Positions 1 to 64,000 of a DNA stretch of 64,000 nucleotides are shown here, piece after piece; the first letter of the stretch is position 1; every line of letters begins with the position of its first letter. Under the pieces are notes generated by a model. The model was not told the DNA's origin, ran no database searches, and worked only from the letters and a program-made list of their open reading frames with translations. The translations under genes were made by a program, and so were the position numbers. This stretch comes from an uncultured Acidimicrobiia bacterium (lineage in GTDB: Bacteria > Actinomycetota > Acidimicrobiia > Spongiisociales > ZC4RG35), in the NCBI GenBank assembly GCA_963761985.1, contig CAVXIT010000003.1:280342-344341 (forward strand), written 5' to 3'.

Positions 1-2
1 CC

Positions 3-281
3 CGGGCGATTGAAGAAATCGTTGCTGGACGCGCTCCCTCGGAGACGCCGATTGACGCGCTCGCCGACGACATTGAGGTCTTGAGCGCCGACGAATGGTG
101 GGCTCGGCACGTGGCCAATCGGGAACGATTGTTCAAGACGCTGCAGACCGCTGATCCCGAGGCTTACCTCGATAAGACGATCTACCACCCGCTCTTTGGT
201 GATCTGAACTGGCGGGAGGCATTGCTTTTCTTGCGCGTCCACGACCTCGACCATGCCCGCCAATTCGCCGCTCTCGCTTGA
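3..281 (+). CDS. DinB-like family protein (5'-truncated by window edge)
   Basis: The frame is open from the window start. The C-terminal HPLFGDLNWREALLFLRVHDLDHARQ is typical of the DinB/YfiT HxxxH end. Confidence 0.7.
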   Translation, partial: RAIEEIVAGRAPSETPIDALADDIEVLSADEWWARHVANRERLFKTLQTADPEAYLDKTIYHPLFGDLNWREALLFLRVHDLDHARQFAALA

Positions 282-1317
282 AGGTCTCGATCGGCTTCGG
301 AGCTCCCTACGCCGGACCGAATGCTTGGCTGGAGACGGTCGATTTCGTTACCGAAGCGGAACGGCTCGGCGTCGACTCTGCCTGGAGCGCCGAGGCATGG
401 GGATCGGATGCCGTCACGCCACTCGCCTATCTGGCAGCGCGCACCGAGCGGATCAAACTCGGCACCGGAATTATCCAGACCGGAACCCGGACTCCGGCGT
501 TGGTCGCCATGACCGCGGCGACCCTGCAAAATCTGACCGGGGGGCGATTTCTCTTGGGCCTGGGAACGAGCGGACCGCAGGTGATCGAAGGCTGGCATGG
601 GGTGTCCTTCGACAAGCCACTCACGCGCCTGAGGGAGATTGTCGACGTCGTTCGCCTGGCATTGGCCGGAGAGAAGGTCGTCTACGAGGGCGAGTTCTAT
701 CAGTTGCCGCGACCTGGCGGCGAGGGCAAGGCGTTGCGTCTGGGCCTGGCACGTGTTCCCCCGTGCCGATCTATCTCGCCACGCTGGGCCCTCGCAGCCT
801 GGAGTACACCGGCGAAGTCGCCGACGGCTGGCTCGGCACGTCGTTTCTTCCCGAGCAGGCCGAGACAGTATTGATGCACCTTCGCCACGGCGCCGAAAAC
901 GCCGGTCGTTCCCTTGACGAGATCGATCTGCAGGCCGGGGGAGTGGTCGAGTTTGGAGATGATCTGGAGAAACTGGTGGCACCGAGGCGTCCGGGAGTCG
1001 CGTTCACCTTGGGGGCAATGGGATCGAAGAAGAACAACTTCTACAACGACGCCATCTCGCGAGCGGGATTCGCTGAGGTCGCGACTCGAGTTCAGGACCT
1101 TTGGTTAGAAGGGAAGCGGGACGAAGCCGCGGCGATGATCCCCGATCAGCTCATTACGCAGAGCAATCTGTTGGGCACCGACGAGATGGTGCTCGATCGG
1201 ATTCGCGCGTATCGCGACTGTGGGATCACGACGATCCGAGTTGCGCCCGAAGGTCAGACGCTTGAAGAACGGCTCAACACGCTCGGTCGTTTCATGAACC
1301 TGATTGCTGAGCTCTGA
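278..1317 (+). pseudogene. LLM-class F420-dependent oxidoreductase, split by a frameshift at a C5 run (758-762); probably a sequencing error
   Basis: The N-half (AEAWGSDA, GRFLLGLGTSGPQVIEGWHG) is in ORF 278..874. The C-half (VPIYLATLGP, GEVADGW) is in ORF 253..1317. Adding one C joins them. Confidence 0.85.
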
Positions 1318-1698
1318 ATGCTGTTGCTCTTCGGGATTACGACCCGCACCAAGACCGTGGGTTCCGGCACGTTTCAATGCCGCAACGAGGGCGGCGATCG
1401 GAACTACCTGTTGCTGGAAGCCAGGCGATGGTTCACGCTGTTCTTCATCCCGGTGATACCGCTCAAAGTTCTGGGCGAGCTGGTTCAGTGTTCCTCTTGC
1501 GGAGTGCAGTACGACACGGCAGTACTCCAACAAGCGCCGCTTCATCCCTCGGCCGTGGGCAATGACGTGACAACGGCCGAGGTAGAAGCGATCGTTCGCA
1601 TTGGAACCAACCTCGGAATGTCACCGGAGAAGATGCGGAGAATTCTTGTCGAGCGAGTTCCGGCGGAGGTTGTCGACGAGGCAATTCGCCGGGTTTAG
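1318..1698 (+). CDS. Zinc-ribbon domain protein with short TerB-like C-terminal helices
   Basis: FQCRNEG...RRWFTLFFIPVIP...VQCSSC matches the zinc_ribbon_15 pattern. Confidence 0.75.
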   Translation: MLLLFGITTRTKTVGSGTFQCRNEGGDRNYLLLEARRWFTLFFIPVIPLKVLGELVQCSSCGVQYDTAVLQQAPLHPSAVGNDVTTAEVEAIVRIGTNLGMSPEKMRRILVERVPAEVVDEAIRRV

Positions 1699-2843
1699 CC
1701 AGGCGGTCCACGCTCGGGCCAGGTGAGTCGGCGTCGATGGGTGGGTGATTCGGGGTCGATGATCATGCCCCGTTGGTGGATGGCGACGTGGTGGTGGTAC
1801 CAGCAAAGCGAAATCAGGTTGTCGGGATGATGGTCACCACCGTGTTGCTTTTCTTGGATGTGGTGCGGTTGGACCCGGTAGCGGCTTCGGCACCCTTCGA
1901 TCGAACATGAACCCTGGTCCCGCCACCGGATAAAGCTGCGCACCGCTGGGGGGATGGTGTCGGAGAGATCCGAATAAGAAATCGGGTGGGTTTCGGCACA
2001 GTTGACCACCCGGACTTTGCCGCCGCAGAGGAGTTCGCCCAAAGTATTCGGCCCCACCTTGATCCCCGAGATAGTGGCCGCGCCGGCTTCTCCGTTGGTT
2101 TCGGCGGCGAGGGTGGCGTCGACAAAGATTTCGGCCACGGTCACCGCCCGTCCCGTCTCCCCTTCGGCGTCGGTGGCGGTGAGCGAGTCGAGACAGATCG
2201 AAGTCAAGGCGTCGGCCCGCCTTTGTCCTGCCGTTTGGTCTTCGAGGACGGGCAGTTCGGTCTCCCGGGCGGAAAGAGCGTTCAAAACCACCTGGCCGTC
2301 GGTGCCGGGGAGCTGTCCCCACAGTTTGAACACCGATTCGTCCAAGGAGGGTTGGCAGACCAGAAAGCGCCAGTCGTAGTCAAAAGACTCCGAATCGGAA
2401 TCGAGACGGCGGGTCCGCTCCAACAACCCGTAAAGACGACCCAAGGAGAAGGTGTCGGCGGTTTCGAGGAGCTGATCGGAGGGAATACCGGCGGCGGCCA
2501 GTTTGGCGACCACCGAAGCCCGGTCGATTCCCCACAGCCCAGCCAACATATTCTGGCGGATAAGGGGCTGGTCGGTCCGGGCCACAGTCATCAACCGTGA
2601 CGCCGCCTGCGGAGACAAATCGAGACTGGCGGAAACCCAGTCGGCCATTGTCCGGGCCCCGTCGGCGTGGGCGATCTGATGGGAATCCAGCTCGGCCAGC
2701 AGTTCTGCTTGACGCCCCCTGATCCGCCGGATCAGAACTTCGAGTCGCCGTACTTCCGACTCGGCGAAACTGACTAAATCCAGCTCGGCTGAATCGAGCT
2801 CGGTCAATTCTTTGATCCCCATCTCCAACGTCCCACTCACCAT
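1695..2843 (-). CDS. DUF222 / HNH endonuclease (REP13E12-like) protein
   Basis: QRRADAL, RDQGSCSIEGC, HHI...GGDHHPDNLISLCWYHH motifs. The start is placed at ATG 2843, 7 nt downstream of a -10 element. Confidence 0.88.
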   Translation of the reverse strand: MVSGTLEMGIKELTELDSAELDLVSFAESEVRRLEVLIRRIRGRQAELLAELDSHQIAHADGARTMADWVSASLDLSPQAASRLMTVARTDQPLIRQNMLAGLWGIDRASVVAKLAAAGIPSDQLLETADTFSLGRLYGLLERTRRLDSDSESFDYDWRFLVCQPSLDESVFKLWGQLPGTDGQVVLNALSARETELPVLEDQTAGQRRADALTSICLDSLTATDAEGETGRAVTVAEIFVDATLAAETNGEAGAATISGIKVGPNTLGELLCGGKVRVVNCAETHPISYSDLSDTIPPAVRSFIRWRDQGSCSIEGCRSRYRVQPHHIQEKQHGGDHHPDNLISLCWYHHHVAIHQRGMIIDPESPTHRRRLTWPERGPPG

Positions 2844-2850
2844 GCCAAGA

Positions 2851-2873
2851 ACTATGACGGGAGGGTGTGACAA
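2851..2873 (-). promoter_or_regulatory. RecA-NDp/PafBC-like DNA-damage promoter of the HNH gene (leaderless)
   Basis: The minus strand reads TTGTCAC-accctcccgt-CATAGT. This resembles TGTCGG-N10-TAnnnT with exact spacing. Confidence 0.6.
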
Positions 2874-2980
2874 ATCCGTTCGCAAGGAGACAATTTCCCA
2901 GAAAGAATTTTGGGAATTTCGAAGGTTGACTTATATGTCTGTCAGGCCGTCAATTGCTTGGCGAGGACTCCACAGCCTGG

Positions 2981-3355
2981 TCAGTTCTCAAACAAGCAAA
3001 ACGGGTGACCGGCAGGGTCGATCATGACCCGGTTGTCGAGTTGCGGTTGGAAGTCGGCCAGAGTTGCACCGGCCTCTAGCGCCCACTTCACAGCTTCGTT
3101 GAGGTCCTCGACCCTGATGTCGAGGTGCATCATCATCTGCTGGTCGCCCTCGTCGGCAGGCCATACCGGCGGGACGTGCTTCTCCTCCAGCTGGAAGGAA
3201 AGTGCGGTTCCCCCTGCGGACGGCTCGATCTTCACCCAATCGGGCTCGTCTGCCACCCGGTTCCAGCCCAGGAGCTTTTGATAGAAGTCGGCCAACGCAC
3301 TCGGGTCGGGAGCTCCGAGGACGGTCGAGAGCACGTTCATCTGTGGGCGGTCCAT
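2981..3355 (-). CDS. VOC/glyoxalase family protein
   Basis: LADFYQKLLGW, QQMMMHLDI and DPAGHPFCL motifs. Confidence 0.9.
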   Translation of the reverse strand: MDRPQMNVLSTVLGAPDPSALADFYQKLLGWNRVADEPDWVKIEPSAGGTALSFQLEEKHVPPVWPADEGDQQMMMHLDIRVEDLNEAVKWALEAGATLADFQPQLDNRVMIDPAGHPFCLFEN

Positions 3356-3378
3356 GGCCCCACCCTATTCTCGGCGAG

Positions 3379-3729
3379 GTGACTCCGGAGGAACTGCTCG
3401 AGTACTGCCTCGCCAAGCCCGGCGCCTGGCAGGACGAGCCCTGGGAAGGCGACATCGTGGCCAAGGTCGGTGACAAGATCTTCGCGTTCCTCGGCTCCGG
3501 AGAAGCGGGCGTCGGGGTTAAGGCCGGAAACAACAGGGATGAGGCCGACGAATGGCTCCTGCGCTATCCGGGCGACGCCGAAGTGATGGCTTACATCGGG
3601 CGATCTGGTTGGAACTCACTGCGAACCGATGGCGCGATCCCCGAGGATGACATTCGCGCCGCGATCGATGATTCATATGACCGGGTCGTAGCGAAGCTCC
3701 CGAAGCGATTGCGACCTGTCTCACCCTGA
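3379..3729 (+). CDS. MmcQ/YjbR family DNA-binding protein
   Basis: YCLAKPGA..DEPW..KVGDKIFA, YIGRSGW and IDDSYDRVVAKLPK motifs. GTG start 7 nt after TATTCT. Confidence 0.88.
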   Translation: MTPEELLEYCLAKPGAWQDEPWEGDIVAKVGDKIFAFLGSGEAGVGVKAGNNRDEADEWLLRYPGDAEVMAYIGRSGWNSLRTDGAIPEDDIRAAIDDSYDRVVAKLPKRLRPVSP

Positions 3730-3732
3730 GGG

Positions 3733-4752
3733 TCAAATTGAAGGCTGGATCGTCCCCGAGCAGATGCCGAATTCGGCTAACTCGGTGGCGAGAACGACCG
3801 TGTCGCCATCCTCGAGATAGCGCGCGTTGGACGTGAGTTCGAGCATCGATCCCCGGCTCTCATCGCCCGGCCCGGAGATGGTCCCAGAAGCAAAGAGGTC
3901 ACCGGCGCGGATATGGGCGCCGTTGCTGGTGGCATGGGCGAGCTGCTGACTCATCGTCCAGTAGAGGTGCGAAGTGTTAGATCGGGTGACAACTTCGCCG
4001 TTGATCGAAACGGTCAGATCGAGATCAATGCCACGGCCGGCCGGCGAAAGATAGGGAAGAGGCGCCGGATCCTGTGCAGGCGGCGGAATCCGCCGGTCTT
4101 CAAGTTCAGAAAGAGGTACCACCCAGGCGCCGACTGTGGTTGCAAAGGATTTGCCCAAGAACGGACCCAACGGCTGGTACTCCCATGCCTGAATGTCTCG
4201 GGCCGACCAATCGTTGACCAGCACCAGGCCAAAGATGTATCGCTCGGCTTCCTCTACCGGGATGCGTTCCGGCCCCGAACCTGTTAGGAACCCCAACTCC
4301 AACTCAAAGTCGAGACGACGGGTGGGGCCAAACTCACCCTGGCCAATTTGTCCGGCAGGCCTCGTGACCGGGGTGCCATCGACGACGATCGTGCCAGAGC
4401 GCCCGTGATAGCCAATGGGGAGGTGGAGCCAGTTGGGCGGCAGGGCCTCGGCGTCGGGCCGGAAAATCCGGCCGACACTCGAGGCATGGAAGCGTGACGA
4501 ATAGAAATCGACGTAGTCGCCGATGGGGCAGGGGAGCCGCGTGAGTACTCCTCCTTCGACCGGGGGCAGGTCGGCTTCACGCAGGCGACCAAGAACGTCG
4601 AGCCACGCGTCCTGTCCGGCTTCGAGCAAAGCAAGCAACGAGGACCCGGCGAGAAGGGGAGAGACCGCTGAAGGGTCGAACAGCCGGTCACCAATCCTCA
4701 CCCCGACCCGATCGACCGCTTCGGCGGAGTAGACCCCGAGGGCGATTACCAC
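3733..4752 (-). CDS. fahA: Fumarylacetoacetase
   Basis: GDYVDFYSS, PIGYHGRSGT, LDFELELG, NDWSARDIQAWEYQPLGPFLGKSF and ASGTISG motifs. Confidence 0.9.
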   Translation of the reverse strand: MVIALGVYSAEAVDRVGVRIGDRLFDPSAVSPLLAGSSLLALLEAGQDAWLDVLGRLREADLPPVEGGVLTRLPCPIGDYVDFYSSRFHASSVGRIFRPDAEALPPNWLHLPIGYHGRSGTIVVDGTPVTRPAGQIGQGEFGPTRRLDFELELGFLTGSGPERIPVEEAERYIFGLVLVNDWSARDIQAWEYQPLGPFLGKSFATTVGAWVVPLSELEDRRIPPPAQDPAPLPYLSPAGRGIDLDLTVSINGEVVTRSNTSHLYWTMSQQLAHATSNGAHIRAGDLFASGTISGPGDESRGSMLELTSNARYLEDGDTVVLATELAEFGICSGTIQPSI

Positions 4753-5564
4753 AGGCTTCCCATCGCGACTAGATCGGCCACCGGCTCGTCGAAGGAGCAG
4801 CTGCCGTAGGAGCGCAGGAAGGTTCGAGCCGATCGCAGCTCCGACACGCTGAACTCTCTGTTGCCCACCTGCAGGCCACCCCTTCCCAAACGCCCTTCGC
4901 TGCATTCGAGCATCTCGGTTGCGTCGTCGCGATCGCCGTTGAGTACCAGTGCCGTCGCGGCGGCAACAAGATTCAGGAAACCATGTCTCCAAACACCCAG
5001 TTCGGGCCAAAAGTGCCGCCAGGGATGATGAAGACCGGCCGTTGCCTTGAGCGGAAGCCCGCAGGCAAAAGTCGCGTGCATGGCTTCGGCCAGGATCTGC
5101 GTAGAGGGAAAGTCCGATTGCTTTGGTCCGCCACAACGAACCTTCACTCCGATGCGCCGGCCCGGAGACTCGGCAGCGATGTCGAGGACGACTTTGGCAT
5201 CGGCTTCGAGCCAGAGAGCCTGGGCAGGGTCAATTCGATCGAAACTGCCAGCAATGGATGTGTCCCGAGTTTCAAGCTGGCGGATCTCAAGTCCCGAGAT
5301 GGAGATTGCATCGATGGCTTCAGCGAGGTGCTGGTCGATCACGACTCCAACCGGCACCGGCTCCCCCCCAAGCATCCATTCCAGATCGTGGAGCTTGGAG
5401 CTGGGGCAGAGGAAGACACCGAGCATCCACTGGTGCCGTGTGTGGCGATGGCGCAGATACATAGCCAAAGCATCCTCGAGACCCAATGACTCTGGGGGGT
5501 ACATGCCGGCATAGTCGATGAGGCCGGAGAGGACGACCTCGGAGGCGTTAGCGGGTTGAGCCAC
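4746..5564 (-). CDS. Conserved hypothetical protein (typical fahA neighbour)
   Basis: LIDYAGMYPP, KVRCGG, KATAGLHHP, HGFLN and SYGSCSFDEP motifs. Confidence 0.8.
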   Translation of the reverse strand: MAQPANASEVVLSGLIDYAGMYPPESLGLEDALAMYLRHRHTRHQWMLGVFLCPSSKLHDLEWMLGGEPVPVGVVIDQHLAEAIDAISISGLEIRQLETRDTSIAGSFDRIDPAQALWLEADAKVVLDIAAESPGRRIGVKVRCGGPKQSDFPSTQILAEAMHATFACGLPLKATAGLHHPWRHFWPELGVWRHGFLNLVAAATALVLNGDRDDATEMLECSEGRLGRGGLQVGNREFSVSELRSARTFLRSYGSCSFDEPVADLVAMGSLW

Positions 5565-5582
5565 GGCCGTATCGTACGAAGG

Positions 5583-6359
5583 ATGACGAAGTGGATTCGG
5601 ATCGAGAGGGAGGGCTCTGTCCTCATTGTCACGATCGCGCGGCCTCCACTGAATGCGATCGACGCTGAGCTCCACCACCAGCTCTGCGACCTCTTCCGCG
5701 ACCTTCGCCAGGAACGAGAGGCTCGCGCGATCCTTCTCACTGGCGAGGGGAGAATGTTCTCCGCGGGAGGCGACTTCGACTGGTTTCCGACCCTCCGAGA
5801 CCCCGGCCGGCTGGCAGATCTAAGGCGCGACGCCAAGCAACTGATCTGGGACCTGGTAGATATCGAGCTGCCTCTGGTCGTAGCGATCAACGGTCCCGCG
5901 GTGGGACTGGGGGCAACGATTGCCTTGCTCGGCGACGTGATCTTCATCGCCGAAACCGCTCACATCGCCGATCCCCACGTTCGCGTCGGCATTGTCGCTG
6001 GAGATGGCGGGGCCGCGATTTGGCCGTTCTTGGTCGGTCCGGCGCGGGCCAAGGAATATCTGCTCACCGGCGATCCGGTATCGGCTGTCGAGGCCGAGCG
6101 CATCGGATTGGTCAACCACGTGGTGCAAGCAGCTGAGCTCTTTTCCACCTCCCTGGCAATGGCGCAGCGCTTGGCCGCCGGAGCCCCGTTGGCGTTGCAG
6201 TACACGAAGGCCGCGGTCAACCAGCAAGTGAAGGCAGCGCTGCAGCTCTCGTTCGACTACTCGCTTGCCCACGAGATCGTGACCTTTACGAGCGCAGATC
6301 ACCAGGAGGCGCTGCAGGCGATTTCAGAGCAGCGATCACCTCGGTTTGAAGGGCGCTGA
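5583..6359 (+). CDS. Enoyl-CoA hydratase/isomerase
   Basis: FSAGGD, INGPAVGLGA, DPHVRVGIVAGDGG and a C-terminal PRFEGR. Confidence 0.92.
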   Translation: MTKWIRIEREGSVLIVTIARPPLNAIDAELHHQLCDLFRDLRQEREARAILLTGEGRMFSAGGDFDWFPTLRDPGRLADLRRDAKQLIWDLVDIELPLVVAINGPAVGLGATIALLGDVIFIAETAHIADPHVRVGIVAGDGGAAIWPFLVGPARAKEYLLTGDPVSAVEAERIGLVNHVVQAAELFSTSLAMAQRLAAGAPLALQYTKAAVNQQVKAALQLSFDYSLAHEIVTFTSADHQEALQAISEQRSPRFEGR

Positions 6360-6382
6360 CGCCTCCGTAACCTGCCCGGCTC

Positions 6383-7576
6383 ATGGTTCGCCAGTTCCTG
6401 GCCACTAAGTGGTTCGCGCTCATCTTTCTCTCGTCGCTCGCCTCTGAGTTGACGAACAGCCTGCTGGTCCACTTCCCAGGGTTTCTGCTCGACCTCGGTG
6501 CCGACGAAGTACGTATCGGAACCATCGTCGGCATCTCCGGTCTGGCCTCGATCGCGGTTCGTCCGTGGATCGGCCGCGTGATGGACCAGAAGAGCCGGCG
6601 ACTCATGATTCGAATCGGCACAGGGATCGTGGTTGTTTCCACATTCTCGTACGCGTTCGTCGACCAACTCGGTCCCGCCGTAGTCGGGGCGCGGCTCCTG
6701 CAAGGTGTTGGACAGGCGATGTCGGCGACGGCTTTCTGGACGTACATAGCCGACCGGATTCCCACTCAATACCGGAGCCAGGGAATCGCTCTCTTTGGGA
6801 TCTCCGGACTCGCCCCCCTCGGCATCGCTCCTGCCATTGGGGACCGCATCCTGTTGGGCCAATGGGGTTACCGAGGAATCTTCTTTGTCGCCGCCGCGTG
6901 TTCGCTGGTGGCTTTGGTCCTGGCGTTCTTTCTCGAGCGCAGCGGCAAGAACACGGGCGCTACCACCACCGGGTTTCGCGAGGTGTTGTTTCGGCCCGAG
7001 CTCCGTCCGATCTGGTTCGTTACTCTCGTGCTTTCGCTTGGGTTCACTGCGGCCTTCGTGTTCGTCAAAACATATGTCACGACCTCGGGCCTTGGCTCGA
7101 TCGGCCCGTTCTTCGCCACCTATGCGCTCGTAGCGGTCATCTGGAGACTGACCCTGGCGTGGGTCCCCGATCGCGTTGGTCCGGTGCGAATGCTGGGACC
7201 GGGCCTGGTCGCCTATGCGCTCGGCGTCGGGCTCGTGGGTCTCTTGCCATTGCCAATTGGCCTGATCATCGGTGGCGCCATCACCGGTCTCGGCCACGGC
7301 ATTTCCTTCCCGGTCGTCGTCACTTTGGCCACCAGTCGGGCCGCGCCAGGCGAAAGAGGAACCACGACAGCAATCTTCACCGCCCTTTTCGATCTCGCCC
7401 TCTTCGGTGCTTCACCGCTATTGGGTCTCTTGATTCGCGAGTTCGGCTATCAGGCGATGTTCGTGGGAACGGCGGTCGCGATTCTCGTCGGAACCGCTCT
7501 AGTGCTGTCAGCCGAGAAGCGACTTGCCGTTGATCTCAGAGACGAACCAGCGACCGCCCCAGTCCCGCATGTTTGA
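6383..7576 (+). CDS. MFS transporter
   Basis: About 12 hydrophobic segments, with the MFS motifs GRVMDQKSRR and ARLLQGVG. Confidence 0.9.
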   Translation: MVRQFLATKWFALIFLSSLASELTNSLLVHFPGFLLDLGADEVRIGTIVGISGLASIAVRPWIGRVMDQKSRRLMIRIGTGIVVVSTFSYAFVDQLGPAVVGARLLQGVGQAMSATAFWTYIADRIPTQYRSQGIALFGISGLAPLGIAPAIGDRILLGQWGYRGIFFVAAACSLVALVLAFFLERSGKNTGATTTGFREVLFRPELRPIWFVTLVLSLGFTAAFVFVKTYVTTSGLGSIGPFFATYALVAVIWRLTLAWVPDRVGPVRMLGPGLVAYALGVGLVGLLPLPIGLIIGGAITGLGHGISFPVVVTLATSRAAPGERGTTTAIFTALFDLALFGASPLLGLLIREFGYQAMFVGTAVAILVGTALVLSAEKRLAVDLRDEPATAPVPHV

Positions 7577-8531
7577 AGAGATCGCAGAACAAGCTCGGAG
7601 CTGACTCGAAGCCGTCGACCATGTTCTCGGTGTAGACGAGCTTGCCCTCTTTGATCCAGTCGGCCATCGTCGTCATCGCGGCGCGAAAGTCGGCGAGGTA
7701 GTCCCAGACGATCATCCCTTCGATGCGTACCCGGCGCTCGACGACTTCGCGCAGGTTGCGGATGCCGCGCGGCTCGGCCAGGTTGTACTCGGACACCTGA
7801 CCAGCCACGACAATCCGGCCACCCTGATTCATGGCGAGGAGCGCCAGGTCCGCGAGCTCTCCACCGACGTTGTCGAAGTACACGTCAACGCCTTCAAGCG
7901 CGGCATCGGCGATTGAAAGATTCGGCATGTGCCGATCAAGGCAGGCATCAAAGCCGAGGACGTCAGTTACGTACTGGCAACGTTCCGGACCACCCGCGAT
8001 GCCAATGACCCGGCATCCAATGATGCGAGCGATCTGGCCGGCGGTGGCACCGACGGTGCCCGCAGCCGACGAGACCAGCACCGTCTCCCCGGGCCAGATG
8101 CGGGCAACCCTGGTGAGCCCGAAGTAGGCCGTAAGGCCCGAGACGCCAAGCACCCCGATGGCGGTGCTCTCAGAAATCGGCGGGGCGAACAATTCGGGAT
8201 CGAGACGAAGCACGCCTTTGCCATTCGTGACGTAATGAGTTCGCCAGCCGCCTCCCGAGGTAACCCGGTCGCCCACCGCAAACCGGGGATTGTTTGACGA
8301 AAGCACCTCGCCAACGGTGAAACCATCGATCACGTCACCGAGTGCGGTACGGGGCCCGTAGCTGTCGCGGCTGAGCCTGTCCCGTACCCCGGCATCGACA
8401 GAGATGAACCGGTTAGCCACCAACAGTTCGCCTTCAGCAAGATCGGGGATTTTCCACTCGCGAAGCATGAAATCGGATGGCTCCGGTAGTCCCTCCGGAT
8501 TGCGCGCGAGAACCCACTCTTTGGCCAGCAC
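7536..8531 (-). CDS. NADP-dependent oxidoreductase (prostaglandin reductase/CurA-like MDR family)
   Basis: GVSGLTAYFGL, SSAAGTVG, GVDVYFDNVGG and GQVSEYN motifs. Confidence 0.9.
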   Translation of the reverse strand: MLAKEWVLARNPEGLPEPSDFMLREWKIPDLAEGELLVANRFISVDAGVRDRLSRDSYGPRTALGDVIDGFTVGEVLSSNNPRFAVGDRVTSGGGWRTHYVTNGKGVLRLDPELFAPPISESTAIGVLGVSGLTAYFGLTRVARIWPGETVLVSSAAGTVGATAGQIARIIGCRVIGIAGGPERCQYVTDVLGFDACLDRHMPNLSIADAALEGVDVYFDNVGGELADLALLAMNQGGRIVVAGQVSEYNLAEPRGIRNLREVVERRVRIEGMIVWDYLADFRAAMTTMADWIKEGKLVYTENMVDGFESAPSLFCDLFKHAGLGRSLVRL

Positions 8532-8554
8532 GGATGGAAAGGTACCGTTTTGCC

Positions 8555-9460
8555 GTGCCCGAACTGCCCGACATCGTTGTCTATCTCGAAGCCTTGGAGC
8601 GTCGGATCCTCGGCCACAAACTCGAGAAGCTTCGCCTGGCTTCACCCGCCGTGCTTCGGACCTATCAACCGCCATTCGATGCGCCCGAGGGAAAGACCGT
8701 CGCCGGGCTCCGTCGCATCGGCAAACGTCTCGTGCTCGATTTCGGTGACGATCTCTTCGTGGTGATCCATCTGATGATCGCCGGTCGTTTGCAGTGGAAA
8801 GAGGGGAAGGCCGCTATTCCCAAGAAGGTGGGTCTGGCCGGGTTCGAGTTCGACAACGGAACCTTGATTCTCACCGAGCAGGGAACGAAGCGACGCGCAG
8901 GCATCTGGGTCATCTCCGGCGAGGAGGATCTGGCAGCCGAGAACCGGGGAGGCGTCGAACCGCTCGAGGCAAGCGCAGACGAGTTTGCTGCGGCGATTAC
9001 CTCAGAGAATCGAACGCTGAAACGGGTCCTAACCGATCCGCGGTTGTTCTCGGGGATCGGAAACTCATACTCGGATGAAATCCTCTGGGCGGCTCAGCTT
9101 TCCCCCGTCACCCGGACGCGCCAGCTCAGCTCGGAACAGATCAAGCGTTTGCACGATGCGACCGTATCCCAGCTCGACTATTGGACCGAAGTACAAAGGC
9201 AGAGCGTCGGGGATGGATGGCCAACCAAAGTCACTGCTTTTCGCCCGGAGATGGCCGTCCACGGAAAGTTTGGTGAGCCATGCCCGCGTTGTGGCACCAA
9301 AGTGCAACGAATCGTCTACGCCTCCAACGAGACCAATTACTGCCCGACCTGTCAAACCGGTGGAAAATTGCTCGCTGATCGATCGCTCTCGCGCCTTCTC
9401 AAGGAAGACTGGCCGCGGAGCCTGGAGGAGCTAGAGGAGATGAAGCGCCCCAAAATCTAA
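8555..9460 (+). CDS. Fpg/Nei family DNA glycosylase/AP lyase
   Basis: N-terminal (M)PELPD, GKRL, H2TH SGIGNSYSDEIL and zinc finger CPRC...CPTCQ. Confidence 0.92.
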   Translation: MPELPDIVVYLEALERRILGHKLEKLRLASPAVLRTYQPPFDAPEGKTVAGLRRIGKRLVLDFGDDLFVVIHLMIAGRLQWKEGKAAIPKKVGLAGFEFDNGTLILTEQGTKRRAGIWVISGEEDLAAENRGGVEPLEASADEFAAAITSENRTLKRVLTDPRLFSGIGNSYSDEILWAAQLSPVTRTRQLSSEQIKRLHDATVSQLDYWTEVQRQSVGDGWPTKVTAFRPEMAVHGKFGEPCPRCGTKVQRIVYASNETNYCPTCQTGGKLLADRSLSRLLKEDWPRSLEELEEMKRPKI

Positions 9461-9465
9461 GGCAA

Positions 9466-9951
9466 TCAGGTCCAGAAAAGAACCGTGACGAGCCAGATTC
9501 CCGCGACCAGAAGTGCCGCGGTCAGTTCGATCAAGATCGAAAGGCCCGTGGCCTTCATCGCCGATTTGGTCGATGGCCAGGCTCGCTGATGTTGGCCGAG
9601 TCGCTGTCGCTCCGATAGGTAGACCCCGAGAGGGAATCCAATAAAGAGCCCGATCACCGGGATGACGAAGAATCCGACAATTGCGGCGAGGCCGCCGATG
9701 AGGAGCGAGCGCTTGGGAACTCCCGCCTCGCGTAGCCGGCGGCCGGGCAAAATGTATTTGCCGGTTTCGCCCGCAATGAGCAGGACCGTGGCGATACCCA
9801 CCACGACCCAGGCGGCTGTTCCGCCTTCGACGAGCGCCCACACCAGCACGGCTCCATAGACCAGGATCAGACCGGGCACCGCCGCGACCACGACACCGAC
9901 CAGCCCGGCGGCGATCACCAGACCCACGACGATGAGTCCGGGCGTGTCCAT
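9466..9951 (-). CDS. DUF456 family membrane protein
   Basis: Hydrophobic protein with VPG, KYILPGRRLREAGVP and GFFVIPVIGLFIGFPLGVYLSE. Confidence 0.85.
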   Translation of the reverse strand: MDTPGLIVVGLVIAAGLVGVVVAAVPGLILVYGAVLVWALVEGGTAAWVVVGIATVLLIAGETGKYILPGRRLREAGVPKRSLLIGGLAAIVGFFVIPVIGLFIGFPLGVYLSERQRLGQHQRAWPSTKSAMKATGLSILIELTAALLVAGIWLVTVLFWT

Positions 9952-9988
9952 TGGCGCACCTTACGGGCCCTGCTCGGGCCGGGTTGTG

Positions 9989-10004
9989 TCGAACATGTGT
10001 TCGA
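9989..10004. promoter_or_regulatory. LexA (SOS) box upstream of imuA'-imuB
   Basis: TCGAACATGTGTTCGA is a perfect TCGAAC-N4-GTTCGA, adjacent to a TAAACT -10 element (10006-10011). Confidence 0.92.
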
Positions 10005-10021
10005 CTAAACTGCCATGCTTC

Positions 10022-10589
10022 ATGCTGGCGGAACATGCGGTCGAACAGCTTCCCTCGTTGGCTCTTATGCCGGGAAAGATCGTCGGGTTGGAGGGGCCGG
10101 CTGGTTGGGGTTTGACCCGGGTGGGCATGACGCTCTTGGCCGCTCCCTCCCAAGTCGGAACGGTGGTGATGATCGATGCTCGAGGAGGGTGGCTGTCGCC
10201 GCTGGCAGCCTGGGAGGTAGGGGTGAAACCCGGACGGCTGGTGGTGGTTCGGTGTGGCGACCGCAGACTTTGGGGCCAGGTGACTGCCGCGATCCTCGAG
10301 GGAGTAGCTGCGGTTTATGCCGAAGTACCTCAAGGGGTGGGGGAGAACGAGTTGCGGCGATTGGCCGCGCTCACCCGGGCGCGCAAGGCCGGGCTCGCGC
10401 TCGCGACCGTTGCGTGGTCAATTGCCCGCGGGCATCACCCATCTCCGGATCAATGGAGCGGGAGTGAGTTGGGAAGGAGTCGACCATGGTCATGGTCGTC
10501 TGCGCGAACGTCGTCTGGCGCTGGAGGTGAGCGGCAAGTCGTTCCCCCAGCAAAGGATCAGCCTGCAGAGCTTCGAAGTTGGTGCCTAG
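10022..10589 (+). pseudogene. imuA: ImuA'-like (RecA-fold) mutasome accessory protein, frameshifted near 10400-10404
   Basis: Degenerate P-loop GPAGWGLT and LAAWEVGV..RLVVV. The C-terminal WEGVDHGHGRLRERRL lies in the +1 frame. It follows an SOS box and precedes imuB. Confidence 0.8.
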
Positions 10590-10604
10590 GTGCGCACAAC
10601 CTAA

Positions 10605-12107
10605 ATGCGCACAATCTGTGTCTGGTTTCCGGAATGGCCGCTCATGGTGTTGGAAGGAAACGGTCCGGGGTTCGTTTACGAGGAAGGAAGCGCAGCAACC
10701 AAAAAAGGCACAGGCAGTGAAGCTCAGCGGGTAGCGGCGGTCAACGCGGAAGCTTCAGCACTCGGGGTGACAACGGGAATGGGAAGGAGAGCCGCCGAGG
10801 CTTTGTGTCCGATCGCGGAAAGTAAACCGCGTGACCTCGGTGCTGAAACCCGGCTCTTCGAGCCGATGCTGATGGAGCTGGAAACACTGATCCCGCGCGT
10901 TGAGGTGGTCGAACCGGGTTTGGTGCTCATCGCTGTGGAAGGAGCCATTCGCTACTACGGGGGCGAGGACGTGCTGGTAGCCAAGGTCGAAAGCCTGGTC
11001 GGCTCCCAGGCACGGGTCGGGCTGGCCAGCGGTCCTTTTGCCGCACGTTGGGCAGCGATCACCGCGACCAAGGGCGCGCAGGTGATCGACGATGACATTG
11101 GTTTTCTCGCCTCCCTCGACATCGCCGCGGTAGGGCGAGAAGAGATGATCGATACCTTCCGCTGGTTAGGTCTCAGCACTCTGGGGGCTTTGGCCAGCCT
11201 GCCCCGCGCCGCAGTCGCGTCTCGTTTCGGAGACGAAGGTCTTTGGGCGCACCGCCTGGCCAGCGGAGAGGATCGTTCCGTCAGCCCCCGGACCATTCCC
11301 CCGCATTTGGCTGTCGAAGCCCACTACGACGATCCGCTCGAAACTCTCGATCAGGTCGCCTTCTCCGCCCGGGCCCTCTCCGCTCGACTGATGAACGGCT
11401 TGCGAAAAGAAGGCCTGGCTCCATATCGAGTGGAGATCGAAGCTGAGTCTGCTCGGGGCAAGATTCGCAGCCGGGTTTGGCGGTCAGCCGATCCTTTCTT
11501 GGAATCGACGCTGACCGATCGGGTCTGGTGGCAGTTACGGGCTTGGATCGACCAGGAAGGGGTGGAGGGAGGCCTCCACCGGCTGCGTCTCGATCCTTCC
11601 GACCTTTCCGGGGCGGGCCGGCAACTGGCTTTGCTCGAAGCAGTCGGCGATGGTTGGGAGGGATATGACTCCACCCGGCCGGAAGCCGAGCGCGCTCTCG
11701 CCCGCGCTCAAGCCTTGGTCGGGCCTGACGCGGTGCTCCAGGCCGGGCGGCAAGGGGGACGGATGCCCGCAGAACAGGTCCATTGGTTTCGGCTTGGTGA
11801 GGATCCCGGACCACTCGAGCGTGATCTTGAAGCTCCCTGGCCCGGAGCAACGCCGGGTCCTGCTCCCAGCCTGGTGCCGCCGCAGCTGACCGCGATCGAC
11901 ATCGAATGGGACGACGGTTTGCCCACGCGGATCCGTCTCGGTTCGCGCTGGGAACCGGTGCTCAACTGGGCCGGTCCCTGGCGGGTGCTGGGCCGATGGT
12001 GGCGGGGAGAAGGTGGGGGTGATCGATACCAAATCGTGACTTCCGCCGGTGCGTTTCTCATCGTCACAGAAGGAACCAGAAGCTTTCTGGCTGGAATCTA
12101 CGATTGA
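10605..12107 (+). CDS. imuB: ImuB, inactive Y-family polymerase homolog
   Basis: MRTICVWFPEWPL start, AEALCP, PRVEVVEPG, LGLSTLGALA, C-terminal WAGPW..RWW and AGIYD. Confidence 0.9.
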   Translation: MRTICVWFPEWPLMVLEGNGPGFVYEEGSAATKKGTGSEAQRVAAVNAEASALGVTTGMGRRAAEALCPIAESKPRDLGAETRLFEPMLMELETLIPRVEVVEPGLVLIAVEGAIRYYGGEDVLVAKVESLVGSQARVGLASGPFAARWAAITATKGAQVIDDDIGFLASLDIAAVGREEMIDTFRWLGLSTLGALASLPRAAVASRFGDEGLWAHRLASGEDRSVSPRTIPPHLAVEAHYDDPLETLDQVAFSARALSARLMNGLRKEGLAPYRVEIEAESARGKIRSRVWRSADPFLESTLTDRVWWQLRAWIDQEGVEGGLHRLRLDPSDLSGAGRQLALLEAVGDGWEGYDSTRPEAERALARAQALVGPDAVLQAGRQGGRMPAEQVHWFRLGEDPGPLERDLEAPWPGATPGPAPSLVPPQLTAIDIEWDDGLPTRIRLGSRWEPVLNWAGPWRVLGRWWRGEGGGDRYQIVTSAGAFLIVTEGTRSFLAGIYD

Positions 12108-12194
12108 GATATTGAGACGGTCGCACCGTGCTGCTCGTCGTCGCTTCTCAACCAATCCCCGGCGACTCGCAGAAACGTTCACCGATTCGACTGA

Positions 12195-12926
12195 CTAAAC
12201 GCCGACTCGCCTAATGCCCGATTCGATCGTTCGGCGGGCCTGTTCAGCGAGACTGGCAGTGTCATCCCGATTCAGGTCGGCGGTCTCGATCGGTGGATGG
12301 ATTTCGGCCTTGAGCTCTCCTCCCCGGACCCACATCCTCCCCGGAGGCCAGGCCTCATAGGTCCCGACAATCGTCATCGGCAGCACCGGGATCCCGCCTG
12401 CGATGGCCATGGTGAAGGCACCCTTCTTGAACGGTCGCAGCGTCCCATTGCGACTTCGGGTTCCTTCGGGATAAATGATGAGCGACCGGCCTGACGCGAC
12501 TAGCTCTTTGGCCTGGCGATTCACCTTTTCGTGGATCGCTGAACGCGCCGCCCGATCAACTTCGACAATCCCGTACGACCGCATCGCGGGGGCGAGGATC
12601 GGAACCGAAAACAACTCCTTCTTGGCCAGGAAGCGAATCGGCAGCGGCACGGCCAGAAAGCAAACCATGATGTCGAGCACCGAGAGGTGGTTGGCAACGA
12701 CGATATGGCTTCGATTGCGATCGACATGTTCGACGCCGGTGATTTCGAGCGAGCAGCCGGCGGCCCACAACCAGGACCGGCTCCAAGCCCGGGCACACGC
12801 CTCGATCAGGGGCGTCTTGGGCCGAAACCGGGCCAGCACCATCACCACTGGTGCGAAAAAGAGGGTGACGCTCACTCCCACCACCACTGTCAACACGGTG
12901 CGCAAAGGAGCGAGCAGGCTTCGCAT
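12195..12926 (-). CDS. plsC: 1-acyl-sn-glycerol-3-phosphate acyltransferase (lysophospholipid acyltransferase)
   Basis: NHLSVLD, FLAKKEL, YPEGTRS and PFKKGAF motifs. Confidence 0.9.
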   Translation of the reverse strand: MRSLLAPLRTVLTVVVGVSVTLFFAPVVMVLARFRPKTPLIEACARAWSRSWLWAAGCSLEITGVEHVDRNRSHIVVANHLSVLDIMVCFLAVPLPIRFLAKKELFSVPILAPAMRSYGIVEVDRAARSAIHEKVNRQAKELVASGRSLIIYPEGTRSRNGTLRPFKKGAFTMAIAGGIPVLPMTIVGTYEAWPPGRMWVRGGELKAEIHPPIETADLNRDDTASLAEQARRTIESGIRRVGV

Positions 12927-12949
12927 GACGCCGACGTTAGGGCGGTAGC

Positions 12950-13501
12950 GTGAATCGAGTGGAGTCCAAGGCGGAGTTGAGAACCTGGGCGAAGACGCTG
13001 GCTCCGGCGACCAGTGACGAATCGAGGGCTGTGGCCCGACATGTCTCCACCTTCATTGCTGCAAATCGATGGCGCAGAGTTCTCACGTTTCTGGCGATGC
13101 CCGGTGAGGTCGACCTCGCAACCATCGAAGGTGACCTCGAATTGGCAGTCACCAGGACTCCTGCACGAGGCCCGCTCACCATCCACCGACTCGATGAGGA
13201 CTTAGAGACACATCCCTTCGGATACCGACAACCCCGGGAAGGAGCCGAACCAGTCATCCCGGAAGAGATTGAATGCGTTCTGGTCCCTGGCGTTCTATTT
13301 GCTGCCGACGGATCACGGCTCGGTCACGGCCGCGGCTACTACGACACCCTCCTTCGCAGTTTGACCCATCGGCCGTTCTTTCTCGGCGTCACCCTTGCTC
13401 GGCGGGTCATCGCGAACCTTCCGATGACGGACAACGACGTCTACATGGATGCGATCGCGACCGAGAACGGAGTCATGCTGACCAGCTCGTCGACCCGGTG
13501 A
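12950..13501 (+). CDS. 5-formyltetrahydrofolate cyclo-ligase
   Basis: [29 protein letters not shown] and [10 protein letters not shown] motifs. Confidence 0.92.
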
Positions 13502-13877
13502 CTTCGATCGAGATCACGGGGCCGGTCAGCTCCACTGAGTCATACTGCGGATAGCGCGCTCGCAAGGCCGATTGGGCGTCGTCGTCGGCGGTTACCACGG
13601 TCGCTCGGCCGTCGATTCGCACCCACCACAGCCTGTTCCAATCCTCTTCGTAGTGATGGACCAGAAGGCTGACCGACGGGTTCGATCGAATATTGGCCAG
13701 CCGGCGGAGGCGGGCGGTCGTCTTGGACTTCCCGTCGACTGCCGTAACGATTCGCCCCTCGCTCAGGGCGAACACCACCGGGACGAGATGGGGACTGCCG
13801 TCGGGATTGACGGTGGCCAGGATGGCTACTCGAGCGCTGTCTAGTTTCTCCGGGTCGATTCCGTTTGGGACCTGCAT
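13473..13877 (-). CDS. PPOX-class F420-dependent oxidoreductase (TIGR03668-like)
   Basis: [37 protein letters not shown] and RYPQY motifs. Confidence 0.88.
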
Positions 13878-13929
13878 GGACTCTTGCCCAAATAGGCTAA
13901 AAGGCCTAGCCTCAAAGGCAGGAAGGGAG

Positions 13930-14250
13930 GTGGGGGAATTGTCGGTGTTTGCCGGGCAATTAAATCGCAGCGACGAAGCCCCGATCAGGGGCAACATCCA
14001 GATCGAGGACGGTCGGGTTCGTATCTGGACCGACCGCCGTCGCCTCGTCTCGTGGGATCAAGCCCAGGTCCGTTGCGAACGAAGCAGCCCCTTCCGCTTC
14101 GATCTCACCGACGGTGAGGCAACCTATGAGTTCCATCCTGTCGACCCGGCCGCCTTCTCCGAGGCGATCGGCGCCGTGGTCGATCTCCGGCCCCCGAAGA
14201 CCCGCTTCGGTCTCGCGGACCGGATCCGACAGGCGCAAACGCCAAAGTAA
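13930..14250 (+). CDS. Hypothetical protein (small beta-rich domain; apparent paralog of 61195..61551)
   Basis: GTG start after a GGAAGGGAG SD. It fills the gap before deoD and resembles the ORF at 61195. Confidence 0.7.
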
Positions 14251-14299
14251 TTGGCCCCAAGTAGCCGGATCTTGACGCGCCGGCCGCTTTAATTAGGCA

Positions 14300-15031
14300 G
14301 TGCCCACCCCCCATATCGCCGCCGAGCCTGGCGACTTCGCTGAATGCATCCTTCTCCCCGGCGATCCCTTGCGGGCCAAGCACATCGCCGACACCTTTCT
14401 GTCCGACGCGAAGCAGGTGACGGGAGTTCGCAACATGCTGGGGTTCACCGGCGCCTACCAGGGAATGCCGGTGTCGGTGATGGGGACCGGAATGGGCATC
14501 CCGAGCGCTTCGATCTATGCCACCGAATTGATCACCCAATACGGCTGCCAGCGACTGGTGCGGGTCGGTTCGGCGGGTGGGATCTCCAGTGCCGTGCAGC
14601 TCCGTGACGTCGTTGTGGCCACCGGGGCGTGCACTGACTCGGCGGTCAACCGGGCGCGCTATCACGGCTGGGATTACTCGGCCGTCGCTGACTTCTACCT
14701 CGCCCGAACGGCAGTTGCGGCCGCGGAGGCGCTCGACGTTCAGGTCAAGGTTGGCAACGTGCACTCGGCCGATCTGTTCTACAACCCGGTCGCAGAGGTG
14801 TGGGACGTGTTGGAGGGAATGAATGTTTTGGCCGTCGAGATGGAGGCGGCCGGGCTTTATGGGGTCGCGGCAGAGAAGGGAGCGAGGGCCCTAGCCATCG
14901 TCACCGTCTCCGACCACATCCGCACCGGCGAGGCAACTACGGCGCTCGAAAGGGAACAGACTTTCAATTCCATGGTCGAGATCGCACTGCAAGGGTTGTT
15001 GCTGGATCAGGAATCAGCTCAGCCCGGCTGA
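14300..15031 (+). CDS. deoD: Purine-nucleoside phosphorylase
   Basis: [38 protein letters not shown] and TVSDH motifs. Confidence 0.96.
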
Positions 15032-15716
15032 CATCTTCGCCGTACAGATAGACCGGCATCCCGATCTTGAGTTTCGTTCGCAGGAAGTCCATGTCCTCGA
15101 TGCCGACCCGAACGCAACCATGCGACGCCGGGAATGGCGGGACCGATCCTGAGCCATGCACCGCGTAGCCGCCGTAGAAGTAGAACGGGGAGTAGAGAAA
15201 TCCGAGATAGGACTTCCACCAACCGTTTCGCTGACGGCCAAACTCGAATCGCCCTTCGGGAGTCACGGCGTTGATGAGCCTTCCCCTGGAGTTGCGGTAG
15301 GTCTCGCCGTTGGCCGACGAAATCGGGAACACGCCGGTCACTGCTTCCGCTTCGATCAGATAGAGCACCTGACGGCGTAGGTCGATCTCGATCCGGTCGG
15401 CCTCCGGTGCCGGTCCCGGCCCGAGGATCTCACGATCGAGCAGCTCCCAGTCCTCGGTCCGAAAAACACCGGTGCGCTCGAGGTCGTAGAGCTTCTGCAT
15501 GGCGTAAACCGCGGCTCGTGTCTGGCGACCGAAGACACCATCTTTGCGACCCGGAAAGAAGCCGGCGTCCTCCAGCCGATGCTGGAGTTCCACGACAGTA
15601 GGTCCGCTCGAACCTGGCCTCAGATCGGGAGGAAGCGGGTTCGTGATCTCCTCACCCGGCACGCCAGTGAGGACTGCGCTGAGGACGATGGCGACCAGAG
15701 GCACAGGCAGCATCAT
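14964..15716 (-). CDS. L,D-transpeptidase with peptidoglycan-binding domain
   Basis: Signal peptide, PG-binding LRPGSSG..LQHRL..DGVFG, and YkuD-type AVHG...SHGCVR. Confidence 0.9.
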
Positions 15717-15793
15717 GAATTAAATCGGCATCCCTGACGGAGACTCAACGGTAGGTTCAACGGCTCCCATCTGACTATTTGGGCCCTCTGCTC

Positions 15794-17539
15794 ATGACCG
15801 CACCCTCCTATCGCGCCACGCTAACTACATATCTCCGCCCTCTGCGCGGAAAGGTCGCCACGCTCGCGGTCACCCTTCTGGCGTCGATCGGTTTGCAGCT
15901 CTACGTGCCTCAGCTCCTCGCCCGTTTCATCGATGAGGCGATAACTGAATCAGCGGCCGTGTCAGCGCTGATTGCGATTGGGATCGCCTATCTGATCGCG
16001 GGCCTCATCAACCAGGTGCTCGATGCCATCTCCTCCTACCTCGGCACGGACGTCGGCTGGATCGCGACCAATCGTTTGCGCGAGGACCTCAGCCGGCATC
16101 TGCTCGCCCTCGACATGGGATATCACAACGACACCACTCCGGGCGAGATGATCGAGCGGGTCGACGGAGACGTGACGGCCGTCTCGGATTTCATCTCCCG
16201 GTTTCTCGTGCGCCTGCTGGGCGCAGCCGTTCTCCTCGGTGGCGTGCTGGTCGTTTCCTGGTTGACCGACTTTCGGATGGGTTTGGCCCTGACCCTGTAT
16301 GTCATCGGCGTGCTGGCGTTGCTGTGGAGCTTGCGCAACCTCCCGATCAAAGCCGCCGAGGAGGAGCGGGAGGTTTCCGCCAACCTGTACGGATTCATCG
16401 AGGAGCGTCTGGCGGGGATCGAAGACATACGCTCGCTTGGGGCGGGGCGATTCACGATGGCGCGCTTTGTCCCGGTCATGGAGAACTACTTCCGTCGCAC
16501 CACTCATGCCTGGCGCAAGCGGGTCATTGTCTGGGTCACAGCCAACACCGTGTTCTGGGCTGGTGACGCCCTCGCGCTCGCGGTCGGCACCTGGCTAGTT
16601 CTGCGCGGCGCGGTCACCGTCGGTGCCGCCTTTCTGCTCCTGCAGTATGTCCAGCTCGTCCGCCGCCCTATCGAACAGGTGACCCAGGAGCTTCAGCAGC
16701 TGCAGAAAGCCGCCGGCGGCCTGATCCGGATCGACCAGCTGCGAAAACTGGAGAGCAGCCTCCAGCATGGCAACCAACCCGCCGGTTCCGGCCCCTTGTC
16801 CGTCGAGTTCGATGATGTCTCGTTTGCCTACGAAGACCGGTTGGTCCTCGACCGGGTGAGCTTCCGCCTCGAAGCGGGAACCGTCCTCGGACTGCTCGGC
16901 CGCACCGGTGGGGGCAAGACCACGATCACGAGACTGATTTCTCATCTCTATGAACCGACCAGCGGGGTCGTGCGACTCGGAGGAAAGGATCTGCAGGCTC
17001 TTGACCCGCTGTCCCTGAGGGGCGCCCTGGGCGTGGTGACTCAGGACGTGCAGTTGTTTCGAGCGACGGTGAGAGACAACCTCACCCTCTTCGGCTCAGC
17101 CGGCAACGATGAGATCCTGGCCACGCTCGACCGGGCCGGCTTGGGGGAGTGGGTGAGATCGATCGAGCTCGACACAGAGCTCGGCGCCGGGGGTCAGGGG
17201 CTGTCGGCGGGTGAGCAGCAGCTTCTCGCCTTCGCCCGGGTCTTTTTGCAGAACCCGGGCGTCGTCATCCTCGATGAACCGTCGTCGCGACTCGACCCCG
17301 CCACCGAGTCGTTGCTCGCGACGGCTACGCAGCGGCTCTTTGCCGGGCGCACGGTGATCATCGTTGCCCATCGCCTCGAGACGGTTCGCACCGCGGATCA
17401 AATCATGGTCGTGGACGCGGGGCAGGTTGTTGAGCACGGCCGGCGCGAGGAGCTCGCCCTCGACCCGTTGAGCCGTTATAGCCAGCTGCTCGCGCTGGGC
17501 GGTTCTCCGGCCGAGGACCTCTTGGAGGACATCCGATGA
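15794..17539 (+). CDS. ABC exporter, fused permease/ATPase (heterodimer subunit 1)
   Basis: Transmembrane domain plus GRTGGGKT, LSAGEQQ, ILDEP and AHR. Confidence 0.93.
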   Translation: MTAPSYRATLTTYLRPLRGKVATLAVTLLASIGLQLYVPQLLARFIDEAITESAAVSALIAIGIAYLIAGLINQVLDAISSYLGTDVGWIATNRLREDLSRHLLALDMGYHNDTTPGEMIERVDGDVTAVSDFISRFLVRLLGAAVLLGGVLVVSWLTDFRMGLALTLYVIGVLALLWSLRNLPIKAAEEEREVSANLYGFIEERLAGIEDIRSLGAGRFTMARFVPVMENYFRRTTHAWRKRVIVWVTANTVFWAGDALALAVGTWLVLRGAVTVGAAFLLLQYVQLVRRPIEQVTQELQQLQKAAGGLIRIDQLRKLESSLQHGNQPAGSGPLSVEFDDVSFAYEDRLVLDRVSFRLEAGTVLGLLGRTGGGKTTITRLISHLYEPTSGVVRLGGKDLQALDPLSLRGALGVVTQDVQLFRATVRDNLTLFGSAGNDEILATLDRAGLGEWVRSIELDTELGAGGQGLSAGEQQLLAFARVFLQNPGVVILDEPSSRLDPATESLLATATQRLFAGRTVIIVAHRLETVRTADQIMVVDAGQVVEHGRREELALDPLSRYSQLLALGGSPAEDLLEDIR

Positions 17540-19296
17540 CGGCTCTCACCACGCAACTAACCACTCTGGGGGTGATCCGCGAGCTGATCCGCTATCGGCC
17601 GGGGCGGTTCTTCTTCTCTTTCTTGATGTGGACGGTCACCCACGGTTCCCCCTTGCTCTTCGGGATTCTCATCGGTGCGGTCTTCGATCGCCTGGCCGGC
17701 GACGCCGACCTGGCCGCCACGGCCTGGACTCCGGTGGCGATCTTCTCTGCATTGGCGATTGGGCGCAACGGGATTATCTGGCTGGGCGATGTTGCCTGGG
17801 TCAAACATTGGAATGAGGTCACCCTGTTGGTCCAGCGAAACCTCCTGCGCTGGTTGCTCGAAGCCCCGCGCAGCCGGGTACTGCCGTTGTCGCCCGGGGA
17901 GGCAGTGAGCACTTTCCGCGATGACGTCGAGGATTTGTTGGAGTACCTGGAGAACTGGGTCGACATGGGGGGCCTGGTTCTGTTCGGGGTCGGATCGCTC
18001 GTGATCATGGCCGCGATCGATTTGCAGCTGACCTTGCTCTTGCTGATCCCCATCCTGCTGACGACTGTGATCACCCAGGCATTGGGTCCGCAAATCCGCA
18101 AGCGCCGGCGGGCGATGCGGGAAGCCACCGACGACGTCACCGGATTTGTCGGCGAGACGTTTGGTGCTGTCCAGGCCATCAAGCTCTTCCGGGCCGAGGA
18201 ACCGGTGCTCTCGCGGTTTGCCGGCCTCAACCGGATTCGGCATCGGGCGGCACTGTCGGACACTTTCCTCACGGAGTTGCTCCGCGGCGTCAATCGCAAC
18301 ATGGCAACGATCGCTATCGCGGTCGTATTGATTGTCGCGGCGTCGGAACTCAACACCGGCTCGATGTCTTTGGGCGACCTAACCGTGTTTCTCACGTACC
18401 TGCCGCGCTTGACCGACTACATGGCCTTCATTGGCGACATCATCGCTCAGCACCGTCGCACCGGGGTTGCCTTCGAGCGCATCCGCCAGCTCGCCGTCGA
18501 CGCTACTGACGCCGACCTGCTCGAGAAGACCCGGGTGCCGCTATCGGGTGCGCCTGTTGTCATCGACGAGGTCCTGGTGGACCCCACCCTGATCAACTTT
18601 GGGCCCCTACGAGTGCTGTCGGTCCGAGACCTGGGTAGGGAAGGGGTCAACTTCGAAGTTGAGCGCGGAAGCTTCACGGTCGTCACGGGCAAGATCGGTT
18701 CGGGAAAGAGCATGTTGGTGCGCGGGCTCTTGGGACTCATCCCAGCCCCCGGAGAGGTCCGCTGGAACGGCGAGCTGGTCGAAGACCGCGCATCGTTCTT
18801 CGTTCCACCTCGCTCCGCCTACACCGCCCAGGTTCCACGCCTCTTTTCCGAGTCGTTGGCCGACAACATTGCGCTGGGCCACAGGGCCGCCCGCGAGCGG
18901 CTCCGACAAGCGGTGCAGTTGGCTGTCCTCGACCCGGATCTAGAGCGTTTGGAACAGGGCCTCGAAACCATGGTCGGTGCCCGCGGAGTCAAGCTCTCCG
19001 GCGGACAGGTGCAGCGGTCGGCTGCCGCCCGGATGCTGGCTACCGAAGCCGAGCTGTTGGTATTCGACGATCTGAGCTCAGCGCTTGACCTTCAGACCGA
19101 AGCCGAGCTTTGGCGGCGGCTCTTCGAACAGCGGGAGGCGACCTGCCTGGTGGTGTCGCACCGGCGAGCTGCGCTCGAACGAGCCGACCAGATCGTCCTG
19201 CTCGACCGCGGCTTGCTCGTCGGCAAAGGCACATTGGATGAGCTCCTGGCCCGGTCACTTCTCATGCGCGACCTCTGGGCGACCGGCGAGCGCTAG
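17536..19296 (+). CDS. ABC exporter, fused permease/ATPase (heterodimer subunit 2, degenerate Walker B)
   Basis: ATGA overlap with the upstream gene. GKIGSGKS, LSGGQ, VFDDL and SHR motifs. Confidence 0.93.
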   Translation: MTALTTQLTTLGVIRELIRYRPGRFFFSFLMWTVTHGSPLLFGILIGAVFDRLAGDADLAATAWTPVAIFSALAIGRNGIIWLGDVAWVKHWNEVTLLVQRNLLRWLLEAPRSRVLPLSPGEAVSTFRDDVEDLLEYLENWVDMGGLVLFGVGSLVIMAAIDLQLTLLLLIPILLTTVITQALGPQIRKRRRAMREATDDVTGFVGETFGAVQAIKLFRAEEPVLSRFAGLNRIRHRAALSDTFLTELLRGVNRNMATIAIAVVLIVAASELNTGSMSLGDLTVFLTYLPRLTDYMAFIGDIIAQHRRTGVAFERIRQLAVDATDADLLEKTRVPLSGAPVVIDEVLVDPTLINFGPLRVLSVRDLGREGVNFEVERGSFTVVTGKIGSGKSMLVRGLLGLIPAPGEVRWNGELVEDRASFFVPPRSAYTAQVPRLFSESLADNIALGHRAARERLRQAVQLAVLDPDLERLEQGLETMVGARGVKLSGGQVQRSAAARMLATEAELLVFDDLSSALDLQTEAELWRRLFEQREATCLVVSHRRAALERADQIVLLDRGLLVGKGTLDELLARSLLMRDLWATGER

Positions 19297-19303
19297 ACCC
19301 ACC

Positions 19304-19368
19304 CGAAACCTAAGGCCCAAATTGATTACTTGAGCCGTGGTTTTCACGGCCTACGGCCCTAAGTTTCG
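19304..19368. repeat. Palindromic REP-like element, copy 1
   Basis: The ends CGAAACCTAAGGCC and GGCCCTAAGTTTCG are inverted repeats (12/14). Inner hairpin GCCGTG-GTTTT-CACGGC. A related copy is at 39540-39592. Confidence 0.7.
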
Positions 19369-19373
19369 TTCAC

Positions 19374-20351
19374 CTAGGGGAGGTAGGTCACCTGCGGGCC
19401 GGCTTCCTGGCGAAGCCGTCCGACGACCACTAAGTGTTCGAGGTGGGCGATCGTTTCCCGCAACGCCAGGCGTTGATCCATCGGGCTCAGGTTGGGACGG
19501 AAGACCTGCTCCATCACCTCCCAGGCAGTCGTACCGAGGGGTTTTACGACTTCGCGCATATTGGCCAGCCGCCGTTGATGGTGAAGGAGGATCTGCTCGG
19601 CTCGCGCTGACCCGTGTTCGAGCACATCGCCGTGAGCGGGATAGGTGGTGGTCACGCCGAGCTTTTCGATCTTGCGCAGCGAGTCGAGGAACTCGCCCAG
19701 GACGTCGGGAAACAGCTCGTCGTACGCGACGAGAGGGGTGATGCGGGGGAGGATGTGGTCGCCGGCGAAGAGGCGGCCGGTGCGTGAGTCGCGCAGACAG
19801 ATGTGCGCGGCTTCGTGGCCCGGAGTGAAGATCACCTCAAGGCTGCGATCACTGCCCACCGGGACGAGGTCGCCCTCCTCGACGGTCTGATCCGGCTGGT
19901 CGATGTGCGGCATCCACCCGGGCCGGGGGCCGACATCGACGAAGGCGTCGAAGAATGGCGAAGCAACGCCGTGATTCATCGCCAGCTCGCGTGTTCTCCG
20001 GGCGAAACCCTCGCTGTCGTTGTAGCGGTCGATGAGCTTCGACGCTCGCTGGTGCATGACCAGCCGCCAGCCGTATGTTGACGTGAGATGGGGCGCCATC
20101 CCGACGTGATCAGGGTGCAGGTGGGAAACCACAAGAGTGTCGATCGACTCGAGGTTGTAGCCGAGCTGGTCCAATCCGCCGATCAGAGCGTGGCGGCACT
20201 CGGGCGAGTCGACTCCGCAATCGATCAGCACCAATCCGTCGCTGCTTTCGATCACATAGGCGTTGACTGTTCTCGGACTGTGGAAGGGGAGGGGGAGAGT
20301 GATGAGCGAGATCCCCTGGCCGAGGGAAACGGCCGGGGGAACTTCACTCAC
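19374..20351 (-). CDS. MBL-fold metallo-hydrolase
   Basis: SHLHPDHVG, TPGH, AGDH and PAHG motifs, with a C-terminal winged-helix ETIAHLEHL. Confidence 0.92.
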   Translation of the reverse strand: MSEVPPAVSLGQGISLITLPLPFHSPRTVNAYVIESSDGLVLIDCGVDSPECRHALIGGLDQLGYNLESIDTLVVSHLHPDHVGMAPHLTSTYGWRLVMHQRASKLIDRYNDSEGFARRTRELAMNHGVASPFFDAFVDVGPRPGWMPHIDQPDQTVEEGDLVPVGSDRSLEVIFTPGHEAAHICLRDSRTGRLFAGDHILPRITPLVAYDELFPDVLGEFLDSLRKIEKLGVTTTYPAHGDVLEHGSARAEQILLHHQRRLANMREVVKPLGTTAWEVMEQVFRPNLSPMDQRLALRETIAHLEHLVVVGRLRQEAGPQVTYLP

Positions 20352-20565
20352 GACTCATCGACTCCCGCACCTTGAAGGTGATGTCGAGAACAACCTCAAA
20401 ATCGGTCGGCACTCCGGAGCTGTCAACCTGGCCGGAGACGTGCGCCACATCAAACCGGGTGATGTCGCGTATGGTCACCGAGGCGCGGGCGAGCACAGTG
20501 CGGATGGCGTCTTCGATCGAATCCGACGAGCCCCCGGAGAGGCGAACAGTCTTGGAAATAGTCAT
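20344..20565 (-). CDS. Dodecin family protein
   Basis: About 73 aa with SSDSIEDAI..A..TIRDITRFDV...F.V.LDITF. Confidence 0.85.
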   Translation of the reverse strand: MTISKTVRLSGGSSDSIEDAIRTVLARASVTIRDITRFDVAHVSGQVDSSGVPTDFEVVLDITFKVRESMSRE

Positions 20566-20652
20566 GGCATCCATTCTGGCGTACGATCCGGCCGCCAAAC
20601 ACGAGGGCAAATCCGCAAGAATGGGTGGAAGACCTATAAGCGAGGATTTCCG

Positions 20653-21159
20653 GTGACCAGCGACCCCGATCATCATGAAGTAGACGCCCAGACCACCCGC
20701 GACCGTGTGGTGGTCGATCGGAAAACATGGAGCCCCGCTCAGATCGTCGCCGGCGGAATCGGGCTCTTTCTGACAGTGCTCGGGGCGATTGCGGCGCTAC
20801 GGGTGGGGTTCGACTTCGACTCGACCGCCTCAGTGCTCGGACTTTCGCACACCTTGCTGATGGCAGTCATCCACCTAATCGTGGGAATCATCTACCTGGT
20901 CACGGCCGGCAACGCCCTGGGAAGCCGAGCGGACACTCACCACGATGGGTCTTGTCCTATGGCTTTCGGCCTCGTCTACGGCATCGAGAGTGAGTCTCTG
21001 GCCGGGCCCCTCGGCGGTGACAACCGAATCGGTTGGATCTACGCCATCATCGGGGTCATCAGCCTGATTACGGCGTGGACCTCGCCAACGATCCATGTCC
21101 GGCGCGAAGCGACGGCCCGCCTTACCGATACGGTCCACGAGCAGGAACCACCGGTCTAA
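20653..21159 (+). CDS. Membrane protein (DUF4383-like)
   Basis: WSPAQIV followed by four TM segments and GLSHTLLMAVIHL. There is a probable local double frameshift at 20929-20960. Confidence 0.7.
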   Translation: MTSDPDHHEVDAQTTRDRVVVDRKTWSPAQIVAGGIGLFLTVLGAIAALRVGFDFDSTASVLGLSHTLLMAVIHLIVGIIYLVTAGNALGSRADTHHDGSCPMAFGLVYGIESESLAGPLGGDNRIGWIYAIIGVISLITAWTSPTIHVRREATARLTDTVHEQEPPV

Positions 21160-21217
21160 GAGAGCGGCGCTGGTGGCGGCCGAAATTTGGTGGTCGGAAA
21201 GCGAGCGATATAGTTAG

Positions 21218-21233
21218 TCGAACATATGTTCGC
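21218..21233. promoter_or_regulatory. LexA (SOS) box overlapping the dnaE2 start codon
   Basis: TCGAACATATGTTCGC, just downstream of a TATAGT -10 element (21209-21214). Confidence 0.88.
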
Positions 21234-24200
21234 CTATGCCGAGCTGCATTGCCATACCAATTTTTCGTTTCTCGACGGGGCTTCGCATGCCGAGGACCTG
21301 GTGGCCAGGGCAGTCGAGCTTTCCTACCGGGCTCTGGCCGTCACAGATCACAACGGCTTCTACGGCGCGGTGCGTTTCTCCACCGCGGCTCGCGATGCTG
21401 GCTTACCTGCGGTGTACGGAACCGAAATCGGCTTGAGCCGTAACTGGAAGCCGCCAGCGGTGCGCCCCAAGCCACCGCCGATTCAACCTGGAATCCGCCG
21501 GCGCGGACGCAACAAGCGGATGCATGGACAGAAGCCGACCAACAAGGAGCCGACCGATCATTTGCTGCTGCTCGCCGGTTCACCTGCCGGCTACCGCGCC
21601 CTCTCACGCTTTGTCACCAATGCTCAGTTCCGAGGCGAGAAAGACCGACCGATCTATCTGCAGAGCGATCTGGAAGATCTGGCCAAGGTCGCGGACCTGG
21701 CCGTATTGAGCGGATGCCGCCAGGGAGTCATTGGCGAAGCTGCCAACCGGGGTGATCTGGCGGCAACGATGAGCGCGGCAATTGGGCTCCGTGAAGTTTT
21801 TGGCGATCGCTTCTACCTCGAGATGTGGCATCACGGCATGCCCGAAGACGATCCCCGCAACGACCTCATCTGGGAGGTGGCCGGGCGTCTCAACCTCGGG
21901 GTGGTCGCAACCAACAACGTCCACTATCACCGCCGCGAGGACGCCGACCTTTCCGAGGTTCTCGCGGCAGTGGGTGGCCGGCGTTCTTTGGAAACCGCGG
22001 ACGGTTTCCGTCCGGCGACCGATGAGCGATATCTCAAATCTCCCGCCGAGATGCATCGGCGATTCGAGCGCTACCCGGGCGCGATCCGAAATGCCCTCGC
22101 CCTCGCTGAGGAGCTCACCTTCGACTTGAGGTTGGTGGCACCCCGCCTTCCTGACTTCCCGATGCCGGGACATTTTCGTTCCGAGATGGAGTATCTCCGT
22201 TCTCTCACTTGGGAAGGGGCTCGCGACGTCTATCCCGGCAACGGCGAGGGGCTGGTCGATCCGATGGCGCGAACCCGGCTCCAACACGAGCTCGACATCA
22301 TCGACCGGCTCGGATTCGCTGGCTATTTCCTCGTGGTTTGGGACATCGTCGCCTTCGCCCGTAGTCAGGACATCTATTGCCAGATCCGGGGCTCAGGAGC
22401 CGACTCGGCGGTTTGTCGCTGTCTCGGCTTGACCCGAGTCGACCCGATCCGGCTCGGTCTTCCCTTCGAGCGTTTCCTCTCCGAGGAAAGGGGTCGTCCG
22501 CCCGACATCGATCTCGATCTCGAAGCCGACCGTCGCGAAGAGGTGATCCAGTATTGCTATCGCCGCTACGGACGAGAGCGAGCGGCGATGGTGGCCAACG
22601 TCATCACCTACCGGGCCAGGTCGGTGCTGCGCGATGTTGGCAAGGCTTTGGGCTTTACCCAGGCTCAAGTCGACGGGCTTTCCCGCTATGTCGACAGCCA
22701 CGACCCCGCCGCGATCCGACTCGATGCTCCGTTACCTCCGGGTCTGACCGCCGAGTTGCTCTATGACGTCTGCTGGCGGCTCGATGGGTTCCCCCGGCAT
22801 TTGGGGATCCACTCGGGCGGAATGGTGATCGCCGATCGCCCCCTCGCTCAGGTGGTTCCCCTCGAGTGGGGGAGGATGGAGGATCGTTCGGTTCTCCAAT
22901 GGGACAAGGACGATTGCGCGGCGATCGGGATCGTCAAATTCGATCTGCTCGGGTTGGGGATGCTTAATGCCCTGCATCTCACCGCCGACCTCGTCGAGGA
23001 GGCGCACGGGTTCGAGATCGACCTCGCCACGATTCCGCAAGAGCCGGCGATCTATCGAATGCTGACGCAGTCCGACACCGTTGGCATGTTCCAGGTTGAG
23101 TCACGCGCGCAGATGGCCACTTTGCCGCGGATGAAGCCTGTCACCTTCTATGACCTGGCCGTAGAGGTTGCCCTGATCCGCCCCGGACCGATCCAGGGAC
23201 AATCGGTTCATCCCTATTTGCGCCGGCGAAATGGGGACGAGCCGATTCGTTTTCCGCATCCGCTCACGATTCCCATTCTCGAGAAGACGATGGGGGTTCC
23301 GATTTTCCAGGAGCAGCTGATGGAACTGGCCCGGGTTTGCGCCGGTTTCGATGGAGGCCAATCCGATCGCCTGCGTCAAGCGATGACCCATAAACGCTCG
23401 GAGGAGGCAATGGGCCGGCTGGCCGAGGAAGTCTTTGCCGGGATGGCGGCCAAGGGAGTAACCGGCGCGGCGGCCGACGAGATCTGGGAAAAGCTCCAGG
23501 GCTTCGCCCACTTCGGCTTTCCCGAGAGCCATTCGGTGAGCTTCGCCTACATCGTTTACATGTCGGCCTGGTTGAAATACCACTGGCCCACCGAGACCCT
23601 GGCCGGGCTGCTCAACGCCCAACCGATGGGGTTCTACAGCCCCAACAGTCTTGTCCAGGACGCGCGCCGGCACGGGGTGGAGACACTCTCTCCCTGCATC
23701 AACCGCTCATTTCACGACTGCACAATCGAAGGATGGTCGGTCGATCCAGACGACACGGTCAGCTACTACGGGGCGAGCTGGCGGCGGGGGAGAGGGCCTA
23801 TCGAAGATCCCTTGCGACCGGCAATGGCGGTTCGACTCGGGCTTCGCTATGTCCGCAACCTCGGGGAGAAAGACATCGATCGGATCGAAGCCGCCCGTCA
23901 GATCGGGGGCGAGTTCACGAGCCCCGAAGACGTCGCGTTTCGCACCGGGTTGTCGGTGCAAGCTCTCGAAGGTCTGGCTGGCAGTGGAGCTTTGGAATCG
24001 CTTGGCATCGAAAGACGGGCCGGGATGTGGGCGGCCGGACCGCTATCTGAAATCGACCCGGAGCGGCTTCCGCTTTCTCCCGGGACCGAGGCACCCCCGC
24101 TGCCGGGAATGACTGCGGAGGAAGAGCATCGCGCCGACCTGTGGTCGACCGGGGTGTCCAACACACATCCGATTCAGTTCATCCGCGACGAGTTGGTTGC

Positions 24201-24519
24201 AGCGGGATGTCTGACCGTGATGGAAGCGCTCAATTTGCGCCGCAATGGGGTGATGGCCGAGGTTGGCGGCGTGGTGACCCATCGTCAGCATCCGGGCACG
24301 GCCGCAGGCGTGGTCTTCTTCAACCTCGAAGACGAGACCGGCATGCTGAATATCGTGGTGTTGCCACCAGTTTGGTCAGCGAATCGCGAAGTTGCTCGCA
24401 AGACCGCGGCAATGGTGATTGGGGGAAGACTCGAGTATCGGGACGGAGTCACCAACCTGGTGGCGCATCGTTTCATACCGCTGCATGTGGCAACGCTTAA
24501 GTCCCGCGATTTTCGTTAA
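21226..24519 (+). CDS. dnaE2: Error-prone DNA polymerase DnaE2 (ImuC)
   Basis: YAELHCHTNFSFLDGAS, RGSGADS, PPDIDLD, GFPESH and the diagnostic C-terminal SRDFR. Confidence 0.96.
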   Translation: MFAYAELHCHTNFSFLDGASHAEDLVARAVELSYRALAVTDHNGFYGAVRFSTAARDAGLPAVYGTEIGLSRNWKPPAVRPKPPPIQPGIRRRGRNKRMHGQKPTNKEPTDHLLLLAGSPAGYRALSRFVTNAQFRGEKDRPIYLQSDLEDLAKVADLAVLSGCRQGVIGEAANRGDLAATMSAAIGLREVFGDRFYLEMWHHGMPEDDPRNDLIWEVAGRLNLGVVATNNVHYHRREDADLSEVLAAVGGRRSLETADGFRPATDERYLKSPAEMHRRFERYPGAIRNALALAEELTFDLRLVAPRLPDFPMPGHFRSEMEYLRSLTWEGARDVYPGNGEGLVDPMARTRLQHELDIIDRLGFAGYFLVVWDIVAFARSQDIYCQIRGSGADSAVCRCLGLTRVDPIRLGLPFERFLSEERGRPPDIDLDLEADRREEVIQYCYRRYGRERAAMVANVITYRARSVLRDVGKALGFTQAQVDGLSRYVDSHDPAAIRLDAPLPPGLTAELLYDVCWRLDGFPRHLGIHSGGMVIADRPLAQVVPLEWGRMEDRSVLQWDKDDCAAIGIVKFDLLGLGMLNALHLTADLVEEAHGFEIDLATIPQEPAIYRMLTQSDTVGMFQVESRAQMATLPRMKPVTFYDLAVEVALIRPGPIQGQSVHPYLRRRNGDEPIRFPHPLTIPILEKTMGVPIFQEQLMELARVCAGFDGGQSDRLRQAMTHKRSEEAMGRLAEEVFAGMAAKGVTGAAADEIWEKLQGFAHFGFPESHSVSFAYIVYMSAWLKYHWPTETLAGLLNAQPMGFYSPNSLVQDARRHGVETLSPCINRSFHDCTIEGWSVDPDDTVSYYGASWRRGRGPIEDPLRPAMAVRLGLRYVRNLGEKDIDRIEAARQIGGEFTSPEDVAFRTGLSVQALEGLAGSGALESLGIERRAGMWAAGPLSEIDPERLPLSPGTEAPPLPGMTAEEEHRADLWSTGVSNTHPIQFIRDELVAAGCLTVMEALNLRRNGVMAEVGGVVTHRQHPGTAAGVVFFNLEDETGMLNIVVLPPVWSANREVARKTAAMVIGGRLEYRDGVTNLVAHRFIPLHVATLKSRDFR

Positions 24520-25010
24520 CCGCAGCTCCAGTAACCCCAGCCCGGACCGGCGTACACGATGTGAGCGGCGACAGAGACATTCAGTGCCGGATCAAAAGGA
24601 TCTGCTTCCGCCGGCAGACCCATCTCGGCGACTGCCAGCGCCCAATCGGTGGGATCGATCTGGAATAAACCCACGGCGCCGGTGGCGGGATCGATCGAAT
24701 CGACATCGAAGCGGGACAAGCACCAGGCCACGCGCACTGCCTGATTCACATCCCCGGACGCAAAGTGCGCGTTCACCAGGTCCCGAAAAACGACCGAGTC
24801 GAGCCAACCGGTGTCGAGCTCGACCGAAGACGCCGTGCTGGATGAATTGACGGCAGCGGAAGTCGACGGTTCCTCGGTCAAGGGCTCGATTGCCGGCAAG
24901 GGCGCGACCCGAGGAAGCGCTTCGTTGGTGTTAAAAGCGGCGAAACCCACAATTGTGAGCAGGATCACCGCTGACCACCCAGCCATGTGCAAAAACCTGT
25001 GGAAACTCAT
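24516..25010 (-). CDS. Membrane-anchored SLT (lytic transglycosylase-like) domain protein lacking the catalytic Glu
   Basis: N-terminal TM, AWCLSR where AxCES is expected, GLFQI, DPFDPALNV and GWGYWSC. Confidence 0.8.
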   Translation of the reverse strand: MSFHRFLHMAGWSAVILLTIVGFAAFNTNEALPRVAPLPAIEPLTEEPSTSAAVNSSSTASSVELDTGWLDSVVFRDLVNAHFASGDVNQAVRVAWCLSRFDVDSIDPATGAVGLFQIDPTDWALAVAEMGLPAEADPFDPALNVSVAAHIVYAGPGWGYWSCG

Positions 25011-25061
25011 GACTCCGACCCGTGCAAAAAGGTATTCCGCCGCCCTTCCGGCGGCAAACCG

Positions 25062-26189
25062 CTAGAGGGTTACTTTTCGCGCTTGCAGCCAGTCCACAAC
25101 CAACCCCCAAGCAGAACTTGAAGGTTCCAAAAAGGAGCCGTGGCTCCCTTCGCATAAGACGAAATCCACGGTCGAAAATGCTTCGGCATACGCAGAGACA
25201 GCATCCGGCGGACTTACGGAGTCCTCGCGTGCGGCCGCGACCACCGTGGGACCAATTGGAGGGGACCGATGCTGGGGTGAGTAAAGCTCAGGGGAAGGCT
25301 GATCGCCCGCGAGAAGACGGCTCACAGGACCCGACCACACCGGGTCCTGGGCCGCTCTTACGAGGTCAGGGAACGGGGCCAGGGCCGCAATCGGACCCGG
25401 ATGGAACGAGGCGGCCCAGAGGACCATCGTTGCCCCGGCCGAGTGACCGATGAGGGCAGTGTTCTCAGGCTCAATTCCGGTCGTTTCCGGCAGATGCTCG
25501 AGCGCTCGAGCGAGGTCCTCGAACGTCTCCGGCCACCCGCCCCCGAGCCCGAGCCGCCGATATTCGAGGTTGACCGTTGCCCAGCCGCGTCGCGTCAGAT
25601 CGATCGCGATTCCTTCGGTGGTGTCTGCAGTCCACTCGTGTCGCCAGAGGCCACCATGAACCAGCACGGCCAGGCGGCTGGCAGTGCCATTCGGCTGGCG
25701 CCAATCGCCATATTGATCGGGCAGAGGGCCGTACACGACCTTTTCCACCTTCCAAGCCAGGCCATTTGCTATATGGCGAATTGCGGAGCTGTAGCCGCCC
25801 GTCCCCCGCCCGTATATCTGCGAGTTCGCCGCCATAGCGGAGCGGCGCCGGAACGGTTCGCGCTCGAGGATGTTGGAGATATGGACCTCAACTACAGGCT
25901 GAGACAATGCCGAGAGTGCGTCGCCCAAGGCCCGCGAGTAGTGGGTGAGGGCCCCGGGGTTGATGACCACTGCATCGACGGCCGGCTCCTCGCCGGAGAT
26001 GGTGTGGACCCTGTCGACGAGAGCAGCCTCATCATTGGCTTGAAAGAATGCGACCTCGATTCCCAAGCGGTCACCGAGATCCTTCAGTTCGGCCTCGAGC
26101 TCGGCCAGCGTGGTTCGTCCGTAGATCTCTGGTTCGCGAGTACCGAGCTGGTCGAGGTTCGGACCATTGATGACTAGTACCCGGGACAT
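25062..26189 (-). CDS. aroQ: Type II 3-dehydroquinate dehydratase fused to an alpha/beta-hydrolase
   Basis: N-terminal INGPNLDQLGTREPEIYG, NPGALTHYS and VEVHISN. C-terminal HGGLW, EYR and GHSAG. Confidence 0.88.
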   Translation of the reverse strand: MSRVLVINGPNLDQLGTREPEIYGRTTLAELEAELKDLGDRLGIEVAFFQANDEAALVDRVHTISGEEPAVDAVVINPGALTHYSRALGDALSALSQPVVEVHISNILEREPFRRRSAMAANSQIYGRGTGGYSSAIRHIANGLAWKVEKVVYGPLPDQYGDWRQPNGTASRLAVLVHGGLWRHEWTADTTEGIAIDLTRRGWATVNLEYRRLGLGGGWPETFEDLARALEHLPETTGIEPENTALIGHSAGATMVLWAASFHPGPIAALAPFPDLVRAAQDPVWSGPVSRLLAGDQPSPELYSPQHRSPPIGPTVVAAAREDSVSPPDAVSAYAEAFSTVDFVLCEGSHGSFLEPSSSAWGLVVDWLQARKVTL

Positions 26190-26240
26190 CTCGCCGATGA
26201 TGGCAAAATTGACTCGTTGAAGCGATCTTCTCCGTTTCTG

Positions 26241-26984
26241 ATGCGGTTCTTGCCCGGGGCGATTTTCGCCATGCTTTTGCTTGGCGCCTGTGGTGACGCG
26301 CCACTAAGCGACGTCGGCGGTGGCGCCTCCGATTGGATTGGAGAGCCAACCCTGGTGAGCACCGCGACGACCGAGAACTCGGGACCGGCCCTGGTCGCCA
26401 CCCGCCGGGTCGAGTGGTTCAACGGGGATCTCGCCCCGGTCGCAGGTACGACCTCAGCCGAGATCATTTCCGGTGTTTACGCCCGAGCGCGATCGAGCGA
26501 CCCGTTCGTCCAGGCCACTCCGGAAGAGATTGCCCTAGCTCTGCCTGGCATCGAGTTTCCGAGCCAGGTTCCCCCCGAGGTCAGGTACGTCACGAGCCAA
26601 CTCGTCTACGACCTTGCCCAGGTGACCCTCTCCACCGAGCAGGTCGCGGCCTTCGGCCTCTGGTCGGTGGAGCCGTACACCCGGTCGCGCTCGGTGGGTC
26701 AGCAAGCGGTGTTGACGGTGGTCAACGACCCGGAGGGATTGGCCGCGCTTGCATCCGGGACGGCCGACACCAGCTGCGCTCGCTACATCGACCGACAAGC
26801 GCAGTGCTCGGTCACCACTGTCGAAGGAGGTCCGGCCTGGGAGCTGACAGACCGCTTGGGAACGTCGCTCATTTGGTACACGACCACCTATCGCTATGAG
26901 CTCTTCCTCCGCTCCGGGGTCAACCCCGGGTGGGCGGTGCCAATGGCTGACTCAGCCCGCTCCCTCGACTCGGTTAGTGGATGA
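26241..26984 (+). CDS. Hypothetical lipoprotein
   Basis: Signal peptide with lipobox LLLGA-C. Translationally coupled to the downstream ABC gene. Confidence 0.72.
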   Translation: MRFLPGAIFAMLLLGACGDAPLSDVGGGASDWIGEPTLVSTATTENSGPALVATRRVEWFNGDLAPVAGTTSAEIISGVYARARSSDPFVQATPEEIALALPGIEFPSQVPPEVRYVTSQLVYDLAQVTLSTEQVAAFGLWSVEPYTRSRSVGQQAVLTVVNDPEGLAALASGTADTSCARYIDRQAQCSVTTVEGGPAWELTDRLGTSLIWYTTTYRYELFLRSGVNPGWAVPMADSARSLDSVSG

Positions 26985-28960
26985 CCCACTTCGGTTGGAA
27001 CTACATCCGGTATGACCCGGAGGAAGCCAAGTCCGATCTAAACCGCGAGTTGCTCGGCCGAGTCTGGCGTTATGGCCGGCAATACCGCCGCCAGCTGGTC
27101 GGGGTCATCTTCACCGTGGTGACCACTTCGATCCTCAGCGTCGTCCCTCCGCAACTGACCAGGCGGCTGATAGATGAGGCCCTACCGCAGCGGAACCTAA
27201 GGCTTCTGACGATCCTCGGGCTTGGGATGGTGCTCTTGCCACTCGTCAATTCGGCGATCGGCGTTCTGCAGCGCTGGTGGTCGGCCCGAGCCGGCGAGGG
27301 GATCATCTTCGATCTTCGGCGCCAGCTCTACGAGCACCTGCAAAAGATGTCGCTGCGCTTTTTCACGTCCACCCGGACCGGAGAGCTCATCTCGCGGCTC
27401 AATACCGATGTAGTCGGCGCCCAACAGGCAATCACCGGCACCTTCATCACCGTGTTCTCGAACCTTGTTTCGGTGGTGGTGATCTTGGTGGTGATGCTCC
27501 GCGCCGAGTGGCGACTGACTCTGCTCGCGTTGATGGCGCTGCCGCTCTTTGCGCTTCCGGCGAGACGTGTCGCCCGAATTCTCCGGCGCTACACCGACCA
27601 GCAAATGCAACGAAACGCGGAGATGTCGGTGATTCTCCAGGAGACGTTCAATATCTCCGGTGCGTTACTGGTCAAGCTCTTTGGGCGCGAGAGAGCTGAG
27701 TCCGGGCGTTACGCGGCCGAGGCTGCGGGGGCGCGTGATCTCGGGGTGAAGCAAGCCATGGTTGGGCGATGGTTCTTTGCCACGCTCGGTCTGGTGGGAG
27801 CTTTCGGCTCCGCCGTCGTGTTCTGGGTCGGCGGTTGGATGGTCATTCGCGAGGAGCTCACCATCGGCACCGTTGTGATGTTCACGGCCCTGATCGGACA
27901 GCTCTACGGCCCGCTGAGCTCCCTCACGACGAGCCGGGTGGAATTGGCGACGTCGCTCGTTTCTTTTGAGCGCGTCTTCGAAGTGCTCGATATGAGACCC
28001 GATGTCAGCGAAGGAACCGAGGATCTCCGCGAGATGAAAGGCGACGTCGAGTTCGACCACGTCTCTTTCCGCTATCAGAGCGGCGAGCTGATCGGCCTCG
28101 AGGCGGTGAAGCGACGGGGTCGCCGCGCCAACCTCGACGAAGGCCTTGTCCCCCAACAAGTGTCGACTCGCCAATGGGCCATCGAAGACGTCGATTTCAA
28201 GATCAACGCCGGTCAGCTCGTGGCGTTGGTAGGCCCGAGCGGCGCCGGCAAGACGACGGTGTCATATTTGATCCCCCGTCTCTATGACGTCACCCAGGGA
28301 GCGATCCGCATCGATGGATTTGATGTGCGGTCGTTGACCTTTGAGTCCATTGCCCGCGGCATCGGAGTTGTGACCCAGGAGACCTATCTCTTCCACGACA
28401 CGATTGCCGCCAACCTCCGCTACGCCCGCGCTGACGCCACGACCGACGAACTATGGGCGGCCGCTCGAGCCGCCAACATCGCCGACTTCATCGAAGCCTT
28501 GCCTGAAAAGTTCGAAACCATTGTCGGTGAGCGTGGCTACCGCCTCTCTGGGGGCGAAAGGCAACGACTGGCGATCGCGCGCGTCATTCTCAAGGACCCG
28601 GCCGTGCTCATCCTCGACGAGGCGACCTCTTCGCTCGACTCGCGCTCGGAGGCGCTGATCCAGGAGGCTTTGGAACGGTTGATGCAAGGACGTACTTCAG
28701 TGGTCATTGCCCACCGCCTGTCGACGATCCTGGCCGCCGATCAAATCCTGGTCCTCGATCAGGGCCGGCTGGTCGAGCAAGGCTCTCACGAAGTTCTCCT
28801 CAGCCAGGGAGGTTTGTATCGCGAGTTGTTCGAAACCCAGTTCCGGGCGGTGACTGTTTCTCCCCCTTCCTCCCTCCCGCCAAATAATCAGCTTGGGCCG
28901 GCTCTCCCCCCCTCGGAGGGAGAAACGGGGGGAGTGGCCCGTAGGGCCGAGGGGGGCTAG
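26981..28960 (+). CDS. ABC exporter, fused permease/ATPase
   Basis: GPSGAGKT, LSGGERQR, ILDEAT and AHR. The tail after LFETQF reads through a repeat. Confidence 0.93.
   Translation: MTHFGWNYIRYDPEEAKSDLNRELLGRVWRYGRQYRRQLVGVIFTVVTTSILSVVPPQLTRRLIDEALPQRNLRLLTILGLGMVLLPLVNSAIGVLQRWWSARAGEGIIFDLRRQLYEHLQKMSLRFFTSTRTGELISRLNTDVVGAQQAITGTFITVFSNLVSVVVILVVMLRAEWRLTLLALMALPLFALPARRVARILRRYTDQQMQRNAEMSVILQETFNISGALLVKLFGRERAESGRYAAEAAGARDLGVKQAMVGRWFFATLGLVGAFGSAVVFWVGGWMVIREELTIGTVVMFTALIGQLYGPLSSLTTSRVELATSLVSFERVFEVLDMRPDVSEGTEDLREMKGDVEFDHVSFRYQSGELIGLEAVKRRGRRANLDEGLVPQQVSTRQWAIEDVDFKINAGQLVALVGPSGAGKTTVSYLIPRLYDVTQGAIRIDGFDVRSLTFESIARGIGVVTQETYLFHDTIAANLRYARADATTDELWAAARAANIADFIEALPEKFETIVGERGYRLSGGERQRLAIARVILKDPAVLILDEATSSLDSRSEALIQEALERLMQGRTSVVIAHRLSTILAADQILVLDQGRLVEQGSHEVLLSQGGLYRELFETQFRAVTVSPPSSLPPNNQLGPALPPSEGETGGVARRAEGG
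28857..28957. repeat. C/G-run palindromic repeat embedded in the 3' end of the ABC gene
   Basis: CTCCCCCCC...GGGGGGAG stem, GGCCC-GTA-GGGCC hairpin, then GAGGGGGG. TTTCTCCC can pair with GGGAGAAA. Confidence 0.6.
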
Positions 28961-29460
28961 GGGTAAAACTCGCCGGTGTCCTCGATCCGGCTCCCGGGGA
29001 CGAGCAACAAAGGGATCTGGCATCGATCCATCACGCGGACGGAGACGCTTTTCCAGGCCTGCTCGGTGAAGAGCCTACGAGTGGCGCCCATGACGATGGC
29101 GTCCGCTCCGACGTCCTGAGCAGTGTTGATGATGGCCTCGGCAGGGTCGTCGCCCTCGACGAGACGGATCGAGGCAGTCCGGGACTTGGCAGCCAGGGCC
29201 GCTATCAGCGGATCGACGATGCGGCGCCCGCGCTCTTCGAGGTAGCGAGCGGCTTTGACCTCAGCCTGCTCGTTGCGCCGGGCATCGTCGTCGAGGAGCG
29301 AACGGCGTTCTTCGTCATCGAGGGTGGCGAGAAAGGTGCGGGGCACCTGGATGACGGTCATCACCGTGATCGAGCCCAGGTCATTGCCGACGAGGAGGTC
29401 GCAGAAGTCGGCTACCGAGTTCGGCGGCAGGACCCCGGTGGTAGCGACGAGCACATGCAC
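28957..29460 (-). CDS. Universal stress protein
   Basis: HVLVATTG, GDDPAEAII..A...ADAIVMG and SVSVRVM..C.IPLLLVP motifs. Confidence 0.88.
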   Translation of the reverse strand: MHVLVATTGVLPPNSVADFCDLLVGNDLGSITVMTVIQVPRTFLATLDDEERRSLLDDDARRNEQAEVKAARYLEERGRRIVDPLIAALAAKSRTASIRLVEGDDPAEAIINTAQDVGADAIVMGATRRLFTEQAWKSVSVRVMDRCQIPLLLVPGSRIEDTGEFYP

Positions 29461-29503
29461 GGACCGGGAGGTTAGGGCGGATCGCTTGCTTAACTCCTCC
29501 GAC

Positions 29504-30283
29504 ATGGATGTACGCCTCGACGGAAAAGTCGCCATCGTCACCGGGGCCAGCCGGGGAATTGGCGAAGCCACTGCCCGGTTGATGCTCGAGTCGGGTGCCG
29601 AGGGCGTGACCATCACCAGTCGCAAGCCGGACAACCTCGACCAGGCGGTCAAGGAACTCGTCGGCGCCGGCGTCGCCGAAGATCGGCTGTATGCGATCGC
29701 GGCGCGGGCGGACGATCCCGAGGATGCCAAACGAGCGGTTGCCGCGACGATCGAGCGCTTCGGCTCTTGCGACATCCTCGTCAACAACGCCGGTACCAAC
29801 CCCGCTCCGGGACCGCTCGTCACCGTCGATCTCGGCGCGGTCGACAAGACCTGGGCCGTAAATCAACGGGGACCGCTGATTTGGTGCCAGCAAGTGGTGA
29901 CGCAATGGATGGCTGATCACGGTGGCGCCATCATCAACGTTGCTTCGGTTGGCGGCCTGCGGCCTGCTCCCATCCTGGGGGCATACAACATTTCCAAAGC
30001 CGCCCTGGCCTACATGACCCAGCAGCTCGCATTCGAACTCGCACCGGTGGTTCGGGTCAACGCAGTTGCTCCCGGAGTGGTCAAGACTCGACTGGCCGGA
30101 TCGCTCTGGGAGGGTCGAGAAGCGGAGGCCGGTCAGGCGCATCCGTTGGGGCGAATCGGCGTTCCAGATGACATCGCCCGGGCGATTGTTTTTCTTGCCT
30201 CCGATGCCGCCAGCTGGATTACCGGGGTCGTGCTGCCGGTTGATGGTGGAGTGATCGGCGCCGGCGCTACCTCGATTTCATGA
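29504..30283 (+). CDS. SDR family oxidoreductase
   Basis: TGASRGIG, NNAG, YNISK and RVNAVAPG motifs. Confidence 0.93.
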   Translation: MDVRLDGKVAIVTGASRGIGEATARLMLESGAEGVTITSRKPDNLDQAVKELVGAGVAEDRLYAIAARADDPEDAKRAVAATIERFGSCDILVNNAGTNPAPGPLVTVDLGAVDKTWAVNQRGPLIWCQQVVTQWMADHGGAIINVASVGGLRPAPILGAYNISKAALAYMTQQLAFELAPVVRVNAVAPGVVKTRLAGSLWEGREAEAGQAHPLGRIGVPDDIARAIVFLASDAASWITGVVLPVDGGVIGAGATSIS

Positions 30284-31395
30284 CGCATCCCGCCCCTGAT
30301 CGCGAGCTGGCGCTGGCCTATCTCGACAGTCGCCTCGACCCTGCCCCTCTTTTCGCACACGCGACCGCGCTGCGCGACGCCGGTAAGGGCCGGACGATCA
30401 CCTACAGCCGGAAAGTGTTTCTTCCGCTCACCACCCTTTGTCGCGACCGCTGCACGTACTGCACCTTTGCGCAGCCGCCGGGAGGCGGGGGGATGTATCT
30501 CACTCCTGAGGAAGTACTGGCGGTGGCAACGGCAGGAGCCGAGCATGGATGCACGGAGGCACTCTTCACGCTGGGTGACCGGCCCGAGGATCGCTGGAGG
30601 CAGGCTCGCGAGTTTCTTGATGAGGCCGGCTACGAGTCGACGATCGACTACGTCGTGGCGATGAGCCAGATGGTGCTCGAACAAACCGGTTTGTTTCCTC
30701 ACGCAAATCCCGGGCTCATGTCAATCGAGGAGATGGCGGCGCTGCGTCCATACAACCCGTCGATGGGGTTGATGCTCGAGAACGTTTCACCGCGATTGCT
30801 TGAACCGGGAATGCCGCATTTCAACTGTCCCGACAAAGATCCTGCGCTCCGGCTCGCGACGATCGCCAATGCGGGGCAGCTCCGGGTTCCTTTCACGAGC
30901 GGGATCCTCGTCGGGATCGGAGAGACCAACGCGGAGATTGTCGATTCATTGCTCGCACTCTCGGGTGTCGAGCTGCAGGAGGTGATTGTTCAGAACTTTC
31001 GGGCGAAGGCGAACACCCCCATGCGCAGGCAAGCCGAACCGCTTCCGAGCTGGTTCGCTCGGGTCGTGGCGGTTGCGCGCTGGTTGCTCGGCCCTGAGGC
31101 AAATCTGCAGGTTCCGCCGAATCTCACTGAAAATTTCGAGCTTTACCTGGACGCAGGTATCAACGATTGGGGTGGCGTCAGTCCGCTCACTATCGACTGG
31201 GTCAATCCCGACCAGCCCTGGCCCCACCTTGATGAGCTGGCGGGGCGCACCGCTGCGGCTGGCTTCGAGCTCGTTCCCCGCCTGCCGGTCTATCCCGAGT
31301 TCATTACTCCGGAATGGATCGATGTCGATCTGCTCGAGCGCGTCGAGAGCGCGGTCGACGAGCGGGGTTACGCTGCCATCGGAACCCCGGCATGA
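30280..31395 (+). CDS. cofG: FO synthase subunit CofG
   Basis: ITYSRKVFLPLTTLCRDRCTYC, PHANPG, SMGLMLE, QVPPNL and GINDWGGVSP motifs. Confidence 0.93.
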   Translation: MTHPAPDRELALAYLDSRLDPAPLFAHATALRDAGKGRTITYSRKVFLPLTTLCRDRCTYCTFAQPPGGGGMYLTPEEVLAVATAGAEHGCTEALFTLGDRPEDRWRQAREFLDEAGYESTIDYVVAMSQMVLEQTGLFPHANPGLMSIEEMAALRPYNPSMGLMLENVSPRLLEPGMPHFNCPDKDPALRLATIANAGQLRVPFTSGILVGIGETNAEIVDSLLALSGVELQEVIVQNFRAKANTPMRRQAEPLPSWFARVVAVARWLLGPEANLQVPPNLTENFELYLDAGINDWGGVSPLTIDWVNPDQPWPHLDELAGRTAAAGFELVPRLPVYPEFITPEWIDVDLLERVESAVDERGYAAIGTPA

Positions 31396-33230
31396 AGATC
31401 ACCTTTGTTCAACTGCGTCTCGCCGACACGATGACGGCGACTCTGGCCGACACCCGCCGCCATGAAGGCACGACGGTCATTGAGCTCGGCGAGGAAGCAG
31501 CGATCGTTCCAACCCTCGAGGGCGGTCTCCTCCCGATTGGAAAGTCCCCGGCCATGGCCGCAATGGTCGTCGCCGTGGGGGAGCCGGCCGCAGTGCCGAG
31601 CTGGCGCCTGACAATCGACGCCGGGCAGGAAACGTTCGAAACGATCCTCGACGACGTTGCCCGGCGTCAGCCGGCGTTCCTGCGCAGTGGACGAAAGCGG
31701 GTCGCCGAACTGAGTCGAATTGTCAGGCTTCCCGCGATCACAACGCGCCTGTCGGTGTTCGTGGACAGCATCGAAGCCGCGCTCGAGGCTGTGGCGCAAG
31801 GAGCAGACGACCTCATTCTTCGAGATTGGGATTTCGACTTGGTCGGAGAGCTCCGCCAAACACTCGCACCTCACAATCTGGTCGAGCGGGGACCATTTCC
31901 GTTGGAGCTTTCGATCGACGTGTTGCGAGAGGAGCTGCCGGACCGCATCTTCACGACCTGGCTTCACCAGACCGATGGGACTGGAGCCATTCGGCCGCGC
32001 ACGGGTTGGGCGCCGGGTAAAGAGGAGACGCCTCCGGTGCCTCCTCGCCGGCTTTCGGCGCAATGGCTGGATTCACTCTGGGTGGACTCAGCCGGGCCGG
32101 CCGAAATCTCGGGTGCAGGTGATCTGGCCCCGGTGCTCGAACGGTCACTGGGAGGTGAGCCACCGACGAGAAATGAAATCGAGGCGCTCTTTGCCGCACG
32201 CGGGGAACAGGTCGAGGCGATCGCCTGGACCGCCGACCAGCTAAGGCAGCGAGCGGTGGGCGACACCGTCACGTACGTGATCAATCGAAATATCAACTAC
32301 ACGAACCAGTGCTACTTCCGCTGTGGGTTCTGTGCATTCTCGAAAGGGCCGCGCAGCCTCAACCTGCGAGAGGATCCGTATTTGATTCCGCTCGAGGGCA
32401 TCGTCGGATTGGCGGAGGAAGCCTGGGAGCGGGGAGCAAGCGAAGTCACACTCCAGGGTGGGATCCATCCTCAATTCACCGGCGACTTCTATGCAGAAGT
32501 GGTTGAAGGCATCAAAGCCCGGCTGCCAGAGATGCACATCCACGGGTTCACTCCACTCGAGATCTGGCAAGGAGCTGAGACACTTGGAGTTTCGGTCCGC
32601 TCGTTCCTCACCCGTCTGCGGGACGCGGGCCTCGGCAGCTTGCCCGGCACCGCGGCCGAGGTGCTTGACGACGATGTCCGCGTGCACCTCTGCCCGGACA
32701 AGATTCGCAGCTCGCAATGGGCCGAAGTGATGATTACTGCCCACGAGCTCGGCCTGCGGGCGACCGCGACATTGATGTTTGGACATATCGACTATCCGGC
32801 GGCCTGGGCGAATCATCTCGAGGTGATCCGGGAGATCCAACGGCGCACTGGAGGATTCACCGAGTTTGTCCCTCTGCCGTTCGTCCACATGGGCGCCCCG
32901 ATCTATTTGCGAGGCCAGAGCCGTCCGGGTCCGACCTGGGACGAGGTAGTGCTTGTCCATTCGGTGGCGCGTATCGCTTTCGATGGTTTGATCCCCAACA
33001 TCCAGGCCTCGTGGGTGAAGCTGGGACTCGACGGCGGGGCGCGGCTTCTGGATGCCGGCTGTAACGACCTCGGTGGAACCTTGATGGGAGAGATCATCAC
33101 CCGCTCAGCGGGAGCGGCTCATGGCCAGGAGGTCACGCCCGCGGAGTTCATCGCCACCATCGAGGGAGCGGACCGAATGCCCGCTCTTCGCAACACGACG
33201 TATCAGTTGATCACTTCAGCAATCAGGTGA
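31392..33230 (+). CDS. cofH: FO synthase subunit CofH with an extra N-terminal region of about 240 aa
   Basis: VTYVINRNINYTNQCYFRCGFCAF, SLPGTAAEVL, NIQASWVK and NDLGGTLM motifs. Confidence 0.92.
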   Translation: MKITFVQLRLADTMTATLADTRRHEGTTVIELGEEAAIVPTLEGGLLPIGKSPAMAAMVVAVGEPAAVPSWRLTIDAGQETFETILDDVARRQPAFLRSGRKRVAELSRIVRLPAITTRLSVFVDSIEAALEAVAQGADDLILRDWDFDLVGELRQTLAPHNLVERGPFPLELSIDVLREELPDRIFTTWLHQTDGTGAIRPRTGWAPGKEETPPVPPRRLSAQWLDSLWVDSAGPAEISGAGDLAPVLERSLGGEPPTRNEIEALFAARGEQVEAIAWTADQLRQRAVGDTVTYVINRNINYTNQCYFRCGFCAFSKGPRSLNLREDPYLIPLEGIVGLAEEAWERGASEVTLQGGIHPQFTGDFYAEVVEGIKARLPEMHIHGFTPLEIWQGAETLGVSVRSFLTRLRDAGLGSLPGTAAEVLDDDVRVHLCPDKIRSSQWAEVMITAHELGLRATATLMFGHIDYPAAWANHLEVIREIQRRTGGFTEFVPLPFVHMGAPIYLRGQSRPGPTWDEVVLVHSVARIAFDGLIPNIQASWVKLGLDGGARLLDAGCNDLGGTLMGEIITRSAGAAHGQEVTPAEFIATIEGADRMPALRNTTYQLITSAIR

Positions 33231-34476
33231 TCACGGCCGAGTTCAGCGGATATCCGGGACGGCCGGCGGTCAACCAATCCTCATAGGCCTCCTCGGTTGT
33301 GACGTCTCGCTTCTGAACCGAGGCCAGTACGTAGCGGTGATGAAGGATGTCGGTATAAGCCTGAATTGGATCAGCGAGATCCTTCTGGGCCGTGAGCTTG
33401 GCCATCATCGGCTCGAAGCGGTTGGCGCGCCAGCGGATCGCATTGGTGGCCTTGGTCGTAGCATCGGCTTCACCGCTGAAGAAATGAACGTCAGCCAGAA
33501 TGGCTCGGGCCTGATTCTCGAGGGCATCGATGCCGGTCAGGGACTTGAGCCGGTTGCGATGGAAGTTACGACCCCCAACTCGAACCTTGATCAACATCTC
33601 GGAGGTGTCGTCGTTGGACGGCAGGAGGTCAACTTCTTCAACGTCGAAGCCCAGCCGATTGATTCTCTCGACTCGTTCGGTGATCAGATACCGCTCGTCG
33701 GAATTGATCGTCACTGTTTCTCCGAGCTCCGCCCAAAGGTTGTGATAGCGATCGGCGATGTCGAAGCCGAGGTCGAAGTCGGCCAGATCGACATCGACTC
33801 CAGCCTCCGCGGCGATGTCGGCCATTCCTCCGGCGACGTTTTCGATCATGAGCTCGATGTCTTCCTGGCGCTTGCCATCGGTGAGCCCGTCCTCGTAGAT
33901 GCGGGCCGTTTCGGCGTCCACCATGATCGTTTCAATCGCCTCGGCGTCGAACCGGTAGAGCACGTTGGAAAGACTGCAGTCTCCCCAAAAGCAGCCGGCG
34001 ACATGCAACTCGACCAACAGGCCGGCGAAAGCGTCGAGCATCTGGTTGCGACGCAGGCCGAATCCCGGAGCGCGATCACCAGCCGTGACTTCGTTGGCGT
34101 CGTTGACCGCGGCCATGCCTCCGGCCAACAACTCGCGGTAAGAGAAGGAGAAAGGCTCGTAGGCCGTGATGAGCGCAGCCGACATCTCTTCCCCGGGGTC
34201 GTTGGTCCGTCGCTCGACGAGACCCACCGCCTCGACCGCCGGCGCCCCCACGGCCTCGAGCCCACGGAGAATCGTGTAATCGTTCTCAGCCAGCTGTGCG
34301 CTCAACTCTTTGACGACGTAGACCCCCTGCGGATAGGAGAGAAAGCGAACCTCGTGCCGGCTGATCCCCTTCGGAAGGTCGAGCATGTTGGGCAGCGTCC
34401 AATTCGGCAGCGGTCGCGACCAGGGCAGATCGAGGAAGTCAGGGTGTCCGGGACGAATCGTTAGCTGCGGCGGCAC
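33223..34476 (-). CDS. DUF4032 domain-containing protein (kinase-like fold)
   Basis: FLDLPW..PL..W, GISRHEVRF, LHVAGCFWGDCSLSNVLYRFDA and LGFDVEE motifs. Confidence 0.88.
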   Translation of the reverse strand: MPPQLTIRPGHPDFLDLPWSRPLPNWTLPNMLDLPKGISRHEVRFLSYPQGVYVVKELSAQLAENDYTILRGLEAVGAPAVEAVGLVERRTNDPGEEMSAALITAYEPFSFSYRELLAGGMAAVNDANEVTAGDRAPGFGLRRNQMLDAFAGLLVELHVAGCFWGDCSLSNVLYRFDAEAIETIMVDAETARIYEDGLTDGKRQEDIELMIENVAGGMADIAAEAGVDVDLADFDLGFDIADRYHNLWAELGETVTINSDERYLITERVERINRLGFDVEEVDLLPSNDDTSEMLIKVRVGGRNFHRNRLKSLTGIDALENQARAILADVHFFSGEADATTKATNAIRWRANRFEPMMAKLTAQKDLADPIQAYTDILHHRYVLASVQKRDVTTEEAYEDWLTAGRPGYPLNSAVIT

Positions 34477-34480
34477 CTTG

Positions 34481-37400
34481 TCACGAGCCCCGGAACGCAA
34501 GACCCTTCAGGGCGGGGACAAAGCCCCACTCGGTCAGGGTCGCCCCGAATGACGATTGCGAAGCGGGGACGTTGTCGATCTCCTCGATGAGGAGTCGTCG
34601 CCTTCTGAGAGCGATTGCGGCCAGCTCGCGCGCGATCTCGCCTTCGGGTTCGGCGAAGAGATACAGCCTCCTCCCGCCGCGGTCGAGGTAGGCCAGAAGC
34701 TCACCGTTGCCCATGATGATGTAAGCGCCAGCGGTCCGCAGCAGTCGGGTCGCGGTCTCGGGCCAGGGGAGGATGGTGCCGAAGGGGTTGGCCGGGTCGG
34801 TTGCAGCCAACCCGACAACGTCTTGTTTCAGCTGACCTCGCAAACGATCGACAGCGCCGGCGAGAGCGAATTGGGCTCCCCCCAATCCTTCGACGAAGTA
34901 CCCGCGGCGAACCCGTCCGACCTCTTCCATCCGGGTGAACACGGGATAGAGCGCCGTCCAGCCACCCGGGATACCTTCGGCGGCGACGTGGGATCTCGTC
35001 ACGACTCCATAGCGGTCGAGCAGCTGTGAGGCCCAGGCGGTGGCGAACGTGGTCGGGTCGGTGGGAGTGACGCGGATCGCAGACCAGCGACCCGAGGCGT
35101 GGGCCGGGAAGGAAGAGGTAAGCGGACGGCGGCCACCGGGGCGGCGCCCGCCACGGCTCGAGACGTAGGCGCGAAGCGGCACCAGCGTGTCGTTGGTGAC
35201 AAGTCCCGCCCAGACAAGATCCCACAACGTTTCGAGCGCGGGCTCGGGATCGCCTCCGCCAGCGGCCTCGTACAGGTCGTGAAAGAAAGCGGCCCCGCCC
35301 GATCCGAGCGCGTCCAGCAGCTGTGTGTGTTGAGCCGAAAGCTCAAAGGCTGGGGTGACCGGCGAGTAGAGGGCGCCGAGCTGGGACCGTCGATAGAGGG
35401 CGACCTTGCCATCCCTGCCACCGAGCGATCCCCGTCCGACCCAGACGAGCTCACCATTGAGCATTAGGCGATCCAGCCACGGACTGGGCTCGGCGCTTCG
35501 TTGTGAGAGGAGGTCGCGCTCGAGTACCGAAGCTGCGACCTCGTAGCCCTGGAGACGCGAGACGGCGTCGGCCAGCGAATCAACGCTGCGCGGGGGTTGT
35601 GAGCTGACCCCCTGCCACTGTGGGACGAACCGGGCAAGGGCTTTCGTCTCAACCGGCTCGATCTCTTCGCGCAGGACAGCGAGGCTGCGACGTTTGATCC
35701 GGCGGAGGACTTCGGCATCAATCCACTGATGGGCTCCGAAGCCCCCGGCCAGGACTCGTTCCTGGGAGGCCAGACGCTCGAGGACCATCGTCACTACGGC
35801 CAGCGGAAGGCCGAGCGCCCCCGCGACCGACTCCGCCGTGAACGGCCCATGGGTGCGGGCATAGCGCCCGACCAGGTCGGCCAGGGGGTCGGGCACCGGC
35901 TGTAAGAACGAGCCTGGGACGTTGAGCGGAGCCGGCACCCCGAGGCCGTCTCGCAAACGGGCCACATCCTCGATCGCCGCCAAACAATCACGACCCCCCA
36001 TTCGGACCTCGATCACACGCCTCTCAGCCAGGAGTTGGGCAATGGTGTCGGGAAACGAGACGAGGTCGCAGCGAACCTCGAGATCTTGCAGGGTCAGCGG
36101 TCCAAGATCTCGCAAAAGGTCGTGGACCCCATCGATTGTCGTCGCGCGCCGTTCGGGCGTGAGATGTTGGAGCTCAACTTCGATCATGGCCAGGATCTCA
36201 GGTGAGATCAGCTCGCGCAGGTCACCTTCCCCTAGGAGGCTGCGCAACAAGTCGCGATCGAGTGTCAGCGCCGATGCCCGGCGTTCGGCCGCAGGCAGAT
36301 CGGCCTCGTAGAGAAACGCGGCGACGAAGGCGAAGAGAAGGGACGAGGCGAAAGGCGAGGCCGAGGAGGTTTCAACCTCGACGAGTCGAATCTTGCGGGA
36401 GCGGATGTCGGTCAGCACCTCGGTGAGCGAGGGCAGGTCGAAGTCTTCGGTCAGGATCTCTCGATACGTCTCGAGGATGATCGGGAAAGAGCCGAATTGG
36501 CGGGCGACCGCCAACAGGTCGGCCGCACGCCGTCGCTGCTGCCAGAGCGGAGTGCGGCTGCCGGGGCGGCGTCGGGGGAGGAGCAGAGCCCGCCCGGCAG
36601 CTTCGCGGAATCTCGCTGCAAAGAGCGCGGTGTCGGCGAGGTGCTCCTCCAACAGGGAACGCACTTCCTCCGGCTCGAGATTGAGTTCCTCGGATCCGGG
36701 AACCTCATCGGCATCAGGAAAACGGAACGCGATCCCGTCATCGGCCCATATCACGTCGACGTCCCGGCCGTAGGTCGATCGCAGTTTCTGAGTGAGTGCC
36801 ATCGCCCAGGGCGCATGCACCTTGGCCCCGAGTGGCGACAACAGCACCACTCGCCAGTCCCCGATTTCGTCGCGGAAGCGCTCGATGACAAGGGTGGTGT
36901 CACTGGGCAGGACGCCGGTCGCCTCTTTTTCCTCGGTGATGTAGCTGCTGAGGTTTTGCGCGGCCAGCTCGTCGAGTTGATATTCGGTCTGGAGCATCCG
37001 CACTGGGTCGTTATGTTCTGCGAGCTCTGTCAGAAACTGTCCGATCTTGCGGCCGGTGGCGATCGGGCGGCCCGGGGCATCGCCCTTCCAGAAGGGGACC
37101 TTGGCGGCCGGGACTCCGGGAGCAGGAACTACCTGGACCTTCTCGGGTCCAATTTCGGTCACCCGCCAGGTGGAGGTTCCGAGAACGAACACGTCCCCCA
37201 CTCTCGATTCGTACACCATTTCTTCGTCGAGCTCACCCACGCGGCTCCCGTCCGGGAGGACGACCCGAAAGAGCCCCCTGTCGGGAATAGTGCCGGCATT
37301 GGCGATCGCCAGCTGGCGCGCTCCCGGTCTCGCCGTCACGGTTCCCTCGAGGCGGTCCCAATTGACCCGCGGCCGCAAGTCCGCCAGCAAGTCAGAGGGG

Positions 37401-38821
37401 TAAAGCCCGGCGAGCATGTCGAGGGTGGCGTCGAAAACGGCCCGGGTCAGCTCCGAGTAGGGGCGGGCGCGCCGGACGAGATCGTAAAGATCGTCGGCCT
37501 GGCGAGGCGCCATGGCCACGGCCGCCACGAGCTGTTGGGACATGACGTCAAGAGGATTGCGGGGGATGATCGTCGTCTCGATTTCGCCGTCGACCATTTG
37601 CTTGCCCACCACGGTCGCAACCAGCAAATCCCCGCGGAACTTCGGAAAGATCCTCGCCCGGCTCTCGCCTCCCACCTGATGGCCGGAACGTCCCACACGT
37701 TGGAGTCCGGAAGCCACCGACACGGGGGCCTCGACCTGTATGACCAGATCGACTGAACCCATGTCGATGCCGAGCTCCAGACTTGACGTGGCGACGACGG
37801 CTTTGAGCTCGCCCCGTTTGAGAGACTCCTCGATCAAGACCCGTTGCTCGCGGGACACCGAGCCGTGATGAGCGCGAGCGAGCTCGGTACCCGCGAGCTC
37901 ATTGAGCTGGGCGCAGATCCGTTCAGCGAGCCGGCGGGAGTTGGCAAAAACGATGGTCGAGCGGTGGTTCTCGATCAATTCGAGAATCTCGGGATAAATG
38001 GCCGGCCAGATCGAAGGAACCCGTTGGACTTCGGGGTCGAGAGGGTCAGGAGCAGGGCCGGTGGGCTCGGTCATATCCTCGACGGGCACCACCACCTCGA
38101 GATCGAGTGGCCGATGGCCAGGAGCGTCCGCCACCACCACCGGCCGAGGCCGGTAGGTCCCATCGACTATGACCCCTCCCCCGAGAAACTCGGCGATGGT
38201 GGAAAGCGGCCGTTGCGTGGCTGAAAGGCCGATGCGCTGAGGCGCCACCCGGGCAATTTCCTCAAGACGTTCGAGGGAAATCGCCAGGTGGGCGCCGCGC
38301 TTTTGTCCCGCCACCGCATGGATTTCGTCGAGGATCACCCATTCGACGCTGGCCAGGACCTTGCGGGCCTCTGACGTCAGGAGGAGAAAGAGCGACTCGG
38401 GGGTGGTGATGAGGATGTCAGGCGGGTTCCGCTGCATCTTCTGTCGTTCCTGGGAGGGGGTGTCGCCTGTGCGGAGAAAGGTGGCGAGGTTGGGCAGCTC
38501 GGGTTGACCGAGGCGCAGCGCAGCGTGCCGGATCCCAGCTAGAGGTGCGCGCAGGTTCCGGTCGACGTCATAGGCGAGCGCCTTCATCGGCGATACATAA
38601 AGCACCCGGCAGCGTTCATCCTTAGGAGGACGTGGCTCGTGCAATAGGCGGTCGAGCACCCAGAGGAAAGCCGCCAGCGTCTTGCCCGATCCCGTGGGGG
38701 CATGGATCAGGGTGTGGTGCCCGTCGGCGATCGCTTTCCATCCGGATTCTTGCGCCGCAGTGGGCGCTGGAAAGGACGCCCGAAACCACGCCGTCGTGGC
38801 GGGTTGAAAGATTTGATCCAC
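34481..38821 (-). CDS. lhr: ATP-dependent helicase Lhr (full-length)
   Basis: APTGSGKTLAAF, DEIH, GLSAT, ATSSLELGIDMG, QRVGRSGH and C-terminal RRGYFVEGLGGAQF. Confidence 0.95.
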   Translation of the reverse strand: MDQIFQPATTAWFRASFPAPTAAQESGWKAIADGHHTLIHAPTGSGKTLAAFLWVLDRLLHEPRPPKDERCRVLYVSPMKALAYDVDRNLRAPLAGIRHAALRLGQPELPNLATFLRTGDTPSQERQKMQRNPPDILITTPESLFLLLTSEARKVLASVEWVILDEIHAVAGQKRGAHLAISLERLEEIARVAPQRIGLSATQRPLSTIAEFLGGGVIVDGTYRPRPVVVADAPGHRPLDLEVVVPVEDMTEPTGPAPDPLDPEVQRVPSIWPAIYPEILELIENHRSTIVFANSRRLAERICAQLNELAGTELARAHHGSVSREQRVLIEESLKRGELKAVVATSSLELGIDMGSVDLVIQVEAPVSVASGLQRVGRSGHQVGGESRARIFPKFRGDLLVATVVGKQMVDGEIETTIIPRNPLDVMSQQLVAAVAMAPRQADDLYDLVRRARPYSELTRAVFDATLDMLAGLYPSDLLADLRPRVNWDRLEGTVTARPGARQLAIANAGTIPDRGLFRVVLPDGSRVGELDEEMVYESRVGDVFVLGTSTWRVTEIGPEKVQVVPAPGVPAAKVPFWKGDAPGRPIATGRKIGQFLTELAEHNDPVRMLQTEYQLDELAAQNLSSYITEEKEATGVLPSDTTLVIERFRDEIGDWRVVLLSPLGAKVHAPWAMALTQKLRSTYGRDVDVIWADDGIAFRFPDADEVPGSEELNLEPEEVRSLLEEHLADTALFAARFREAAGRALLLPRRRPGSRTPLWQQRRRAADLLAVARQFGSFPIILETYREILTEDFDLPSLTEVLTDIRSRKIRLVEVETSSASPFASSLLFAFVAAFLYEADLPAAERRASALTLDRDLLRSLLGEGDLRELISPEILAMIEVELQHLTPERRATTIDGVHDLLRDLGPLTLQDLEVRCDLVSFPDTIAQLLAERRVIEVRMGGRDCLAAIEDVARLRDGLGVPAPLNVPGSFLQPVPDPLADLVGRYARTHGPFTAESVAGALGLPLAVVTMVLERLASQERVLAGGFGAHQWIDAEVLRRIKRRSLAVLREEIEPVETKALARFVPQWQGVSSQPPRSVDSLADAVSRLQGYEVAASVLERDLLSQRSAEPSPWLDRLMLNGELVWVGRGSLGGRDGKVALYRRSQLGALYSPVTPAFELSAQHTQLLDALGSGGAAFFHDLYEAAGGGDPEPALETLWDLVWAGLVTNDTLVPLRAYVSSRGGRRPGGRRPLTSSFPAHASGRWSAIRVTPTDPTTFATAWASQLLDRYGVVTRSHVAAEGIPGGWTALYPVFTRMEEVGRVRRGYFVEGLGGAQFALAGAVDRLRGQLKQDVVGLAATDPANPFGTILPWPETATRLLRTAGAYIIMGNGELLAYLDRGGRRLYLFAEPEGEIARELAAIALRRRRLLIEEIDNVPASQSSFGATLTEWGFVPALKGLAFRGS

Positions 38822-38830
38822 GCCCGAACC

Positions 38831-39430
38831 CTAGGTCGGGGCTAGGACTTCTTTCATCGGGGCAGGCTTCGGCGGCAGATCGCCGCGTTCAGTGATGGCC
38901 AGGAACGCCTCCACCACAATCGGGTCGAACTGGGTCCCGGAGTTGACGACGATTTCGTTGATGGCGTACTCAACCGGCAACGCCGCCTGGTAGGCGCGGT
39001 TGCTGGTGATGGCATCGAAAGCGTCGGCGACGAGGACGATCCGGCTGAGGAGAGGGATCTTTTCGCCGGCGAGGCCGAACGGGTACCCGAAGCCGTCGTA
39101 ACGCTCATGGTGATAGAGGATGGCCTCGGCGATCCGGCGGTCGAACTTTTGGGCGATCATGGCGTAACCGATTTCGGGATGGCGGCGCATATGATCCCGT
39201 TCCATGTCGTCTAGCGGTCCGGGCTTGGCGAGCACGGCAGGGTCGATGTGAATCTTGCCGACATCGTGGAGGATGCCAACGAGGGAAAGCCGCTTGACGT
39301 CTTCCGTTTCGAGATTCATCTCTTTGCCGATAGCCAAGGAAAGATCGGCGACGCGATGAACATGCCCGTAGAGGTCGTCGACCACCCCCTTCATGGCTTT
39401 GATCAAACTGTCGTCCAAGACATCTCCCAC
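38831..39430 (-). CDS. Stand-alone HD-GYP domain protein (putative cyclic dinucleotide phosphodiesterase)
   Basis: GILHDVGKI, HHERYDGFGYP, VADAFDA and GTQFDP motifs. Confidence 0.9.
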   Translation of the reverse strand: MGDVLDDSLIKAMKGVVDDLYGHVHRVADLSLAIGKEMNLETEDVKRLSLVGILHDVGKIHIDPAVLAKPGPLDDMERDHMRRHPEIGYAMIAQKFDRRIAEAILYHHERYDGFGYPFGLAGEKIPLLSRIVLVADAFDAITSNRAYQAALPVEYAINEIVVNSGTQFDPIVVEAFLAITERGDLPPKPAPMKEVLAPT

Positions 39431-39539
39431 TGGATAAATCCGAGAATCGAAAGGTTGCCCTAGCTAGCCAGCGCGGGCTATGGGTCTACGGTATCACCAC
39501 CCTAGGTGACTAGACACCACCCTGGGTTGCCGGTCAAGG

Positions 39540-39592
39540 TGAAACCGCGGGCAAAATACCGTGAAATCCACGGTGCAGAGCCTTAGGTTTCG
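39540..39592. repeat. Palindromic REP-like element, copy 2
   Basis: GAAACCGCGGGC ... GCCTTAGGTTTCG ends with an inner ACCGTG-AAATC-CACGGT hairpin. It shares CGAAACCTAAGGC and CCGTGGWTTTCACGG with copy 1. Confidence 0.7.
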
Positions 39593-40362
39593 CTCTTGCC
39601 GAGCCGTTCGACGTAGTGGGCGACGGCCTCCTGATGGGCGTCGGTGTGATGGCTGATCGCCTGCAAAGCCGCTGAATACTCGAGAAATCCGTCGAGGTCC
39701 ATGCTCCGGGCTTGCCGCAGCAGGCGTTTGGTGAGCCGGACCGAATGGCTGGGCTTCTGGGCAATCGAGGTAGCAAGCTCCTGGGCCCGGGCCACGACAT
39801 CGTCGGTCACCTCAAGCAGGATGCCAAGCCGGACCGCTTCCTCGGCGGCTACGGCCCGGCCAGTGAAGGAAAGCTCGGCGGCTCGTTGCCAGCCGAGCTG
39901 GCGGGCGAGGAGCCAGGCTCCGCCGTCTCCCGGAATGATGCCGAGATCAACGAATGAGTGGGAGAAGCGGGCGGCCGGCGAGCCCAGCCGCAGGTCGCAG
40001 CCGAGCACCAAATCGAACCCGGCGCCGACGGCCGGCCCGTTGACCGCAGCGATCGTGACCAGGTCAGTGTCAGCCAGGGTTCTGGTAAGCCGCTGGATGC
40101 TCGCCCGATAGCCCTCGAGGATCTCTTCGGGAGTTCCGGCAAAGAGCCCTTTCCTCGCGGCCATGTCCTTGATGTTGCCGCCTGCGGAGAATGCGGTGCC
40201 GGCGCCGGTTATCACGAGTGCCTGTGCCTCGGTGGCGGCCATTTCGATACTGCTGACGATGGCGTCGAGCATCTCGACCCCGGTCAACGCGTTGCGAGTC
40301 TCCGGCTCGTTGAGGACCAACAGCCCGACTCTGCTGTCGAGGGTGAGATCGGCTGCGCTCAC
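39583..40362 (-). CDS. Enoyl-CoA hydratase/isomerase
   Basis: NEPETRNAL, FSAGGN, VNGPAVGAG and LGIIPGDGGAW motifs. Confidence 0.9.
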   Translation of the reverse strand: MSAADLTLDSRVGLLVLNEPETRNALTGVEMLDAIVSSIEMAATEAQALVITGAGTAFSAGGNIKDMAARKGLFAGTPEEILEGYRASIQRLTRTLADTDLVTIAAVNGPAVGAGFDLVLGCDLRLGSPAARFSHSFVDLGIIPGDGGAWLLARQLGWQRAAELSFTGRAVAAEEAVRLGILLEVTDDVVARAQELATSIAQKPSHSVRLTKRLLRQARSMDLDGFLEYSAALQAISHHTDAHQEAVAHYVERLGKSET

Positions 40363-41141
40363 CAACCAACTCTCGCCGCGGCCTCGCGAAAGGCTCGGGC
40401 CGCGGAGGGGTCGACGGGATTGGCGGCGATGCCCTGGTGTTTCAAGGCCGAGCCGACAACGACGCCATTGGCGAACGTGGCGAGTTCGCGGAGATTTTCG
40501 ATCCTGGCCCCCGACCCGACGTAAATGGGTGCGTCCCCAACTGCTTTGCGCAGTCGGCGTCCATCGTCGGGGTCGGCGGGCAGACCGGTTCCGCTTCCCG
40601 ACACGATCAGTACATCGGCGCCGCCTCGCTCCCACGTGTCGAGCCCCGCCTGTTCGAGCCCCAGACCTGGGGGTGGGGTGGCGTGCTTCACCAGCACGTC
40701 GGCCATGATCTTGACGTCCGGGCACCACTCCTTGCGACGCCGGGCGAGCTCGTTCGCCTGACCAACAATCGGACCTTGGTCGGTGTACATCAGGCCGGAG
40801 AGGACATTGACCCGGATGAAAGAGGCGCCGGTTGCCGCGGCGATCGCCAAAGCTCCAATCCCGTCATTGCGAAGGACGTTGACTCCAACCTGGCCGCTCG
40901 TTGCATCGAGCACCGAGCTCATGACCCGGGTGAGCGCAGCAATGGTGATGGGAGGCACGGTCGAAGCATGAAAGGGGACGTCGCCGAAGTTCTCGATCAT
41001 CAGCGCTCCGAACCCTGCTTCCTCGAGCGCGGTGGCGTCCGCCAGGGCCTGTTCGACCAGCCGATCAAAATTGTTGTTGAAACGAGGGGAGCCGGGGAGC
41101 GGGCCGAGATGCACCATCCCTATCAGGGATGGCAGGGTCAT
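40359..41141 (-). CDS. BtpA/SgcQ family protein
   Basis: IGMVHLGPLPGSP, ENFGDVPF, GVNVLRND and ADVLVKHA motifs. Confidence 0.92.
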   Translation of the reverse strand: MTLPSLIGMVHLGPLPGSPRFNNNFDRLVEQALADATALEEAGFGALMIENFGDVPFHASTVPPITIAALTRVMSSVLDATSGQVGVNVLRNDGIGALAIAAATGASFIRVNVLSGLMYTDQGPIVGQANELARRRKEWCPDVKIMADVLVKHATPPPGLGLEQAGLDTWERGGADVLIVSGSGTGLPADPDDGRRLRKAVGDAPIYVGSGARIENLRELATFANGVVVGSALKHQGIAANPVDPSAARAFREAAARVGW

Positions 41142-41872
41142 AGGTAGGCGCGTACTACTTCGAGCGCGGTCTCGGCAACTTCACCGGTGGCCTTCAGGTT
41201 CTTGGCGTCCTTGCGCTTGATGCGATGAACCGCCAATCGAGCCCACTCGCCAGCCGGACCTTTGATCACCTGATCGGTATCGGCGGGACCGTAAACCCAT
41301 TTGGAATATCCAGGACCCATGACTTCGACCCGGACCGGCGAGTAATCCATGTCAGCGCTCTTGAACGCATAGGGCAGCGTCTTCCAACCGAGAAAACAAA
41401 TGTGCCTGATACGGGGAGTGTCTTCGGGCTGAAATTTCATCGCCGCATATATGTCAAGGCCGTGAGCCCAGTTCTCCATCATCCCCATGGTCGCAAAGGT
41501 CCGAGCCGACATCGATCCTGCAATCCACTCGATCCGCTCCTCGCCGTTCATCTGAGACAGAGGCTCGACCACTTTGGCCCGGCCGCCCCGCCACCATTCG
41601 ATCACGTCCTGGTAACGCATCTTGCGGCCCTTTTTCACTGCCGCCTGGCGGAGGGCATCGAGGTCGGGAGCGACCCGGTACGCCTCGATTCTGCTGCCCC
41701 CGTTCAGCGCATCCGCAGAGAGTTCGGCCGAGTCGGCCAGGTGGCTGATGGTGTCCCGGATCGACCAACCCTTGGCCGGAGTCGGCTTCTCCCAGTCCTT
41801 GGCCCCAATTTTCTGGAGGAACTGGTCGAGAAACTGCTGCTCAGCGACGAGGTCCGAGAGGAGGTCACGCAC
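41138..41872 (-). CDS. Mycothiol-dependent maleylpyruvate isomerase family protein (TIGR03084-like)
   Basis: PTPAKGWSIRDTISHLA, MENWAHGLD and LGWKTLPYAF motifs. Confidence 0.85.
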   Translation of the reverse strand: MRDLLSDLVAEQQFLDQFLQKIGAKDWEKPTPAKGWSIRDTISHLADSAELSADALNGGSRIEAYRVAPDLDALRQAAVKKGRKMRYQDVIEWWRGGRAKVVEPLSQMNGEERIEWIAGSMSARTFATMGMMENWAHGLDIYAAMKFQPEDTPRIRHICFLGWKTLPYAFKSADMDYSPVRVEVMGPGYSKWVYGPADTDQVIKGPAGEWARLAVHRIKRKDAKNLKATGEVAETALEVVRAYL

Positions 41873-41929
41873 AAACCGAATTGTAGTCCCAGTCGCGAAA
41901 TTGAAATTCGGCCCAATTCCAGCGGCTCG

Positions 41930-43030
41930 CTACCAGGGCCGTTCGGCTTGTTCCTCCACAAAGGGGTCGGGGGGCTTGACGGTTGAGGGAGTGATCACGA
42001 GCGAATTGAGCCGATCGATCAGCTGGCGCAGCCGACCGTAGCTCCTGCGGTCGAAATTCAACGACAAGCGCTCGCATTCGAGGGCGTCCTTGTCTTTGGT
42101 CTCCGCCGGGGAGGGCTCGGTCCGGTTGATCGATCCTGAGGCGAGGAGATCTGCGAATTCCTCGTTCAACTCGGCCAGTGTCTTGTCATCAGGGCCGGTG
42201 TGGATGCGCAAGACCAGCCGGCCTCCGACATAACGCTGCGAGTGATAGTTGGAGTAGAAATTGAGAATGTGCTCGACCGCGTCGTCAGCGTCGCTGGTCA
42301 GCATGAAGAGGGACATGTCTTCGGGTGCGATCATCCCTTTTTCGATCAAGACGTTGGCGCAGAACTCGAGCAATGGCGGCCAGTAGCCGGTCCCTGGCGC
42401 TTCAAGCAGGACGATCGGATGAAGGTCGCTCTTTCCGGTTTGGACCAGGGTGAAGAGCTCGAAAGACTCATCGAGGGTTCCGAAGCCGCCGGGGCAAAGG
42501 ACAAATGCCGCCGACTCCTTGATAAAGGTCAGTTTGCGCGTGAAGAAGTACTTGAAGTTGACCATTCGCTTGGGATCGATTGCCCCGACTGGATCCGGTT
42601 CGAACGGCAAGCGAATGTTGACTCCGTACGCGTGGTCGAGACCGGCTCCGAGGGCACCGGCTTCCATGATCCCGGGCCCGGCCCCGGTGATCACCCCCCA
42701 ACCCTTGTCCGCCATCTTCGCGGCGAGCGATTCGGCCAAGACATAGTTGGGATCATCGGCGCGCAGGCGTGCGGAGCCGAAGATCGTGACCTTGGGTTCG
42801 TCGTGAGGGGCGAACAGCCGCATCGAGTAGCGCATCTCTTTAAGGGCGGTGTTGACCAATTTGAGGTCACCCCGTTCGGCGCGATCGCGATGAAGCTTCA
42901 GGATCGTCGTGACCATTTCGGCGATCAGATCGTGGTTCTCACCCGCGACGGCTGAGGGTGCCGCGTCGACGATCAACTGCCGAACCTGTTCGTTCAGTTC
43001 GGGTCGCCCCAGGTCGTATTGCTTGGTCGT
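41930..43030 (-). CDS. LOG family protein (TIGR00730-like nucleotide monophosphate nucleosidase); start uncertain (ACG 43030 or TTG 42976)
   Basis: VTIFGSAR, ITGAGPGIMEA, FKYFFTRK and PGGFGTLDE motifs. Confidence 0.88.
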   Translation of the reverse strand, partial: TTKQYDLGRPELNEQVRQLIVDAAPSAVAGENHDLIAEMVTTILKLHRDRAERGDLKLVNTALKEMRYSMRLFAPHDEPKVTIFGSARLRADDPNYVLAESLAAKMADKGWGVITGAGPGIMEAGALGAGLDHAYGVNIRLPFEPDPVGAIDPKRMVNFKYFFTRKLTFIKESAAFVLCPGGFGTLDESFELFTLVQTGKSDLHPIVLLEAPGTGYWPPLLEFCANVLIEKGMIAPEDMSLFMLTSDADDAVEHILNFYSNYHSQRYVGGRLVLRIHTGPDDKTLAELNEEFADLLASGSINRTEPSPAETKDKDALECERLSLNFDRRSYGRLRQLIDRLNSLVITPSTVKPPDPFVEEQAERPW

Positions 43031-43065
43031 GTCGTGCCTTCCCGGGCGAACCGTAGTCTTTCGAC

Positions 43066-44709
43066 GTGGTCAGCCAGGCACTGGAATCATTGGCGGAGAG
43101 CCTCGAAAGACGGGCCGCCAACGCTCCCTCCCCGCCCAAATCCGAAAAGGCCACGAGACTCGCTCGACACATCCGCGATTTCCTCTTGCCGCGTGCCGCC
43201 GACCTGAGCTCTCCATTGATCGTCGTCCTGCTCGGTTCGACGGGGGCTGGGAAGTCGAGCCTGTTCAATGCCATCGCCGGCCGACGGGTCAGCGAGTCGG
43301 GGCTGCTTCGACCAACGACCCGGCAGGCGGTTGCCCTGGTCAATCCGGCCGACGATGGGGGCCTCCGGCTCCCGGAGGTGCGTGTGGTGTCTGATCCGCT
43401 GACACCGCCAGGCCTGGTGTTGGTCGATTCACCCGACTTCGACTCGGTCGAGCTGGCCAATCGCAAGCTCGCCCTGGACTTGCTGGAAGCAGCCGATCTC
43501 ATCATCTTCGTCACGACCGTCACCCGCTATGCGGACTTTGTGCCGTGGACCGTGCTCGCCCGCGCCAACGAGCGCGGCGTTCCGATGCTCGCAGTGATCA
43601 ATCGGATGCCGGCAGAGGTCGAGGACGCGCGGGCCGTCATGGATGACTACCGGCGGTTGCTGGTCGGTGGCGACATCGAAAAGTTGGGTGCGTTTGGGAA
43701 TCTCGAGGTGGTCGCGGTCGAAGAAGGGGCTCTGGATCGAAATATCGACGGCCTGGCCCGCGCGGCGATCAGTCCGATCCTGGGGGCGATCGAAAGGCTG
43801 CAAAGCGACACCGAGGCACGCAAGGAAATCGCGCGCCGGGCGCTCAAGGCTGCCCTCGACAGCTTGCCGGAGAGTGTGGAACAGATTGCACACGAAGTTG
43901 CGGCCGAGGAGGAGGCGGCGGCGACGATGGTCAGGAAAGCGGAGGAAAATTACCGGCGCGGGCTCGCAGAGCTGGAAGGCGAGATTGCCAGTGGCACCCT
44001 TCTGCGAGGTGAAGTCTTGCGTCAGTGGCTGGACTTCGTCCGGGCCGGTCCCACCGCACGCTTTCTCTCGGAAGGTATTGGCCGCATCGCCACCAGTCTC
44101 CGCAACCTCTTCCGACCTCAGCCGGCGGTGCCGGCGCCCGACGTTCGTGAAGCGGCCTTCGCCGATCTGATTGCATCGGCGATCCGCCAGGCCGACGAGG
44201 CGGCACGCAGAACGGCGAACTCCTGGGCGGAGGACGAATACGGGTCCGCTGCTCTGGCCCGTCAGCCTGACCTGTGGGGAAGCCGATCGAATCTTGGAAC
44301 GGTCTTGCAGGAAAGCCTGAATCGGTGGGTCGATCGGATCGCCGACGAGATCGCCGTCGTTGGTCAACAACGCAAGGGCTGGGCCCAGGCCGCAACGATC
44401 GGTCTCAACGTTCTCGGAACCAGCGTGATGCTCGCCGTTTTCGTCCATACCGGTGGCCTGACCGGAGCCGAAATCGGGATCGGAGCAGGGACAGCGGTCG
44501 TAAATCAAAAGCTCTTGGAAGCGATCTTCGGCGAGGCCAATGTCGCCGCCTTCGTCAAGCAAGCCCGCGACCGGCTTCATGAAGAACTGCGGCGGGCTTT
44601 CGAAGGCGAGAAGGATCGCTTCGTGGCTGCGCTCGGTCGGGTTGGCAGCGGCGGGCTCGCGGCAACCCTCCGTGCGGAGGCAAAGGCTGCCAAAGCTGCG
44701 TTCTCGTGA
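43066..44709 (+). CDS. Dynamin-like GTPase A
   Basis: G1 GSTGAGKS, G2 RPTT, G3 DSPD and G4 NRM, followed by a long helical region and a hydrophobic hairpin (VMLAVFVHTGGLTGAEIG). Confidence 0.85.
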   Translation: MVSQALESLAESLERRAANAPSPPKSEKATRLARHIRDFLLPRAADLSSPLIVVLLGSTGAGKSSLFNAIAGRRVSESGLLRPTTRQAVALVNPADDGGLRLPEVRVVSDPLTPPGLVLVDSPDFDSVELANRKLALDLLEAADLIIFVTTVTRYADFVPWTVLARANERGVPMLAVINRMPAEVEDARAVMDDYRRLLVGGDIEKLGAFGNLEVVAVEEGALDRNIDGLARAAISPILGAIERLQSDTEARKEIARRALKAALDSLPESVEQIAHEVAAEEEAAATMVRKAEENYRRGLAELEGEIASGTLLRGEVLRQWLDFVRAGPTARFLSEGIGRIATSLRNLFRPQPAVPAPDVREAAFADLIASAIRQADEAARRTANSWAEDEYGSAALARQPDLWGSRSNLGTVLQESLNRWVDRIADEIAVVGQQRKGWAQAATIGLNVLGTSVMLAVFVHTGGLTGAEIGIGAGTAVVNQKLLEAIFGEANVAAFVKQARDRLHEELRRAFEGEKDRFVAALGRVGSGGLAATLRAEAKAAKAAFS

Positions 44710-46286
44710 AGGATTTCTTACAGCTCAGGCAAGCGGCCGACGCTGCTCTCGACCTCGGATTGGAAGACGATGCTCGCCGGGCCGAGCATGTCCTCAGTGA
44801 GGTCGAAGGCCGAATGGGTTTCGAGGGCACTGCCTATGTCCTTGCGCTCGCCGGAGGCACGGGGGTCGGCAAGTCATCGCTGCTCAACGCGCTGGCCGGC
44901 AGCCCCGTGAGTGAAGTAAGCCCGCTCCGTCCCACGACCTCGCGACCTCTCGCCTGGGTGGCGGCGAGCCAACGCGTGGAAGTAGCGCCTTTGCTCGAAT
45001 GGCTGGGGGTCGAAGCAGTGATCACGCACGATCGCGAGGAGCTTTCGGGCATGGTGATCCTCGATCTCCCGGATTTCGACAGTGTCGCAGTCGACCATCG
45101 CGCCACGGTTGATCGCCTGCTCCCGCGCATCGACTCGATGTTGTGGGTGGTCGATACCGAGAAATACGACGACGAGCTGCTCCACGCTTATCTCCGGGAT
45201 CTGACTCCGCACGCCGAGCGAATTGGCTTTGTCTTCAACAAGTCGGACCGCCTCGACACCGACGGTCAAAAGCTCGTTGGGGAAGACTTTCGCCGTCGAC
45301 TCCGCTCGGCCGGATATCCCCGGCCCGACCTGTTCATCGTGTCGGCGAAGACGGGCGATGGTGTAGAGCCGCTGGTCAATGCATTGCGCCGACGGGCCGA
45401 CGACAAGGAGCTCGTCGTGAAGAAACTGGAAGCGGACCTCGGTTCAAGCCTGGTCGAGCTGGCTGCGGCGGCGGGCGTCGACAAGAGCTATGCCCCACTG
45501 GTCGATGACCGCGAACGAGAATCGGCGACAGCGGACGCGGTGCGAGGAGCGCTGGCAATAGTCGACCCCGAAGGCGTGGCGGCTCAAGTGAGGGCGGCTG
45601 TGCTCTACCGGGCCCGCCGCCAGGGCGGCTCGTTACTCGCTCGAGTCCTGGCGTTGTTAAGCAATTTGACTGGCACCCGCCGCAAGTCGGCCGATCCAGC
45701 GGGATTTTTGTTGGCGTGGAATCAACGCGGATCGCTGGGCCACGTTCTCAATCCCGTCCGCCGCCTTTTGGTCGACTCGGTTTCGAGGCTGCCCGGGCGA
45801 GCCCGACCGGGAGTCATGAGAAAACTTGACCTCCCCGACCTCGAAGCTCGGCTAACTAAATCGATCGACGGGGCCGTTCGATCGGCCCGGAACGACCTCG
45901 AAGTGGCCCGCTCGATGCTCTGGGTTCTCGTGGGAGTGCTGCAACTGATCCTCGGTGCCGCGTTCCTTTTTGCTGTCGCCTGGTACCTCACCTTGATCTT
46001 CGGCCCGGGGAGCTTGCCGGTGGGCACGGTCGAGATTCCTTACCTGGGCCCTGTTCCGATCCCTCTCGCTCTCATCGTCGGTTCCCTGGTCGCCAGCCTG
46101 CTGCTCGGGCTATTGCTCAATCTTCATGCCAGCTGGATCGGCCGGCGGCGGGGTGCCAGGGTCGCTTCGGCGGTTCGAACTGCGATCGAGTCGACGATCG
46201 GGGAAACGGCCTTCCGACCGCTCGATCAGATCGAAGCGGCGCGCCGCCGGATCTCCGAAGCTAGTTCTGGAACGGGGCTCCGGTAG
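44706..46286 (+). CDS. Dynamin-like GTPase B with two C-terminal TM helices
   Basis: GGTGVGKS, RPTT, DLPD and NKSD motifs. GTGA overlap with GTPase A. Confidence 0.85.
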   Translation: MKDFLQLRQAADAALDLGLEDDARRAEHVLSEVEGRMGFEGTAYVLALAGGTGVGKSSLLNALAGSPVSEVSPLRPTTSRPLAWVAASQRVEVAPLLEWLGVEAVITHDREELSGMVILDLPDFDSVAVDHRATVDRLLPRIDSMLWVVDTEKYDDELLHAYLRDLTPHAERIGFVFNKSDRLDTDGQKLVGEDFRRRLRSAGYPRPDLFIVSAKTGDGVEPLVNALRRRADDKELVVKKLEADLGSSLVELAAAAGVDKSYAPLVDDRERESATADAVRGALAIVDPEGVAAQVRAAVLYRARRQGGSLLARVLALLSNLTGTRRKSADPAGFLLAWNQRGSLGHVLNPVRRLLVDSVSRLPGRARPGVMRKLDLPDLEARLTKSIDGAVRSARNDLEVARSMLWVLVGVLQLILGAAFLFAVAWYLTLIFGPGSLPVGTVEIPYLGPVPIPLALIVGSLVASLLLGLLLNLHASWIGRRRGARVASAVRTAIESTIGETAFRPLDQIEAARRRISEASSGTGLR

Positions 46287-47256
46287 GGCCGCGGCGGACG
46301 ACGGCGTTCCAAACCGTCTCGTAGTGGTCGCGGTCGAAGGCGTCGACATGGGGCAGCACGAACGCTTCCCAGGCACGCCGCAGCGGATCGGTCTCGTCCC
46401 GGTAGACGCGCAAGCCAGTGGGGATCCGATCAAGGACGGAGCGGAGAGAAAGCGGCGACTCGACTCGTGTGGAGGCGTCGGGCACAACGAAGGAGGCGTT
46501 GACTTCCACTGCGAGCCGTGAGATAGCTTCGACCAAGTCCTCGCGCAGAGACGGGTAGCGGCGTTTCAACATTGCCTGGACCTGCTCGCCGCCGGGGAAG
46601 TCCTTTTCCCAAATCACCCAGCGGTCGGCAAAGGCCTTGTTTAACGTTTGCGTCCCGGCGTAATCGCGGATGTCGGTCGGGTTCATCGTTCCGAAGACGC
46701 GAACGTCCGGACGTAAACGCACCGTTTCCCCGTTGGGGAGATCGAGAGCCCCGTAGCGGTCGAGAAGCCCATGCAAGGCAAAGAGAGTCTCTGCTCCTGC
46801 CGCGTTCAACTCGGAGAGATTGAGCAGCGCCGGTCCGCGCAGTGCCCGGGTGATGTCGCCATCCTCCCAACGGCTCTCCGTTCCCCCCTTGCCATCCCCA
46901 TGAAGTCTGGTCGAACCGATCAAGGTGACATCGCGGACCTCACCGGTCAGCGGAATCCGGTAGTAGGGGAGTCCGAGCTGGGCGGCGAACTGCTCGATGT
47001 CATGGTCTTTGCCGGTCCCCATGTGACCGCGCACGGCCAAGTGGAGCGGAGCAAAACCCTCGGGATCCGAGCGGCGCACTGCTTCTACCTGGGCAAAGCG
47101 GTAGAGCATGCCGAGGTCCACGTAGTGCGGGTCGGGCACCGGGATCTTGCCGTTTCTCTGTTTGGAGTCGGCCACCTTTTGGTCGACGGCGAACTTATCC
47201 AAGGTGATGGAAGGTCCCGACCCCGTGGGATCCTCGAAGGTCACTTTCTCAGGCAC
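46261..47256 (-). CDS. MoxR-type (CbbQ/NorQ/CobS-like) AAA+ ATPase with atypical Walker motifs
   Basis: GHMGTGKD, WEDGDITRA, LLNLSELN, FGTMNP, YAGTQTLNKAFADRW and SLR motifs. Confidence 0.88.
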   Translation of the reverse strand: MPEKVTFEDPTGSGPSITLDKFAVDQKVADSKQRNGKIPVPDPHYVDLGMLYRFAQVEAVRRSDPEGFAPLHLAVRGHMGTGKDHDIEQFAAQLGLPYYRIPLTGEVRDVTLIGSTRLHGDGKGGTESRWEDGDITRALRGPALLNLSELNAAGAETLFALHGLLDRYGALDLPNGETVRLRPDVRVFGTMNPTDIRDYAGTQTLNKAFADRWVIWEKDFPGGEQVQAMLKRRYPSLREDLVEAISRLAVEVNASFVVPDASTRVESPLSLRSVLDRIPTGLRVYRDETDPLRRAWEAFVLPHVDAFDRDHYETVWNAVVRRGPTGAPFQN

Positions 47257-49333
47257 TGATTAACTCCCTAGGTGTTGCAGATTTCTGTGGACGGAGCCAC
47301 CAGGTGTCCATGCCCCACAGCGAAAGACCGCGCCGCAAGGCGCCACGGGTGCCGTCGATCATGGCTCTGGTCAACGCCTCGGGCCGGTTGACGGTTTCGA
47401 AGCGGTGATAGGCCCCGGTGGCGGTGTCGTCGCCGATTCCAATTCCAAGCACCGTGGTGCCGGAGCGTTCGACTGCGGTGACTGCCGAGCTGAGCGCCTC
47501 GACCGAGCCGCGAGTCATGCCGTCGGCGAGGACGACGAGCACCCGGACCTGGGCGCCGAGCTTGGCCATGCGCTCGGCGGCATGAATGACGTTGAACTCG
47601 TCGACGTTGGCCGCTCGCTCGAACAGTGACACAGGCGGGCAGGTTCGTGGATCGCGCCGCGCGGCCAGAGCTGCTTTGGCCGGCTCCGACGCGGTCCAGA
47701 ACATTCCGGCGAGGACCGGCTCGGCTTCGCGCCATCGCCGGTCAAACGACTTGACCAGGTAATGATTGACGGTCGTTGTAAGTCGTGCCGACGCCGAGCC
47801 GTGGGTCTGGCGGAGACCTGCCGCGGCCTGACTGGCCGAGCGGGTGTAGGTCCATTCGGTGTCGTTGGGCCGGGTGGCAAAGCCACGGTTGAAGAGCGCC
47901 ACTTCGAAATCGACCTGGAGCTCATGACAGAGGCGGGCGAGAGTCGTGGCGCCGAGCAGGGCCGCGGCCATGCCCCACGGCCGGCGATCGGGATTGCGAG
48001 GCTGCAGCATCGACGCGGAGGCATCGACGAGAAGGCTCACCGCGTACGAACGTCGGGTCCGTGAGGCGCGTCGTTCATACATGCGGTCATAGAGACCGGC
48101 ACCGATGAAGAGGGCGGCATGAGGGGAAACGTCGCCCTGGTCGTAGCCGGACCGCAATCCCCGCCGCTGGTTCGCAGCGAAGAGAGGGTAGAGCTCACCC
48201 GAAACCTGGCGTTGGGCGACACCCCACTTTCGGGCCGCCGCGTCCATCGCCGCCAGGCCATCGGCGGCAAATCGTGCGAACGTTGTCGGCGCGGCAGTGA
48301 CCACGAGCTTTCCGCCCATGCCAGTAGGCAAGTAGACGGTGGGAGCCTCGCTGACTCTCAGCAGTTGGTCCGTCGAGGCCTCGCCGGCCAGCTCGGAGGC
48401 GCCCTTCTTGTCTGAGTCACCGGCGCGAGCCTCGGCCACGCGCTGGACGTCGTGGTAACTGTCGGTGTTCCTCAACACGGGACTCGGCAGGCGGACCAGG
48501 TCAGCCCCGTCGGCCGCGGCCTCAGCATCCACCTTCTGCACCATTCGTTTTTGGGCCTGGGTGCCTTCCTCCCTAACCGAGGTCAAGAGACCGTGTGCCC
48601 GGGCAATCTCATGGAGGGCTAGAGCATGCTTGGCGACCTCGCGAGGATCCGTTTCGTTGCCCGCCTTGACACAAATCGGATAGGCGTCGGCCAGCGCTTG
48701 CTGCGCGCGGGAATTGAGGCGGCGCTCAAGCGCTTCGCGTTCGATGTAGCTACCGCAGTAGAGAAAGCAACCGAGGGTGAACTGACCGAGCGGGCCCGAC
48801 TTCGAGATCGCGAACGAGAGCGCAGATAAGTAGAGGTCGATGAGAACCGACCGCACCCCGGGATAGTTGACCAGGCCCTGCACCTCCTGGCGCGCGTCTT
48901 CGAGATTGAAGAACAGGATCTCGGCGACCGGTCCACCCTCGCGGGCAAGAAAGTCGAGGAGGTCCTCCTCACCGTTTAGCGCTCCATTCGTCTCATCGGG
49001 GCCGAACGGCTCATCAAAGTTCGTGGAGAGAAGGTGGACCACCTCGTGCATGGCGGAGGCGAGCGCCATCTCCGGGGCCGTGACGGGAGCTTCGCGGTTG
49101 GTGGCAGCCTGGAAGAGTCGAGGATCGCAGACCACCTCATCGTTTGTGACCGCTGCTGCGGGCCCCAAGACAACGCGGAGCTTGGGATTGTCGGCCAGCG
49201 AACGAGCGAAGCGAGTGACGGCCGGGGCAACGGCCTGGTAGCGCGATACCACCGCTTCGATGGCTTGCTCCTCGGGCGGGAGCATCTCGCGGAGGAATGA
49301 CGATCTCACCCCGGGCTGCTGACGGACGCGCAT
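47249..49333 (-). CDS. vWA-domain protein with N-terminal HExxH metallopeptidase-like domain (CobT/NorD-like)
   Basis: HEVVH...NLEDARQE...YPG, then the MIDAS motif LLVDASASM, VLADG and GIGIG. Confidence 0.85.
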   Translation of the reverse strand: MRVRQQPGVRSSFLREMLPPEEQAIEAVVSRYQAVAPAVTRFARSLADNPKLRVVLGPAAAVTNDEVVCDPRLFQAATNREAPVTAPEMALASAMHEVVHLLSTNFDEPFGPDETNGALNGEEDLLDFLAREGGPVAEILFFNLEDARQEVQGLVNYPGVRSVLIDLYLSALSFAISKSGPLGQFTLGCFLYCGSYIEREALERRLNSRAQQALADAYPICVKAGNETDPREVAKHALALHEIARAHGLLTSVREEGTQAQKRMVQKVDAEAAADGADLVRLPSPVLRNTDSYHDVQRVAEARAGDSDKKGASELAGEASTDQLLRVSEAPTVYLPTGMGGKLVVTAAPTTFARFAADGLAAMDAAARKWGVAQRQVSGELYPLFAANQRRGLRSGYDQGDVSPHAALFIGAGLYDRMYERRASRTRRSYAVSLLVDASASMLQPRNPDRRPWGMAAALLGATTLARLCHELQVDFEVALFNRGFATRPNDTEWTYTRSASQAAAGLRQTHGSASARLTTTVNHYLVKSFDRRWREAEPVLAGMFWTASEPAKAALAARRDPRTCPPVSLFERAANVDEFNVIHAAERMAKLGAQVRVLVVLADGMTRGSVEALSSAVTAVERSGTTVLGIGIGDDTATGAYHRFETVNRPEALTRAMIDGTRGALRRGLSLWGMDTWWLRPQKSATPRELISA

Positions 49334-49420
49334 AAGCCTTCATTGTCTCACCCGAGTCAACTCGGGCGAGACAACTTGAGCTCGTTACCTTGGATTCGAG
49401 GGTCCTTACACTCCCCGGCG

Positions 49421-50692
49421 ATGTCTGAGACGATTCGCGGGTCCCACTATCAGCTCACGACACTGCCCAACGGGTTGCGAGTCATAACCGAGGAGATGCC
49501 CTGGGTCCGCTCGGTCGCCGTCGGGTGCTGGGTCGACACCGGGTCGAGGGACGAGGTCGGACAGGAGGCAGGCGCGTCTCACTTTCTCGAACACCTCTTG
49601 TTCAAGGGCTCTGAGCGCTACTCGGCGAGAATGATCGCCGAGACATTCGACGCGATCGGTGCAGAGTCGAACGCTTTCACCTCCAAGGACAACACTTGTT
49701 TCTGGGCCAGGCTCCTCGATGCCGACCTCGTTACCGGTGTCGACTTGCTGGCCGAAATGCTCCAGCGTCCCGCTTTCCGTCCAAACGAGATCGACAGCGA
49801 ACGTCAGGTCGTTATCGAAGAAATCAACATGAACGACGACGACCCTTCCGACGTCGCTTTCGAAGAGTTCACGCAAGTGTTGTTTGCGGGGCACCCGCTC
49901 GAAGGTCCCGTATTAGGGACCCGCAACTCGATCAAAGCGATGACAGGCGACGACCTCTCCCGATATTGGGAGCGTCGCTATGGGTCAAGATCGACGGTCA
50001 TCGCGATGGCCGGATCGGTGCAGCATGATGCCGCGGTGGATCTCGTGAGCAAGCACTTTGGTGATTGGTCGGGCGAGAAGGTAAGTCACGAATTTGCCGA
50101 GCCGGTGATCGACCCACGGGTCCGGCTGGTGCGGCGGGACACCGAACAGGCTCATCTGGTGCTCGGCGGGCGCGGGCTCACCCGGGGCGACGAACGACGG
50201 TTCGCCCTCGACGTGCTCAACCACATCCTCGGCGGCGGAATGTCGTCGCGACTCTTTCTCAAGATCCGCGAGGAGAGAGGTTTGGCTTATTCGGTGTACT
50301 CCTTCCGGCTCGCGCATAGCGACACTGGCGGGTGGGGCGTCTATGTCGGGACCACTCCCGACTTCTCTGAGACGTGCATGCAACTGATCGAAGAAGAACT
50401 GGCCGCAGTCGTGGCCGAGGGCATCACCGCCGACGAGCTCGAACGCGCCAAGGGCTCGCTGAGAGGTGGACTGGCTCTGTCGACTGAGGATCCCAACAGC
50501 CGGATGGTTCGCCTCGGTCGCGACGAGCTCACCGGTGGCCCTCATCTGTCGATCGATGATCGAATCGCCCGGCTCGAGGACGTCGATCTCGAGGCAGTCA
50601 AGGAGGTCGCGGGTGTCGTTTACACCGGACCAAGAGTCATGGGGGCAGTAGGCCCGTTCGAGATGGGCGAACTCGACCGCTGGGTTCAATGA
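49421..50692 (+). CDS. M16 (pitrilysin) family peptidase
   Basis: HFLEHLLFKG, NAFTSK and GGGMSSRLF..IREERGLAYSVYS motifs. Confidence 0.95.
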   Translation: MSETIRGSHYQLTTLPNGLRVITEEMPWVRSVAVGCWVDTGSRDEVGQEAGASHFLEHLLFKGSERYSARMIAETFDAIGAESNAFTSKDNTCFWARLLDADLVTGVDLLAEMLQRPAFRPNEIDSERQVVIEEINMNDDDPSDVAFEEFTQVLFAGHPLEGPVLGTRNSIKAMTGDDLSRYWERRYGSRSTVIAMAGSVQHDAAVDLVSKHFGDWSGEKVSHEFAEPVIDPRVRLVRRDTEQAHLVLGGRGLTRGDERRFALDVLNHILGGGMSSRLFLKIREERGLAYSVYSFRLAHSDTGGWGVYVGTTPDFSETCMQLIEEELAAVVAEGITADELERAKGSLRGGLALSTEDPNSRMVRLGRDELTGGPHLSIDDRIARLEDVDLEAVKEVAGVVYTGPRVMGAVGPFEMGELDRWVQ

Positions 50693-50719
50693 GAGCCATT
50701 GATCTATGAGGGCCAAAGT

Positions 50720-51445
50720 TTGAAAGTCGGCGTTTCTGGTGCCGCCGGGAGGATGGGTCTCATCACATCCGAGGCGGTTGCGGCGTCGCAGGATCTCGAG
50801 CTGGGGGGACGCTTCGCGCCGGGTCATGGCGCCGACGACCCGGCCGCGCTGGCTGGCTGCGATGTCGTCGTGGAGTTCGGGCCAGCCACTTCCGCACTCG
50901 AGAACATTGCTCGTTGGCACTCCCAGGAGAGCGATGTAGTGGTCGGAAGTTCGGGATTCGATCGACGGCGGCTGGAGGAGCTGGCGGAAATGTGGGGCGA
51001 GGGGCCGGGCCATTGCCTGGTCGTTCCCAACTTCTCGTTGGGAGCTGCCTTGATGATGTGGCTAGCCGAGAAGGCCTCATCCTATTTCACGGCTGCCGAG
51101 TTGATCGAGCTGCATCACGATCGCAAGAACGACGCGCCCTCGGGCACCGCCCTCGCTACAGCCGAGCGAATGAAACCGAGCGGCCAGCGAGCGGTCGAAT
51201 CAAAGGAGTCGATCCCCGGAGCACGCGGCGCCGAGGTCGGCCAGGTTTGGATTCATTCCATCCGCCTTCCCGGCTTGCTCGCCCACCAGGAAGTTCTGCT
51301 GGGCAACCCCGGGGAGATGCTTTCGATCCGCCATGACCAGAGCGATCGCAGCGCTTTTGTGCCGGGCATCCTCCTCGCCATCCGGTCGGTGTCGACTCAA
51401 ACCGAGCCGGTGACTATCGGGCTGGAAGGACTGCTCGGGCTCTAG
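50720..51445 (+). CDS. dapB: 4-hydroxy-tetrahydrodipicolinate reductase
   Basis: GAAGRMG, PNFSLG, ELHHDRKNDAPSGTA and HSIRLPG motifs. Confidence 0.94.
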   Translation: MKVGVSGAAGRMGLITSEAVAASQDLELGGRFAPGHGADDPAALAGCDVVVEFGPATSALENIARWHSQESDVVVGSSGFDRRRLEELAEMWGEGPGHCLVVPNFSLGAALMMWLAEKASSYFTAAELIELHHDRKNDAPSGTALATAERMKPSGQRAVESKESIPGARGAEVGQVWIHSIRLPGLLAHQEVLLGNPGEMLSIRHDQSDRSAFVPGILLAIRSVSTQTEPVTIGLEGLLGL

Positions 51446-51948
51446 CGCTCGGAAATGGTTACCGAGCGGATGACGGCATCCTGGGTTGGCTTCTCGGACT
51501 TGGTGGGCAACGCGGCGATCGAGTCGACCGCCTCCATGCCCTCGGTGACTTCGCCGAAGATGGTGTAGGCGTGTGGTAGCCCGACCTTCTCCAGGCAGAT
51601 GAAGAACTGGGAGCCGTTGGTGTTTGGTCCGGCGTTGGCCATGGCCACGACTCCCCGGCTGTAGGTTCCCTGGCCTTCGAGCTCATCGCGAAACTCATAG
51701 CCAGGGCCGCCACGACCAGTGCCGGTGGGGTCGCCCCCCTGGATCACGAACCCGGGCACGACCCGGTGAAAGATGACGCCGTCGTAATAGCCCTCGCGCG
51801 CGAGGAAAACGAAATTGTTCACGGCTTGAGGTGATCGTTCGGGATCGAGGTCGATCGTGATCTCTCCATGCGTCGTGTCGAGGGTTGCGCTGTATTTGGT
51901 TGCCAGGTCGATCGTGAGGTCCGGGGCGGTCTTGTATTGCTTTGCCAT
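51442..51948 (-). CDS. Cyclophilin-type peptidyl-prolyl isomerase
   Basis: FHRVVPGFVIQGGDPTGTGRGGPGY and MANAGPNTNGSQFF motifs. Confidence 0.95.
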   Translation of the reverse strand: MAKQYKTAPDLTIDLATKYSATLDTTHGEITIDLDPERSPQAVNNFVFLAREGYYDGVIFHRVVPGFVIQGGDPTGTGRGGPGYEFRDELEGQGTYSRGVVAMANAGPNTNGSQFFICLEKVGLPHAYTIFGEVTEGMEAVDSIAALPTKSEKPTQDAVIRSVTISER

Positions 51949-52172
51949 CACCTCACCTTAAAAGCGAACCCTGGGTTCGTAGCCGCCCCGTGCGCGGATA
52001 CCAGCCCAGTGAACGCGGCAGTTGAACAAAACCTGGAGAGACGTCGTCCAACCTCCAAATGAGGGTCGCTTGTGACTCCATCGCCTGTACTACGGATGCC
52101 GGCTTTGCTGGTTTGTTGAAATTAGGACGACCCGAAAGGGCCGATTGTTCATTTCCCGTCTAGAGCATTCGT

Positions 52173-52922
52173 TTAGAACAATGCCGAGGCCAACCGACGC
52201 CGATATTCAAGGGTTAGCGGATGCTCGGGGCCCAAGAGATCGAAGAGGTCGATCATGGTGAGACGAGCGGAGTCTTGGTCCTCCCCGCGGGCCTCGACCG
52301 TGGCCAGAAGGCGGGGGAGTGACGCCTCGGGGTCGGCCACGTCGGCCTCTCCGTTCGCCAGCAAGCGGGCGGCGGCCATCATTTGGCGCACCTCGGCGGT
52401 CGGCGCTTGCCGTTCGAGGATCGCGAGCGCCTCGCTGGTCTCCTTGTCCTCGATAAGCAAACCGGCCAGAGTGAGGGCCGCTTCCTGATTCGTCGGCTCG
52501 ACGTCGAGGATTTCGATGAGCCGGGCTTTAGCGGCATCGATGTTGCCGGCATCGATCATCGACTCGACCTCGACAACGCGCTCGTCGGCTTTGGCTGGCA
52601 TCAAGCGGGAAATGAACTCGCGTACCTGAATCTCGGGCACCGCTCCGGTGAACGTGTCGACCGGACGTCCGTCCTTGAACGCGATGACAGTAGGAATGCT
52701 TTGCACCCCGAATGCCTGCGACACCCGCTGGTTCTGGTCGACGTCGATCTTGGCCAGCGTGAACCCACTGTCCGGCTCGTTGGCGATTCGTTCGAGGATG
52801 GGTCCGAGGGTCTTGCAGGGCTCGCACCAGCCGGCCCAGAAATCGACCACCACCGGCTCAGTCTTCGAGGCTTCCAAGACTTTGGTCTGGAAGTCTGCCT
52901 CGGTGACTTCGATCACGCTCAT
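52173..52922 (-). CDS. Thioredoxin-TPR co-chaperone (YbbN/CnoX-like)
   Basis: VDFWAGWCEPC, QSIPTV, TPR helices and terminal YRRRLASALF. Confidence 0.92.
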   Translation of the reverse strand: MSVIEVTEADFQTKVLEASKTEPVVVDFWAGWCEPCKTLGPILERIANEPDSGFTLAKIDVDQNQRVSQAFGVQSIPTVIAFKDGRPVDTFTGAVPEIQVREFISRLMPAKADERVVEVESMIDAGNIDAAKARLIEILDVEPTNQEAALTLAGLLIEDKETSEALAILERQAPTAEVRQMMAAARLLANGEADVADPEASLPRLLATVEARGEDQDSARLTMIDLFDLLGPEHPLTLEYRRRLASALF

Positions 52923-52975
52923 GGGGTGAGGGTAGTTCGCTAGGTAAGCTCTGATTGACCTACTACGGAGATGCG

Positions 52976-53848
52976 ATGGCCGCCTTTGGCCGGGTTCTAA
53001 CAGCCATGATCACTCCGTTTCGCGAGGACGGAGAGGTAGACCACGAACGCACTTGGAACCTCGCGCGCTTTTTGGCCAGCAATGGCTCAAATGGTCTGGT
53101 GATCACCGGCACGACGGGCGAGTCGCCGACGTTGGCAGAGAACGAGAAAGTCGCTCTTTATCGCACGGTGGTCGAGGCTGTCGCTGGAAAAAACGTCAAG
53201 GTGGTTGCCGGCACCGGCACCTACAACACGGCCGAGTCGGTGCATCTCAGCAGACGAGCCGCCGAAGCCGGGTGCGACGGCATTCTGGCGGTGACTCCGT
53301 ACTACAACCGCCCCAGTCAGGAGGGGCTCCTCGCCCACTTCCGAGCGATCGCCGACGCCACCGACCTGCCGGTGCTGCTGTACAACATCCCCGGCCGCAC
53401 CGCGCGTCTGATCGAGATCGAGACGTTGCAGAAGCTCGCCGCGCACCCCCGGATCGTGGCCGTCAAGGATGCGGTGATGGACATCGACTTCACGTCGCGC
53501 ACCTGCGCCGAAGTGCCCGATCTCGAGGTGTACTCCGGTCAAGACACCTACACCTGGCCCATGATGGCCGTGGGCGCGGTCGGGGTCGTTTCGGTGATCT
53601 CCCATCTTGCTGGAGAAGCCGTAGCAGCGATGGTCGCAGCCGCCGCCCAGGGTGAATTCGAGCGAGCCCGCGACCTGCACCAACGATTGCTGCCGCTCGG
53701 ACTCGCCTGCTTTCTCGAACCCAACCCGGGGCCGGTCAAGGCCGCCCTCAACTCGATCTGGGAACCGGTAGGTCTTCCTCGTCTGCCATTGGTGGCAGCT
53801 TCGGACGCAACCGTGACCGCGATCAAAGAGGCATTGACTCTCCTGTGA
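52976..53848 (+). CDS. dapA: 4-hydroxy-tetrahydrodipicolinate synthase
   Basis: TAMITPF, GTTGESPTL, TPYYNRP, YNIPGRT and AVKDA motifs. Confidence 0.96.
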   Translation: MAAFGRVLTAMITPFREDGEVDHERTWNLARFLASNGSNGLVITGTTGESPTLAENEKVALYRTVVEAVAGKNVKVVAGTGTYNTAESVHLSRRAAEAGCDGILAVTPYYNRPSQEGLLAHFRAIADATDLPVLLYNIPGRTARLIEIETLQKLAAHPRIVAVKDAVMDIDFTSRTCAEVPDLEVYSGQDTYTWPMMAVGAVGVVSVISHLAGEAVAAMVAAAAQGEFERARDLHQRLLPLGLACFLEPNPGPVKAALNSIWEPVGLPRLPLVAASDATVTAIKEALTLL

Positions 53849-53874
53849 CGGCCAGCCTTTGTGACGGCCAAATC

Positions 53875-55509
53875 GTGACAGTCAGTGTCACATTTCTCGG
53901 CGGGCTGGGTGACATCGGCCGGAATTCCGCCGCGATTGAAATTGACGGCAAACTGCTTCTCATCGATTGCGGGCTCATGTTTCCCGAGGAGGAGATGCTC
54001 GGGGTCGACCTCGTTTTCCCCGATTGGAGCTGGCTGGCGGAACGATCCTCCGATGTGACCGCGGTCGTTTTGACTCACGGCCACGAAGACCACATCGGTG
54101 CCCTTCCCTATTTCCTCCGCGAGATCAACGTCCCGGTTTATGGCACAGCCATGACCCTCGGTCTCGCCCAGGGACGTATCGAGGAGTTGGGGGTTGAAGC
54201 CGACTTGCGAACTATCGAAGTCGGGGACCCCACCAGCATTGGCCCGTTCCGCTTCGCCCTGGTCGCGGTTGCCCATTCAGTTCCCGATGCCTCGGCGGTC
54301 GCGCTCTCGACCCCGGAGGGGACCATTCTCCACACTGGCGATTTCAAGCTAGATCCGACACCGATCGATGGTCGGGCCACCGATCTCTCGACAATGGCCA
54401 TGTTGGGGCGGTCGGGAGTCCGGCTCATGCTTTCGGACTCGACCAATGCCGAACGCTCAGGCTTTGTTCCCTCGGAACGCACCCTGGCCGACCCGATTCG
54501 CGACATTCTTGGCGATGCGCCGGGCCGGGTCATTGCCGCCTGCTTCTCCTCGCACATCCATCGGATCCAACAGATAATCGACGCGGCAGTAGCGACCGAC
54601 CGCCAGGTGGCAATTTTTGGCCGGTCATTGCAACGAAACACCGCGGTGGCCGAGAGCCTCGGCCGTCTGAGCCTGCCCGCCGGAGTGGTGATCGATATAA
54701 CTGACCTGCTCAAGCTGCCCCCGAAAAAGCAGCTCTTGATCACCACGGGCAGCCAGGGCGAGCCCTTTGCGGCGCTGTCGCTGATGGCACAGGGAAGGCA
54801 CAAGTACGTCGAGGTGGCAGAGGGCGACACCATCCTTCTGTCGGCCACACCGATCCCGGGCAATGAGACCGCGGTGTCCCGTGTGATCAACCAACTATTG
54901 CGGCGAGGGTCGAAAGTCGTCCACGGCAGGAATGCAGAGGTGCATGTCTCGGGCCATGGCAACCGCGATGAGCTGCTCACATTGATGCACGTGGTCAAGC
55001 CGCAAGCCTTTGTCCCGATCCACGGCGAGTATCGACACCTGGCCGCCCACGCGGAGCTCGCCCGACTCGCTGGCATTCCCGCGGTAGAGATATGTGAGGA
55101 CGGCGATCGGGTTGTTCTCGACGGCGCCGAAACCAGGGTGGAGCGGCGAGCTGTGCCCGCCGGGTACGTATACCTGGATGGCGACGGGATAGGCGAGGTG
55201 CAGGGTGTCTTGCGTGATCGCGGCCACCTGGCCGACGAGGGTGTGGTCGTGGTCACCCTGGCCGTCTCGCCCAACAATCGGGAGCTGGTGTACGGGCCTG
55301 AATTTCACAGCCACGGCGTCATGGACGATCCCGAGCCAGTGCTGGAAAAGGCCGGGCAGGCCGTGCGCCAAGCAATCGACGATCGCCTGGCCAATGGTGA
55401 GAGCGATATGTCGGTCTTGCAATTGGCCGTTCGGCAGTCGACCGCTCGCGTGATCAAAGGTGAGACCGGTCGACGACCGGTGATAGTGCCGGTCGTTTTG
55501 GAGCTCTAG
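53875..55509 (+). CDS. rnj: Ribonuclease J
   Basis: LGGLGDIGRN, THGHEDHIG, HTGDFKLD, TGSQGEP and HVSGH motifs. Confidence 0.96.
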   Translation: MTVSVTFLGGLGDIGRNSAAIEIDGKLLLIDCGLMFPEEEMLGVDLVFPDWSWLAERSSDVTAVVLTHGHEDHIGALPYFLREINVPVYGTAMTLGLAQGRIEELGVEADLRTIEVGDPTSIGPFRFALVAVAHSVPDASAVALSTPEGTILHTGDFKLDPTPIDGRATDLSTMAMLGRSGVRLMLSDSTNAERSGFVPSERTLADPIRDILGDAPGRVIAACFSSHIHRIQQIIDAAVATDRQVAIFGRSLQRNTAVAESLGRLSLPAGVVIDITDLLKLPPKKQLLITTGSQGEPFAALSLMAQGRHKYVEVAEGDTILLSATPIPGNETAVSRVINQLLRRGSKVVHGRNAEVHVSGHGNRDELLTLMHVVKPQAFVPIHGEYRHLAAHAELARLAGIPAVEICEDGDRVVLDGAETRVERRAVPAGYVYLDGDGIGEVQGVLRDRGHLADEGVVVVTLAVSPNNRELVYGPEFHSHGVMDDPEPVLEKAGQAVRQAIDDRLANGESDMSVLQLAVRQSTARVIKGETGRRPVIVPVVLEL

Positions 55510-55551
55510 TTCCCAAACGAAGTCGCGCCAGCCGTTAGGCTCACGAACCAC

Positions 55552-57795
55552 ATGACCAAACGGACGCCCACCCGTCGGGGTGGCAGCGGGCGGAAGCGGG
55601 TGTCCCCAAATAGATCAAACGGGAAAGCGACGGAATCGATCCGTGCCCGGCTGGCGGGTTTTCGGATTCGAGTTCGCGAGAGACTCGGTCGTCAGGCTGA
55701 CGACGTCTGGGGAATGCTCCTCGTGGTTCTCTCGATCATCATCGTGCTCGGGTTTCTCGATCTGGCAGGTCCGGTTGGTGGGGGAGTAGCCAACGGACTG
55801 CACTACCTCTTCGGACTTTGGCGTTTCCTGGTTCCCGCGGTGATGGCCGCCATCGGGGTAGCCCTGATCGCTGGTCGGCCCCGCCAGGGCGTCGGTCGAG
55901 CCGTGGTCGGCGCGGTGACCATTTTCTTCTCCTCGCTCGCGTTGTTTCATTTGTTCACAGGAGGGCCATCGCTCTTCCCCGATGTTGAAGCCGTGAAGGG
56001 GCGTGGCGGGGCGATCGGAGCCCTGATCGCCTACCCCCTGCGACGGCTGGTCGGCTCGTGGGGGGCGTTCGTCATGCTCGCCTCGGTCATGGGAATCGGC
56101 GTGCTCCTCATCACTCGCACGACGGTCAAGGAAGTGGCTGCCGACGTCGCCGCCTACGCACGAAGTTTCCGCAGGTCACGGCCCCAGCCGCTCGCACGCA
56201 AGCCAATTGCCCGTAAGCCAATCGAACAGACCGCCCCGTCGAAGTCTCAGACCGGGGTTTCCGAGCCGGCTCCGGGCAAGAAACCCAAGCAAAAACAGGC
56301 CGTGAAGACCAAACCGATGGCGACTCAGGCCTCTCGGCGTAGTGGTTACCAGCTGCCGCCCCTCGATCTGCTCAAGTCGGGTGGAGGAGGTGAGCAGAGC
56401 CGCAAGGAGCTGGAGGCAACCGCGTCCGAGCTCGAGGAGACGCTGCGTCAGCACGGGGTCGATGCCCAGTTGACGAAGATCGTGCCGGGACCGACCGTAA
56501 CCCGCTTTGAGATCGAGCTGGCGCCGGGAGTAAAGGTCAACCGGGTCTCGAGCCTTTCCCACGACATCGCCTACGCGCTCGCCACCCCGGATGTTCGGCT
56601 TCTGGTTCCCATCCCCGGGAAGTCGGCGATCGGCGTCGAGGTTCCGAACCGCAAGCGCCGCCTGGTCACGCTCGGCGACGTTCTCCGAAGCAGCGAAGCA
56701 GAAACAGCGACCCATCCGCTTGCTGTCGGACTCGGCGTCGACATCTCCGGGCGGGCCCGGATGCTCAACCTCTCCGAGCTGCCCCACGTATTGATCGCCG
56801 GCGCCACCGGAGCGGGCAAGTCATCTTGCATCAACTCAATCGTGAGCTCTTTGCTCATGCGCACCACCCCTGACGATGTGCGTTTGATAATGGTCGACCC
56901 CAAGCGGGTTGAACTCGGGCAATACAACGGCGTTCCTCACCTCCTGACCCGGGTCATCACCAACCCCAAGAAGGCAGCCGAGGCTCTGAAATGGGCCGTG
57001 GCGGAGATGGATCGGCGCTACGACCTGCTGGCCGATGCCAAGGTGCGCGACATCGATGGATACCGGCTAAAGATGGACGCCGGGCTATTGCCACCCGAAG
57101 GCTTCGACCGTTTCCCCTATCTGGTCGTGATCGTCGACGAGCTCAACGATCTGATGATGGTGGCTGGACGAGAAGTCGAAGAGGCAATCGTCCGCATTGC
57201 CCAAATGGCGCGGGCAGTTGGCATCCACCTAGTCATCGCCACCCAACGTCCCTCCGTCGACGTCATCACCGGCGTGATCAAGGCCAATATCCCCTCGCGT
57301 CTCGCCTTCTCGGTGGCTTCACAAACCGATAGCCGCGTGATAATCGACGGCGCCGGAGCCGACAAGTTGATCGGCATGGGCGACATGCTGGTGGCCACCG
57401 CCGCAGAGCCTCGACCCACGCGATACCAGGGCGCCTGGGTCAGCGAGGAAGAAGTTCACTCCATCGTCGAATGGTGCAAGGAACAGCGCGAGGCCGAGTA
57501 CCAGGAGTCCGTGACGGAGCGCAGCGCCGAGGCTGCACAAGTTGCGGAGGAGGTCGACGACGAAGAAGAGATGCTCATTCGGCAGGCGATGGACCTGATC
57601 GTCCGGAGCCAGCTCGGCAGCACCTCGATGCTGCAACGCAAACTGCGGATTGGATTCGCCCGGGCCGGGAGAGTGATGGACATGCTCGAACAACGCGGCA
57701 TTGTCGGACCATCGGAGGGATCAAAAGCGCGCGAAGTTCTGATGACCACCGAGGAGCTCGAAGACCTTTACGAGCGCGAAAACGTCTCCGTTTAA
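55552..57795 (+). CDS. ftsK: DNA translocase FtsK
   Basis: N-terminal TM helices, PHVLIAGATGAGKS, IVDELNDLMM, ATQRPSVDV and gamma domain STSMLQRKLRIGFARA. Confidence 0.96.
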   Translation: MTKRTPTRRGGSGRKRVSPNRSNGKATESIRARLAGFRIRVRERLGRQADDVWGMLLVVLSIIIVLGFLDLAGPVGGGVANGLHYLFGLWRFLVPAVMAAIGVALIAGRPRQGVGRAVVGAVTIFFSSLALFHLFTGGPSLFPDVEAVKGRGGAIGALIAYPLRRLVGSWGAFVMLASVMGIGVLLITRTTVKEVAADVAAYARSFRRSRPQPLARKPIARKPIEQTAPSKSQTGVSEPAPGKKPKQKQAVKTKPMATQASRRSGYQLPPLDLLKSGGGGEQSRKELEATASELEETLRQHGVDAQLTKIVPGPTVTRFEIELAPGVKVNRVSSLSHDIAYALATPDVRLLVPIPGKSAIGVEVPNRKRRLVTLGDVLRSSEAETATHPLAVGLGVDISGRARMLNLSELPHVLIAGATGAGKSSCINSIVSSLLMRTTPDDVRLIMVDPKRVELGQYNGVPHLLTRVITNPKKAAEALKWAVAEMDRRYDLLADAKVRDIDGYRLKMDAGLLPPEGFDRFPYLVVIVDELNDLMMVAGREVEEAIVRIAQMARAVGIHLVIATQRPSVDVITGVIKANIPSRLAFSVASQTDSRVIIDGAGADKLIGMGDMLVATAAEPRPTRYQGAWVSEEEVHSIVEWCKEQREAEYQESVTERSAEAAQVAEEVDDEEEMLIRQAMDLIVRSQLGSTSMLQRKLRIGFARAGRVMDMLEQRGIVGPSEGSKAREVLMTTEELEDLYERENVSV

Positions 57796-57830
57796 CAACC
57801 CGATCTAATCGCTACGCTCGGGTCTCGCGC

Positions 57831-58859
57831 ATGTTGGCCGTCCTCACCCCTTCCGGAGATCTTGTTGCGCCTTCGCCGTTGGAGCCAGAGCTTGTTCGGC
57901 GTCTCTACCGGGCGATGGTTTTCGCCCGAACTTACGATCGCAAAGGAGTCGCTCTTCAGAAGCAAGGACGGCTTGCGACCTACGCCCCCTTTGAAGGACA
58001 GGAGGCGGCCCAGGTAGGGAGCGCGGCCGCGCTCGACCCCGAAGACTGGATGGTTGCGACTTATCGCGACGCCGCGGCGATGTGGATGCAGGGCTATCCC
58101 CTCGAGCTGCTCTTGGCAGGACGAACCGGCGACGAAAGGGGAGGCTCACCCCCCGACCATGTCTCGGTGCTCCCGCCCTCGATCACGGTCGGGGGGCACA
58201 TGGTCCACGCGGTGGGGCTGGCGTGGGCCGCACGCCTTCTGGGCGAGCAAAGGATTGCGATCACCTACTTCGGCGACGGGGCCACCTCCGAGGGAGACTT
58301 TCACGAGGCGATGAACTTTGCCGCGGTCTTCAACACACCGTGTGTCTTCTTCTGTCAGAACAACGGCTGGGCCATTTCATTGCCACGCGAAGAGCAGACG
58401 AAATCCGAGACCATTGCCCAGAAAGCCATCGCTTACGGAATGCCGGGGGTGCAAGTCGATGGAAACGATCTCCTGGCGGTCTATGCGTCGACGCTCGAGG
58501 CGGTGACCCGAGCCCGCAATGGCGAGGGCCCGACCCTCATCGAAGCGGTCACCTACCGAATCGGCCCCCACACCACGGCCGACGACCCCAACCGGTATCG
58601 GGACGGGAGCATGACCGAAGACTGGCGACGACGGGATCCGCTCGAGCGAGTGCGCCTCTACCTCTCCGAGCGCGAGCTTTGGACCGCGGACTGGCAGCAA
58701 GAGGTCGAGCGAGAAGCGGGAGCCGAGATCGACCGGGCCGTGGAACTGGCCGAAGAAATGAAGCCATTAGCGGCAGGAGATATCTTCGCCGCTATGTACG
58801 AAGAGCTTCCCGCTCATCTGCGGGCCCAACAAATCGAGAACACGACAGGTTGGGAATGA
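57831..58859 (+). CDS. pdhA: Pyruvate/branched-chain 2-oxoacid dehydrogenase E1 alpha
   Basis: GQEAAQVG, TPP motif GDGATSEG...NN and HTTADDP. Confidence 0.92.
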   Translation: MLAVLTPSGDLVAPSPLEPELVRRLYRAMVFARTYDRKGVALQKQGRLATYAPFEGQEAAQVGSAAALDPEDWMVATYRDAAAMWMQGYPLELLLAGRTGDERGGSPPDHVSVLPPSITVGGHMVHAVGLAWAARLLGEQRIAITYFGDGATSEGDFHEAMNFAAVFNTPCVFFCQNNGWAISLPREEQTKSETIAQKAIAYGMPGVQVDGNDLLAVYASTLEAVTRARNGEGPTLIEAVTYRIGPHTTADDPNRYRDGSMTEDWRRRDPLERVRLYLSERELWTADWQQEVEREAGAEIDRAVELAEEMKPLAAGDIFAAMYEELPAHLRAQQIENTTGWE

Positions 58860-59833
58860 CAGATCGCAATATTGCCCAGGCCATCAACGATGCTCTCGAT
58901 CTCGCCCTCCAGAAAGAGGGGGCCGTGGTCGTCTTCGGTGAAGATGTCGGCCGCACCGGGGGGGTGTTTCGAGTCACCGACGGCCTCCGTGAGCGTTACG
59001 GCGCCGAGCGGGTGATCGACAGCCCGGTCGCTGAGTCGGCCATCGTGGGAGTCGGCTTCGGGATGGCAGTGGGTGGTTTGCGTCCGGTGCTGGAGTTGCA
59101 GTTCATGGGCTTTTCCTATCCGGCCTACGACCAGATCATCAATCATGTCGCCCGAATCAGAAATCGGTCGCGCCACCGTTTCACCGCGCCTTTGGTTATC
59201 CGAATTCCCTATGGCGGAGGCATCGGTGCAGCCGAACATCATTCAGAGTCCATGGAGGCGATCTACACCCACATCCCGGGTTTGAAGGTTGTCGTCCCAT
59301 CGACCCCCTACGACGCCAAAGGTCTACTCCTGGCAGCCATCGAGGATCCCGACCCCGTGATCTTCCTCGAGCCGATCCGCCTCTATCGCGCCGTCCGGGA
59401 GGACGTTCCCGACGAGTGGTACACAGTGCCGATCGGTGAGGCAAGCATCGAACGGGATGGAGACGACATCACCTTGATCACATGGGGTGCCATGACCAAG
59501 GAGACGCGTCAAGCCGCCGACCTGCTCGCCGGCGAGGACATCTCCGCCGAAGTGATCGATCTCAGATCCCTGGTGCCCCTCGATCTCGAAACTTTGGTGG
59601 AATCGGTCGAGCGGACTGGTCGTGCCGTCGTGATTCACGAGGCCCCGCGCACATCTGGCTTTGGGGCAGAAGTGGTAGCGGCGATCCAAGAGCAATGCCT
59701 TTTCTCCTTGGCCGCTCCCATCGCGCGGGTCACGGGCTGGGATACCGTGTTCCCCTTGAAGCGTTCCGAACATCACTACCTGCCGAGCGTGGCCCGCATC
59801 GCAGCGGCCGCACGTAGCACACTGGGGAACTGA
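58856..59833 (+). CDS. pdhB: Pyruvate/branched-chain 2-oxoacid dehydrogenase E1 beta
   Basis: GEDVGRTGGVFRVT, ELQFMGF and EHHSES motifs. Confidence 0.92.
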   Translation: MTDRNIAQAINDALDLALQKEGAVVVFGEDVGRTGGVFRVTDGLRERYGAERVIDSPVAESAIVGVGFGMAVGGLRPVLELQFMGFSYPAYDQIINHVARIRNRSRHRFTAPLVIRIPYGGGIGAAEHHSESMEAIYTHIPGLKVVVPSTPYDAKGLLLAAIEDPDPVIFLEPIRLYRAVREDVPDEWYTVPIGEASIERDGDDITLITWGAMTKETRQAADLLAGEDISAEVIDLRSLVPLDLETLVESVERTGRAVVIHEAPRTSGFGAEVVAAIQEQCLFSLAAPIARVTGWDTVFPLKRSEHHYLPSVARIAAAARSTLGN

Positions 59834-61143
59834 TGGCCCATGAGTTCCGCTTGCCCGACATTGGTGAGGGTCTGACCGAGGCCGAGGTCGTTCGTTGGAT
59901 CGTTCCAGTCGGAGGCGTCGTCAAAGTCGACGAGCCGGTAGTCGAGGTGGAAACTGACAAAGCCGTAGTCGATATCCCGAGCCCCTACGCAGGCACCGTC
60001 CTGCATCACGGTGCCGCTGAGGGGGAAACGGTTCTTGTCGGCAACGTCCTCATGGTTATCGGCGAGGCAGGCGAATCCTGGCCTCCGGAAGATTCGACGA
60101 CAGCTGATTCAGAGACCGAAGCCTGGCTCGATCAGGTCGACGAGGAGATGGCGACCGACGAGGGGATGCCCGAAGCGCCCAAAGACCAGGCGGCGCCGAT
60201 TGTCGGCAGCATCAGCGACGAGGCCGAGCAGCTCGGTACTGGGCGCCGCAAGGGGAAGACCGAGAAAGCGCTCGGGTCGGTGCGAGCCCTACCGCTCGTC
60301 CGGAAGCTGGCCAAGGACCTCGCTGTCGACTTATCCAAGGTGTCCGGCTCCGGGGCCGATGGCCGGATCACCCGCGAAGACGTAATTGCCGCGGCCGAGA
60401 AAAACGGCGGCACGGTCGAGCTGCCCGAGGCACCCGGATTGCCGCCGCTGCCGGTGGATCGCAAAGGCGAACGCAAGCCATTGTCGAAATTACGGCGAAC
60501 GATCGCCTCCAACATGAGCAAGTCCTGGAGCGAGATCCCCCATGTGACCACCTTCGATGAGGCTCCGGCTGCCCGGCTCCTGGCGGCGCGCAAAGCGCTC
60601 GAAACCCGCCACGGAGTCAAAATCCCGCTCGAAGCCCTGATCATCAAAGCGGTCTTGCCGGCGCTGATGGAATTCCCTGACTTCAACTCCTCGATCGATG
60701 GCGAAGACCTGGTGGTCTTTGGTCATTACGACGTTGGGATCGCAGTCGACACCCCGGATGGGCTGCTCGTCGGGGTGGTGAAGGCCGCAGACACGCGGAC
60801 ACTCCTCGAGACTGCGGCCGATGTCCGAAGGCTCGCTGAGGCGGCCAAGGAACGCAAGCTCAAACCAGCTGAGCTGACCGGCCAGACTTTCACTATCTCC
60901 AACATCGGGGCCCTGGGAGGCGGTTACGGCACCCCGATCGTCCCGCCGGGGACCACCGCCATCCTCTCGGTGGGTAGGGCAACCGAACGGCCGGTGGCCG
61001 ACGGCGGCAAAGTTTCGATCGCCCCGATGATGCCGCTCTCGCTCTCCTACGACCACCGGGTGATAGACGGTGGACAGGGCCGTCGCTTCATGGCGGAGGT
61101 GCTGGAAAACCTCGCCGAACCGGCCCTATTTTTGGCCTCCTGA
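59833..61143 (+). CDS. pdhC: Dihydrolipoamide acyltransferase E2
   Basis: Lipoyl motif ETDKA, peripheral-subunit-binding GSGADGRITREDV and catalytic DHRVIDG. Confidence 0.93.
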   Translation: MAHEFRLPDIGEGLTEAEVVRWIVPVGGVVKVDEPVVEVETDKAVVDIPSPYAGTVLHHGAAEGETVLVGNVLMVIGEAGESWPPEDSTTADSETEAWLDQVDEEMATDEGMPEAPKDQAAPIVGSISDEAEQLGTGRRKGKTEKALGSVRALPLVRKLAKDLAVDLSKVSGSGADGRITREDVIAAAEKNGGTVELPEAPGLPPLPVDRKGERKPLSKLRRTIASNMSKSWSEIPHVTTFDEAPAARLLAARKALETRHGVKIPLEALIIKAVLPALMEFPDFNSSIDGEDLVVFGHYDVGIAVDTPDGLLVGVVKAADTRTLLETAADVRRLAEAAKERKLKPAELTGQTFTISNIGALGGGYGTPIVPPGTTAILSVGRATERPVADGGKVSIAPMMPLSLSYDHRVIDGGQGRRFMAEVLENLAEPALFLAS

Positions 61144-61194
61144 CCCAGAAGAAACTCTTAACCCGGCCGCTGGTTTGGCCTAGTTTGTGGGCCC

Positions 61195-61551
61195 ATGGAG
61201 CACTACGAAGGCATGTTGCGCCTGGCGGGCGACTTCTCTCCTCCAATCAAGGTGACGATCGATCTCACCGACGACCAGGAGCTTCGAATCGCGACCCCAG
61301 ACATGGAAATCGGTGAATGGGATCTGTCCGAGGTGGCGATCAAGGCTCTCGACGATGGTTTCCACGTCCTCTCGGACGGCGAGGAGTTGGTGATCACGAC
61401 CTCCGACGATGCCGGCTTCGCCCTGGCCGTCGGGATCAGAAACGCACCGGTTCATCTGCGCAAGCAGATCTCAACGCTGATGCGAACAGACCCTCGTTTC
61501 CGGGTTGGAGCTTCTGACCCGGCTTTCCCCATGGAGGAAGAGCCGTCCTAA
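61195..61551 (+). CDS. Hypothetical protein (small beta-rich domain; apparent paralog of 13930..14250)
   Basis: Clean ATG ORF after a TAGTTT -10 element, filling the pdhC-aceB gap. Confidence 0.78.
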   Translation: MEHYEGMLRLAGDFSPPIKVTIDLTDDQELRIATPDMEIGEWDLSEVAIKALDDGFHVLSDGEELVITTSDDAGFALAVGIRNAPVHLRKQISTLMRTDPRFRVGASDPAFPMEEEPS

Positions 61552-61598
61552 CCGGCTCAGGCTGCCTAATTCCTGCTGCTGGTAGATAACCTCGGGCC

Positions 61599-63123
61599 AT
61601 GAGCGGCATCGAGGTCAGGGCAGGCGGGAGGGCCGACATCCTGACTCGGGAAGCGCTCGACTTCGTCGCTTCACTGGACCGGACATTCAGGGCAGAGAGA
61701 GCCAGGCGACTCTCTGACCGTCAAGAAAAGCAGCGCGAGCTGGACAGCGGCGGATCTTTCCGACTACTCCAGACTGCACCGGCGGATTGGACGATCGCTC
61801 CGGTCCCGTCCGACCTGATCGAGCGCAAGGTCGAGATCACCGGGCCCGTCGAGCAGAAAATGATGATCAACGCGCTCAACTCGGGCGCCTCGGTATTCAT
61901 GGCCGATTTCGAGGACGCGACCAGCCCGACTTGGCCCAATCTGATCGAGGGTCAAGCCAACGTCCTCGCGGCCTATCGGCGCGAGCTTCGTCTCGAGACC
62001 CCGGAGAAGTCCTATCGATTGAACGACGAGCTAGCGACCTTGATGGTCCGCCCCCGCGGCTGGCATCTGCCTGAGAAGCATCTGCTTGTCGACGAGCAGC
62101 CGGTCTCCGCCTCGCTCTTCGACTTCGGGCTCTACCTCTTTCACGGTGGTCGGGCGGCATTGGAGGCCGGAACCGGGCCCGTACTTCTACCTGCCCAAAC
62201 TCGAGAGCCACCTCGAGGCCCGTCTCTGGAACGACGTTTTCGCCTTCGCGCAAGAACGCTTGGGGATTCCAGCCGGAACCATCAAGGCGACGGTGCTCGT
62301 CGAAACCCTGCCAGCTGCGTTCGAAATGGACGAGATCCTGTACGAACTACGTGCGCATTCGGCCGGGCTCAACGCCGGGCGATGGGACTACATCTTCTCG
62401 ACCATCAAGAAGCTGCGGGCCCGGACCGACTTTGTGTTGCCAGATCGCTCGGCCGTGACGATGACCGTGCCGTTCATGAAGGCGTACACGACCCTGCAGG
62501 TACAGACCTGCCATCGCCGTGGTGCCCATGCGATCGGGGGCATGGCCGCATTCATTCCCAACCGGCGCGACGCCGAGGTCACCGAGCGAGCTTTGGCCAA
62601 GGTGCGGGAAGACAAGGAACGTGAAGCCCGGCTTGGTTGCGATGGAACCTGGGTGGCACATCCCGATCTCGTCCAAGTTGCGCGCGAGGTCTTCGACTCG
62701 GTGCTCGGCGATCGACCCAATCAACTCGAAGTTGTTCCGGACGGCGAGGTAACCGCTGACGATTTGCTCGACTTCCCCACCGGGCTGATCACCGAAAGAG
62801 GGCTGCGCCAGAACATTCGGGTTGGCCTCCACTATCTCGCCTCATGGCTCGGCGGTAATGGCGCGGCCGGGATTGACAACCTGATGGAGGATGTAGCCAC
62901 GGCCGAGATCTCGCGCAGCCAGATCTGGCAGTGGGTGCAACGTCAAGCCTCTACGGAGGAAGGCGATCTCATCGATCGGCCTATGGTCGAAAAGCTGGCA
63001 GGTGAGATCATGGCCGAATCAAACACCGATTTCGACGAGGCGTGGGATCTATTCGCCGAAGTCTCCCTCGGCGAGGAATTCATTGAGTTTCTAACTTTGC
63101 CCGCCTACGACCGTCTCGATTAG
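61599..63123 (+). pseudogene. aceB: Malate synthase A, split by a one-base frameshift at about 62173-62181; probably a sequencing error
   Basis: RKVEITGP, MADFED and VRPRGWHL in ORF 61599. [30 protein letters not shown] and [12 protein letters not shown] in ORF 62086. Confidence 0.92.
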
Positions 63124-63135
63124 GAGAGAACCGAA

Positions 63136-64000
63136 TTGTCCACGACCTACCAGCCAGAGATCGAGCAAATGGAGAAGAGCTGGAACGGAGACGCTCGCTG
63201 GAACGGCGTCGTCCGCAACTACTCGGCGGCGGACGTCGTCTCATTGCAGGGATCCCTCCGCGAGCAGCACACGCTCGCCCAGGCGATGGCACAGAAACTG
63301 TGGGGATTGCTCTCCGACAATGACTACATCAACGCTCTCGGGGCTCTTTCCGGCGGTCAAGCCGTGCAAATGGTGAAAGCCGGGTTGAAGGCGATCTATC
63401 TGTCCGGATGGCAGGTAGCCGGCGATGGCAACCTGGCCGAACAGGTCTATCCCGACCAATCCCTTTACCCCGCGAACTCGGCGCCGGCGTTGGTCCGTCG
63501 AATCAACAACGCACTGCGCCGAGCTGACCAGATCCATTGGGCGGAAGGAGACCACTCGATCGATTGGTACGTTCCGATCGTGGCCGACGCCGAGGCGGGA
63601 TTCGGTGGCGCCCTCAACGTTTTCGAATTGGTGAAGTCGTTCATCGATGCGGGTGCGGCGGGGGTGCACCTCGAGGACCAGCTGGCGGCGGAGAAAAAGT
63701 GCGGTCACATGGGGGGGAAGGTGCTCGTTCCGACCACCCAGCACATCAGGAGTTTGCAGGCCGCCCGCCTCGCGGCTGACGTGCTATCGGTGCCGACGAT
63801 CATCGTCGCCCGCACCGACGCCAACGGGGCGAATTTGCTGACGTCAGATGTCGACCCGGCCGACCAGGAGTTCTGCACCGGCGAGCGCACCGCCGAGGGC
63901 TTCTTCCGGGTGATGCCTGGCCTCGAGCAAGCAATCTCGCGGGCTAACAGTTACGCCCCCTACGCCGACCTGATCTGGTGCGAAACTGCTCGCCCCGACC
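63136..64000 (+). CDS. aceA: Isocitrate lyase (3'-truncated by window edge)
   Basis: TTG start after AGGAG. Manual translation gives [43 protein letters not shown] and ARTDA. Confidence 0.95.

Follow-up and report, generated by a model that had tools for sequence, protein, structure and literature searches.

The window analyzed here, a 64,000-nucleotide stretch of DNA, encodes a MoxR/CobS/CbbQ-like AAA+ ATPase and, directly upstream on the same strand, a CobT-like protein with a VWA domain. The features of the locus, with their positions in the window, are the following.

46261..47256, minus strand: MoxR/CobS/CbbQ-like AAA+ protein of 331 aa with a GTG start (Pfam AAA_5, TIGR01650, AlphaFold, Foldseek, VIA)
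47005..47028, minus strand: Walker A, G77-D84, reading GHMGTGKD, with Asp at the position after the lysine (K+1), where Ser/Thr is canonical (sequence)
46810..46827, minus strand: Walker B strand, L144-E149, reading LLNLSE, with Ser148 in the place of the Asp, Glu149 kept and a family-specific Asn146
46861..46917, minus strand: predicted helix-2 insert (H2i) beta-hairpin, residues 114-132 (model strands 114-120 and 126-132)
46717..46749, minus strand: predicted pre-sensor-1 insert (PS1i) hairpin, residues 170-180 (model strands 170-172 and 178-180)
46681..46683, minus strand: sensor-1 Asn192 (TMNP), from the family alignment, matching CobS N186 in position
46621..46623, minus strand: arginine finger Arg212 (ADRW), from the family alignment, matching CobS R210 in position
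46441..46443, minus strand: sensor-2 Arg272, from the family alignment, the probable equivalent of CobS R271 by position
47249..49333, minus strand: CobT-like partner, an ORF of 694 aa with an N-terminal HExxH (zincin/M48-like) domain and a C-terminal VWA domain (profiles, models)
49034..49048, minus strand: HExxH motif of the partner, H96-E97-x-x-H100, kept in orthologues
48011..48025, minus strand: MIDAS DxSxS of the partner, D437-S439-S441, completed by N576 (47608-47606) and D604 (47524-47522)
47249..47256, minus strand: 8-nt overlap of the VWA stop and the ATPase start (sequence)
43066-44709 and 44706-46286, plus strand: tandem dynamin-like GTPases (Pfam Dynamin_N, MMR_HSR1), between the ATPase and the LOG-family gene
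41930-42976, minus strand: LOG-family gene of the downstream block
41138-41872, minus strand: MDMPI/DinB-like gene of the downstream block
40359-41141, minus strand: BtpA gene of the downstream block
39583-40728, minus strand: enoyl-CoA hydratase gene of the downstream block

The first-pass annotation had read the Walker motifs as GHMGTGK-D and LLNL-S-E and had found the remaining catalytic residues intact. This reading is correct, as are its codon positions (D84, GAC at 47007-47005; S148, TCC at 46815-46813): K83, E149, N192 and R212 are all present, and so is R272. When aligned pairwise with a Sphingomonas protein annotated as CobS (31% identity over 261 columns), the ATPase gave the register GYHGTGKS/GHMGTGKD and ALVFDE/ALLNLSE, which pairs D84 with the Ser of Walker A and S148-E149 with the Asp-Glu of Walker B. 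The nucleotide pocket given for CobS in the available text of bioRxiv 10.64898/2026.07.21.739949, i.e., G71-S78, D141-E142, N186, R210, and R271, matches by position G77-D84, S148-E149, N192, R212, and R272. The Pfam AAA_5 profile matched the ATPase above its cut-off (E = 3.5e-12). No Rfam match and no sigma-70-like promoter were found at the locus.

Both replacements are fixed in the homologues. The motifs GHMGTGKDHD and xxNLSELNA were present in 120/120 of them (the best 120 of ~1,600, 78-99% identity, two being essentially the window's own protein), and a second search from a distant family member again returned both swapped residues in 120/120 (best 120 of ~1,600). All five motifs, comprising both changes together with the catalytic Glu, sensor-1, the Arg finger and sensor-2, were found in the 241 family proteins checked (241/241, query included). 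In the family alignment, D84, N146, S148 and E149 are each invariant (130/130 rows, query included), and so are N192, R212 and R272 (129/129 each); the sensor-1 Asn is also kept in 83/83 outgroup rows. The codons of the swapped residues vary freely at synonymous sites: over 87 loci, D84 is encoded by GAC (66) or GAT (21), and S148 by TCC (53), TCG (24), TCT (6) or TCA (4). A single base-call error is thus excluded, as had been claimed from the distance of two changes that separates the D84 codon from the nearest Ser/Thr codon and the S148 codon from the nearest Asp codon, and chance and sequencing error in general are ruled out by the two sets of homologues and their codon variation. Pairwise dN/dS against the window gene had a median of 0.085 (range 0.024-0.185; 84 of 86 pairs, two being saturated), values that are rough because synonymous sites are near saturation. 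Together with the invariance of the motifs, this rules out gene decay. The ATPase family is real, ancient and strongly selected.

The AlphaFold model of the ATPase (pLDDT 88, pTM 0.88) includes both insert hairpins, of which H2i has been described for CobS (bioRxiv 10.64898/2026.07.21.739949). In the PDB library searched, the top Foldseek and VIA matches were NorQ and CbbQ (TM 0.66/0.83; Z 21-23, best 23.4; rmsd 2.4 over 263 residues). On this model, the ATPase is a single AAA+ module of the AAA_5 type with a CbbQ/NorQ-like fold. NorQ-NorD and CbbQ-CbbO (PMC9976466; PDB 9qh6, 6l1q), the closest folds in that library, share 21-26% identity with it, but the CbbQ/NorQ-like loci inspected carry canonical GKT/DE, and no nor or Rubisco genes were found among the conserved neighbours of the pair. 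With respect to the MoxR-type AAA+ proteins of the CbbQ/NorQ/CobS group, the window ATPase has the fold, the predicted hairpins, the VWA-MIDAS neighbour and the catalytic set, but lacks the canonical GK[ST] and hhhhDE.

The partner gene is an equally constant feature. In 80/80 loci (80 of 449 genome matches), the gene directly upstream of the ATPase encodes a CobT-like HExxH-VWA protein, and the distance from the VWA stop to Walker A is 214-261 nt in all 98 loci measured and identical in 63 of them. The 8-nt overlap of the two genes likely reflects translational coupling. The HExxH motif is kept in 68/68 and 20/20 partner orthologues. The residue D146, which is His in small genomes, is likely the third metal ligand. 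The MIDAS residues D437-S439-S441-N576-D604 are invariant in a 64-row alignment; those given for CobT are D422, S424, S426, N518 and D546 (bioRxiv 10.64898/2026.07.21.739949). A profile search with the partner retrieved CobT (9uka, E = 9.3e-6). In its model (pLDDT 76, pTM 0.54), the VWA domain matches NorD, and the protein as a whole matches phage CobT-like proteins from end to end (E = 9.6e-14), with a low TM-score (0.4).

Among the closest known systems is the CobS-CobT pair, the motor and adaptor of the CobNST aerobic cobaltochelatase (PDB 9ujv/9uka). In addition to the 31% identity mentioned above, the ATPase shares with CobS the motifs GxHxGTGK and IEQxAAxL and the spacing of sensor-1, Arg finger and sensor-2, and CobT, like the partner, combines an M48-like N-domain with a VWA domain having Asn at the fourth MIDAS position (bioRxiv 10.64898/2026.07.21.739949, 10.64898/2026.10.09.757910). 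However, CobS has GKS and FDE where the window ATPase has GKD and LSE, and the partner keeps HExxH, unlike CobT. We rejected an identity as cobaltochelatase, since the CobS equivalog profile TIGR01650 scored 60.7 bits, far under its cut-off of 558.55, and CobN (PF02514) was found in 0/10 genomes of 87-100% completeness, with the control positive in 5/14. Modules of two genes have also been described in viruses: cobST pairs occur in many tailed viruses (PMC8651126), and jumbo phages encode a MoxR ATPase with a metallopeptidase-vWA partner (PMC7824862). As far as the available text of these two papers goes, such phage and archaeal-virus modules lack CobN, like the window pair, and phage CobT-like proteins are the best full-length structural matches of the partner. 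We found 428 phage records matching the ATPase at <60% identity, with all 30 of the matches listed at 27-31%. The viral ATPases inspected read GKT, whereas the window pair is chromosomal and has GKD. No close viral copy was found in viral contigs with a single-sequence query, which finds close relatives only. The architecture of a MoxR ATPase with a metallopeptidase-vWA protein is therefore already known, and by analogy the pair would work like the phage pairs and CobST. The family with the Asp/Ser Walker swap is apparently undescribed: neither the swap nor the family turned up in the literature searched, which lay chiefly outside the subscription journals and the bioRxiv supplements.

The pair sits in a conserved chromosomal block beside dapB/dapA/ftsK. 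The LOG-family gene is found in 77/80 close loci (80 of 449 genome matches) and 7/8 loci of other families, but in 0/12 loci of small genomes; we thus rejected it as an obligate partner, and it is probably a neighbour. The MDMPI-like and BtpA genes adjoin the pair in 11/12 small-genome loci, where dapB and dapA are also kept. Since dapB and dapA stay too, the conserved block names no client of the ATPase. The second dynamin-like ORF is convergent with the ATPase gene and overlaps its 3' end by 26 nt; the dynamin-like pair was rejected as part of the system, being present in just 9/80 loci (80 of 449 genome matches). In two small-genome loci (L123:6746-7195, L120:8198-8653), the place usually taken by LOG, next to the 3' end of the ATPase, holds a gene for an F420H2-dependent quinone reductase encoded on the opposite strand. 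In the ~1-Mb genomes L119 and L120, the ORFs beyond btpA include presumed umuC/umuD-type genes.

Among 401 sampled genomes of the class, the ATPase orthologue was present in 110/110 genomes of the order of the window, G000 included (109/109 without the unpublished G624), and in 58/65 genomes of a family whose assemblies measure 0.6-1.1 Mb. It was absent from the 226 other genomes, where the lone match was a 31%-identical protein with canonical FDE. The VWA partner followed the same pattern (37/37 in the order, 34/35 in the ~1-Mb family, 0/79 in the others). Five weak genome hits were inspected: one was a canonical FDE protein, and four were incomplete genes of the family, lying at the end of a contig or close to it and carrying D or S wherever these sites were covered (one spans neither). 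The labels of the 80 nearest loci were mostly Acidimicrobiia, with 8 Acidobacteriota and 1 Thermoleophilaceae, and these nine share the gene order. The small-genome loci fetched had 29-34% GC, and their family is likely "Ca. Actinomarina"; "Ca. Actinomarinales" have ~1.1 Mb and 32.5% GC, and the sister order UBA5794 has a median of 2.79 Mb and 59-72% GC (PMC12008989, PMC7771536). Identity between the window and the 12 small-genome loci was 57% for the ATPase, 57% for FtsK, 43% for DapA, 30% for DapB, and 29% for the VWA protein. The ATPase/VWA pair is a core gene pair throughout the order in the sampled genomes, and its function is apparently a core one. Contigs from four marine RNA runs (three studies) cover a small-genome orthologue, but neighbouring genes on both strands are covered alike and the template may be DNA, so we do not count them as evidence of expression.

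How the two changes arose was examined with outgroups. D and S occur together in 130/130 in-family rows, and neither change occurs in 83 outgroup rows, where K+1 is Thr (74), Ser (8) or a gap (1) and the Walker B Asp position is Asp (67) or Glu (16). The swap is not the sole peculiarity of the family, which has ~17 specific invariant positions among those scanned. Fixed residues that the outgroups lack include N146, M79, H85, D86, and R108-D109; N146, a third change in the same Walker B strand as S148, is replaced in the outgroups by non-polar residues or Tyr. E88-Q89 and a polar K+3 are common to the family and CobS. Midasin-like proteins (124 long ones, among the best 150 of 3,873 matches in a 50%-cluster search) provided 1,014 AAA segments. 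None had Asp at K+1 (0/1014). Ser stood at Walker B in three segments, each of which lacked the Glu after it, and Thr in three, one of them followed by Glu (GKT with NMTE) in a doubtful alignment. No intermediates (GKD with DE, or GKT with SE) were present in the rows examined (the best 120 of ~1,600 per homologue search, 150 of 3,873, and 80 of 449). Two other MoxR-like groups (L088:1288-2397, L089:1249-2490, P0275-P0281; L091, L092, L108) carry Glu in place of the Walker B Asp and read GKT with LLEE and GKS with Y[ILV]EE, so that the wider family is variable at this site.

In a tree of 56 selected rows, the 14 family rows share a single stem that is 1.95 substitutions per site long (SH-aLRT 100). 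The tree is a quick search with open deep forks, and one of these joins the ATPase family to the CobS proteins of phages and cells. Since both changes map to a single stem branch and no intermediates were seen, their co-occurrence counts as one event. This bears on the first-pass annotation, which had described a distinct subfamily with a compensatory swap rather than decay and had suggested collecting homologues to see whether GKD and SE co-vary. The subfamily and the absence of decay hold (130/130 versus 0/83, dN/dS 0.085), and no homologue spoke against the former, as neither canonical close homologues nor separate changes were found. The co-occurrence is perfect, but it does not amount to independent events, and the compensation claim loses that support. 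We infer that D84 and S148 may nevertheless compensate each other.

In every class of P-loop NTPases apart from some kinases, the K+1 hydroxyl is described as the fourth Mg2+ ligand and as hydrogen-bonded to the Walker B Asp (PMC9599734, section 3.2.1), which makes the two swapped positions contact partners. They are asymmetric, one being inner-sphere and the other outer-sphere, so that a swap is not automatically neutral. From the sequence, we consider it probable that the protein is an active MoxR/CobS-like ring ATPase motor in which Asp84 binds Mg2+ directly, Ser148 takes the outer-sphere, hydrogen-bonding place and Glu149 is the base. The ATP site would keep one carboxylate and one hydroxyl: Asp84 would be the inner-sphere ligand, and Ser148 would remove the clash of two carboxylates while retaining the hydrogen bond. 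Lys83, Glu149, Asn192, Arg212, and Arg272 would retain their canonical roles. By analogy to the systems CobST and NorQD, for which the motor-adaptor mechanism of VWA and MoxR proteins is known (PMC9976466; bioRxiv 10.64898/2026.10.09.757910), the ATPase ring would grip the upstream CobT-like partner by its VWA domain. The MIDAS of the partner would capture a client to be remodelled, and the HExxH domain may cut that client. The client would be a housekeeping protein; CobN, found in 0/10 genomes, is rejected for this role, and the neighbouring LOG is an improbable candidate. The main support for an active motor is the invariance of the hydrolysis and ring-coupling residues: E149, N192, R212, and R272 serve hydrolysis only and would not be expected to stay invariant in a dead protein.

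A less likely possibility, though one to be taken seriously, is that nucleotide is bound but hydrolysed very slowly or only when triggered, as in an ATP/ADP switch like torsin or DnaC, or that another metal or nucleotide is preferred. The known AAA+ proteins without Ser/Thr at K+1, torsinA and DnaC, have Asn there and very low ATPase activity (PMC9599734, Fig. S7 legend), and the alkoxide model predicts that fast catalysis is lost without this residue (PMC9599734, section 4.2.8). The extra acidic and His residues fixed beside the site (D84, H85, D86) point the same way. However, torsinA has also lost the catalytic acidic residue (PMC9599734), unlike the window ATPase, which keeps the whole motor set (E149, N192, R212, R272 and, in the model, the H2i and PS1i hairpins) as well as a VWA adaptor. 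T4 dNMP kinase, an annotated P-loop enzyme that has GKD with an apparently retained Walker B Asp (YIVPD), suggests that a kinase can transfer phosphoryl groups with Asp at K+1 and that this Asp does not always need a Ser partner. At K+1, the exceptions given in the available text of PMC9599734 are Gly and Asn; at Walker B, they are Glu, Asn and Thr. In none of them is the exchange reciprocal. In torsinA and DnaC (Asn), NMP kinases (Gly), MglA (Thr at Walker B), and T4 dNMP kinase (Asp at K+1), one position is altered; none has the reciprocal Asp/Ser and none is a MoxR-type AAA+ protein.

The ATPase could also be active without D84 and S148 compensating each other, the two being part of a wider rebuilding of the interface between helix 1 and Walker B on a long branch, with N146 or D86 as the real partners. 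The site may indeed be rebuilt more widely, since N146, H85, D86, and R108-D109 are family-specific too; the numerous specific positions, the length of the stem and the variation of the nearest relatives at Walker B (Glu in 16/83) are what such a history would leave. We regard it as improbable, because the exchange is exactly reciprocal at two positions in direct contact (PMC9599734) and neither change occurs alone in 82-83 outgroup rows, nor Asp at K+1 in any midasin-like segment. Finally, a catalytically dead scaffold or a decaying gene is very improbable: two near-universal residues are replaced and degenerate AAA domains exist in midasin, but dN/dS is ~0.09, every sampled genome of the order has the gene, ~1-Mb genomes retain it, and the family keeps the Glu that all three midasin-like segments with Ser at Walker B have lost.

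If the protein is the active motor that we favour, a more speculative extension, which we hold to be rather doubtful, is that a domesticated phage-type CobS/CobT pair forms an essential ATP-dependent protease or maturase, in which a fast motor, its Mg2+ site inverted, hands the client captured by the MIDAS on to the zinc-protease domain, and which is indispensable even in the smallest free-living actinobacteria. Few residue pairs of enzymes are as conserved as the Walker A Ser/Thr and the Walker B Asp, and their role is argued, as a Mg2+ ligand only or as an alkoxide proton relay (PMC9599734). A strongly selected AAA+ protein with this pair inverted and the other catalytic residues intact is a natural test of the roles of both, and a four-way mutant cycle on it would separate the Mg2+-ligand and alkoxide models. 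Fast hydrolysis without a K+1 hydroxyl, if true, would rule out the Ser/Thr-alkoxide mechanism proposed as universal for P-loop NTPases. Beyond the mechanism, the two genes point to an apparently core function in two groups of uncultured actinobacteria, of which one has marine genomes of ~1 Mb.

The partner shows some variation of its own. In six genomes (G423, G160, G512, G480, G133, and G492) it matches in two pieces, split near residues 110-124, just after the HExxH motif, which suggests a long variable insertion at this place; in L131, L133, and L135 the partner aligns as one ORF.
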